From: Blasia pusilla
Taxonomy: Eukaryota
Assembly (NCBI GenBank): GCA_050084515.1
Contig: CM114271.1
Location: 21,948,001 to 22,012,000 of the forward strand
Direction: 5' to 3'
DNA: 64,000 nucleotides
The position numbers were made by a program, and so were the translations under genes. This document shows positions 1 through 64,000 of this stretch, piece by piece. Numbering within the stretch: position 1 is the stretch's first letter; each line of letters begins with the position of its first letter. The notes beneath the pieces were generated by a model. It made no database searches. It worked only from the letters and a program-made list of their open reading frames with translations, and was not told where the DNA came from.

Positions 1-2850
1 TTGCACTTCCATATGTTTGGTGCATGAATGAAATATTGGGTTTCTAGTCAGATAATGTGGAGCTTACGTTGTCTCCACAGATCATGATAGGTTCTTTAAG
101 GGCAAATCCTAATTCATAAAGGGGACCCTTTAGCCACATAGCTTTACAAGTGGCATGAGATAAACCTATGCACTCGGCATTTGTGTATGTCAAGGAGACA
201 ATGGTATGTTTCTTTGATGAGAAACTCACCGTTTCAATTCCAATGAGAAGTAACCTAATGTTGACCTACATGTACTACAACATTTGCTTAGTAAGCATCT
301 GAATATCCATATAATATCACATCATAGTGATTTATGTGGTAGTATGCTAGCCCGTAGGTCCTAGTCTGTTTAAGATTCTCACGATAGGTAAACTTTGATC
401 TCAAATTCATAATGAATATAATCGAACCCACTAATTGTTGGTATAATTGAACTCTACCTTCTCATCGTTATCATCGTGATAACGATGGTTCGGTTTGCAA
501 TTTCCTATGCCACATTTTTGTAGTAGATCGGAGATATGGCACACGTGAACTAGGTAGATAATCACGCTCCTCCTATGGATCTCCAAGCGTAAGCAAAACC
601 ACATGGCACTTAGATCTTTCATGCATTATCGATGCGATAATCCATGTTTGAATTAAGAAATCCCTTCTGCACCATCTCCTACAATGATAATGTCGTTGAC
701 GTAGAAAACGACTAGCACCACACCATGGGAGGATCTCTTGATGTATATATTTCCATCATTCTCACTCTTTTTGAAGTTGTGGCCTTATCATTGATCATCA
801 CACTTTGAAAGATTTAGTTCTACTCATAGTTTGCTTGCATCAACCCATAGAGGATCTTCTTGAGTTTACATACTAGATGCTTGTGATCCTAATCCCTCAA
901 TTGTATGAGGAATACTTCCTCTTGTATTGTAGCATTTAAAAATAAATTATGGACATCCATTTGAAGTAAGGGCTAGTCATGCATAGCAACCAAATATAGA
1001 ATCAAGTAGATGGTATTAGCCTTAGCTATGGATGCATAAGTTTCCTCACAATCAATTCAATGTCTTTGTTTGAAGCCCTTTGCTACCAATTCTGCCTTTC
1101 ACCACAATAATTTTTCATATACATAGTAATTTCATTTATAAAACCATTTTTTAGGAATGGAATTCCTATTGATGGGAAGTTTTACGAGCTCCCATGTCTC
1201 ATTTTCAATGATTGCTTCGTATTCTTTGAGCATGGCTTGGACTCATCTTGGATCATTTGCTACTTTTATGGAATTTCTCGGTTCATTTTCAACCAAAGAG
1301 ATTTGATCAATTGTGGTAAGTGCAAGAACCAGGCACAGTTTTCATAAAGGAAAGGTGGCGGTCCTTTTTCTCTAAAGGGTCGAGTTCTCAATGGTAGTGG
1401 TACTTGACACACATGTATGTTTGTAACCACTATAGGTGTAACCTTTGTCATAGAGAGATTTTTTTGGCCTCACAACTCGGTATTGGAGAACTTGAGTTAT
1501 TAGGATCTTCATAGTCCCATGGAGCTACAATTGGTGTACAACACTTGTCTCTTCATAATCATCCTCTTTTCTTATTGAATGTTGGGTCATAGAGTTTGTA
1601 CGTCCATGTAGTATCTCTGTATCCAATCAAAATACACCGCCGTGATTTATCATCAAGCTTGCATCTCCGAGCATCGAGTATGTGCACATAAGCAATGTTG
1701 CCAAAGATTCGCATATGTTGAACATTTGGTCTTTGCCTTGTGAGTGCCTCCTCTAGGGTCATTAATGACATCATTGAAAAAGATTATGTTGGGAATTTGT
1801 TCAACACATAAACAACAATGTTTATGGCTTCCATCCGGATTCCAAAAAGAGTTAGAAACATTCCTTCCCTTGACCATACATCTTGCCATCTCAACTACTG
1901 GCATATTTCTTCTCCCCTCCACTCCATTTGATTGAGGGCAATAAGTTGTTGTTAGTTGATGATTGATACCATTTCCAATGCAGATTGATTGGAATTCTTT
2001 GTCGGTAAATTCACCTTGATTTTTCCTAATGGCCATTAAGGTGGTCTCCGATCTAGTGATAAAAATATATGGAATCAATGTTGGTATCCTTTTGCTTTTG
2101 TGTTAGTTTAAGGAGCTTTCTCAAGTGAGAAGCCACTTACGATTTGTGGCATAAGAAAAACATATATCAAGAGTATCATATATCATAAGTAGTCATCTAC
2201 AATTAACATTAAGAATCTTGCTCCTCCATATTTAAAGGAACTTGAATAAGGCCTCCTAGATTCTTCTAGATTAATTTATCGCAATGGTGCATTGGATCTA
2301 GAAGATGTGACTTGAAGAAAATGATGCCAACCTCTTATGCAAGTTTGGCAGATGTCAAATTGTTCTTGTAGGAGTGGAAATCCAACCACTATGTCTTATA
2401 TTTTTTAGCTTTTTTCAAACTTCCAATATTCACATGGGCATGACCTCGTGTACTAGGTGGTGAAGGAGCCATGAACAACTAGTATTCATGGCATTAGTGA
2501 CCACAAGCTTGAAGAATCTTCCAAACCTTCCCAATGACAAATTTGTGTATGAGTGTTACTCATCGTGCAACCACTTTTGTTGAGGGTCATTTCGATGCCC
2601 TTCATCTCTATGATTTGACTAATGGAACGAATGGTGTGCTTTAGCCAAGGGATGTGTCAGATATCATAAATAGTTGTGGTGGCTCCATTTGGTAAGGGGA
2701 TCTTCAATGTCCCTTCGCCTTCGATTGGGCAAATTTCCTCGTTACAAACTTTGACCTCACATCTATCTGTGACTTTTTGGTAAGTGGTGAACCAATCTTT
2801 GTGTCTGATGACTTGATTGCTAGGACGAATATCAAAGTACGTCATGGAGT
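1..2850 (-). mobile_element. Degenerate Ty1/copia internal region (protease, integrase, RT, RNase H), running off the left edge
   Basis: Minus-strand fragments in copia order: protease-like YFDIRPSNQV (2657-2845); integrase QGEFTDKEF...PQSNGVEGRRNM...MARCM and KLDDKSRRCILIGY (1559-2078); RT region (~300-1260); RNase H SSKKHTIVSL...AECIGL...CGDN (44-229). Many stops and frameshifts. Confidence 0.88.
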
Positions 2851-3289
2851 TTGTCCTCTACTTCACCTAGCTTCACCTTGAAGTATTCTTGACCTTGAGC
2901 TTTGCAACCGGAAGACTTAGATTGAATCCCAAAGACTCAACTAGTTTTGCCTTTCGTAGGTAGCCTCTAAGCGCCAATTGGATCAAGTCTCCCCCAGTGC
3001 GTACCATCTTCCCCAAGTCTCGACCAATCTACCCAAGTTGCTCGCCTAAACAAGAGCATGTCAATTAATTCCTCAAAGTGTGTCCCTTAACTCAAACTAC
3101 CCTTGAGTAGGTAGAGAGAGAGAGTATCCGCCCCCTATAGATACTTCAAGAGTTCTCTAAGGGAACCCCACCATCCCCATTGTCCCCCTTGCAACCTTTA
3201 TTTTGGCCCTCAATCCAATTGAGTATGCATGAGCAACCAATGCATCATTTGAGGCAATGTAGCATCATCGATTATCTGTTGAGATTAAT

Positions 3290-3545
3290 GTTAATAACTT
3301 AGGACCTATTGTAATATATGCAAAAAAAATTAGTATCATCAAACTTGCTAATAACCCTGTGTTTCACGCTCAAACAAAACATGTCTAGGTGCACTACCAC
3401 TTTATCGAAGAGAAAGTGCTTGCAAGGGAAATTGATCTTGTACATATACGTACAAATCAACAAATTGATGATATCTTTACAAAGACATTCCATAGAGATG
3501 AGTTTGAGATATTTAGAAAATAGTTCGATGTTAGAGATCTTGTGG
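3290..3545 (+). mobile_element. Ty1/copia RNase H C-terminal fragment in the opposite orientation
   Basis: Manual translation: IIKLANNPVFHAQTKHV*VHYHFIEEKV...IDLVHIRTNQQIDDIFTK, the typical copia RNase H end. Confidence 0.75.
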
Positions 3546-3995
3546 CTAGCCTTAGGTGGGAAAGGGGTGGATCTACTTGTAGAGACAAACGTAAGGCAAG
3601 CAAGGTTTGAGAACTTGGAGCCAAGTGCTAAGTCAAGATCTAGAATTAAGCAAGACATAAGTAGTCAAGAGGGGCAAGATGTCATAAGACTAGTCAGGAA
3701 ACACAAAGGGTGGCAAAACAACCATGAGACGCTAAACTTGAAGATAAAGCAACATTAGGTTACTTCTTTGAAGCCCAACTTATAACTGCGCTTCCCAAGA
3801 TGAAGGAATAACCAAATGTAAAGTATCCATCAAACACACTTCTTACCCAACCAGCATTTGTGAATCTCTATAGTTGTAAATATTAAAGAAGGTTGAAATT
3901 GAAGCCCAAACTAAATAGAGAATTTCACATATCGCATAGTCGTCTTCATAGCATCAAGATGAGGTTTCTAAGATGCTTGTATGAATTGGCTCACT

Positions 3996-4308
3996 CATAT
4001 GGACATATATAGACAATTATGGATGTGTCCATGGACATAGATTGCAAGAGATAGGGCCCACACTTATAGCTCATGGTGGAAGGAAAGATAGGGGCAAGAG
4101 GGCCAAGTAGGGGTGAGGGAGTGGAGGTGTAGGAAGGAAGAAACGGGAAAGTGCGAAACATAGAGGCAAGTGGGGGGATGAGAAAGAAGGGGAAGATGGA
4201 CCCCACATAGACAAGTCTAGAGACAAGTTCTTCCATATAAAAGACAAACGTAAGTCTATGGACGTGAATATGTCTATGGACACGGACTCAATCCACATAC
4301 AAGCTTTG
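3996..4308 (+). mobile_element. MITE family copy 1 (left end truncated), inserted in copia RT
   Basis: Similar along its length to 4935-5214 and to the reverse complement of 33774-34085 (shared gattgcaa, ggagtggaggtg, gacaagtc and tccacatacaa blocks). Confidence 0.65.
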
Positions 4309-4934
4309 GGTCATTAGGCCAAATGCGTAGCTTAAGTCTGGCCTAGTTCTAGTTAGATAGATCAAACTTCCAACCATACGTTTGTACATATTAAAATCTA
4401 CGAGAAACTCTCAATAATCCATCCTTAGCTTCACACTTTGATCCAATAGTGCAGAGATTGGCTTAAAAGCCGTCAAACCATATTTTTAAAGCATGTGAGG
4501 AGCATAGCGTCGTTATGATAACCACATGCTCTCTCTAACCCTAATAAAGTCAACACCAAGGAAGTACTTGAGTTATCCTAAGTTCTTCTTATCAAATTCA
4601 GCTTGTAACTTTAGCTTGACTTCTTGTACCATATCCTCAATACTCCTAGTAATCATATGATCGTCAACATACAACACAATGATAAACTGTATGGTCTTGT
4701 CGTCTCAAGACATATAGCAAGGAATCAGAATCGAAACCCTAAAGCCAAGCTCTTGTAGAAAATATGTAATCTTGTCATACCAAACTCTTGGAGCTTGTTT
4801 AAGCCTGTATAGAGCTTTCTTCAAGTTGCATACGCCGAATGGAAACTCTGGATGCTCATATCCAGATGGTTAATCCATTATACCTCTTGATGCAAATTTC
4901 CTTCCAAGAAGGAATTCTTCATGTCCATCTAATG

Positions 4935-5214
4935 CATGGTTGCAAGAAATTCGACCAGTCCCTCCTTAGGACACACAAGTTCGGACATGTGCACGGGCAT
5001 GGATTGCAACAGGTGAGATCTAGACTTATAATGGAAGGTAGAGAAGGGCGAGTGGGAAAATAAGGGGGGAGGGAGTAGAGGTGGAGGGAGGAAGAAACGT
5101 GAAACAAAGGAACATGAAGACAAGTTGAGAGAATGAGAAATAAGGGGAAGGTGGAATCCATATGGACAAGTCTTTTCATACAACGCACACAAACTTTGTC
5201 CACATACAACCTTA
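4935..5214 (+). mobile_element. hAT-type MITE copy 2
   Basis: Ends CATGGTTGCA...TACAACCTTA (imperfect TIR). Imperfect 8-bp TSD ATCTAATG (4927-4934) / ATATGATG (5215-5222). Removing it rejoins the copia RT motif WRLH*MDMKNSFL. Confidence 0.75.
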
Positions 5215-7698
5215 ATATGATGCAGTCTCCACTTCTTACTCACAAAACTACAACAACAATTTTTCTCATAGTCGTCATCTTTACAATATGGTTAAATGTC
5301 TTCTCATAATCAATGTCATATTGTTGTGCATAGCCCTTAGCTACCAGTATGGCTTTGCGTCTATTCACTATACCATCTTGATTGCACTTGACTTTGTAAA
5401 CCCATGTGCAACTAATCGCTTCCTTCCCGAAAGGTGTATCAATGAGGTCCCAAGTCTGTTGATGTCTTAACATACGAAGCTCTTCCTCCATAGCTTCAAT
5501 CTATTCAATCTTACATATAACTTCTTCAAAGTAACTCGATTTCTATTCTTGAAGGAAATTCATCATATATACATAATTTTTTGCCAGGATTTTTTCATTC
5601 ATGAATCTATGAACATAATGTATGCCTTTACTTGATCTACGAAGTTTTTATTGAGAGATGGATGTCTCTAACATCTAACTTGAGCTCTAACTATTGTCAA
5701 TATATTGGATACGTAGTCTTCTCGACCATGGATTGACACATTTAACTAATATGTCTAGGACCTCTCCTAGCCCTTGTACTTGGAAAATTTGTAGGCAATT
5801 CCTCTTGGTTTAAAATCATATTCTCCCCCTTGATAGACAAGGTCGGAGGTGGAATAGCCTTAGATAGAGTATATCATGACTTCAGCTTATAAAAAATAAT
5901 ATTACAACTAATAATAAGCTATCTAGAGGATATAATATAGCACTTACACGGTTATATCCCTTAGTTTCATCACCGTAGCCAATGAAGATATATCTCTCAT
6001 ATTTGAGATCTAATTTCTAATGTCTTTCAGAAGGAACATGAGTATGAAAAATATAGCCAAAAACTCTTACTTCCTATGAAGACTTTGAATGGAATCTTGT
6101 CTTGAACTCATGTAGTTAGATTTTAGTTGATTAAGAAGACTGCACTTGCTATAGTCTCTATTCTATACACCTTACACATGTTCTTCTCATTCACTCCCGT
6201 TGTCGCTTGCGGCACTAACACAATGCCGCCTCAACAATATGTCCATTCTTTGGCTTAGCCAATCCACTTGTTGTGGAATATAACATCAAGCGACTCATTG
6301 TTGGATGTCATTTTCACGTAAGTAGCCATCAAACTTTGTTGAAAGGAACTCTCCTCCTCCATCACAATGCAATTTGAGAATGTATTGCCTAGCTTGCTTC
6401 TCTACTAAAAATTTGACTCTATGAAATACTGAGAATACTTCTAACTTGGCTTTCTGAAAGTAAACCCATATATAGATAGAGAAATTATCAATAAATGAAA
6501 CAAAGTATTGGAAACCACTAAGTCTATATTGTGATGTTTTCCACATATCATTGAGAATAAACTCCAATATCTTGGATGCTCTTCTTTCTTATTTTGGAAA
6601 TAGAAATCTAGCTTGTTTTCCAAATTGGAAAAAAGAGCATATCTTTTACGTAGTAGGACTTGATAATTTAGAAAGTCCTATTATTGGATTAGATGATTAA
6701 AGACTCTATGGCCAATTTTCTTATGCCACACATTGAGATCTATAACTTATTGGTCAATTTGATCATACATTGTTGTATGAATTTTTCATTAAAAACAACT
6801 AATTTAAATATTCTGCCATATCTTGTTCCTTTGGCAATCATAGTCTAGTCATCCATTGTTTCAGTAAACCAATCATTTATATTATACTTCACTTGATAAT
6901 CCTATTCTACTCATTGTCTTGAAAAGATCAAATTTCTTGCAATGGTAGGGATATAGAAAATATTTCCAAGAGCACAAATATCATCTAATCTTATTGGAAC
7001 TTTATTGGTATACGTAATATGATTTTGACTATCATCTCTTATAAGCATTATTGCAGGATGCTTCACATGCTCCATACTATTAAACCATTTAGCTTATGAG
7101 GTCATGTGATTTGATGCACCAAAGTCGATATGTCAATTTATTATTGAGTCTCTTTTTACCATTGATCCCATATAATGAGTCATGACCAGAAGATGCTTAA
7201 TTTGTGACAAATGTTGCTCTTGATATTGCATTTAGTGTTGTTGCTCAACATATTTTTTTGTTATTATAAGGCTTCCATTTTCATATATGCCTTCTTCTTT
7301 AAGCAAAACTTTATAGAGTAACCCTTCATCCCACAATAATTAGAAGATGCAATGACACCCCGTTGCTAACATCGACCCCAACTGTCTCTACTCTGACCAT
7401 CTTATGATTGTGTCTATCATTGGTTCACATTTGACTAATGAAGTTATGTTGAGTGTCTCTTCCTCTATACGCTTGATATCCACCACGATCTCTATCTCTA
7501 TTTGATCAATTACCTGCAAATACCCCACTCTCTTATAAACTAGGTGAGCTACTACTGCCGATTAAGCGTATCTCCTCACTAATGAATAGTAAGATTAACC
7601 CTTGAAAGATTGGATATTTTTCTCTTATATAGATACAATCTCAAAAGACTTGTAATCTTTTGGAAGGCCTTGAAGAGTGAACAAAATTATATCATCAT

Positions 7699-8183
7699 TT
7701 TCATATTTGAATAGCCGATAGGCCGAGATCTATCGTGGATAGGGCGTAGGAGCCAGCGGACTATCTTGAGTGTAATTTTCTCCCATGGTGTCGGATGAGG
7801 TTGAGGATAGGTCCATTGTGTCAGGAACGTCGTTTCTGACAACTTTCATGTTGAGGTCTTTTACAACAGGATGACTTGTTGACCAGGTCACCCGCCCCTG
7901 GTAACCTGTGCGCGGAGGTTACCAAGGGTAGGGCTATTTTTAGGGGAAGAGCCTTTTGGCTCTTCCCAACCCTATATAAGAGAGGAAGATGGCTTTCCTA
8001 AGCCATCTTTCTCATGTTGGGCCATTGGAGCACCTCCCTTGTATGTGTGTGAGATAGGACTAGGGTGCTAGCGTCCGGATTCATTGATAGCACAGGGTGG
8101 ACAAGGCTCGATATGCCGATGTAGATTGAGGAGTGGAGTTTTAGGCCGGGTTTGCCGTTTTTACTACTCTTTATTTTTACATG
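7699..8183 (+). repeat. 5' LTR (3'-truncated) of the methyltransferase-carrying gypsy element
   Basis: Aligns with 18054-~18560 (e.g. gtccattg..tcaggaac.tcgtttctga, ttttggctcttcccaa, catctttctcatgttggg, actagggtgctag). TATA-like CTATATAAG at ~7972. Confidence 0.75.
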
Positions 8184-8628
8184 AGAAAGATGTCAAGGGG
8201 CTGGTGGGAATTCGTTGTTTGTAGGTAGGCGAGCGAGTTGCCTTGGTCAGGAGCCCGTGGAGACGTTGGTTGACGTCGTATTTGTCATTTTTTTTGTTCG
8301 GAAGGCCGTGGGCGGAAGGGCTATTCGTTTTTCTCAGATTTTGTTGGTGCACCGGGATTGGGGACAACGGCAAAGTGTAGTACGGAGTGGGCATCGGGTG
8401 TACGCAAGTGAGGGTGTCGAGAGAGAGAAGAAAAGAGAGTTAGGGCTTGCAGCCGCCGGGGGCGCTGACAGGCGTGTAGGTCGGCGGGCGCGGACAGACG
8501 GCGGTGGACGTGCGGCGACAAGAGCTGAAAGCGGCGGACGGGCGGCGATAGGAGCTGACGGGAGGCGGACGGGTGGCAATAGGAGTTGACGGGCGGCGAC
8601 GGGAGCTAACGGGCGCGGACACGCGGCG

Positions 8629-8753
8629 ACGGACGAGGTCAGTCCGGCGAACGTGGTAGGACGGACGAGGTCGGTCCGGCCAACGTGGTAGGATGGACGA
8701 GGTCGGTCCGGCCAACGTGGTAGGACGGACGAGGTCGGTCCGGCGAATGTGGT
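8629..8753 (+). repeat. 32-bp GC-rich tandem repeat, about 4 copies, in the gypsy 5' leader
   Basis: Unit ACGGACGAGGTCGGTCCGGCCAACGTGGTAGG with few substitutions. Confidence 0.9.
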
Positions 8754-9632
8754 TGTGCATGGGCAACGTGGTGGCAGGGAGGATGTCGACGTGGTGAGTG
8801 ACCGACATAGTTGGACAGCGGACGTGGATGATGTTGAGCTACGTGATTGAGAGTGCGGATGTGGTCGGGCAAGGCCGGATGTGGTCGGGGTCATGTTTAC
8901 GTGGACAGACAGGGCATACCTGGTAGGAGTGGATCCGACGTGGGTGAGTTTGGTTGCGCAGTGGAGAGTTTTGCGGGCCTTAGTGTCTCGCGAGCTTGGA
9001 TGGGATTCGTGAGAGCACTTTGTCGGTCGTTACGAGTAGGTTGGAGGACGACTCATTAGTTCTTGAGCGACTGGAAATTACGAGGGTTGTGATGGGGATA
9101 CACGAACCTACACTGACGGGAAGTTTGACGTGTTGGTCGAGGAGAGTGTTGTGTTGCGGAGATTGTCATATCACGTGGAGGAGTGCATGTTGACGGTGCA
9201 GCAGGTTGGAGGGCGTGATCAGGTTATCCATTCGAGTCCCTTTTCCCGCACTTGTCGTGTGTGATTGAGAGTGTTGGGTATCGGGTAGTAGCTGGTGCTA
9301 GGTGGGTGCAGTAATGGTGACGAGTGTAGAATCTTTTCATGTGTAGCATGTTAATGGATATACGGCGGTTGCCGAGTAGGGGTCGCGTGTATGACCCGAG
9401 AGAGTGTCGCTAGGTTAGGTGAGTCAGTTGGGAGGCTCATGGTGAGACCGAGTGTTGAGTGTGCATGAGGCCGGGTATGTCATCACGGGATTGATGTTAG
9501 CATAGGTGAGGTAGTGAGGAATGTGGGAGACTCGCGATGGGTGGGAGTGCTTGAGCGGGTGAGACAGAGTTTGTCATCACGGCGTTCTTCCAGGGTTCGG
9601 AAGAACGGGGTAGTGCGAGCACTAGTAGTGGT

Positions 9633-11667
9633 GTGACACGGAGTGGAGTGAGATACCGAGGGGTTACCAGTGAGGAGCTACCTCGACATCCATCCATGGC
9701 AAGATCATTGGACACTGGGTCTGGTGACGAGATCGCAGACAGAGAGAGTAGTACTTGGCAGGAGATGGACGACATGGGCCATCGGGGCATGCATCATTTC
9801 TCGGATGCAGTGGGCACCATCGACTTAGATGATTTTATCCATGAGTTCGACACATGGTGCAACTTCCAAGAGATACGAACCCTAACACAGTTCAACCCTT
9901 TCATGGCATGGAAGGGGTTGTTCCAGCACTTGGACGGTCCTCCGATGGATGACTACATGGAGTTTCGATCACTATATTCAGTAGAGATCGATGCCTGGAG
10001 GATGTATTGGGCTCCAGGGTATGTGTCCACTAGTGGTCGCAAGGCATATGATGGGATTGTGAGAGGAGAGAGACCCACACCATCAGCCCAAGGATTAGAT
10101 GGAGAGGAGGGCAGTGAGACAGGCGATGTGGCAGAGACCTTTGGTGGTAGAGGGCCACCCAGCTTTAGCCCCACAGTGGAGTTCTTCCGACATTTGGGGA
10201 AGAGCTACCAGGGCGTACGCACCGACAAGCTGAAGAGTCTACAGGATTTTCAGCGACGATCGGGTGAGAGTCTGAAAGAGGCATTCACACGCATGAGGAG
10301 GCTGATCATTGCTACGTTTGGAGGATCGAGGCGGATCGGCCCAAAGTATTGGTACGGGGTTCTGGACCGAGAACTACGGAGGAGAGTCCAAGATGTGGTG
10401 CTGATTCACACAGCGAAGCCCACATTGAAGGTGGTCTTTGAGTTGTCTAAGGGTATTGAGCTCAACATGAGTGAGGAGCATGTAGTGACCGTTGGATTTT
10501 CTCAAGAGTCGACGGGTCCACGAGCGACGCTGACCCCACAAGTGCCACAGCGAGCACCAATACCACGAGAGCGGGCCAATGTGCCTAGAGAGCAGGGCGG
10601 GTACCGTGAGCCTATGAGGCAACGACCCGTACCTACATATGTTGCCCAGCAGGGACCGATGTGGTCTTGTTGGACGTGTGGAGGGGCCCATAGGCAGAGA
10701 GACTGTCCAAAGCATGGGAGAGGACCACCAGTGCCTCTGATTGCTCAAGAGCCACAGAGGATGGCCCCACCACACCACCAATGTGACCATTGCCACAGAT
10801 ATGGTCACACTAGGGATAGATGTGTTGACTTTCGCCGAGGGGCACGTCCAGAGGTAGGCCGAGGGCCTGGGGGCGGTCGTCCTAGAGGAGGTCGGGGAGT
10901 TCTTCTTGGAGGTGGTGGTAGAGGACTACCACCAACCAGAGGAGATGGAGCAGGAGCACCAGAGCCGGCACTTCTCTCACGCATCGATCACTTGGAGCAG
11001 AGGATTGCTGCCATGACGATGATGCAGCTTAGGGAAGGCACGAAGCTGCAAGCGGCTAGTGTGACTCCAGCTTCTACCTCTTACCCTGACCCGGGTGAGG
11101 ATCTTGCCAATATGGGATTTATGTGTAGTGCAGCCCAGGTTGAGGCAGCTGCAGTGGTGACTCAGGGTGCTGCGAGAGGCACCAAGCCATCGAGAGGCAC
11201 CGAGCCATCGAGAGGCACCGAGACATCGAGAGGCACCGAGCCATCGAGAGGCACCGAGCCATCGAGAGGTGGAGTTGAGATTGACCCACCAGAGGGGACC
11301 GATGGGCGGGAGGCGAGGGTTCCACAGTCGTTCACATTGTTGGAGGCACTACACACACCATCGATGGTGCCTCAACGACCAGCGTTGCCTACAGCTCAGG
11401 CACCTACATCCACATCACGAGGAGTTGGAGTGACAACTCCTATGCCGGCTCGAGTGGAGTTAGTGTCGACCATAGTGTTGGAGGTGGCCACCAGAGTGAG
11501 TCAGACTCCACTATTTTCCGCCATAGAGTTGGCAACGTTGGGAGTTGGACCAGCTGAGGTGTTTCGGTTGGCCGCCACGTTGTGTGAGCATGGAGAGATG
11601 ACTGCTTCTTGTTCAGAGGTAGTTGAGAAGGTGGTGGACTTGCCCTCAGAGCCGGTGCTCGAGACGT
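9633..11667 (+). CDS. Gypsy Gag-like protein with two CCHC zinc knuckles; ORF cut by the solo-LTR insertion
   Basis: 695-aa ORF: LDDFIHEF..., FQRRSGESLKEAFTRM (gag capsid-like), CWTCGGAHRQRDC and CDHCHRYGHTRDRC knuckles, RGG-rich tract. The last ~17 aa read into the inserted LTR. The true start is probably a later ATG (9696 or later). Confidence 0.8.
11173..11269 (+). repeat. 18-bp in-frame tandem repeat (GTEPSR x5) in gag
   Basis: Unit CCATCGAGAGGCACCGAG repeated. Confidence 0.9.
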
Positions 11668-12925
11668 TGTCGTATAGTAAAATCAACCAGTGTGTAAACT
11701 CCTTCGTCATTAAGTGTTAGATAGAGTTTCATTAGTATTAAGTAAATTGGCTTAGAAAAAGGAGATTCTTATGTTTAAACCTCTTTATGGTGCCTCTTTT
11801 ATGCGGGCCCAACTTTAGGAAAAGGAGGTAATAAATAAAAGATGACTTTATAAAAGTAAAGTAGTTGCTTTAATGAAAAGGAAAAGTAGTCTTGGTTGAT
11901 GGCTAGGTTAGTTGGGGTAATTTGGAAAATATCATGTGGGTAAAAGAGGATATTTTGGAAGAGATAAGAGGAAATCTACTTGTGTCAAAATGTGATTGGC
12001 TAAGCCTTGAGAGGAAGCCATGTGGCACAAGATAAGATAAGCTCTATTTCATACTCTTGTGGATCCCTTGTGAGTATATAAAGAGGAGGAACCTTCAAGG
12101 GTTCATCACCTTCTATTCCACATCTTGAGTCTCTCGTGTCTCTCTTGAGTGTATGGCTTTGGGATTGCTTGCTCTTCCAATGAGAGTGGATCACCCCTCT
12201 TGGGAGAGTAACTTGATCATGGTCTATTCTTCGAGAGGTTTCTAGAGTGTGGTGTGTGTGTGTGGGAGGGATGAGAGGTTTGTCACCGTAGAGGAGTTTA
12301 GTCATACTAAAATAGCGGATGTTTTGGCTTGTTACTTTCCCAATGAGAGTGGATTACCCCTCTTGGGAGAATAACTCCGCCAAAACCCATTCTTGAGGAG
12401 AGTAGAGAATGTCTGTCAAGCATTGATAGGGGTGGAGCACGAGCTGTGCCCGACTTTCCTTTCCTCAATCCTTACCATGTCAAGTTACTCTTTGTAGATA
12501 GGCACTGGTTCACTCGCTACTTAGTTTATCACTTTGGAGAGGCGTTCATGAACCAAGTCATGCAATCTCCAACTCCGGTGATTCTTCCTATCGTCACATA
12601 TGGAAGGACATGGGATTGTACTTTGTATGTCCTTATATAGCGATCCATGGATGTCAATAGGCCTGGTCAAGTAGGGTTTAACACTAGTTGTGCTATCTTC
12701 CTCGTGTACAAACGTAAAATAGTTTATAGGGATTTTATAGTTAGGAATTTTGGGGTCCGATGTTACGAAGAAGTGATCGCCTCGGCACTTCCATTTGTGA
12801 TACCTGTCGTGAGAGAATGGAGAGTGTACATCATAATTTTGTATTGAAAAAGGAGAACTTATTAGAGAGTTCACTTTGCATCGACCGCATCTACCGCAGC
12901 TAGAAGAAAGATTCTCGACACGACA
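11668..12925 (+). mobile_element. Solo LTR (~1.26 kb) inserted in the gypsy element
   Basis: Ends TGTCGT...ACGACA, perfect 4-bp TSD ACGT (11664-11667 and 12926-12929). AT-rich and non-coding, TATA-like GTATATAAAG at ~12074, internal ~36-bp duplication (~12178 and ~12341). Orientation is inferred from the TATA box. Confidence 0.8.
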
Positions 12926-12926
12926 A

Positions 12927-13657
12927 CGTCACGTGGTGAGATTGGTCCTGAGGTATCCTAAGTTGTTGCCGATATCTGCAGTACGGGGATATCAGCATAC
13001 GTTATCCGCCGACATCTCTTTGGTGGGGGCGCAGGATCTGGATAGAGTTGGCACCATTCATTTGGTGATTACTGGATGGCCATGTCAGGGTCATTCATCA
13101 GCTCGCCGAGAATTTGGATTGCAGGATCCGAGGTCAGGGATGTTCTGGGAGATGCTGCAAGTAGTACGACACTTGCAGGAGAGTCAGATATGTTCTCCAA
13201 CGTACATTTTGGAGAACTTTCCATTGTTGGGAGACACTCGTGCACGTGTGATGACGAGTGTACATCAGGTGAGGTCCTGGTTGGGACCTGCTGTGTTGTT
13301 AGATACAGCGAGAGTTGGGTCACGTGCCCATCGTCCACGACTATGGTGGACGAACCTGATACCATCACAGGTATTGAGTCGAGCGTACGGTGGAGTCCAG
13401 AGAGCACCACATCCCACAGTGGATGCTATTTTGGGCTCAGGGCGTCGATCTCAGGTGATCATATGGGATGAAAGACCACCGTTGGCCATGGCTAATAGGG
13501 TGGGGGAGTTGAGGGCAACCTTACCTATGTTGGTGAGCTTCCCAGCATCCCATGCCTTTCGTCAGGGAGGGCCAAGCATGATTTGGGATGAGGTGATCGG
13601 AGCATTGGAGGAGCCTACAGCAGATGAGCGCAAACGCGCCATGCGGTTTGCTACCGG
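12927..13657 (+). pseudogene. C5 cytosine DNA methyltransferase domain (DNMT3/Dcm-like) in retrotransposon pol, truncated at both ends
   Basis: Motif IV LVITGWPCQG (catalytic PC at 13080-13085), DPRSGMF, motif VI YILENF, motif VIII LDTARVGSRAHRPRLWWTNL, motif IX-like EPTADERKRAMRF. Motif I (FxGxG) and motif X are absent. Confidence 0.88.
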
Positions 13658-13750
13658 TATCTTTAGTACTTTAGATCTCCGTGCTTGCTATCATCAGCTT
13701 CCTATCAGGTTGGAGGACAGGGAGAAGATAGCATTCTAGGGGATAGATCG
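13658..13750 (+). pseudogene. Gypsy reverse transcriptase remnant (motif A only)
   Basis: IFSTLDLRACYHQLPIRLEDREKIAF*GID matches the Ty3 RT FSxLDLRSGYHQ...KTAF motif. It is in frame with the methyltransferase. YxDD and RNase H are missing. Confidence 0.85.
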
Positions 13751-13949
13751 ATTCTGGGGGTTGGATGATGAGTCTTTCGATCTGGAGGTTAGTGAGGAGG
13801 TGACAGGTCGTCGTGATATCCATGACGACGTGGAGGTTGTGGAGTTCTTGCGCACTAGCACTAGGATCGGATCCTACAGAGAGCCAAGAGGTTTAGGTGG
13901 GAGGGGACTCACATTTTGCCGGTATGGGGAGATGGTAGGATACGAGTGG

Positions 13950-15229
13950 TAACTCATCCTTCCCAGCAAGCACGTGTAGTGCGACATGCCCATGAGGAGT
14001 TGGGACATTTTGGAGTAAAGCGTACTTACAGCTTACTCCAGGTTCAGTATTGGTGGCGCGGCATGCATACTGGGGTATAGCAGTTTGTGGCCAGATGTAT
14101 GGTATGTGACAGAGTGCGAGCATCCTTCAATGCTCCCACTCCGCATTTACATCCTTTTCCGATTATGGGTTTAGATTATCGGTGGAGTTTAGACTTTGCG
14201 GGACCTTTGCCATTGACGGGGCGTCATCATAGGTACGCATTGGTCATGGTGGAGCATTTCTCCAAGTGGATAGAGTTGGTGGCACTACCAGACAAGGCGA
14301 GCGAGGGAACAGCTTATGCGTTTCTAGATCGTGTGCTTAGTCACTTTGGTGCACCGGCGGAGGTGTTGACTGACTAGGGTACCGAGTTCAAGGGAGAGTT
14401 TCAGGCCTTGTGTGATCAGGCGCTGAGAGATCACCGCACCACGTCTAGAGATCATCCTGAGGCGGATGGGTTGGCGGAGAGAATGGTACAGACGGTGAAT
14501 AGAGGATTGCGCAAGTATGGCTTGCAGCGGGGACAGTTGAGGGAGTGGGACCTACAGTTGCCATGGTTGGCTATGGATTATCGCTTTAGTCGACAGGCAT
14601 CCTTGGCGTCATTTTCACCGTACTTTTTGCTCTTTGTGAGAGAGCCAGATTTACCTGCAGTGATTCGACGTGACATGGCCGAGGTATTAGATCTTGATGA
14701 TCCAGATGTGTGGGTACAAGCATGTTCTCAAAGGGCAGAAGTTTTTCATAGAGTTATGCCTATGGCCTTTTAGAACTTAGCTATTGCCCAGCATAGATAT
14801 ACATTGAGGTACGCTACCATTCGTGGAGGAGATTATTGTCGAGGGGTTAGGAGGTTTCATCATGGAGATTACGTGTATTTACAGCAGGCGGCACCCACGA
14901 CGCTAGATGTTACTGCAGGGCGCACGATCCTACGTGTGCACGAAGTATTACCGACCAAAGTCCTCATGTTGGAGGGACGGGATGGTATGGTTTGGAAGGA
15001 TCATGTGGGCAATTGTGCGCCATATCATCTTCCGAACGTAGATGGGACGGTGGATCCGAGCTTGGCAGTGGTACCTACAGGCTTGAGGTGTATGTTGTGC
15101 GGATCTGCGAGGGGTGCAGCCATCATGTTGGTATGTGATGGTTGTTCTCGAGGGTGGCATATGTCATGTCTGACCCCCCCTCTTGATGTGGTTTCCACGG
15201 GACAATGGATATGTCTGAGATGTGTATAG
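13950..15229 (+). pseudogene. Gypsy integrase (HHCC zinc domain, DDE core) with a C-terminal PHD finger; several in-frame stops
   Basis: HAHEELGHFG...WWRGM...CMVC; WSLDFAGP, EVLTD*GTEF, EADGLAERMVQT; terminal CMLC...LVCDGCSRGWHMSCLTPPL...WICLRC (C4HC3) at ~15089-15223. Confidence 0.9.
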
Positions 15230-15308
15230 GGTAGTAGGTCATGTCAGAGAGCTGTGATATTTTCTATTTGGAGTTGGGGGGATCCAACTACCAGCTAGGG
15301 GGGCGATT

Positions 15309-15443
15309 GTGTGATCTCCATGTATATGTATGAGTTGATTTTTGTATATGTGTGGATCGACCCGTGTGTGGGGAAGATCGATGTTATGTGGTGTAGATGT
15401 GACCAGCGATGTATGTTGTGTAGCGATATGTATGCGCACGACA
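15309..15443 (+). repeat. 3' LTR remnant (internally deleted) of the methyltransferase-carrying gypsy element
   Basis: Follows the PPT, starts TG, ends CACGACA, and aligns with ~18520-18652. Confidence 0.7.
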
Positions 15444-16315
15444 TCATCTTCTAATGTCACTCCAATACTATTCAATTTATAAAAAAATATGTTTAACACT
15501 CAAAACATAATCATTGATATTTTACGATAATTTCCTTATTTCTTTCAATTATTATTTTAATTGAAGCTTTCTCATCTTTGTATATGTCTAGAACAGGTTT
15601 TCCAATGTGTCTGAGGCTTCCTTCAAAATATCAACATCTTGGCCTCATCTATTGGTTTCAAGTCTATTGATTCATCTTCTTGTTTGGCCTCATCACTAAT
15701 AATAAGCTCCCATAGTTCTTGACCCTTAAGAAATTGCTTTACGTAAAACTTCCAAACATTATAATTCTGCTTATCTAGCTTCTCTCATGTTATTGTTGTC
15801 GGGGAATACTCCATGAAGAACGATTTCACTCACTAATCATAATTTGAGGCTCTCCACTTAAAGCATAGACTACTCCTACATCAAAATTGACCTGAAATTT
15901 GCCATAATTGACCATCTATGTGGAAGAACTAGTCAAAATTGGCTTGTGGAGAGCAGATTGCATAACTTTCCTTCACTAATTGCACTTTCCTACACTTAAA
16001 TTGCTATTGCAAAAGCTCAAATTTTCATAATTGAATGATTTGTATGCCTTTGAAAGCTCTCGATGACCTCCACAAGATGGTCAAAACCAACCTTCTACAT
16101 TCTTTTGATTGCAGACCGATGCAGACCCAAATTTTTTTATTGATCAGGAAAGCCCTCAAAATAACCTCCAAAGTTTTGTCACCGTCACAACTCCACCTAA
16201 AATCTTATACCACTAAGCTATGATTGAGATTTCCTTGCCCTTAATTGAAATTTTGCCTTCTCTTGCCTCCATTTTCTCCTAAACACCAAGAATTTCAATT
16301 CATGTTCTCTTGTCA

Positions 16316-16326
16316 CTTTGATACCA
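16316..16326 (-). other. Primer-binding site (initiator Met tRNA type) of the copia element
   Basis: Reverse complement reads TGGTATCAAAG, close to the canonical TGGTATCAGAG, upstream of gag. Confidence 0.7.
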
Positions 16327-16689
16327 TAAAGAAAATTTCTAAATAAGCATAATTGATGGGATATAGCTCTTAGAGACACACACACACCACTATGAAGAAA
16401 GAAATTTTGCAATGAGAGAATTAATTGAGGTTGGTCCTCTTCTCAGTTATATAAGGTATGTACAATGAATCCTAACCCTAATATTTACCATAGTCTCGAA
16501 TTATACTAATTATTGTTAACTAATCCTAGTTAAAATAATTATGCTTAACTAACTACCCAAGATAAGCTTTCTTACTTCGTTGTGAGTACCAAATGTAGCA
16601 GTTCGTGTGTTTGATGAGCTTGACTAGAACTCAGTCCTTAATACTTTTCGGGTCCTCATTTGCGTGGACGACATAGACTTAGCTATTTG

Positions 16690-17650
16690 CGATGAGGTAC
16701 CATCCCTCTTGTCCGTCCTTTTCTATATGAAGCCAAACAAAGAGCTCGAATTGATTTTCCATTAAATCTAGTGATGACGACATAACTACTTTTGTCACAA
16801 ATCCCTTTTTGCTCCTCATGGGTGATTTCCTTGAAGGGTATCTTCCTAAATGTGATCAAAACCATCAATCTTTTATGGTGTGGTGTGATCTTCCACACAT
16901 GATGCATGTATCCCTACTTCTTGATAGTGGCATGTTCCTACGTAGGCCATTAAGTCGACTTTATGGGCCTTCTCTTGGATTTGGCCACTCATGACTCAAC
17001 TCATGTGGGCGTCGCTCCTCAAATTTCTTTCTATAGTCCTCTATGTGGATCTCAACAAGGGTTGTGGGGCTTGTTCATGGTTGTCTTAACTTGCTCAATC
17101 GTCCTAACTTTTCTTCTAGCAGCAAGGAGCACATCTTAGTGTACAAGGGAAATTTGTCCTTCATTGCAAGGACATTGATGAATTTTCTATATGAATCTTT
17201 CATGATGTTCATAAGGATCGCAATCATGTGCTTATCATCAAGGAGCATATTAACCTCCACAAAATTGTCTCCTAGTTGTTGGAGTAGACTTTGGTGTGTC
17301 TAAATGCTGGAGCCTACTTCCATCCAATTGGTGTAAAGCCTTTGTAGTAGAGTGAATAGTCCCCGTCATACTCATGCCTACAAAGCAATTGCAGGAGTAT
17401 CCCATGTCTCCTTAGTTATCTTGGCCTTCTTGACGAATTGGAATTGAGACTCCTTTTTTATCACCCTAGATATATCAAGGGCATGGGAATCTTTCCGATC
17501 AAACTCTTCCATGGCCTTCTTGTCCATGTTGGCGGTTTTCTGCCTTCTTCCATCTACAACATCAAACAAGTCACATGCCATAAAAATCCCTCAATCATGT
17601 ATGTTCCATATGTTGATGTTGGATTCGGCGAGTTTATGGGACTCTATCGT
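16690..17650 (-). mobile_element. Degenerate copia gag fragment
   Basis: LMACDLFDVVDG...EEFDRKDSHAL...KETWD; DDKHMIAILMN...SYRKFI...SLLLEE; decayed zinc-knuckle region at ~16700-16740. Confidence 0.55.
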
Positions 17651-18053
17651 CATGTTGTCTATGATTTTCGTCATCTTCTAGTTTCTCTCTTATTGCATCT
17701 TATGGGAAATTCAAATGATTTCTTGAATATTGTCACTCTATCTTGTGGGAAATTCAAGTGAGTCCACTATCTTTTCATACCATGTGGAGATTTATTGAGA
17801 AATATGACACCAAACTACACATATGTATATTCATATAGAGGAGCGTCTTAAATATATTTAAGTACCAATATTGTTTTATGATCATTAGTAATGTTCTAGT
17901 GTCATTGGGTGCTATTAGTAATGGTAATAGTCAATGCTACTTTGAATGCTCCTCCCAAAGGGTAATGGCGTTTATCCTCAAGAAATGGTGTCCTCACTGT
18001 CGCATTGTGTGTAAGGTAGGTGGTGTTGAGGCGATGATTCTAAGTGCAGATTC

Positions 18054-18652
18054 TACCACATCTTAGCTAGCCGACATGTAGAGTCCTATCGCGTCGACGG
18101 CAGATAGGATCAACGGGTTGTTTGGGTGTAACTTTGTCTTGAGATGTTGGAGACAAGTCCATTGCATCAGGAACATCGTTTCTGAAAAAATTCAATATTT
18201 TTCTTTTTGCAGCGTAGTGACTCGTTGATCGGGTCAAAATTCATCCGATAACTTGTCCACACAAGTAACCACTTGGAGGATATTTTTGGGGGTCCCAAAT
18301 TCTTTTGGCTCTTCCCAAGGCTATAAGAGAGGGAGAGATGGCTTTCCCAAGACATCTTTCTCATGTTGGGTCTTAGGAGCACCTCTCTTACTTTGTGTGT
18401 AGTAGGAACTAGGGTGCTAGGGTCCAAATTCCTTCATAACGGAGATTGGATGTAACTTGACATACCAATGTTTATTCAAGAGTGGAGTTGGTCGTATGAG
18501 TTTTTTTTTTTTTTTTTTTGTGCAGTCTCGATGTACATGCATGAGTTCATTTTTACATGTATGGATCTACTCGCATATTAGGAAGATCAGTGGTGTGTGG
18601 TGTGGATGTGACCAACGATGTGGGTTATATGGCGATGTGTATGGGCACCAAA
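18054..18652 (+). mobile_element. Solo LTR (~600 bp) related to the methyltransferase-carrying gypsy family
   Basis: 5' part matches 7699-8183 and 3' part matches 15309-15443. Imperfect TSD ATTC/GTTC. Confidence 0.75.
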
Positions 18653-19400
18653 GTTCCAACAGAGACATCATCCATATCGAGTCAAGCTACACATAACATA
18701 TCGCGATGCTGAGGATGGTGGAGTTACCAATTAGACCAATTCTTGAGCAAGTAGTGGCTACCCTCAATATTTTCCTATTTTCCTATTGGAGTGTATTTTT
18801 TTACATCATAATTTACCTTCTAGCATGGTATACTATCAAGAGAATGTGTTGTTGGACTCAAAAGCACAACCCATGATGTTTGGTCAAGATATATCTATAG
18901 GGTTGGGACAAGCAAGGGAAATACAAGGTGAAGAGATGTCTATCTCAAATTCATTCATCACTCAAAGGTGTGAGTGGATGGTAATTTATCACATGGTAGA
19001 AGTCAATAGTATGGATGTAGCTAGAGCATCATAGATGGGTTTTATAATGAGAGTTTGGGTGATGCCAACCAATGGTAAATCATATGATGTGTTGATTTTG
19101 GTATCGCCTTGTATCCCATAGGTTTCATGCTTGACTATTGGACTGATTCAACTTCATCTAAGTTAGATTCACAATGAGGCAATGGATGTGTTAGCCAATT
19201 ACAGGTGTAAGTGATTAGGGGTGTGGGTGACACTCGCAATGGAGCCGTCTCGACGCCTCGATCCCTCGTAGTGAAATTGATAAGGATGTCACGTCAACTA
19301 AGTGGGGGAGTGTCGCAAATAGCTAAGTCATCAAATGGTGAGATTTGTCATGGGCACTAGCAATGAAACCCAAAAAATGAAGATGAGATTCCAAGATAAG
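18653..19400 (+). mobile_element. Highly decayed gypsy integrase C-terminal region, PPT and start of an LTR
   Basis: NVLLDSKAQPMMF resembles TTLDVTAGRTIL of the better-preserved integrase tail. AAGTGGGGGAG is followed by TGTCGC at ~19300-19316. Confidence 0.35.
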
Positions 19401-20514
19401 TTTGGGGAAGTCCATATAGGCAAAATCTGCCAAGAGAAGTTGTGGGAATCTCTTTAATTTTTGAATTTTTGAAATGACATAGAGAGTTTTATGTTTCTTC
19501 ATTCAAAGAACATTATATATGAGAGGCTAGAATTTATACTAGAATTTTTTCCTATCTCAAACTAAGCTAATTTTATATCATAATATATAATAATAAGAAA
19601 AATCTATCCCATCGAAATCTTTACCCATTTATAAGAGGAGAAGTTCCTATGTAAATCGTGGAGAGATCACAAAGACGAGACGTCCCATGCGTTTGCGAGA
19701 AACCGACGTTCAAATATCACCCTGGATAGAATCGCCCGAATGAAGGTGTCTTACCCGAGACTAACCTTGATTTGATTTCGGAATAAGAAGGGGCCACAAT
19801 TTTATGATGAAATGCATTGAAGGATCCATAAATACATTCGAATCGCACACTCACATGTGTATGTCAAAAACTATTGAGAAAAAGAGGAGCGGGGAAGCCC
19901 AAAAACAATTCCGGGTGTCCAAGAACCCGCGGAGAGGGGATTTTTTGACACCCCACACCCCTTATACCACGCCCTTCCTAAACTCGAATATGCGCAAAAG
20001 GCATCTGCTTGCACAGGAAGGAAAACGCAGAGGCGAGGATGCAGTACATTTACAGAACGCACGAGGAAATTACGTTTACTGTCTGCAGTTTCTTTCTGTC
20101 CCCCGCCTCTCCCCTCGAACTTCGTCCCGTCCCAGGACCGGACTCGCCCGTGCGCTCCCTTCTCCGCTCTCTGATCGACTTTGCTGGAGTTCGGCGGTGC
20201 CCTACGCATACGAGGAACGAGATCTTGCAGGAGTGTGTCTACGCTTCCGCGTCTCCGCGTCTTCCGGTGCCGTCTCGTGTGCCGCTTTCGCGCCAGTCTG
20301 TTTCGCGGACTCAAGCCTGTCGAGGGAGCGGCCCTTGTTTATTGCCTTCGCCACGGTGGATCGAGTGATCGCGATTTCGTTTCACGTTTCACCTGCTCTC
20401 TGAATACGGTTTCAAATGGAGGGTTGAGAAGAGGACGAGTTCTAGTCAATCTGATTTCTGCGTTTTCTCGCTCTGGAAACGAGAGAATTGCGATTCGTCG
20501 AACCGTCGGAACGA

Positions 20515-23359
20515 ATGGGAGAGGAGTCAGTAGAAGACGCGCCGCTGCCTGTGCTCTTCGAGCGAGCTCAAGATATGCATTCGCTGGCTACCACGTCTAC
20601 ACTGGAGCCGGTGAGCTGAGTCATTTCGTTTCGGTCTTATCCCGTGGTTGACTCGATTGTAGATGATCGGCCATTGAATGAAGCCAACTTATTCACCAGA
20701 CCATTGCACGCTCGAAACAATAATTCATGCGGACTTTTTCCTCATCTCAAGTTTTCTTCTTGTCCAAATTGTAATCATCCGCTCCGTGTTACATATATCT
20801 TCTCACGGATTGGAGATCACTCTTGCGAATTATCATCAGTTCATCGTCAAATTCTATCCCTGTTACTCATTTCTGGAAACTATTATGTGGATACGATTGC
20901 TCCGCATCTGTGACTGCAGGAGCAAGTCAGACGTGCTTGTGAATTATTAGAGCAATGTCAAGACAAAATTGACAAGCTTGGTCTTTTCTCTGCCAATGAA
21001 GAGAAAGAAGACATCAGCACTGCTGATTTGAAATATTTACTGGTCGGTGCCCTTTATTCCTTAACCTACGTATCTGTCCATGAAGTGCGTTTCGTGAAGC
21101 TTTCTGTACGTCGAAGCACTTCGTTTACCAACTGACCGGGCTTTGGCAACAAATTCTCAGGTTCCTTATTATTTCGGAGATCTGACTGAAAAACTCTCCG
21201 CCCCGGAACGATTGCAGACAGTCAAAGCCTCCAAGTTGCATTTGCTGGTAGGTGAATCTCTTTGCTGCAGCCGTCAGCCCTGTTTTCATGAGGAAAGGGT
21301 TTCCTACGTCGGTCAAGCTGTATTGTTGTGGTATCTTGGCTGACACCAAGCTATCTCCCTGTCGAGTCCCTTCAGACCTTCATAAGATTATGTGACCGTC
21401 TCGACCTTGTTCCTAGTGGAGAGTTGGAGGCTTTGACTCGGGATGCTCCAGCCAGTATGGAGACCAGGAGAAGTGAGAAGGTGATTCCATAATTGATCTT
21501 TCCTTCGTGAATTTGGTTGTTATTGATAAACCGAAATGGTGAGATGATAGATTACTGTACAGGGGGATGTGGACATCCTTCAAGTAGCTGTAACGCCAGT
21601 AGTGTGTTCCTAACATGCCTGTTTCAATCTTCCATTTCTAGCATGACAGTATGTGACCAGTTGCGGAAGGTTACACAGATTTGAACAGTATCCGGTACTT
21701 AGATCAGGTGAGGTTTCAATGCAGGTGGCTCGGTTTAGAAGGCAGAAGGCAGCAGACACTAAGCTCCAGGAGATTAGAGAGAGAAGGGACCGTCGGAGGC
21801 GCTCCACACAGGCCACTGCCAAAACCACCTATGTAGAGCATGGTGAGGAGGATTTACCAGATGAGGACGACGAGGAAGAACGCGAGGTAAGTATAGTGGG
21901 ATAGAACTGTCATATTTTTTCACGAAGTTCCTTCAGTTGCAGAAACTAATCTAATACAATTCAAACTAGGTCTGAACTCCGCGCTCCAATTTTGTTGTGA
22001 AGTAATACAGTTTGTGGTTTTATATACCTCCTTGGGGTGTGCATGGTAGATTTTTGCCACCAACTTTCAGTCTGGCGAAATCTTGCTGTTCCATCTTCTA
22101 TTGATCCACGATTTCACTTTATTCTATGCAGACTCGCTTCACCCAGATTTCTTTTTCATTGTGCAAGGTGAGTATGATCCATCCTTCTCTATTACAGAGG
22201 AGGAGAATTCTGATTATGTCATAAACATCAGCAGGGTGCCTAGCAAGAGTGCTGTAAAGTTTGATTAGAAGTTGCATCTCTTCACCTGCTCTCTTACCTG
22301 CCAATCATTGAGTAAATTTGTGGTTTCCAGCTGCTGCTTGAGTCATTCCATCATAAACCCTATAGACATCAAACTTATCCATTAAAGTAGCACCCTTCTA
22401 GGTCTGTAAATTCTTCTTTTCAGCTTCCTCATTCTTGTATGTCTGACATGTTCTTATCAACAGGCTTTCGATCTCCTGGATATGCTGAAGAAGGAGGAAG
22501 ATATGCTGGTTGCTGTTCAAGAATTAGACAGCAAGGTAAACCATAATCTCGTCAAAAAGTTTTGCCTATCCTGAATTCCTGTAGGTCTATGTTTGACTGT
22601 CTATGCTTTTTACCATCTTCTTTTGCAGGGAGGTCATGAGATTCTCACTAGAAATATTCTGGATGAACGACAATCAAGAGCAGAGTTATGGCATAAGGAG
22701 GCAGCATCCAAAGCAAGGATAATCAGACAAGATCAGCCACTTGCAGCTGCCGCATATGGCCAAGATGTCATAGAAGGGAGAGCTGAAGTAATACGAGACA
22801 TATATCATAATCCTGTCCCACAGCAGCGACAACCTTTGTTATTTGGCCCAGCCTCCGTGATCGATGGAAGTCTATCAACTGAAAGGGAAAGAATGGTGGC
22901 TCAGGTCTTCCAACCAGGCCACAGGTTTCCATTCCATCTCTGCTTATAGACAGAAGTATTATGAGAAGACAATTGATATCCTTGTTTGACTTGTTGTTCT
23001 GTCAAGGTTAGTATAGAAATATCCTTGACAGATAGTCTGTTATTGATGTTCAAGTTGGTGAAATGCTCTCAGGTACACATCTTCTGAAGAGTGTTCATTA
23101 TTCTGGTTGCAGACTACCCACGATGAGTATTGAACAGGCTGGTTTAGCAGAGATGGAGATGATGCGAAAGTGGAATGACCAAAACCAGAGACTGGCAGAT
23201 GAAGCAGCAAACCCTTCTTGGCACAGTGAAGGTAAACAGAAGAACGATGACAGTGATGATGATGATGAGGCAGCAGAATACAAATCAAGAGCATGGGATG
23301 ACTGGAAAGATGAGAATCCCAGGGGTGCTGGCAACTCAATGTCAAAGCCTGTCCGTTGA
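20515..23359 (+). CDS. TAP46: PP2A regulatory subunit TAP46 (Tap42/IGBP1 family), 9 coding exons
   Basis: Approximate GT-AG exons: 20515-20610 (MGEESVEDAPLPVLFERA), 20920-21042 (LGLFSANEEKEDISTADLKYLL), 21161-21247, 21376-21480, 21725-21886 (ARFRRQKAA), 22132-22167, 22464-22535, 22629-22924 (LLFGPAS...VFQPGH), 23113-23359 (LPTMSIE...RAWDDWKDENPRGAGN). Confidence 0.93.
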
Positions 23360-25454
23360 TCTTTCCCACGAGGTAGATGCTCAGAAATCACACCCATATT
23401 TCATATTTGTGGATAATGTCTTGGCCTTATGGTGCCAAAACTGGCAAGTCGGATTGCACTTGTCTGTCATAGGCTCATGACAGGTAGTTTAGTTTCAAGT
23501 AAAGAAAAAAACATCGCAGTAATTTAGAGTGTGTTGCCAGTAGACCTCCTCATTAATCTTATTTTGGCAAGTGGACTCTTGGATCAGGAAACACAGGAGA
23601 GCAAGTGGAAAGTTGCTTGTACAATTCAAGATGCGACAATAGCCAGAGCTTGTGACTTGACCGGTAAGGAACTCAAAATTTGCTGTGGGGAAGGCTGTGA
23701 AGAACCAAGCAACATCCATGCTTTCATTGTACAGATACCATTAGGTCATACTGCCCAACGACAGCTTATGTTATAAGCTTATGTCTCAGTAGTCTCACTT
23801 CCTTTAATCAAGGCTGATCCACTCACTCAACTTCAGTTAATACAAGCATGTAGGTTGCCTCATGTTCAAAGCAACTCCTGTATTTTGGCAAAGAATGGCA
23901 CATGTAACATTTTACATCTGAATCTATTTACAAAAAAGTGGTGATCTGTGCATAAGTTTCCCTGACACACAGAACCCATTTATGATGTGAATAAATGTAT
24001 GTGCTTACTTACATTAGATTGGAAGGAGTTTTGAGATTCAAGCATTGACAATTGAGTTGATCTAGAAACGTCATCAATGTAGTGCAGCTTGTGTTGTGTT
24101 TGATTGAGCTTTTACAGTTTAGAAGCTCTCTGGAAATTAAGCAAAAGTGAGGTTGGTTCTCTGCCCTCTGAAGGTGGCAGTCCCCTCACTTATTGGGTAG
24201 CCAAACTGAGGACAGCCAAAAGGGATATCCATATACGTGGATGTGCACATTGCTTGGGTTCTCAAAGAATTATTCATTTTCTGTAGCTCGTGAAAAAATT
24301 CTAGTACCTCTTGCTTTTAAGCTTCCTGTGAGTCTTTGCTTCTGGTGTGGCCCTTAACGGCTATTCTCAGTATCCTAAATTGCGGCTTTTCATGTTAATC
24401 GGATCTGTGTGAAGGGGCATTGAGACACACTGGTCTTGGAATCCCGACCGCCAGACGCACTTCTTTAATCGGACAGAGACCACATGTACAAGATATCCTG
24501 GGAATGGCAAAGAAGTTGGCTCATTGCTGGAGGTGTGGAAGTTTAGATATCCTATATTTTAAGGCCAGCACTGGGTTGAGGTGAAACCAGCCTTTCACCT
24601 GTTTGCAACTATTCGTGGCCAAGACAGTCGCAGCCTAGTCTCCAAAAGGGTCACAGATTTGAAGGATTTTCACAAGGATATGACGAGGATTAGGTGAAAC
24701 TCTAGCCTTTTGCAGGTATTCACCCACCAGGATTTGTGGCAGCTACAGAACTCCTAGTTTTTTCTTATGATCCTGATAGTGGCGTCTCATCCCCGCACGG
24801 AACCCCATCAGTTGAAGATCATGGCTTCTGGACCAGTTTTCATGTGTACAGGAATATGCTTACTCATGTCTATAACTCATCTTTATGAAATTCTCGGTTA
24901 TCTTGGACGGCATGGATTTTGCGATGAACTTTGAACGAGTTAACTGTTGACGTTTACCTGTCGTGCTTCGGAGGATGTTTGTTCTTTTCTCACGGATGGG
25001 GTCCTGATTGTCCTTTACTAGACAATACATCAAACGGAATTTGACAGATTCATTATGTCATCACGGTTGCTTACAACTATTAGAGTTACATGGTTCCCAT
25101 GATTTCATCTCCTGGTTTTGAGCATACAATACAATTCCGCAGGCCATAGAGACAGGTTGCTAGGATTTTTTTACGCGACCCGCCTCGTCGATCTCATCTG
25201 TCATTCGCACCCTGGTAATGGCTCGCCTTTTTAGGGACACTCGTCTTCAACCTTATCTGTCATTTTCAAATCAGGGTAAGAAAAAGATGGCCTGGCCTAG
25301 ATAGTGAAGTGTACTAAACTTACTCCACATTCCCATCACTTGTGTTTAACACTGAAGGAGAAAAATGATGACTATTTGCACTGAATACACATTCCAACAT
25401 GCATTATACACATTGCTCCTATATACCACACACAGTATCAACCCTCTGCTTTTC

Positions 25455-29873
<4,419 letters not shown>

Positions 29874-30949
29874 CTAACTAAAATTCGCTCGCAAGTGGGA
29901 GACCAGCGAAGCAAGCCACCGAAATCTCGAAGCTCCGTGCGCTACACTACACCGACACGACTTTCGGGAGACTCCGAAGAACTCCAACGCAGAACCCACA
30001 CCGGCAAGAAATTGTCCACAGCTAAACGCCCACTACATGAATCAACGAAGAAAACTTGACCGATTTGCGTCCGAGTTCGCAGCTTCCTCCCCGAAAGCCT
30101 CCCTCCCCACGACCCTCAACCCGGTGTCCCGCCTAACCTCGATGCCACAAAAGACCGAAATTCCCATCGCGCCACGGCATCACCACACGACCTCCGCGAC
30201 CCAGAACACACCTGTCTCACCTCAGAAACTCCACCTCCCCCCCCGCACCACCCTTCCTAAACAGCCCAGCAACCCACCGTCAGTCCACTGTCCTCTCAAT
30301 TCACCACTGAAATGCATGATTCCACGACCAACACCCAAACCCTAACCCTCTCTCCCCTATCTCCCCCGTCCGTCTGTGTATCATGTGCTTGTTCGTCTCT
30401 CCACCGCGACCGAAGCATTTACCGCACTGGTGCACGAGACACGCTCTACAACAATCAGCCACTGCCGATCTTCGCGCGCGTCGACCGCTCTTCTACCATT
30501 GCCCTGCAGGACACCGAGGCTCAAAACCCTAGACCCTCCCACTAAAGTTACTCTAAACCTCGTTTCTTTCCTTTTCTTTTCTGCGTCCTGCTACGCAATG
30601 CCGAAGAAACCGATACTCCCGCTTCTTCCCGGCGGTGGAACCGAGGAAGGACGGACCGGAACTCACGCCGCGGGACATTCCTTAGCACGGGCGGGGTACG
30701 CGCAAGCGACCTTCGGTTCGGCGTCGCCGTGAAGTTGTTTGTAGACGGGCGTCCGAACTCCGGACGTTTACTTTCTACTTTCGGAAGTTTTTCCTTTTGG
30801 CAGCTGAAGTCTTTTTCTCGGTTCGGGAGGGTAAAATGCAAGACGTATTAATGGCGCATCACCCACCTATCAAATTCATTTTTCTTATTTTTATATATAT
30901 TCAGTAATATTTACGACAATGGTTTCCATGTCCAAAGAGAGAGGCGTTA

Positions 30950-31380
30950 TTCCATGCGGGATTCTTTTATGTGTGAGGACTCTCTATGACATATGAAGAT
31001 AAGATGGTGATGGTAGATGTTGTAGGGATGGATCTTATGCGAGAGGTCGTGCGAGCCCATGTGATGACGCAAGAGAGACTGCTACAAGAAGCGGCGGTAG
31101 TGATGAAGAAGACACATCTCTGTATTTGACTTCATGACGGACAAAACTTAGTCCCTCTTGTGGGGCTATGGGGGAAAGGTTGACTCATTCCTTACGGACT
31201 GCGTTCATCATCTCCAATCGATAAATGGACTATCCTTGGCTATTGCAATTCTTTGTTGTAGTAAACATGTCTCCATAGCTTTGCAACTTGCCCAAGATAA
31301 TAATAAGCTTTTGCAACGGGCTCAAGCTATGGGAGACGCCAACGCTAGAGACCCACATAGTGGTAGTCATGTTTCCCTAT
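30950..31380 (+). mobile_element. Non-LTR retrotransposon C-terminal remnant (restriction-like endonuclease type)
   Basis: GGYGGKVDSFLTDC...CSKHVSIALQLAQ resembles the FG...FL...RVSIALQRAQA ending of plant RLE-type LINEs. Confidence 0.4.
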
Positions 31381-31899
31381 GTGTTCATTGATATTGTTTC
31401 TGGTATTGGTTACTTTAGCCCATAGGGGGGGTGCCCCCTTTTTCTTTTTCACGGTCAGATGTGGCCTTCATATACTTGAATCTTTAAGTCCCCATCTTTT
31501 GTACTCCCAATGGCTTCCCCATCACCCTTTCTACACCTTGCAATCCATGGATAGAAAGGGATCTCTTAAGATTCCATATCTCCTTCTCTTATTGAAAACT
31601 AAATATTTTTTTAATAAAGCTCTTCCGAATGAAAATTTATCACTTTCTCCCTTCATCTCCCAACATTTTAAATCCATCATCTCTTCTCACTTTGAAAATA
31701 TAATGTTTTTAAAAAGAGACATAAATTTCCACTAAAGTATCAATAGCGTGCATTATTTATCTCATTGGGTTTTTTACATCTTAATTTATGACATCCTCAA
31801 ATCATCTTCTTCATTTTACCTTCCATATGAAATTTATCGCGACTATTGTGCACTCAAAATCAATCTCTCTTATGTTAAATCAAACCCACTCTCCTATAA

Positions 31900-33300
31900 A
31901 GAGAGTTGGTTTATTCACAAGGCAATTAGAACCATAGCTCCGTTGCCTCATGCTAAGAGGTTTAAAAGAGAGAATGAGCTTCACAGCTCCCTCTATTTAG
32001 GTATACCCCTTTCCTTCTCCCAAGCTCTTTCCACATTAACATGTGGTCATAGGTTGTGTTAGTGGCTCTTGACTTGCTTTAGGGGATCAAGGGTCCCTTA
32101 CCAAAGTGGAAATATAATTATACTCCTAATAGGAACTTGCTTAAAAAAATAAGTTTGTGTGCATAGCTCCAAATGATTCAAAACAAAGTAGAAACTTGTT
32201 GCTCTCTCATGCTTAACCTTGTGAGGTTATCATCCAATCTTTTAGAAGGTGCCTTATCGATACTCGTTGATCCATCCTAAAAGAAGCACTAACTTCATTG
32301 GGGATATACTCCCTTTCTTGCCCATTCCATGATAACCTACGCATGTTCATGTTGCCCATCTGCACTAGATCATAAAGGACATAAAGTAGAAAATGTATTG
32401 AACAATGCAAGCTACAACTTAAGATCCTCTCCATATGAACCAAATGTGCCTATATCTAGACCTATATGAATGAAAGGCTTTAAAAAATATAAGACTCCAC
32501 GAAAGATAACAAAAGACTTCAGAGGATCTACATGCCTCGATGTAATCTCACAAACCTTGCTAAAGTTATAACTCCCTATTCAAATCTAAGTTTAATTTCT
32601 TACATTCCATCTAGATCCAATGTTAATATCCATAATTCATCCGTTTGGACTTCGTTTGGTATCCACATCCCGAAGCCAATCTCTTGATAAATCTTGTGTA
32701 TGCGAATGAGATCCTATTTGAAATTAAATGCTCCCTAAAATGAAAGCAGGTCTTATTTTGAAATGTTTCCAAACGGTCTTTCAAAAATTTCAAGATCTTT
32801 CTTACTACACGAAAGCTTTTGGTAAATCAAGTTCAATAATTGAATTTCTTCTCTACCATACCCTTACAAAATAAAAAATTCCTCAATTATTTAAGTCAAA
32901 TTTACAAGGAATACCCACACTAACCAAACCCTTGTCAAATGTGCTTCTTCTTCCCCCAACTTTAAATTTAACTTAATTGAGATGCAAAATGTGAGAAAAG
33001 TACTGGTTATTTATTATGAGTTTTTTGGAAAACTTTCCATAATAATTATTGTTGCATTGATGAATAACCGCATAACTTATGAAAGAATTTGAGTTAAAAT
33101 TAATGTGACTAGGTATCTTAAAAGCAAGGAGGGAGAAACAAAAGGAAAAAATGCTTTTGGAGTGAATGAGGATAAGGATAATTCTTTCCTCTCCAAATGG
33201 GGAACTTTTTTTTATTAAAAAAGATAAATTGATTTCCAAAAGATTTTTTTTTCAAAATTATTAGGTTGGAGGAAATCTTAAGTGGATGATCTAGTAGAAA
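31900..33300 (+). mobile_element. Probable decayed L1-like LINE remnant
   Basis: LYLGIPL motif (~31990) typical of the LINE RT C-terminus; otherwise AT-rich and broken. Boundaries uncertain. Confidence 0.3.
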
Positions 33301-33773
33301 CATTAACTTTGAGTATACATGCATAGAAAACGAGGTTAAACACCCAAAACCATATATACTATACTATCGCAAGAGGATTAACTCCCAATGACCGCACCTC
33401 TAGAGTGTCAATCATACCCTCCTCTCCCAACTCAAGTCGAATTTTAAAATTTTATGTTGGGTATTTAGGGCGTGTACAAGTATGTGTTGTTTGAAATGCT
33501 TGCTAGCGGCAGTTGCACGTTGCATATTTTTATATTGATGGGTTGGTCATCTTGGAGCCTGGTCATGCTACGTGGCAGCTTATAACTTACTAGGCTTGGA
33601 CTTCATGAGAACCTCCCACACAAATTTATAGGTTAGGTTTGATCAATTGCCATCATTTTAAACTCGTTTGGTATACTTCCTTTGATAAGGCCATTGCCGC
33701 ATGATATTTCCGCTCGACCAGTAAGTTTTCATGATTCATTTGTTGCCTTACAACATTGTGTGGCTACCCAATA

Positions 33774-34085
33774 CAAGGTTGCATATGAACAAAGTTCTTG
33801 TCCATGGACTTACGTCCTATAAAAGGACTTGTCCATGCAAGTCCCACCTCTCTCTTCTTTCTCATCCCCCCTCCCCCACTTGGCTTCGTGATCCGTACTT
33901 TCTTATTTCTTCCTCCTCTCACCTCCACTCCCTCTCCTCTCATTGCCTCGGCCACCCTTGTCTTGCCTTCCACTATGAACTATAAGTATGGGCCTCACAT
34001 GTTGCAATCCATATACGTGGACATGCCCAAAATTGTCCATCCATGTTCGTCTAAGGATGGACTTGTCCATTTTTTTGCAACAATG
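33774..34085 (-). mobile_element. hAT-type MITE copy 3
   Basis: TIRs CAAGGTTGCA...TGCAACAATG; imperfect 8-bp TSD ACCCAATA/GCCCAATT; the reverse complement matches copies 1 and 2. Confidence 0.75.
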
Positions 34086-34744
34086 GCCCAATTATATTCT
34101 TTTAACGTTTTTGTTTCTTCCTTGCATTGTTGTTTCTTATTTTCTTTCTTCCTCTCGCTTTCCCTCTTCTTACTCATGCTTAGTTCACTCTCTATTTTCC
34201 TTGTTTATTTTCTCTCACGCTTGATATACCTAGTGGTGGGATTTGCATTTCCAGTTCAGATGTGCGATGAGGATCAACCTCCCAAATTCTAAATTGATGC
34301 CCCGCCAACATGGATTTCTCAATGCTCATTTACTCATTGCACTCTTTTATTTAGGCGTCATGATTCTTACACACTTCCTTTTCTATCTTCGTTCATTTGT
34401 TTCATTTCATTCATTTAATTTTGTTGAGAAATTCTCCATTATCCCTCAATGAGTTATTTGTTGTGGAATAAAGTTTTCTCTTGTCGTCTTGTGTTGCTAG
34501 AGCGCCAACTTGGGCATCTCATGTTGTTGGGTATTGATTGAGTGGGGCTTGCGCTATCAACAGGTGTGTGTACTTTCTTTGTGAATTCCTCTTGTGCTAT
34601 CCTCTTTCTTCTTCCCTTTTCGCGGCTAGTGTCATTGAACGTCCATTACTTCACTCGATTGTGTGCTCTAAGCTCTTGGCTGATTGCGGATGACCTCCCA
34701 TATATTTGCAAGCAAACTCCTAAAAATGGTTGATCATTGGGTAT

Positions 34745-34745
<1 letters not shown>

Positions 34746-34785
<40 letters not shown>
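34746..34785. repeat. (CT)n microsatellite
   Basis: About 20 CT units. Confidence 0.95.
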
Positions 34786-34788
<3 letters not shown>

Positions 34789-36753
34789 AGTAAAGCTTAG
34801 AGCTCGCTATCGCCAAATTGTTTGTTGTGAGCTCTAGAGTTATTCTATAGTTGATGGGAAGTTTCTCTACTGTTAAATATAATTTGAATGAAAAAATCCA
34901 AAGGGTTGGGTGGGTTGTAAGAAGTCAACACTTAGAAATTTCTTTTATGGTTTTTCAATGACTTATTCTATTTTTTGTAAGTTCCAATCAATTCATCTAA
35001 CTTCTTAAAGGAAGCCTACTCGCTACATTATTCTTTTCCAGATTATGATATTTTTTCAATATGTCTAATTAATTCTTGTATTGAACGTCAATTTCCTATG
35101 CTTTCTATCCTCACAATTGTTCAAAGCTTGGACTACGTTCTTATGATGTGTTTTCATTAGATTGCCATGGTTGAGCTCCATACAAACGTCACTACAAGGC
35201 TCATTTAACATAAATGTACCGCCTCAACTCTAGTAGTATTCTCGACTATGCTTCTATGGGCTATCTCCATTGAGCTTGAAGGACCGTGAAAAGATGATTT
35301 TTTTGGAAGCACCGGACAAGTCGTGAGCACCATGATTTGTATAAACATGAAGGTGGAGGATTAGCAGTTATGCGAGTTTGCATTATATGCTCAGATTGGA
35401 TTATAAGTTTCCAAGAATATAAAGGATAAATGTTGCTTCTTGCTAAGGCTCGTTATATGTTCTACGTAGTTGTACTAGCTATGGGTGGGCATTGTCTACA
35501 ACTTTGGCAACATTAATTCTCATGTAGTAAAATAGAAGCATTTCTCTTACAAACAAAAAACTTCCTTCATCTCTCTCTGTCTCTCTCTCTCTCTCTCTGA
35601 CAAAGTTACTTACAAGACAAGGAACACCATAGTTTTGCTCCCAAGATCTCTCTCCCCCAACTATGTACGCAACGACTACACACACAAGTCACCTCATAAA
35701 CAATAGGGAGTCAAACATCAATATCTATAAATAGGAATTGTAGTATTTCAAAATAGGAAATCAACCGGAAATAGTAAGATATTCAAATAGACTACAAATA
35801 TAATCAAATCAAAGAGAAAATTTCACTTGGAGACTACCTACTCCTCAACATGTCATCCTTGACGTAGTTGACTTAATTTTTAGTTTCCTCTAGAGTGGGG
35901 CATAAAGTCTTTAAGGCACAAATGAAGTGTGACATAAAGTCTTCCGAGGCACATATTTGTGCCTCGAAATCTTATTAATGGAAGTAATATTCCTTTAAAG
36001 ACAATTGACTTTATTTATGCTGTTTGTATCTTGTTCTATACCCATCTTTGTATCTGTTTGTATTTCTAGAAGATCCTAGGGTTCCCATCTCTTCACTAAA
36101 ATGCTATTTTTTTCGTCAAAAGATTTGGAAGCACAAGCCAAAGTCGTGGACAGACATATAGATGCACGTTAACAAAACGCTACAAACTCCCTAAATTGGC
36201 GTTGTTAAGGCATTTTTATACACTAGTGTGAAGCCCGTGCCATGCAAGGGAGTGAAAGACTAATCACATTGTACACAAATGATTTTTTCTTTTTGTCTAT
36301 GGAATAGAAATAATTTTCTTGCTACCCGGTTGCCACATGCCAAGAAGGGAAATGTTTGCAAATCAAGGAAGCATTCTTCAATAATAATATAAACTAGTTA
36401 GGACCCGTAAGGGGACCTTGTAATACATGGTCCACTCCACAGTCCCTAGCCCTAAACACCCCATTCCCAGCCCACTCCTTAATCCCTAACCCTCAACGCC
36501 CGCTCCGCTACTTGAATGCCCATGGCATGCCTTCTACATTATGGATTCAAAAGACACGTGGTGAAGTCTCCGGTGTGGCCATTTGAAAACCACTCCTCTC
36601 ATAATAGTATACATTAAGTCATTGTCTTAAGCTCTTTAAGATGCCTCTTATGTCATGTGAGGCTAATTATGTACTTGGATAGATATTGATATAAATTTTC
36701 ATTACTAACACGAGGCTTATTCTACCTAATTCTACCTAATTCTTTGTTCAACA

Positions 36754-37170
36754 TCTATATTATTATGGGATAGTGCCTTCTTGATTTGCAAACACTTCTA
36801 TACTAAACACGTGGCAATTGGGCAACAAGAAAATATTTCACATGCTACGGGCAACAAGAACAAAATTTTTAATTTATGTGCAACATCATTAATCTCTTCC
36901 CTTCACGGGCTATACACTAGCTCTTCAAACAATTCCTTATTTCCCGTGCATCGCACGTGCACCTTATCTATATTAGTATGGGAGAGTTCTTTCTTGATTT
37001 GCAAACACCTCTCTACTTAACACATGGCAATTGGGCAACAAGAAAAATTTTCACATGTTACGGGCAGCAAGAAAAAATTTGAATTTATGTGCAACATCAT
37101 TCATCTCTTCTCTTCATGGGCTATACATCAGCTCTTCAAACACTTTTTAATTTCTCGTGAACCTTACTAA
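36754..37170 (+). mobile_element. Two head-to-tail ~210-bp non-autonomous Helitron units
   Basis: Both start TCTATAT (36754 and 36967) and share internal sequence. Unit 1 ends with the hairpin CCCGTGCATCGCACGTG then CTA; unit 2 has lost the hairpin. Confidence 0.7.
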
Positions 37171-37399
37171 TGTATACTATTGGAGGATGCCCCATTTTTC
37201 CTTACACTTGCTTCTAATAAAGTATCTATATACAAGACGTCGGTGTGAGATTAGTGATATCGAGTATGTAGTAAGATTGTTTAACCCTAGGTTTATTTTG
37301 CATTACACTGTGGATGAGTATTCTCAGTTATTCTATATAAGATTGCATTGCTTCATTCCTTCATTTCTTCATCTATATTCTCCAAACCTTGCATTCTTG

Positions 37400-40300
37400 A
37401 TTCATTTAAGGACTAATTGATATATTATGAATCGCAAGGTAGTACTAGCCTTCATCGTCATATTATATTCTATATAGATAGCTCTGATCTTGAATGATTC
37501 ATACCAAAATTTGTGGTGACATTCCCACATCTGATAATTTTAACTCAAATTCAAATATTTTGCATAATATGCAGGACTTCTCATACATTGCTAGATTTAG
37601 TTATGCACAAACAACTCCATAAGTGCAAAGAAGGAGTTTGCATGGTTAGGAAGAGGTCTCATAAAATCTATTTTCGTCGTCGGTTCCCTAGAAATATTAA
37701 CATTAATGTTGACCCATTCATTGATCCCATTACGAAGAGATGGAATTATTATAGGCCTTCTAGAAATCATCCGGTTGTAATACCATACTATCCACTTATA
37801 CTCCTTTTATGGGGTGCCCACATGAATATTCAGAGGGTCACCTATATAGATTGGTCATTCTACCTCTTGAAGTATGCCCTTAAGTTTGAGCCAATTGATT
37901 CACTAGGCATTGATACTAAATCAACCAATTGTCTTGGCCTCAATGGACTATATGATATAAAGTTAGTTTCAAGTGTTGTTCTAAATAGATTAGTATCTTC
38001 AACAGAGGCTATTCTCACTTCACTACAGATCCCGATGATATTTAGGTCAAAATTTGTTTACTACGTTGATTCCAACCCACGTAAGAGGAGAATGTTGTTC
38101 TACAAGAATGCATCTATATTGTGCATTCATCCCACAACCTTGTACTACAATAGACTTATTGCTTTTGAAGATTTTTCTTTCACAAAATATTGATTTGACT
38201 ATAAGTTACTTAAATTACACCCAAAGGAAAAATACGTGAAGGTTATAGTGATGGGCAATCTAGGAAATATTTCTCATAGAATAAGTCGCCTTGTTAATTA
38301 GGTCTGTAGAATTCCATCCCTTGCACTAATGAAATAAGTTTCTTTATGCAATTCTCCTTACTCGTATTACTTTTTGTTCAAAGATAGCTAGAATGTCATC
38401 TCACACACAATGTTGGACTTTTGTGCATAAATGCGTGCATCAGAGGATCATATACTCCAATAATAACATTCATGAACTTATTAAATTGCATGTACTTGAT
38501 AATCATTGGATTCAAGTCTATAAGTTTGAAATTATAGCCAAGGCCACAACTATATTGTGGCTTGAGTTAGATCTAAACTTGGGTTTTGTGGTTCCTCATT
38601 CACATCAATTTAAGGATATAGATTCCCATGTAGTGGATGATAGCATTTGGCATCCCGCCATTAGTTCGCTCAATTAGGAACAATTGGAAATTTTCATGGA
38701 ACTCAAGAATCTCAAATGATGCCTCATTGTATTGAACGCGGCTCCTAGTTTGGAAATTTGTTTGTTCATATCTTTGATATAAACTTTATGGAAATTCAGT
38801 ATAATGGCCCCGGTGTTAACGGCTACAATCAAGGTTACAGACAATCTCAAACAACAACAATTTATTGTGCTTTTGCAAAACCCATTTTTGATGACCTACT
38901 ATCAATGCATGTTTCATTTGATTCATATGGTAGACTTAAGTCTGCTAAAGTGATTGTGGTGGATGAGTCTTCCATATCAACAACTAAAGTGCTCCAATTT
39001 ATAGCAACATGTTCTTCAGTTCCCCTAACAAAAGATCTTTTACATCAAAGGCGTGAGGTAATATTCATGCCTTCTATATATTCTTGAATCTTTAATTTAT
39101 CCATTACAAATTTGTATTGATTTTTATATTTTTATTTAAGACTATTCTAGTTTGTTTGTAATTTGATGCAGAGAATTGGAATTGGTAATCTTCCTTTGGA
39201 TCCTCAAACTATTAATGTTGTATTACTAGAGATCCATTACCATCTTCAAGATCATGATAAAAGTATGGCAGATTTCTCGGACATGCCTCAACCTAGCTTT
39301 TTTACTCATGATATATCGATATCGCGCTTAGAGGAAGAAGAGTTGTGACATATTCGTGAAATGCTTGCTGATCATGTTCAACGGGGGGAGATTTCATTGA
39401 ATGATGGACATCGAGCTATATGGGATGTTGTCCATCTTTTTTTTAGAGGATATGTTAAATGATGCGCCTCCTTCAGTAAGTGCATTTTATATATGTCATG
39501 CTATTTTTATATTTATGTTTAAGTTTTAATTCTTCAATATCTATATATTGTAGCTAATTTGGATCTTATTAGGAAAATTTATTCATTGATGGTCTTGGTG
39601 GAACCAAAAAAAAATTTCTATATAATCTCCTTCTTGCTATCATGCAAAGTAAGGATTATATTGCTCTTGCAGTTGCATCTTTTGGTATTGCTGCTTTGTT
39701 ACTCGATGGAGGTTGTACTTCTCATTATCAATTTAAGATTCCTGTCCAGATACATGAATTGTCTACTTGCAAGTAAGTTTATGTCAAATATTTTTTTATT
39801 ACTCTGATTCACTTCTAAGATTAATGTTTTCATGAATTTTTATTAAATTTATATATTATGTATAAATATTGTTTACATTTGAATTATTTTATGTTTTCTA
39901 GCTTATTTGTTAATAGTGATATTGCACGCCTCATACAAAATGCAAAGTTGATCATATGGGATGGAGCTCCTATGACGCATCGTCATGCTTTTGAGGTTGT
40001 AAATCCTATCTTCCAAAATATGATGGGTTTGATGGATCATGTATTACGAGATGTGCCTTTTGGGGACAAGATATTTATTGTTGGTTGTGATTTCCGACAA
40101 CTTATTCCTGTAGTACGTCATGATGATGGACCAACTATTGTGCGTGCAATCCTTATGAGATCTCTTATTTGGACTCGTGTGAGAATAATGAAACTCACTA
40201 CCAACACGAGAGTGATTTTTTTGCAAGTTAACAACGACTGAACCTTCTATTGTTGCTTTTGTTATCTTATGGATTTTTATGAAGATGTGCTCATTCCTTT

Positions 40301-41479
40301 TCTGTCAAATTTGTTTAGGAGAAGCATGACATGAGCAAGATGGATTTTCAAACAGGTTATTGAAGGTTGGCGAGGGTCATATACCATTGCATTGTGAGCT
40401 TGAAGATGATTTTATAAAAATTCCTGATGCGATGATTATTAAGAGTCACAGACTTAATGATTTTATTGAAATTGTCTATGGACGTGATATTGATAAGTGG
40501 AGTGATATTGACTTTTTGAGGTATACATCTATTCTTACAACAAATGATACTATTGGGGATTTGATCAATGCCAAAATCATGTCATAATTTCCAAGAGAGG
40601 TAATTTCAATATTTCATGAATGTCTTCAATTTACATGAAATGAAGACACAATTAATTTGTACTCTACGAAAATATCCTTTTGATGCTAATGATGGTTTCT
40701 CTTCTCATGTGCACACTTCTAAGTGCTGATTCGGTAATTGATAATGGGATGAGGTTGGTATACCCAACATAATTCTTGAATACTTGTTTGCCATAAGGAT
40801 TTCCACCACATTACTTAACGTTGAAGATTGGAGCTCTAATTATGCTACTGCGGAATATGAATGGAGCAAAGGGACAAGAAAACGTGACTCGCTTGGATTT
40901 GGTCAACAAGTTATAGATGTTGTAATTATGACAAGACAAAATATTGGAGCTCGAGTGTTTATTCCATACATTCCGTTAATTGCATCTGATTAAGGGTTAC
41001 CTTTTGATTTACGAAGATTTCAATTGGATTTGGTCAACAAGTTATAGATGTTGTAATTATGACAAGACAAAATATTGGAGCTCGAGTGTTTATTCCATAC
41101 ATTCCGTTAATTGCATCTGATTAAGGGTTACCTTTTGATTTACGAAGATTTCAATTTCCTATTCGACAAGCCTTTGCTATGACGATTAATAAGTCTCAAT
41201 GTCAAACATCAGATATAGTTGGTATTTACTTGCCAAATCCTGTATTTTTTCACGGATAATTATATGTTGCCTTATCTAGAGTAGGTTCTAGCAAGTCAAT
41301 CCATATGATGATTGATAGTCAAAATCCACCAAACAAAGATGATGTTTATATTATAAATGTTGTATATTCTGAAGTGTTACATTAATTAAATAATAGCTAG
41401 GATTTTCATTTTTTCTGTATGTAATATTTTTATCATTATAAAATTTGACGCCGATGCATCGCATGGGCATTCTTACTAT
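37400..41479 (+). mobile_element. Degenerate Helitron (Rep HUH endonuclease and PIF1 helicase pseudogene)
   Basis: HUH-like SLHRHII (~37445); VIPYYP...HMNIQ...YLLKY; helicase [59 protein letters not shown]. 3' hairpin GCCGATGCATCGCATGGGC followed by CTAT at ~41450-41479. Confidence 0.88.
40893..41154 (+). repeat. 131-bp perfect tandem duplication inside the Helitron helicase
   Basis: Two apparently identical copies starting TTGGATTTGGTCAACAAG at 40893 and 41024. Confidence 0.9.
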
Positions 41480-42246
41480 TATTGATAGATTCCGTAACTT
41501 GGAGGGCCTGCGACTTAAACACACACAAATATATTTTGGACGTCTGACAGTAGGAGGTGAACGTTCACCTTTGATGGTATCCCACACCCGAGCACGGCAT
41601 TTGATCATATACAAAATTATGAATTCGTACATCTAAGCCTAAGATACGTTTTTTAGACGCCCTATTTAGGTCATACACCTCAGAAATAACGGAACTCACC
41701 ATTGACGTCGTCGGGACATAAATGGAAGCCGTCCTTGTTTTATAGTCAAACGGTTGAAGGACGTCCAAAACTTGAGACGCCCTATTGACCTAAATATTTT
41801 CCCATTATCCAACGAACCAACTCTCTACCGCACCATTTGTTCCGCTTGCGTGTTTCTCTGCGAACACCAACTAGCGAGCGCGTGCAGGGCTCGGACATTA
41901 TATTTTAGGAGATCAACTTTTTACTGGGACTCTTGGAAACATTTAGGTTTTTTGAAATAATTGTCAACCAACCCCTTAAGACTTTTACATGATCGGGTTT
42001 TTGTGTAAGAGTTTTTCCTTGTCAAGTTATGTCCGGGATGTAACTTGAGTCGCCAAATTTTTGAAGGGTTTGGAATTGGCATGCTAGTTTTTGCTGTCAC
42101 ATTGTCTACCTTTCGATTTAGTTATGGCTAAAAAGCAAAGTCCCCCAGTAGCCTTCTTAGCTCACCTCCTCATTTTTTTACCTTTTGCTAGAGTTGAACC
42201 AAAATTCCCCCTACCTGTTGGGGGCCATAGATGGTAAGAACCCTTC

Positions 42247-44660
42247 CTACAAAGAGTATTCATAAAATGAATTTTCTTTGTAGGAGGGTTTTGAATCTAC
42301 AGAAAATAAATAACAACTAAAAAAATTTGCAAAGTGAAATAAAGTCGTAGAGAAACTAGGACGAAGGGCTAGGATTAAACTCACCTTCCTCATCACCTTC
42401 AAGTACAACAAGAGGAACAATGTACAACTTTGGATTAGCATATACAAATCTATATTCCTTGGAGTGTTTCCATGTGCCCATAGCAGAAATGAGGACCTCA
42501 TCCACATAAAATTCTTAGTTGGACCCTCCATATTAACCCTCAGCAAAGCTTCAAAGTGAGAAGAGGTTAAGCTATTTCTTAAGCTATTCTTAATGACATT
42601 CTGAATGCTAAAAGCTCTCTCACATAATGTTGTTGATACACATTGGACTCTAGCTATATCATCTAAAATACAAAGATAAGCATACTTAGTCTTCAGGTTT
42701 GGACTACCACTTACCATACACCAAAAGTCCGTGAAGGACTTTTACTTCCATTTTGTCATGGCCTGAATCTAGAAGGCCAAGAATTCATTCTTGAGGGTTG
42801 CACCATCTAAAAGAGGCCTTTTCACCCTGCCATGCAAGGTTTTTTCATGTCCATAGAAAGAGCTCGACATTTCCAAGTCTCTCACACCCCAATCTCTTAA
42901 ACTAGATATGGTAGAAGGCATTTGGGATGGATTGAGGATCTTTAAACCTCCGATGGAGTTATTGTCTTCAAACCTTTCTTGCAAAGCTACACATATGGCC
43001 TCAACAAAATTCCTTTGGAAAAAAATAGCGTCTCCTAAATCCTATCCTGTCACATCCCTATCCATTTGGATTGAATGAAAGACAGAACCCCTTATCTCTG
43101 ATTGCAAGCGTTGCACATATCCATCACTAGGACCATAGTTTGGAAGGAGATGAAAACCACTAGATTGAGAAATGAGATAGGCATTCATATCTACACTTTC
43201 ATGTACATAATTCATTCCAACCTATGCTATCTCAGTCTGAACAATAGAAGCAACGTTAGATATATCAACAAACTTCATCTGAAATAAAGCTCAACATTGC
43301 CATAGAATGAAGTATGTTAGCTAGAAAATATAGAATGTAAATCATTTTGAAGGACTTCAACCTCTTTAGAAGATGTGAAGCTACCCCATCATCTTCCCTG
43401 GGATTCACAGTAAAGAAATAGATCATGATCGATTCTAAACTATCACATAAAGAGGTAACGGCTTGCCACCTACTAAGCCATCTGACCTTCTGATAACGTT
43501 TCATGACTTTCCTAGAATCATTTAGCTCTTCTTGTAGAGAAGAGATACCAAACTTCCTCTTAGAACTCTTCTTGAAATGAAAAGCTACAGAATTCAAAAT
43601 GTTATCCACCTCATCACTAAGTTCCTTGCACCATGGGATATTTGCTGCAGCAAGAGCAACTAAATTTGTCTGGTGTGCCACACAATGGACGCTTGTCATG
43701 TAAGGATTAACATTTATCTTCAAACGGGGACTTACCCCATTCCTAGTACCTATCATAGTGCTGGCCCCATGAGACCCAAAACCAACCATCTTCTCGAAAT
43801 CCAATTCCCATTCCCTAAGTAAGGATACTAAACAATCTAAAATGGACTGGGCATCCTTGTTCTCAACCTTGATCAATCCTAAGAAGGAGGTGCACACTTG
43901 ACCTTCATCAAGGTAAGTGAAAAAGAAAACCAGGTGTCATGTTACCGATATGTCAGTGGATTCATCTATCATTATTTCATAAAAGGGGACTAAGTCTAAC
44001 CCTAGCTAGAAGCAATCTTTGAATTACCAAACTAATACATGTTATCATATGTGCACATGTCTTGTCATCCTGATACATCGATTTTGTGAGCATCATAGAT
44101 CTAGATTTGAGTAATGTGCAAAGACCACGGAATGAGGAAAATGCAACATTATACTTAGCCATGAAGTATGCTCCTCGAAATAGATCAAGCACCGCTAAAT
44201 CTCAATTTCTCTTGGTGCTTGCAATAGCTTTCTCTAGATCTTTTCTAAGAGTATACTGAGCCCAAGCCAACTTTTTATGTTCCTTGGATTTACCATGGTA
44301 TATGAAGGAAAAAATCTTCACATTGATGGCTCTAGATGTGGCAAATACAGATTTCCCTCCCGGGTCCTTGCACACTTTACAAAATACCCTACCCGTGTGA
44401 GGCTCAAAATGGATCCAATCAAAAGATTGATACCAAGAGTCTTTCCAAGCCTCTTGTTCTCTTCAATCTTCGAAGAGGCAAGATCTGAAGGAGAATCTTT
44501 CTCCTCGCATGAGTTGGTTTCTGATGCTGGTTCACTGATAGTCCTCTTCATAAACCCCAAATCAGTAAGGGATTTTTGTCTCTTACCCCTAGATGCATTG
44601 TTGGCTGATATATCCTCCACTAGGGACTTTGAGAGTTCAGGTTTGTAGTCTCTAATATTC
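42247..44660 (-). pseudogene. hAT transposase (ZNF862/C17orf113-like), frameshifted
   Basis: N-terminal zinc finger FDWIHF...VFCKVC...H...H; MIDESTD; FGSHGASTM (decayed DGA); HCVAHQTNL; RWLSR; dimerisation domain STTLCERAFS...NSL. Confidence 0.88.
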
Positions 44661-44934
44661 ACGCTAGTGTGAAACCCTTTGTAAAGGGTTTGGGCTTGGA
44701 CGGTTTCAAGGGTTTAGAGTCTAGTTGGCCGAGTGTGCCAATGAACACCCAAGGATTCAACGAAAGGCCTCCTAAGGTAGAGGGAACAACTGCTCACAAT
44801 ACAAAAGGAAAAACCAGAAAACAATGCAGCCAACAAACTAGTGAAGCCAACTTAAAGGAATCCAAGCTGCCAATGAAAGACTCACAAAACTTCGAACAAA
44901 GAGCAACAACGACGAGCTACAAGAATGCAAATGA

Positions 44935-45782
44935 GACCCAAGTCCCCGACCCCTACTCCCTCGGGCTCCAACTCCCTAACTCCTGAGTGAAAAAAGGAAA
45001 ATAAGCGAGGGGCAAGTAGGAGGAGAATGCAGTGTGCGCGGGCTTCTTCTGGATTGCAGTGGCACAAGAACGAGGCGCGAGATCTAGCACATGAGGATTG
45101 AGGACCGAGTCCCCACTCCCCAACTCTCCCCGAGTCCCCGACCCCTACTCCCTCGGAACCCGACTCTAGCAACAGCGATGGGTCTCGGATGAGCCACTGA
45201 GACTCTGAGTGAGTCGCGCGCTCGCCTGCCCAACTCGTGGAATTGGATGCAGTGCGTTCGCTACGTCAGGCTACTCGGGAAGCCGATTGCTTCCGTTGAA
45301 TCCTTCTCAACTTCTTGTCTCTGGCGGTGGGTGGCAGGCAAGCAGTATAACTGAGCAGGGTCGAGCAGCTCGAGCTAGCAGCCTAGACCAAACTGACCAA
45401 AGACCGACCAGTGAGGAGCAATGTAGCATCGAGCCGTGGGCAAGGACTCAAGGAGCAACAAGCAGCGACTCAGCAAGTGAGTATTGAGTAAGCACTAAGT
45501 AGCGACGACTTAGAACTGAGCAGTCACGGCAGTGAGCACTGAGAGCAGTGAGAAGTAAGCACAATGATGAGCAACAACGACGAGTGAGGCTCAGCGAGCA
45601 GCGAGGCGCCGAGGAGTAAGCACACTTAGCACAACAAGGAGCGAGCAGCGAGGAGGCTAAGGAGTAAGCACAGTGACAACTCCGACGATCATTGAGCAAA
45701 GCTGCAGGGAGCAGATGGGAGTTGAATCGCAACTGTCTCAACCCTACTCTCGTGGCCCCGACTCCCTCTCTCCCGAGTCCCG
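44935..45782. repeat. Dispersed subterminal-type motifs CCGAGTCCCC(GACCCCTACTCCCTCGG) upstream of the hAT transposase
   Basis: Copies at ~44938, ~45104, ~45130 and ~45740-45780. Confidence 0.55.
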
Positions 45783-46577
45783 AAATGTGATGTGCCGTCG
45801 GATCAGCCGCATCCTAGAAGGGACGGCTGGATGAACGCTGCACCCGGGCCCCTTATCCACTACCCTCTTGACACCTGTCGTTCCCCGGCACCTCCTCCCC
45901 CTGCCGGGAAATGCCTGCACCCGTCGACGAGGCCCGGTTACGCCGCCGGGAAATTCCAGCCGGTTTCCTCAAAACGGCCGGCGTTTGAGACTTGAACCAG
46001 CTCACTTCCGGCGATACCTCTTGCCTGTTCAGTTTCGTCCCGGGTGAGTTGAGCCCATCGGTAAATCTCAAAATTTACCGGCAGCCTTTACAAAGGATGC
46101 CGGTACTGTCCGAGTCCGAGCCTTGAGCGCGTGTTCCGAGTTCAAATTCTCTCTTTCAAACGGCTCTTCTCTGAAGAATGTTCGCTCGCGGATTTCTGTG
46201 AATCCGGATTGTGCATATAGATGCATCCGCTCGGCAATAGATTCTTACAGAGCGAGATTGTCAGTCGCGTGACGTGTGGGGGATTCTGTTCCCTTGAGTT
46301 TTTTCTTTGGTGGGATGCATGCGTTCCTACTGGTTACAGCCGTGAGCATGGAAGGTGCATGCAACCCAAGGGTTTGAGGAGGAGAAGGAAAGGATGTATG
46401 TGGAAATGAGGGGCGGGAGTTGATCGGTCATGATAAGGAGATGGGATTTGGGAATGTGGGGAATCCCAGATTGTAGAGAGCGTGGTCTTTGACTCATCGG
46501 GTAATTGTTTAGCGCCGGTCGGTGTTTCAGAAATGATAGGTCGGAAATTTGGGATCTCAGATTGACGGGTTTCTTCG

Positions 46578-49500
46578 ATGAGCAACAATTTCAATGAAGA
46601 CGATGTGAGTGATATGACTCGATATCTTTCTGCTGATGAGGAAGAGGAGTAATGGGTTTCTGCTGCCAATTTAGACCTGCTTTCTATGTTAAGTGGTTGA
46701 CTAGACGATGCCATTTGTTGAGTCCTGCTGAGCCTCCAGCTCAGTTGTCTTGTTCAGGCTTTCAGCTGTCGGGCGATCATACACCCCTGTAGTAGAGAAT
46801 TTTGCTCGTTCTCTCTGGAAAGTTTGATTTTGGGCGGAAGAATATTGTCATTCGTCTTACGCTTTCAGATCCAAATTCACTGACGGATAGGGTGGATGAT
46901 TTGAATTCTTGCTCCTGGCTGGTTACCCTAGGACTTCGATTGGGAGGCCGCTGTTTCGGAGATCGATAAGGCGTGCAGTAGAGCTGAAGGGGCAGAAAAG
47001 GCCGCTGGAGGACCGTACAATCACTCAGCTACTAGTGTGCAAAGTAGAGTGGGTCACAGAGCTGAGGGATCCGGGAGGGGAGCTGGAGTCCAACCATCTC
47101 AGTCGACTCAAAATGGACAGAGCAGGGTTTTTCAGCAGAAAACGCTGGATTCTTTTCTTAGGGACAGTGCGAAGCAAAGGAATGATACAAGCCAATTCAG
47201 GGTTCAAGCGATGGGAGAAGGGGAGGTTAGAGATGAGTGTGAAGTTCCATGCGATCCAATCACAGCTAGAACTTGGATCTATCCGGGTAAGAGTGAATTC
47301 TCGAGAACTCACCCTCGCTTCAATCTTCTAGCTGTGGGTCTTCATCTTACCTTCGATTTCTGAACTCCCTCCATCTAACACAATGATGATCCTGCGAGAA
47401 ACCTTCAGTTTGAGAAACAGACGTTTGTGAACATATTAAACAGTTTTTGCAGAAACATCAGGAAATTGCGAAACCCTTCTTTTTGCAAGTTTTCTGAACG
47501 AATATTTCTTAAAGCAGTAGGTCTCAAAGAAGGCGGTGCAGACTCGGGTTCTAATCAGTGCATGTTTTGAGCAGCAAACGTGCCCCGACGGACGTACCAA
47601 TACAACATCACCAAGACTGCGCTTTTCTCCAACACTCTCGTATCCCTACCCACTGGCCTGGGGAAAACGCTCATTGCCGCAGTTGTGATGTACAACTTCT
47701 TTCGATGGTTTCCTACAGGTTCGGACCGATTTCTTCAGAGCCGTGAGAATCTTTTCTGGAGAACCAGTGCCGTACAGGAATTGCTGAGACTTTCTAATCG
47801 TATGATTTTCTTTACTCCGTGTATGAGCTGGTGTAGAGGGAATCATAATTAACGTTCCAAGTGGATATGCGCAGGAAAAATTGTTTTTACTGCCCCATCG
47901 AGGCCCTTAGTAGTGCAGCAAATCGAAGCCTGTCATAACGTGGTGGGAATACCACAGGTATGGACTTCATGTTTATAGAGGCAAATAATTTGGTTAGTCA
48001 TACAAATTCGCTGATTGAATGAGTGGAAGAGGGACTATTTAAACGGGAGTACGTGATTCCGAAAGTACACACAAGTGATTAAAGGCGTAATGCAAGAGGA
48101 TTGAATTTGCAAGTTCAATAGAGTGGTAATATATCAGAAGGTGGGGTGCTGTATCCGGGAGCTCCTAAAGAGAATTGTGAGTTGGTCTGACGAGGCCTTG
48201 AGCGGCTACACGTTTCAAGTGGGACTGAAGCACTATTTTTCAGGCCAAACCTTTAGAGCCTTGTCGCACAGGTAACAATTGATAAGGTTTATCCATCGGA
48301 CGTTGGTGCTAGTAAGCAGTGTGGAAGAATACTAGAGCGGTATACTGTGGCAGGTCACGCCCACTTTGGGTGGAAGGGGGACTAAAGAAGACTTCAATCT
48401 TTGTGGCTCATGATTCATACGCTATTTCTTATGTGGCTGTGGTGAAGGATATGGCAATTGACATGACTGGTGAAATGAGTCCACCCATAAGAGCACAACA
48501 CTGGCAATGCAGACGAGTCTTTTTTGTCACTCCTCAGGTTCTGGAAAAGGACATACAATCAGGTTATTTCTGGAATGCCTCATCACATCTCAGTTCTATT
48601 GAATTCCTGCCATTTAATATTCTCTTGCTTTGAATCTGCTTTACTCTGGATTTTCGTGCTAAATCTGCGATTCTTCCTCTATTGCAAGTGGACTCTTCAG
48701 TGGGATCTGTAGACATCTGATTAGCCTGGATTGGTCACCTTTGGATGTAGTTTGGATTGATGCCTCCATGAGAATAAATGAGTGATGGAAGTTTGTATGT
48801 TTGTTGTGACCTTCTTCATCTTGATTTGAATGTGGTGCTTTCCAGGAACATGTGCGACAACGCAAATTGTGTGCTTAGTTGTAGATGAAGCCCACAGAGC
48901 CACAGGGAACTACTCATATTGTGTGGTTGTTCGTGAGGTAAGTTGCGTTGCAGAAGCCTATATGTGGCATGTTAGCTTCTGGTACAGGCATATCTTGCAA
49001 CTTTTACTTGGTGATGGATTCCAGTCTGTTTGAGGCTGTTTCAATCCTTTAAAGTCTTGGGATGCAGACATCTATTGACTCTCTAAACGTGTTTGATTTG
49101 GAAGTTACTGGCAGCCAAAATCAAATTCCGAGTTCTGGCCTTGACAGCAACTCCTGGCTGTAAGTTTAATCTCTGCTGCAGAGACATGTGTGTACCTCTT
49201 TAAAAATTGTAAGAGGTTTATCAGAGTAGATTTCTTTGCACGTGTTATTGTTCATCTCTCCAGGTCCAGGTCCAGGTCCAGTTTCTTAGTTTCTTCTTTT
49301 GTGTACTAAAATGTTGGCACAATTGGTGTGCAGCTAAGCAAATCACAATCCAAGCTGTGGTGGACAATCTCCAGATTTCATGCCTTGAATATAGAGACGA
49401 GAATGACCCTGATGTCAGCCAATATACTCACAATCGAAAGCTTGAACTTGTTGAGGTACAACTATGAACTGCTGAATTTTGGACTTCAGGAGCAGCAAGC

Positions 49501-52500
49501 AGCTCATTTCCTAATTATTCTCCGCTGACTCATGCTTTCAGGTACCTCTGAATTCTGAATCGAATCAAGTCAAGGATCTTCTAATTGATGTGATACAACC
49601 AATTGTACACAAGCTTTGTCATCTTGGCGTGTTCTACAGCAGAGAGATTACCAGAGTTTGTATACTTTCCCTAGCTATATGTCTTGTAGCAGCTTGCACT
49701 CTGCTTATTGACGATGTTCGCAGCTAACAGCAGCTTTAGGAATGCAGAGTTTCAGTGTGGGTAGCATTTCCACTCTGGACTGAAATGAACATATCAGATG
49801 TTCTTATTCACATGGTTATGTAGATAGATGGAAATGAACTTCGATTCGTTTAGTGAATTAGAAATGGACATCAAAGAGCATTATATTTGTTCAATCATCC
49901 TTCTAATCTTAACTGGAATCTATAAATGGGCTTGCTAAGTGGCTTATTCAACTGAGCCATCTCCAAGAGTTCAATTGAAGACGCCTGTGGAATTACAAAG
50001 TGGATGCTTAAGCTTCTGATCTCTGTAGAAGCTATGGAAATAATCGTTTTCCTATTTTTCAGTCATATGAATATGATTCCGAAGAGCTTTACAGATCACT
50101 CAATTGTCACGTTTGATGCTCTCTAAAGATTCGGTAAATTAGTTGTGCATCAAATTTATCACCATGGGTTTGATCAATTCTCAGACGTTCCATATTGAGC
50201 AGTGGCTCAGAGCTTTCCAATGTAGAACTCATGATCATTTTTTTAAATTCAATGTGCAGCTTACAGCCTATGAATTTATTATGTCAAGGGACAAATTTCG
50301 TCAGGCCCCACCACCAGCTATTCCTCAGGGTAGATATCAAGAAGTGGAGTGCTATTTTGGGTTGGCCATAACGCTGTTCCATATTTTCAAACTCCTGTTT
50401 ACTCATGGTATGCGACCTGCATATGAGATGCTCCAACAGAAACTTCAGCAAGGGTAAGCTTAGTACTTGCAAGGGAGCATTACAGAGAATGAAATTAGCT
50501 TGCTGTGATGGAGTTTTTTTCATTTTCTTTTTTTTTCAACCTTATTTCTATAATATTGCCCATTGTAATGCAACACCTAAGGTCTTGAGGGTTTATTATC
50601 TTAAGTTCTGTAGGTGTGCTTTGGATAGTTTTGTCCTCCCTTCATCCCTATCCCGATCCATAGTAGATGAGATGGATAGGGATGGTTGTTTCCTCCCTTC
50701 ATCTTTACAAATTGCCTGGTTAGGGAACATCACAATCATGTCTGACTGGGTATCTGCTCCTTAAGTGAGAAAGTAGGAAGATGTGAAGTCCACCACATAA
50801 ATGTGATTCTTGTGATTCTGACATATGAAACATATTTTTTGAACCGTCAGAGTTCTGAAAAGACTTGGGGCGAATGAAAATCTGCGCCAAGTACAGAGTG
50901 TGATGAAGCAGACCATAGGCCATGGTGCACCTAGTCCCAAGCTTGATAAAGTGGTAGAAGTTATCAATGACCACTTTGGTAAATTTCATGTGAATCGCTA
51001 CCCATCAACTTGGTACTCTTCAAATATGCGAATATTTATTCATTTCATTTATGTAGGGTCTATAGGGACATCTCTATTAAATTTCAATTTCCGTTTCTCA
51101 ACAATAGTGGGTAGCAATGTGTATTGTGGTGCAGGTGGACATGATCCCACAAAGACGAGGGTAATCATATTCACAAATTACAGAGAGAGTGTTAAGTAAG
51201 ACATCAACTCCTCTGACACAGTTTGGTTCAAAAGATGATCACTATTATTAACTGATTACCTGAACCGTGCCTTGAATACTACGTCTCTGCAATTGAAAGC
51301 CATTCTTCTCCTAGCGTTGGGATGATTTAGGACTGTCGCTTAGCATTGATCAAGAGTTTTGAAGGGTTTGAATGTTTGGGGTTTTGATTCAATGAAGAAA
51401 AGGTCTAGGCCGTGTTTTGTATTCATCTTGATATTTTTGTTAGAAAGTGCTGGTTTGCATTTTTACAAGGAACTTAATAGTTTTCGGCGATGAATGCTGG
51501 TTGGTTGGCTAACATGGACTCAATTGCTTTGCCTGCTTTTTGAATCAGAGACATTATGGAAATTCTGTCAGCAAAATGCACACACGTAAAAGCCATGGAG
51601 TTCATCGGGCAAAGCTCGGGTAGAAAACATAGATCCTTATCGCATAAAATGGCTAGTTGCTGGATTTTTAATTGTTTCATCTGGTGCGGAAGAAAGTCTT
51701 GCTTAATGGCTCTGTGTCTGTTCATGAACTTCTCCATCTTTAAGTATTATGACAAATATGAGACTAGAGTTATTGTAGCAGTGTCCTTGATCATGTGTGT
51801 ACGTGATAGCCCCTTCACAAAGAGACCTGCTTAGCATCTGGCTCTTTGCGGTTGTTTCTCCCGATATTGAAGGTTGTAGTGTATTTCTGATCCACCCAAT
51901 GTTCGATGAAGAAAGACATTCTGCTTGTTGATCTGGCAGGGAAGGCTTCCAAAGGACAAAGTCAGAAAACTCAGCAAGCTGTCCTGCAGGTACTTTACCG
52001 AAGTGTATAGTATGGGTGTTTATAGTAAATGAGACTTGTCATAAGAGTAAAGCCTTTCACAGCATTGCGACCGTAGATCCACGAGGTAAGGGAGATCGTT
52101 TAAGAAATTAATGATGCTCTGGGAGGAGAAACTTGGTTTAGAGCCCATCACTGTAAACTTTTAGTTTCTAATATTTGGGACACTATGAACTACACTAAGC
52201 TCTACTGGATGCGCCGTGACTTCCTGCCGCTATCGTATTTGATGTCTTCAAGGAATAATTCACCACATCCTGAAACTTCTCGAGAGTTGTGGACTTATTT
52301 CAGGTCAGGAATCTTAACGAGACGAACTAAAGTGGCCATCTAGTCTGGAAATGGTCAAGGTCAAGGTCAAGGTCAAGGATTGTAGTGTGCCCTTCAAAAG
52401 CAATTACATTTAACGTAAACTTCTTAAACCAGCATGCACTTAGAAGGGTCCGCATTAGAATAACTGGAAATTGTAGGGGATGGAACATTTAAAAAGTGCG

Positions 52501-55500
52501 TGTTCTTTTGCCTCATTGTTTTTGTAGTAAATTCTTTTTCTTGGACAATGCTGTGTGAATGTGAGAAAAAGCTGTAGAATTCTATTTATGGACGAACAAG
52601 TTTTGGCAAGGTTTTGGACACTGCACTTTCTAAACGGCCTGCTAGCTAGCTATCGATTTACCAAGATAGTTGATTGATCGTCGTTTGTTTCCTGGATTCT
52701 CTAACGATTTGTTTCTGCCCCTAGTGATATGACACATGATGAACCGAGGTCTAGGACAGCTCAGTTAAATAGATCAGCTGTTGGAATGTTCCTCCGTTGG
52801 TTCTTCTGGTTTTCTGTTTTGGTACTGGAGAAATAATGTCATTCTATTTATGAGGTTTTAATAACTGCCTCGAGGTTGGAGAGCACAATTGATATCATGC
52901 AGGTTCGGTTTGGCTGTGCAGAAATTCCGAGCCGGAGGTTTCAATGTTATTGTGGCGACTTCAATAGCTGAGGAAGGTTTGGATATTATGGAGGTGGACC
53001 TTGTGATTTGTTTTGATGCTAACATTTCGCCTCTCCGTATGATTCAACGTATGGGTCGGACGGGACGGAAGCGTGATGGTCGAGTCGATATCCTGCCATT
53101 TGACAGATAAATGCCATGATCTTTGTTCCTATTGCTACAGTCGTGTTCTAATGATTGGGGTCTGTTCATAGAAGACGTAGTGGTGTCATGTGAGCGATTT
53201 GAATTATTTTTTGTTGAACGTAATTCAAACCCTCAGGCTAATCATCTTTTTCTCACGCAGATTTGCTAGGGTGACATGGTAGAATTCTGTTCATGTTAAG
53301 CGCAACGACAGGGCTATATTGTTTTCTCTTTTGCAGTCGGTCATAAGTTCCTCAGAGAGTATACTTCTCTTAGTATGCAGTCGATCGATGCATTTCTGTT
53401 GCCTCCACAGGAGCGACTGACGAGAATTCCTAGTGATAAGCCATTACAAGCTGTTTGCTGATTGTGGTCCCCGAAAATCAGTACAACGCCTTACTTTAGA
53501 TGTCACCATTTTCGGATGGAGATTCCTCAGTTTGCTTGATTGAATCACCTTGTTCTCCTTACACTGGTCAATTCTTCTGAACTCAAGGATCACCGTACGC
53601 ACTTTTTGACACAGGCTTTCCAATGACTTGGTAGATGCTACTTACACTACGAATACCTCGTGTTTGGAGTATATCATTGACCCTGAGCATTCAATCTTTA
53701 TATATTCTACTGTTCATACCTCGTAACTGCTGTTGATTCTGTGACACTTTGTACGTTCCCATGGTTAGTTTGTCTTTGTAATATTGAAAGGATCAGCTAT
53801 GCGGATGAAGTGTGTCACTATTGGTAATTTCCTTCCCAAGAAGATTTAGCCTTAACCAGCAAAGCACTAGTGCTTGCATGCGAAGGGGCAGAAGTACAAG
53901 GATATCTGAAGAAACAGTCGAAGAGCAAAGCCCTGGGTAAACACATGTGTAATGGAGGGATCCACAGTTTCAACTTTCATCCGAGTCATCACATGGTGCT
54001 TCCAATCCTCAGTTTCTATTTTTCTTCTTGAATTATGAAGGAGTAGAAACATTGTACTTGCTCTTCGTTGATGGCTTGAAGTGTGAGCGTGCTGCTTAGG
54101 ACATTCCTAATCAGGTAAATGGAATTAGGAATGGGGAATCCACTGGTGGAAGTGTTGGATGGCTACTTTGCATCGGAGAATGCCTGACTCAATGTGTTTA
54201 GATTGAGTTAACAAGTTCACTCGCTTAAGTCCATCGGGAACCTAAATTGGAGATGCCACTAAAAGTGATCATGTCGCAGACTTTAGGACATCCTACAGGG
54301 GAAACAGAAAGCTGCTTGAATCTGAGCAAGTAGAGCACATCGTTGTGTGGAATCGTCGTGTAGACCAGTGTACAACTTTTCTGACTGAAGTTTTATTTTT
54401 ATTTTTTGTAGATTCCGCACAGGTTCCGCCCAGAGGTCCAGTTAGTGGAGTTAGCCATTGAGGAGTTTGTGCCACGCACTCGGAAGTTGAAGGCTAAGGA
54501 AGCAGATGGAGCAGTTAATGGTCTTAGAAACCTAACAGAGAAAGAGCTCCAAATTCTAGAGAAGTACAAGACAGATGTGGAACCATGGAAACCATCACTT
54601 ATTGTTTATCCGTATTACCAGTCCGTTCCGACCCGTGTTTATCGCGTCAAGCATTCATTCAGAACCTGTATGTTTATAGATGCTGTCCGATTACTGCAAG
54701 AGGTACCTGGGCAGCTGACTGGTGAGGACATTTCACAGAAAAAGGAGGTAAGAACTTGAAAAACTACCAGGGGCTTATCACATTGGTCCCCGAGGACATG
54801 AAACTTAGTACAATTTGAAGATACCTTTTTGTCATCTCAACAGCATCCAAATTGTTATACAGATTTTGCTTCTGAAGCTGACAATGCGCTAGAGCCTGAG
54901 CATTATCTGCCCTTCCAATCTGATATCAGTTATGTGAGCCGCCGTTCTTTCATCTGCAGGTCACTACATCCATAGATACAGGTCTCTTAATCCATGTGGA
55001 TAGTTCGCTCGCTGATGATGAAGCCTGTGATGAAAGAGATCAACCCGGGTCTCCAGGTTCAATGGCTACTAGACATGAAGCCGAGCCAAGTGCTGTGCCT
55101 AACGTGGGAGGGTACAAAGACGTACTGTTCCTTGATGACTTCCACAAGGAGGAGGATATCAATGATTGCCATCAGTCTCCTGGATTTCCTGCTGATGGTT
55201 GTATCTCAGGTCAGTAGTCTTGCTTGCATCTCCCACCGTGGTATGTTGCTTCAAAACAACATCTTGCTTACATCAGGCATTTCTGTGCCAATCCTAGCGT
55301 TCTGCAATATAAAGTACGTTATACTTGTGTTAGATTTGTTTTACATTGTCATTGATGCAGAAAGTTATGTGTTATTGGATCCCTTCGTCTTTCGTTCAAT
55401 CTTTAATGCTAAACTGTGTTATAACTTTAAAGGGCATACTGAAGCTTTTCTCAAGAGTAAGTTGGTTTTGGTTGCCTGATCGAAATTCACATAAATGTCT

Positions 55501-58235
55501 CCGTTGCAGTGTATACACATTCTCAGGGAGCTGCGAGAGGTAATAGTGAGGTTCTGCTGGATGTTCACGCCGCCAAACAGCACCTTTCTCCACCTCCAGA
55601 ATCGGATGAATCTTCGTTGGTTGAAAATATTAATCCTAATATATTTTCGGGGGCTGGTGTGCATCAATGCAGTTTTAGCTCTGGCATTGTGTCTTTTACA
55701 CAATCGGGCTTCATTCGTATTGCACCACCTCCCTCTCTAGTATTGTTAGAAAAACTTGGAAATAAGCAGGTCTTAAAGGCGACAGGTGACAACCGTAAGA
55801 CAGGTGTAAACAGTCCGATGTCCCACAGAATCTCGCAAGAAGCAACCAGGTTTTTTCGTAGACTAGATGCCATGCAGAAAGCCAGGTGCGGTCCGCCAGA
55901 TCTGCATCAAAAGAGTGCATGGGATGCACAAGAGATTGGGCCTGGTTGTCCTGCACAATCTCTGCAGCACACAGTAGATTGCAAGACAGCAGTACCAAAT
56001 GACACGGTGATGCATGCCGTTGAAAGGAATGGCAAAATGACCATAGATGAGAAAACAGACACTGGGTCGGACATACGAATCTCCCGGCTTGCTGAGTTTG
56101 CTAGCCATGGTGTTGTTCCAACATCGCCATGTCTAGAGAACCTATCTTCCATCGTCTCACCACTGCCTTTGCCTGGAACCAATCGTGCCCATTTCACTTC
56201 ATGTCAGCCTAATAAGATGGTGGAAATCTCCCCTATCCACACCACTATACAACATCAAAACACTCCTAGAACCCCAGTAGGTCTTGTACCATCAGTAATT
56301 CCAGTGAAGACCGATGTACACAGTCAGGTTACGAGAACGGACATAAGTTTGAAGTTGAAAAAAACTCCAGTGTCGACTTTTCTCTGCCGCTTAGAAGTCA
56401 TGTCTCCTCCTCAACCAAAAGCGTTGAGTTTCACAGAAGACGAGCATATTACCTCGCCTCCTTCACATTCGAAGGATCTCGCTGAAGTAGAAGTTGTGGC
56501 TCAAGTCGCAATCAGCCCTTGCATTATTGGACAGAAGATCCAGCAATGTGGAAGTGCTTCTGAAACAGCCCCTGTACGAACGAAGAGCCGTAAGAGTATC
56601 AGTCAAGATTGGCAAGTTGGAAGCGAAGGATCTGCGTCTGTACAGAGACCCCGCAAGCTCAAGAGGCTCTGTAAGGCAGGTGAGAAGCGACCCAAATCTT
56701 CTCCCAAGCCATTGTTGAAGTGTGGGTCAGACGCGGATCGGAGTGGAAGCAAGCCTTCTCGACCGAAAACACGAATAGGTATGTCTGTTTTGACACGAAC
56801 ATTCTAATTTCATGAACAGCACTAGATTCCCATCTGTGAATTTTCCACTATTGGTGGGAATTATATTAATACTAGAGAATTCGCATCTTCACTCGACTAA
56901 TAGTTTGAGAAATTCGCTCCGAAACTAGAAGATACCATGATAGACCAAAGTTCAAGCCTTGATTGGATCTCTTTCTTTTCAGGAGAACAGCAGAGGAAGT
57001 TCATGGTCAGGAGATACGTCGACGAGGAAGCAGAGTTTGTATTTGCCCCCGGCTACTCGTAGTTTTTATAGATGTCTATTTTGGCAGAACTTCAGCTTCC
57101 ATCTTCAGTTTTAGCACAATGTGCCATATCGCTTCCGAGTATCTAGATGTTCTCCTGATCGAAGCACTCGCGGAGTCGGTTGTGCAGAGTTTCCTCGGAT
57201 GATGAATCCGACGACGACGATAGTGGAGAAGAGGACGAAGACGAAGAATCAGAGAGTTTTATTGACGTTGCAGCAACTCAACATCTGAACGGGACAGTGG
57301 ACATGATGACTGTTTATAGGTGAGATCTTGTCAGCTCAGCATATGCTTTTACGTTCCCAGGTGTCTTGTGAACGCTTCTACAATAATCGTAGTCCTATTC
57401 TCACTACGCAAGAAGTTTATCCTCTGCATCTCTACAACTCATGAGCCGAATCGCATCGAATCTCTGTTAATTTTACAGGCGATCCTTACTCACGCCATCA
57501 CCGTTGGGCAATCTCACTGCTCGACAGGGGCACCTGCTCCAGCCATATGCTGGAAGTTGCTCTGATACCACCCCAGAGGACGTTTCACTGTCAATTACTA
57601 GTGGGAGTAAACATCTGTCAGGGTCGGACTCCCCATCGTCTCCCCATACTTCCCTTTCTGCCGCAGCCAATGGCCACCCTGCCGGAAGGACAGCGATGAT
57701 TCATCGTGAAACTAGATTTGGTGGACATTGTTCGCATAATGTCGAGGTGGAGGATGTGCATCATCGCCCAACAGCTTCTAGTTCTCAGGTGGAAATTCTG
57801 GAGGATCAGAGGAAGCCTGAGTCGAGGAAACGTAAGCTGAGCTTCCCGATGAGTGGAGCCAATGTGGATTTGTCAGGGTCATCTCAGCAGAGTGAAGACT
57901 GTGAGGATGACTTACTTGATGGTATCGATTTGGACGCTTTGGAAGCAAAAGCATCTCGACCAGCAGATGTGTGGAAATCATCCCGTTTGAGTACACACTT
58001 CGAAGACGATCTGTTCGATGGTGTTGATCTTGATGCCTTAGAAGCCCAAGCAGCTCGAGTATCTCGTGTACGCAATGAACAAGTGATCATTACCAACCAC
58101 AATGAGCGTCAAGAGCAAGAACTGCACAATGTAGAGGCGTCCAAGAGCCAGGAGCTTCGAAAAGCTGCTGCCAGACTCCGGAAGGACGCTGTATTTAAGT
58201 TTTGCCCTTCTTTCGACCTTGGATTTGGGAAGTAG
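46578..58235 (+). CDS. FANCM: FANCM DEAH-box DNA helicase/translocase (plant type, no ERCC4 domain seen), about 21 coding exons
   Basis: Exon 46578-46604 (MSNNFNEDD) then [110 protein letters not shown]...[18 protein letters not shown]-terminal DLDALEAQA and PSFDLG. The start exon is inferred. Confidence 0.95.
53088..53867 (+). other. U12-type AT-AC intron in FANCM
   Basis: 5' site ATATCCTG, branch point GCCTTAAC (53849-53856), 3' AC at 53866-53867. Splicing gives the in-frame peptide GRV-V-VLACEG. Confidence 0.9.
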
Positions 58236-59722
58236 AAAACTGTGGAGAGCCGTTTGGAAAGTAGGGCTCTCCAGCTTTCGTTTCTCCTTTCATTGCACAG
58301 GGACGTTTGCAAATCGAGCTTACGACAATATGATGAAAACTGGTTCAGGTCCTGCTCATGAGCTCTACCTCTTTGCCCTGTCCCTCTGAGTTTCTTCCCC
58401 TCTTCTATTTTGTTTTCCTGCCAATCATGCATGAATTGAACCTGCCTTCCCTGTCATGAGAAGACAAAATCGAGTATAAGAAAAATTTTGAGTTAACCCT
58501 CTGTATTGTCGGCAGGTCGTGAACAGATATCTCCCTTGCCTCCGTGGTTTTCCAGTGACAAGAACAAAGGTTCAGGTCCTGCGAGGGAGCGCAGTGCGGT
58601 ACTTATAGTTCTTTCACTAGAAGCTATGCAATGATGAAGCCTCCATGATCTCTGAAGCCGACTTTCTGGTTGTGCCGGATCCACCAAAGGACCGCTTGAA
58701 TGCATCGCCCAATCCAACTACCATGTGAGAGCCACGCCAGTTTTACTACAGTTTGCTTGGTATAACTCGTCGACTCTGAATGTATTGCTATGACAATCTT
58801 ACAAAGTTGATTCCTAACCGTTCACTATAATTATTGTCTCGTGGAGGATCCAGCTATTGAAGGATGTGGCTCTATGTTGTGAATTTTGCACAGGAGACCA
58901 GTTAGTGAGTGACTGAAGGTTCCATCGACATCATCCATCGATTTAGATGTTTCCATGATCCTCTTTTTGTGGTTGAAGGGGGACCTGTTAGATATCAGCA
59001 TGTAGCTGATTACCAGCGACCTTCCTCTATTGACACCATGCCTAGCCACCTCCGCAGATATAATAGGACAGGCAGGTCATTCTTATGACTCACCTATTAT
59101 GTTTCAGTGAACAGGTGTCACTTGTTAGTGACTCAGCACTCCTGGACGTGAATTGCATTTTCTTCTGTTAGGACACGTTTTCTGTTGTAGGTAGGGCAAC
59201 ATAGAGGGCCCTGTGTATTTAAAGAGCAACTATGATCCGCTCTTTGCTGCAGATCACATTCCTTACAGATGCGTGCTGTTCTATTGCCTTGCTTGCTATT
59301 TCTTCTGCAATTAAAGGTCAGTCTAGAGTCCTGAATTGATCAACAGGACCGACTGCCCCTCCCCAAACGATCGGTCCCCAGCAAATAGTTTTTCAGTTCC
59401 GGGTGTTTGACATTCTCGTGGCTTCCTAAATGAAGTTTTGCTGTGAGCGCCACCCCACTGCAATGGTAATGGTATATCTAGAAAGGATTTCTCCTCTTTC
59501 TCCTCACTCCCACAGATCAGGTCCTTTAGGGAACATGGTCGCATGCACAATCTCTTGAACTAAAGGTTGATGTCGAAAACCACAGATAGAGCCGGCGGAA
59601 TCCCTGAGGATGTACAGAACGGTCTACTAAATCTTCCCCGCATCTGTATCACTCTCCGAGACGGATGCTCCAGGGCTTTAGCCTCTAATATTTAGCATAT
59701 ATTCTGACCTCCATAGATCTGC

Positions 59723-59791
59723 AGGCGTTATAGAGAGCTATTGGGCACTCAGTAGCTCTCTATAAGTGCCCAATAGCTCTCTATAACGCCT
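59723..59791. repeat. Perfect 27-bp inverted repeat with a 15-nt loop
   Basis: AGGCGTTATAGAGAGCTATTGGGCACT / AGTGCCCAATAGCTCTCTATAACGCCT. Confidence 0.9.
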
Positions 59792-62654
59792 TGAATCACA
59801 TGACGAGCCAATTGAGACCACTGAACTGATCATTGCCTCTTCATGAGAAGAGAAAATTATGCCCTCTTTATTACTTTGGAGGTTTGTTTGCGCAGGTCCT
59901 TGGAACAAGACGGTGGATGCTTTGTGCGTCAGCGTCATCGGCTAATTTGCAGTTCATGGCCACGTTTTTCTTACTCGAGTGTTGCCGCTGGCTAGATCGT
60001 CAGTTCATCACCGTTTCCTGAATTCACCCATAAATACAATGTCGGTAGAGTTGCTGATCCGAAGTTTGACTTCTGTGGATCTTCGCTTCAAGTTAGCAAT
60101 CATGCAGCAGTTGAGGCTAAATTGGGCCTCCAGATCTGGAAACATTTCTTTTCGAGGAAACACTCTATGGAGTGCGGTGTCTGGCGAATTATCCTGGATT
60201 TTCGTGCTCAACGAGTACAAGTTTCGGTGATCTGAGGACATGACCGCAATGGTGATTGAGATCTCGCCAGCTAATTAACTGATCGCTTGCACACTGTTAT
60301 CGTTTCTAGAGTCCTGATTGTTATCGTTTCGCATTTGGCAGTTTTAGCCGGCGATGGTGCCTACTGTCTTTGCCGGTTTGGTGTCGTTGTTACGGCACCT
60401 ACCACTCGGCCTACTCTGGTTCTTTCTTGACAAGAGCATGAGAGCCAATGATTTAATGGTCCACAAATACTACAAAATTGTGAATGAATACGCTCCCTAC
60501 AACTAGGCCGTTAATGGGTTCTTTCTCTGCACGTATATTCTCGTGTCACTCCTGCCGAATGCAAGTTATTTCGCTTAAAAAACAGTAAAAAATTTGCATT
60601 CTCTTTTAGGGACGTAATTATGGGAGAGAACCTTCCTTCCCATAATTGTGTCCCTAAAACAGAATGGATCCTAAACGGATTGGGCAAAAAAAAATTGTTT
60701 TGCATTGGTGTGGAGAACGTTCATTTCTTCCGATCAATACGAATTCTCCATTTACTAATTTGATAGTAAGAGATAGGAGCCTTGCTAAACGCGTGGGTTG
60801 ACGTTTTGTATAGTCTACGAACTTCGCCGGTGTCCAGCGATGTCACGAAAGTAAGCACTTCTAATTCCAGCCAGTTCCTTTCCCGTGTCCATCGCTTGTC
60901 GCCACACTCGCCAGAATGGTTACGGCACGCCGTTGTGACAAATCGATCTTTTGCAGAAGATCTCAGAATGTCCACTGAAATCGTGAATGGAGCGCTCGGC
61001 TATGACGACCGGGCCAACAACCCGGTCTTGAGTGCAAAAGGCTTGAAGGAAGGAAAGTTTCAGTGTAAAGAACGTTCGAAGCAGAGCGAGCAAGACGAGT
61101 TTAACGTAAAACCTGATCAGCATGATAACCTTCCATCTCACATGACGAATTGGGAAGTACAAATGCAGACGAAATTGGGATGTGCTCAGGTTACGCGAGC
61201 AGGATAGTGAGATGAGTAGATCACAGGAACCACTATTACTAGGCTGTACCATTTGAGGTGAATCTGGTTCCGCAATCGAAGTTGCCAACTCGGTCTCCCA
61301 GAGGTACTGTAACTAGTTTCAATGTCCAGACCCCTAAAAACGGTAATCCCACACTGTACACGCCAAATTACACAAGAGTCTCTGGGTGAATTGTATCTGA
61401 TAGCAGACTAGTATTCCTGCATCTGTCCACGACCATAGACGAAACCTACAAGATAGAACCACGAATTCGTTCAAATTAGTCATGCCCTAAAGGTAGTTAC
61501 CCCAACACTGACTTTGTTAGCTGAAGAGAACTTAAAGTGCCTCTATCTTTTTAGGATATCTCGAATTAGGCTCACCTACATCACACTTTTAGGATATGAT
61601 CTGTTCAAGGTCATAAATGCTCACCCTCATATACATTCTTCAATATGCACAACTTTTGGTGAGGACAGCAGCAGAGTGATCTGAAAGGTGGAAGAGGAGA
61701 ATGAGACCAAGTCATTTGCTTACGCCAACCTCCCAGGAAGGCAGGTGCTCAGTGATGTGAGCCATGGGTGATCAAGTTGTGACTGCCTAGAATCCTCCTT
61801 AGTATCTCATAGATAACAAGGAGAGTCACATCATGGTAGGCCTCTGATTTGCTGATTGCAGACAGATTGAAATCATGGATGGTTTGGCAGATGCTAGTTC
61901 TGACTTTGTACAATGAGATGCTTCTGCTGATCAATCTTTGTCTCACATCAATCGGCACCCACCATGAATTACTTGGACAGCCTAATGACATGAGTAATCT
62001 CCCTGAACCTGCCCTAAAATCTGTAACATGAAGTTGAAATTACGACATACTGGAAAAGTAGTGACGGGGGATATATCATAATGGACCGATGGAAATAGGC
62101 ATATAACAATGAAGGAGCTTCCAGATTGACAAAATTCTTCAGAGAAGAAACCTCAACACCTGTTAGAATACCCCAACAAACCACCGCAAGAGGACCTCTC
62201 CAACGTATGTTGATGCTTGAGACAGATCAAGGTAAAATCTCTAGAAGTTTGCGCCTTTGTTTGAAACCAATATCCAAGAGAATAAAATGCAATCAAGCAC
62301 GCTTGCATGCTCTGTAAGTAGGTCTGAACGGATCTCCAATAGCAATGATTGCATGCAATGGTTTTCCAAGGAGATGTTCAATTTTGACTGCTTCTAGTAG
62401 AAAATTCTAGTTTGCACAACAGGTACTCTAAGACATGCAAATATGACAACTTGGAAATGATGCATTATGGTCTGCAGCTAGCAAAATGATGACTCAGAAG
62501 AGAGCCCTAGTCCAATACAAGTGATGACCCAGCACTCATTTCATGGTTGCAACATGATGTTGGTCCAAAATTATATAAGGTGCTACTATTACAGGGGACA
62601 ATGGTCCTCATTACTCCAAAGAAAACCTCAAAATTCCCAACTTAGAAAACGAAT

Positions 62655-63781
62655 CTATCCATTCCAACCATTGCCAGTGGCCTGAACTGAAGATTTCCTC
62701 CTGTCATTACCTTTGGCCTGAAACTTCTTTTTTGCTGATGCTGTTGTACAAAGAATACACCGCATTCGAGGGGTACCAGACTCTTCTTCATCGTCATCTA
62801 CCCTCTGATCATAAATGCTGTCATATCCAAGACTTGCCTGCTCTTTTTTTTTGTTCCCATCGGTTCCGATGCTGGACGTAACATTGAGGCAGGTGACATG
62901 ATAGGCATGACTACAGAAAAATGCAACGACTGCAACATTTTGTAAAGCTACGGGATCCAGGCATATACAACATAGCCCACTTCCACTGATTGTTGAAGAG
63001 ATTCTTCCAGGTTTCGTGCCCCGATTTACACTACTTCCCACTCTCTGCATTACTGGAGGTGGCTGTCTGGTATTTTGGTTCTCCTCAGCTTTCACTGCAT
63101 TCTCAGTGCCTCCCACTCGGATTGCGTGTCGAGCTTCATCATAGTATCTCACAAGTAGGTCCACACAATCAGCCTGCAACATGAGGTCACAGAACCATCA
63201 ATCACCTTGAGAGACCCAAACTCAAACAAAAGCTGGGTATGGTTGTCCATATTTATTGTAGAGAAGGTCAAGGAATACCAAACTCTATGGGCCTGCCATG
63301 CCTGCATGATTTCTATTGTAAGTGTAGAAGATTCCCATGCACAGGCAAATGAGAGAAAGTCAATTCCACCATAATGATTTCAATCTCTACTGGCAGCTGA
63401 AGTTAGGAGGTGGATAAGAAGAAAAATGATGAAGCAGCAATGTGATGTGGCCAGAATCCACATTACTACCTTCAATATTTCATTGCATCCAATCCGAAGA
63501 GAAGTCTCGGTTCGATAGTCAGTAATGATCTTCACCAGGCGGTCCCTCAAACTGCAGTGGCCATTTCTGAAACAAATAAGTAACACCTTCTATTGCCAGT
63601 GGGTCTATAGCAATTCAAATCATTGATCAAAGTACCATCAGAATAGATCTATCTGACCCTCAACAAAAAAATATCCCATCTTCCAAGCATCATACCGTGG
63701 AATAGGCAGCCCCCCAGGAACTTTGTGGAGAAGATGTAATGGGTCAATATTCCCCACAGTATGCTCAAGCAGCGCACCAAC
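62655..63781 (-). CDS. VPS41: Vacuolar protein sorting 41 (HOPS subunit), last three exons; the gene continues beyond the window
   Basis: VGALLEHTVGNIDPL...PR (63781-~63696); LRDRLVKIITDYRTETSLRIGCNEILK (~63551-63470); ADCVDLLVRYYDEARHA...RING-H2 CCIC...FFCSHAYHVTC...RCILC (63173-62655). Confidence 0.9.
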
Positions 63782-64000
63782 CTGTGAGTACAGCAGGAGA
63801 AACTAAGTCAGATGAAGAGCCCAGAGTAAATGGAGCAGTATGAAGTTAGAAGTTCAGCGCGATATTTCCAAGGTCCAGTATAGGGAAGGAAATACGAGCA
63901 GTCGTTTCGGAAGCAATCAATGAGGGGAGAATGAGAGGAGGGAAGATACAGAGAATTCGTCTTGGAGATCTAAGATGCTAAGAAGCTGGACTAACAATGT

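Follow-up and report, generated by a model that had tools for sequence, protein, structure and literature searches.

The element at positions 7699-15443 of the window, the 64,000-nucleotide stretch of Blasia pusilla DNA that was analysed, is very probably a dead copy, with internal deletions, of a Ty3/gypsy-type retrotransposon whose family occurs in green plants. The native order of this family is, with high confidence, Gag, protease, DNMT3-like methyltransferase, a leaky stop, reverse transcriptase (RT), RNase H, DDE integrase and PHD finger. Its boundaries are most likely split direct repeats of the arrangement A1...B1-A2-B2, with TG..CA ends and 4-bp target duplications and no LTR pair. 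This kind of element was already described in 2018 in a green alga, and the window copy is a land-plant addition to a kind that is common in liverworts and mosses.

The coding part of the window copy, together with its leader and a foreign insertion, comprises the following segments.

8243..9085, + strand: GC- and CpG-rich leader segment private to the copy (DNA word depth, CpG o/e)
8596-8753, + strand: 32-nt tandem repeat in the leader segment (repeat family D1)
9765..11720, + strand: uninterrupted Gag reading frame; tblastn against residues 1-569 of Marchantia P0051, 43% identity, E 7e-116
10668-10706 and 10782-10823, + strand: two Gag CCHC knuckles (motif coordinates)
11155-11269, + strand: 18-nt tandem repeat in the Gag frame (repeat family D2)
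11668..12840, + strand: nested fragment of another, highly transcribed repeat, occupying the expected place of the protease and the methyltransferase N-terminus
12927..13661, + strand: DNMT3-like C5 methyltransferase fragment (Pfam PF00145); motifs IV, VI, VIII and IX kept, motifs I and X missing
13659..13748, + strand: small piece of RT, joined in frame with the methyltransferase through a deletion; 73% identity to P0057 residues 571-600 (tblastn), with P0073 residues 605-644 matched as well
13779..13918, + strand: remnant of the RNase H-integrase linker (matched by P0050 residues 1134-1189 in tblastn); RT and RNase H are almost entirely lost
13865..15229, + strand: integrase with H2C2 zinc domain, DDE core and C-terminal PHD (Pfam); 47% identity to P0073 residues 1032-1489, E 6e-112
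15089-15223, + strand: C4HC3 PHD finger (pattern and Pfam PF00628)

Pfam analysis of P0073, P0094, P0105 and P0114 revealed a Ty3/gypsy-type polyprotein with protease, RT, RNase H and DDE integrase, of which the window copy retains just Gag, a scrap of RT and the integrase, as judged by Pfam and tblastn. The copy has lost its protease, both motif I and motif X of the methyltransferase, and the greater part of RT and RNase H. The integrase is broken by in-frame TAG codons at 14078, 14375 and 14771; at 14078 and 14375, almost every RNA read and DNA contig has a different letter, so that these two stops are private to the window copy. The nested fragment at 11668-12840 displayed no similarity to the family polyproteins in tblastn even at E 5, and its GC content is 0.34-0.46. 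At 11668, 114-218 RNA reads per run enter with unrelated upstream letters, and reads entering at 12340 bear a motif resembling a tRNA primer-binding site. The leader segment gave a DNA word depth of 54, 0.7 and 2.1 in three bins, compared to >16000 in the adjoining sequence, with a CpG o/e of 1.1-1.6. The domain losses, the nested repeat and the three integrase stops bear out the view, taken from the sequence-only reading, that this copy is dead; it is a wreck without function. An Rfam search of the window returned no matches. Elsewhere in the window, a CDC5-like exon lies at 27150-28697, with 72% identity to a Rosa chinensis cluster representative, which points to a streptophyte and probably a land plant.

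The methyltransferase motifs reside in an ORF at 12837-13739, in which GWPCQG (13074-13091), ENF (13212-13220) and RAHRPRLWWTNL (13323-13358) are followed in the same frame by the RT motif FSTLDLRACYHQ (13662-13697). The Pfam search of 12837-15229 matched PF00145 at E 9.7e-7 with 28.9 bits against a cut-off of 22, the outcome anticipated when this HMMER check was proposed, and the fragment shares 59-65% identity with proteins of Marchantia, Calypogeia and Sphagnum. Intact relatives have approximately 200 extra residues at the junction of methyltransferase and RT, including methyltransferase motif X, and the in-frame junction in the window copy is therefore a deletion scar. Thus, of the original observation that methyltransferase motifs are in frame with RT, the motifs and the frame are real but the junction is not native. 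An Atlas search gave the description 'DNA methylase, Streptophyta'.

The methyltransferase domain of the family is DNMT3-like in sequence and in predicted fold, as had been suspected from its motif VIII region. A sequence search with P0001 gave DNMT3A at E 6e-12, ranked above DNMT3B, DNMT3C, DRM, M.HaeIII and M.HhaI, and P0001 is collinear with DNMT3A, its motif order being not permuted, unlike that of DRM. The predicted fold of P0001 (pLDDT 75, pTM 0.80) was submitted to Foldseek, where every match listed to rank 50 is a DNMT3A, 3B or 3C, with a best E of 8.8e-17 and target TM of 0.79-0.81. In the family alignment A1, PCQG does not vary and ENV and RxR hardly do; intact members also possess motifs I and X. 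Set beside host DNMT3A/3B and plant DRM, the domain shares the catalytic fold and the motif order of DNMT3. A host DNMT3 has PWWP and/or ADD readers N-terminal to the catalytic domain and belongs to a cellular multi-exon gene, whereas the family domain is flanked by protease and RT inside a polyprotein; Pfam found no PWWP or ADD adjoining the catalytic domain in P0051, P0073, P0094 and P0114. The protease and RT flanks and the zero PWWP or ADD matches set the domain apart from a host DNMT3 orthologue.

Three protein searches yielded 47, 29 and 64 homologous proteins, and homologues of the methyltransferase-bearing gypsy polyprotein were found in Marchantia polymorpha, M. paleacea, Calypogeia fissa, three Sphagnum species, Klebsormidium nitens, Mesostigma and Haematococcus, plus many other assemblies. 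Marchantia polymorpha alone accounts for 19 of the named database proteins and, together with Calypogeia and Sphagnum, contradicts the earlier statement that this architecture is not a standard one in land plants. The K. nitens protein KFL_014710010 was matched by the profile at E 2.9e-60 and has a protease followed by the methyltransferase; BLASTP of the K. nitens protein with a relative aligned the methyltransferase part only (37% over 184 aa, E 7e-33), and a Symbiodinium protein is a remote match (E 1.3e-6). The methyltransferase domains of the K. nitens and window-family elements are thus homologous, and the elements may share common descent as a whole. Two domain orders occur in the family, the methyltransferase preceding RT in one and standing between RNase H and the integrase in the other. 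In a tree composed of element sequences, the window methyltransferase groups with those of Marchantia, Calypogeia and Sphagnum in a clade of 31 rows (SH-aLRT 100).

Purifying selection acts on the methyltransferase in an intact lineage, as judged from substitution patterns. Comparison of L061 with L063 gave dN 0.036 and dS 0.253, a ratio of 0.14, the value by which the proposed dN/dS check came out positive; ratios among L059, L061 and L063 were 0.10-0.14, deep pairs gave approximately 0.20, and the window methyltransferase compared with 35 loci gave 0.11-0.27 with dS saturated. Close pairs of dead copies gave 0.56-0.81, indicating that most family copies are decaying, and stop codons were present in 32 of the 37 full-length methyltransferase segments of metagenome loci. 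It could be argued that the methyltransferase is a one-off fragment of a host gene, captured by or nested in a single gypsy copy and functionless for the element, and the foreign nested sequence at 11668-12840 and the deletion scar between methyltransferase and RT are features of the window copy that such an explanation would accommodate. However, proteins from six or more named genera, and from many other assemblies, have the domain at one and the same position, following the protease and preceding RT, and the domain is under purifying selection in the intact lineage, rendering the one-off capture scarcely credible. The searched-for relatives with motifs I and X, protease, RT and RNase H were also found. 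An HMM match, relatives bearing the domain and selection upon it were all obtained, so that none of the three outcomes named beforehand as fatal to the idea was observed.

A second claim of the sequence-only reading, that of an LTR element bounded by a target-site duplication, stood in part. The duplication, TCAT, and a 5' end at about 7699 are plausible, but self-comparison of 6000-17500 revealed no LTR pair and gave just three families of short internal repeats, of which two are tandem, and in relatives the repeat is split. The terminal features are as follows.

7699..8188, + strand: terminal repeat unit A1, element 5' end; 73% identity (331/452 aligned positions) to 18059-18519
15297..15303, + strand: polypurine-tract-like run AGGGGGG, kept as ...AGCTAGGGGGG in five related loci, directly before unit B
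15307..15443, + strand: repeat unit B1, 3' end of the window copy (nhmmer); 77% identity to 18516-18648
7695..7698 (left) and 15444..15447 (right), + strand: candidate 4-bp target-site duplication TCAT, identical 4 nt at both sides
18059..18648, + strand: distinct solo A-B unit belonging to a related subfamily (A and B with a T run in between), matching first 7702-8178 and then 15307-15439 in the main copy

Position 15443 is the exact 3' end, matching the conserved terminus ...GCACGACA that the B repeat has in four related loci, and an nhmmer profile built from the 3' blocks of relatives matched 15266-15445 (E 7.5e-15), ending where B1 ends. Perfect 4-bp duplications were observed in the relatives L065 (AAGG) and L076 (CATA), and 43 DNA contigs diverge from the window at 7702 and go on with sequence resembling the 3' flank. 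An nhmmer profile built from the A unit and leader of relatives had no significant match in the window, the 5' parts being unconserved between species, and the contigs of the intact-looking L059 and L061, which may be cut, carry no terminal repeats.

In L006, L034, L055, L065 and L076, the A1/A2 pairs are 88-94% identical. A B2 unit follows A2 in 4/4 loci with enough 3' flank, and scores for a B unit upstream of A1 lie within shuffled controls in 5/5 loci. The window copy keeps A1 and B1, the A2-B2 of relatives being missing. Recombination between B1 and B2 would leave A1 and B1 alone, as in the window copy, while recombination between A1 and A2 would leave a solo A-B unit, as at 18059-18648. 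Among Blasia RNA reads, 139-223 per run pass 15443 into a TGTCAC... motif like the A start of relatives, and the A-to-B joint, from 8178 to 15307, is covered by 22 RNA reads and many DNA contigs. An ordinary LTR retrotransposon that has lost its 3' LTR and part of its 5' LTR would be compatible with the many deletions in the window copy, the TG..CA-like ends and the possible 4-bp duplication; it is nevertheless very unlikely, given the A1...B1-A2-B2 arrangement of related full-length loci, in which B succeeds A2 and is not found before A1, and the Blasia RNA reads running from B to an A-like start and from A to B. The nearest described family, KnitGypsy-Dnmt3, is likewise said to possess DIRS-like, not LTR-like, repeats (Fig. 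4c legend, PMC5890265). The interpretation of the 3' 135 bp as a truncated LTR was dropped, since in relatives that stretch precedes A2, and the canonical LTR class was rejected given the absence of two long flanking direct repeats in 6000-17500. The DIRS or tyrosine-recombinase class is excluded by the rve and Integrase_H2C2 domains, the 4-bp target duplications and the TG..CA ends. Split repeats therefore remain the preferred description of the family boundaries.

Expression was assessed in three RNA runs chosen by species label, plus DNA contigs. Sense transcripts of the family were detected in the Blasia RNA reads, the strand assuming the usual stranded-library convention. A TAG followed by CAG TTA, CAA TCA or CAA CCC was observed at the same place in 6/6 loci inspected (TAA in one), and we consider it highly probable from this sequence context that the stop between methyltransferase and RT is leaky. 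In several lineages, the methyltransferase domain lies within the Gag-protease translation unit and not in the Pol part.

Downstream, Pfam and pattern searches agree with the initial description of a methyltransferase located upstream of an integrase that ends in a C4HC3 PHD finger. Integrase_H2C2 (6.3e-11) and rve (1.6e-8) were matched in the window, and the suggested comparison of the finger with PF00628 returned E 3.5e-10 and 40.2 bits, above the curated cut-off of 24. PF00628 is also present in 18 of the 21 relatives with an rve match, and the C4HC3 finger was recognised by pattern in 20 proteins and 13 loci; as the relatives carry the methyltransferase as well, the proposal that family members possess both domains holds. 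The closest solved relatives of the finger are DPF3 PHD2 (2.5e-12), CHD4, PHF12, KDM5A/B PHD1, PHF21A, AIRE and UHRF1. The fingers of DPF3 PHD2, CHD4 PHD2, KDM5A/B PHD1, PHF21A, AIRE and UHRF1 are ones which we take to be readers of H3K4me0 or H3R2, and for this reason the family finger is proposed as a putative H3K4me0 reader. PHD fingers as a class include readers of H3K4me3, and a tryptophan precedes the zinc-binding histidine in the family finger, two points in favour of a finger that reads this active mark and steers integration to promoters instead. That alternative appears quite unlikely, as the best solved matches are those presumed H3K4me0 or H3R2 readers and fingers of the ING, BPTF and TAF3 type are absent among the 60 solved matches listed.

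It is tentatively proposed, with somewhat less than even confidence, that the two modules act jointly. In intact elements, the methyltransferase would be produced along with Gag and protease from the upstream, abundant translation unit and would methylate the element's own new DNA, while the PHD finger, of the type reading unmethylated H3K4, would tether the integrase to silent chromatin, like the chromodomain of chromoviruses. We infer in this way that the family may pre-methylate its cDNA and target chromatin. Alternatively, the DNMT3-like domain may be kept for another task, such as acting on RNA, non-catalytic DNA binding, or acting in trans on host chromatin; a variant of the last would see host silencing blunted or mimicked. 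The domain of KnitGypsy-Dnmt3 gave zero DNA methylation in yeast, and RNA methylation was raised for another retrotransposon methyltransferase in the discussion of the same paper (PMC5890265); the placement of the domain in the Gag-protease unit rather than in Pol in several lineages would also suit such a task. However, the yeast result was not regarded as decisive by its authors, human DNMT3B having failed there too (PMC5890265), the catalytic motifs described above are conserved, and the predicted fold is closest to the DNA-acting DNMT3A/B. Another task is accordingly regarded as unlikely, though it carries real weight, and methylation of the element's own DNA is the reading followed here.

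DNMT-carrying retrotransposons have previously been described in a charophyte alga and in dinoflagellates. KnitGypsy-Dnmt3 of Klebsormidium nitens (de Mendoza et al. 2018, PMC5890265) combines a gypsy-type Pol with an un-rearranged DNMT3-like domain, as does the window family, and its reported Ka/Ks of <0.2 compares with 0.14 in the intact lineage here. The window clade consists of bryophytes, whereas the text of PMC5890265 deals with K. nitens only, and its main text contains 0 occurrences of a PHD finger. We infer that P0114, from K. nitens, is probably one of the published KnitGypsy-Dnmt3 elements. Chromoviruses (Gao et al. 2008, cited in PMC6673714) similarly bear a histone-reading module on the C-terminus of a DDE integrase, which by analogy suggests chromatin-guided integration. 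Unlike the window family, with its PHD finger, split repeats and methyltransferase, chromoviruses have a chromodomain and true LTRs and are not known to carry a methyltransferase; Pfam found no chromodomain at the integrase C-terminus of the window copy and of the relatives analysed, where a PHD finger stands instead. A PHD accessory domain in green-lineage retroelements is shared with REM1 of Chlamydomonas (Perez-Alegre 2005) and CR1 elements (Kapitonov & Jurka 2003), both taken from citations in PMC6673714 and PMC8557442; the citing passages report no DNMT for either, whereas the window family has one. SymbioDIRS-Dnmt3 of dinoflagellates and EpiLTRs are, like the present family, retrotransposons with a cytosine methyltransferase, but differ in a tyrosine recombinase DIRS backbone or in a DNMT clade sister to DNMT4, and EpiLTRs pair their writers with a chromodomain as chromatin reader, where the window family has a PHD finger (as described in bioRxiv 10.64898/2026.05.21.726589).

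Our literature search retrieved no paper on DNMT-carrying retrotransposons in bryophytes or other land plants, and supplementary figures of PMC5890265 and PMC12344493 may show some. For transposon specialists, points of interest are the combination of a DNMT and a PHD-tagged integrase, the existence of two domain orders, the leaky-stop layout, and split repeats in an element that uses a DDE integrase. Marchantia polymorpha, a model species for which mutants and maps of the methylome and chromatin are available, contains the family in abundance, so that whether a transposon-encoded DNMT writes methylation, and for whom, becomes testable in a tractable land plant. A bolder and doubtful reading is that of one ancient gypsy-like lineage, extending from chlorophytes to bryophytes and still transcribed in land plants, with a working DNMT3 writer in its Gag-protease unit, an H3K4me0-reading PHD finger on its integrase and palindromic-junction split repeats instead of LTRs. 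If it were true, part of the de novo methylation of bryophyte transposons would be written by the transposons themselves.

Reading-frame and Pfam analysis, together with the Gag match, demonstrated that the element at 7699-15443 is real and that the domains named in the sequence-only reading, a C5 DNA methyltransferase (DNMT), an RT motif, an integrase and a PHD finger, had been correctly observed. The GC content is 0.45-0.55 within the element versus 0.33-0.38 in its AT-rich flanks, and the features are as follows.

9765-11720: uninterrupted Gag frame with two CCHC knuckles, 5' of the DNMT (43% identity to residues 1-569 of the Marchantia protein P0051, E 7e-116)
12837-13739: 300-residue DNMT frame (C-5 DNA methylase PF00145, Pfam E 9.7e-7, 28.9 bits, cut-off 22)
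13074-13091: GWPCQG, in the DNMT frame
13212-13220: ENF, in the DNMT frame
13323-13358: RAHRPRLWWTNL, in the DNMT frame
13662-13697: RT motif FSTLDLRACYHQ, into which the DNMT frame continues directly
3' of the DNMT-RT frame: Integrase_H2C2 (Pfam E 6.3e-11)
3' of the DNMT-RT frame: rve core (Pfam E 1.6e-8)
14078, 14375 and 14771: TAG stops in the integrase
15089-15223: PHD finger, C4HC3 pattern (Pfam E 3.5e-10)

An 18-nt tandem repeat within Gag (11155-11269) encodes GTEPSR units.

The copy is dead, as had been stated. Similarity to P0051 breaks off after residue 569 (11633) and is picked up again within the DNMT, near residue 898-930; the intervening 1.2 kb shows no similarity to the family, indicating that the protease and DNMT motif I have been lost. 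This stretch (11668-12840) is an AT-rich fragment of another repeat, transcribed much more strongly than the DNMT element (read depth 60-220). Per run, 114-218 RNA reads enter at 11668 from unrelated sequence 5' of it, and reads that join at 12340 have a motif resembling a tRNA-Met-type primer-binding site; the fragment therefore probably belongs to another LTR element. The in-frame fusion of DNMT and RT motif stands for the window copy, although the junction was made by a deletion that joined the DNMT residues ...AMRFATG to RT and removed the RT N-terminus along with motif X; all that survives of RT and RNase H is 30 RT residues and the linker from RNase H to integrase. At 14078 and 14375 almost every RNA read and DNA contig has another letter, and both stops are therefore private to this copy. 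Within the leader, 8243-9085 (GC up to 0.69, CpG o/e 1.1-1.6, with a 32-nt tandem repeat at 8596-8753) is a private insert or expansion, nearly missing from a DNA run in which the remainder of the element is deeply covered. The leaders of two related metagenome loci share an open frame of 133-134 residues 5' of Gag (L006 6822-7220 and L065 2489-2890).

Three protein searches gave 47, 29 and 64 homologues, the named sources being Marchantia polymorpha (19 proteins), M. paleacea, Calypogeia fissa, three Sphagnum species, Klebsormidium nitens (KFL_014710010, profile E 2.9e-60), Mesostigma viride and Haematococcus lacustris; Symbiodinium gave only a remote match (protein search, E 1.3e-6). Homologues across several genera thus carry the domain, and the DNMT-bearing element is a family rather than an accident of one-off capture. 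Many homologous proteins of 1600-2250 residues have RT, RNase H, DNMT, integrase and PHD finger within one frame. PF00628 is present in 18 of the 21 homologous proteins having a precomputed rve match, and a pattern search detected the PHD finger (conserved core CD.C..G[WYF]H..C..PP) in 20 proteins and 13 related loci. Two domain orders were found, with the PHD finger 3' of the integrase in both. Eight proteins, Marchantia and Sphagnum ones among them, have the DNMT before RT, between protease and RT (seen in P0073, P0050 and P0118), an order shared by the window copy; in another 21 (P0093-P0113), among them that of Haematococcus (P0105), it lies between RNase H and integrase. In the K. nitens protein the protease immediately precedes the DNMT, without RT.

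The resemblance to DNMT3 proposed earlier was borne out with P0001, an intact relative. Its best match by sequence among solved structures is DNMT3A (E 6e-12), followed by DNMT3B, 3C, plant DRM and bacterial M.HaeIII and M.HhaI; the DNMT3A match is collinear, indicating that the motifs are not rearranged, unlike those of DRM. A predicted structure of P0001 (pLDDT 75, pTM 0.80, from 18 aligned sequences) was used as the Foldseek query, and all matches listed within the top 50 ranks were DNMT3A, 3B or 3C (best E 8.8e-17, target TM 0.79-0.81). No PWWP or ADD domain was detected by Pfam next to the catalytic domain in P0051, P0073, P0094 or P0114. A quick maximum-likelihood tree, built from 83 DNMT domains without host DNMT3 and DRM and with the Symbiodinium match as root, placed the window copy in a 31-row clade (SH-aLRT 100) with every Marchantia, Calypogeia and Sphagnum row, and the K. 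nitens protein in a separate 7-row clade.

The DNMT was recovered in one aligned piece from 37 of 80 related metagenome loci, 32 of which have stop codons in it, so most copies are dead. Pairwise Nei-Gojobori dN/dS was 0.56-0.81 for close pairs (dS 0.05-0.4), in line with decay following insertion, 0.20 for deep pairs and 0.10-0.14 within a stop-free lineage (L059, L061 and L063), of which L061 and L063 are an unsaturated pair (dN 0.036, dS 0.253). The window fragment gave 0.11-0.27 against 35 loci, with dS saturated.

The element had also been read as bounded by LTRs, wrongly. Self-comparison found no long direct repeat across it, and the relatives show a different layout, A1-B1-A2-B2. Five related loci have two copies of unit A (320-345 bp), one at the 5' end and the other close to the 3' end, with 88-94% identity. 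The 112-bp unit B lies 5' of the second A, beginning immediately after a conserved AGCTAGGGGGG tract, and recurs 3' of the second A in all four loci having enough flank; no B precedes the first A in any of five loci, where scores fall within shuffled controls. Such "split direct repeats" are known from PAT and Ngaro elements (PMC4157794), and the K. nitens element KnitGypsy-Dnmt3 is alike in layout, having DIRS-like repeats with gypsy-like domains according to the Fig. 4c legend of de Mendoza et al. (PMC5890265). The elements start with TGTC and end with GACA, and perfect 4-bp target duplications were found in L065 and L076, as expected from a DDE integrase. The internal B1-A2 junction, GACA-GC-TGTC, is a 10-nt palindrome joining the two termini (L006, L034, L065 and L076) and resembles a circle junction.

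The last base of the window element, 15443, is exactly that of B, and A2 and B2 are absent; an nhmmer profile built from the 3' blocks of the relatives matches to 15445 and no further. TCAT occurs at both ends (7695-7698 and 15444-15447). The sequence at 18059-18648 matches the first 480 bp of the element (73%), then a T run, then its last 135 bp (77%). The layout of the five loci explains this second short unit: it belongs to a related subfamily and is a solo A-B, the split-repeat counterpart to a solo LTR. RNA reads and DNA contigs of the source organism agree with this layout: past 15443, 139-223 RNA reads per run enter a TGTCAC... motif resembling the relatives' A start, and 22 RNA reads and many DNA contigs span an A-to-B joint (8178 to 15307). 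At 7702, 43 DNA contigs diverge and continue into 3'-flank-like sequence, and look like paralogous empty sites. We infer that the main copy lost A2-B by B1 x B2 recombination and that the 18059 unit arose from A1 x A2.

Three RNA-seq runs of the source organism were mapped to 7400-15800 at a likeness of at least 85%, giving 1883-2475 reads. Only 187-350 were 99% alike to the window copy, indicating that most stem from other copies. First mates lay about 10:1 on the minus strand, so that family transcripts are sense if the usual stranded library convention applies; depth over the DNMT part was low (2-50). Two host genes were observed elsewhere in the window, the first of which points to a streptophyte host, probably a land plant:

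27150-28697, minus strand: CDC5/Cef1-like exon (Myb_Cef E 9e-51; best named relative Rosa chinensis, 72%)
62658-63197, minus strand: Vps41-type RING finger (E 1.3e-11)

In all six related loci compared, Gag-protease-DNMT and RT-RNase H-integrase-PHD share a frame split by a single stop (L061 5083-5085, L059 4661-4663, L006 11336, L055 11338, L065 6940 and L076 11339). The stop is TAG, TAA in one of the six, followed by CAG TTA, CAA TCA or CAA CCC; this resembles the tobamovirus-type leaky context, UAG CAR YYA. Judged from sequence, this looks like a leaky stop placing the DNMT within the abundant upstream product; on read-through, the methyltransferase would be about as abundant as Gag, and the RT-integrase part would be rare.

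The window element is a land-plant member, here as a dead copy, of a kind already known from KnitGypsy-Dnmt3, published in 2018 (PMC5890265). PHD fingers in retroelements have likewise been described (PMC6673714, PMC8557442), and a 2026 preprint treats elements combining methyltransferases with chromodomains (bioRxiv 10.64898/2026.05.21.726589). No bryophyte report of such elements was found in the literature searched, supplements aside; the clade in bryophytes, the PHD-tagged integrase as a constant partner, the existence of two domain orders and the leaky-stop layout all appear to be new.

The nearest solved relatives of the PHD finger are DPF3 PHD2, CHD4, PHF12, KDM5A/B PHD1, PHF21A, AIRE and UHRF1, which read unmodified H3K4 or H3R2. 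The enzyme of intact members may methylate newly made DNA of the element itself, the role de Mendoza et al. propose for other retrotransposon DNMTs (PMC5890265). Against this, their yeast assay of the K. nitens domain showed no methylation, a result from which the authors draw no conclusion because human DNMT3B also failed there (PMC5890265). The PHD finger may tether the integrase to chromatin without H3K4 methylation, a role parallel to that of the chromodomain in chromoviruses. The two together, a DNMT that would methylate the new DNA and a PHD finger that would direct the integrase, form what we tentatively regard as the most likely model for this family.
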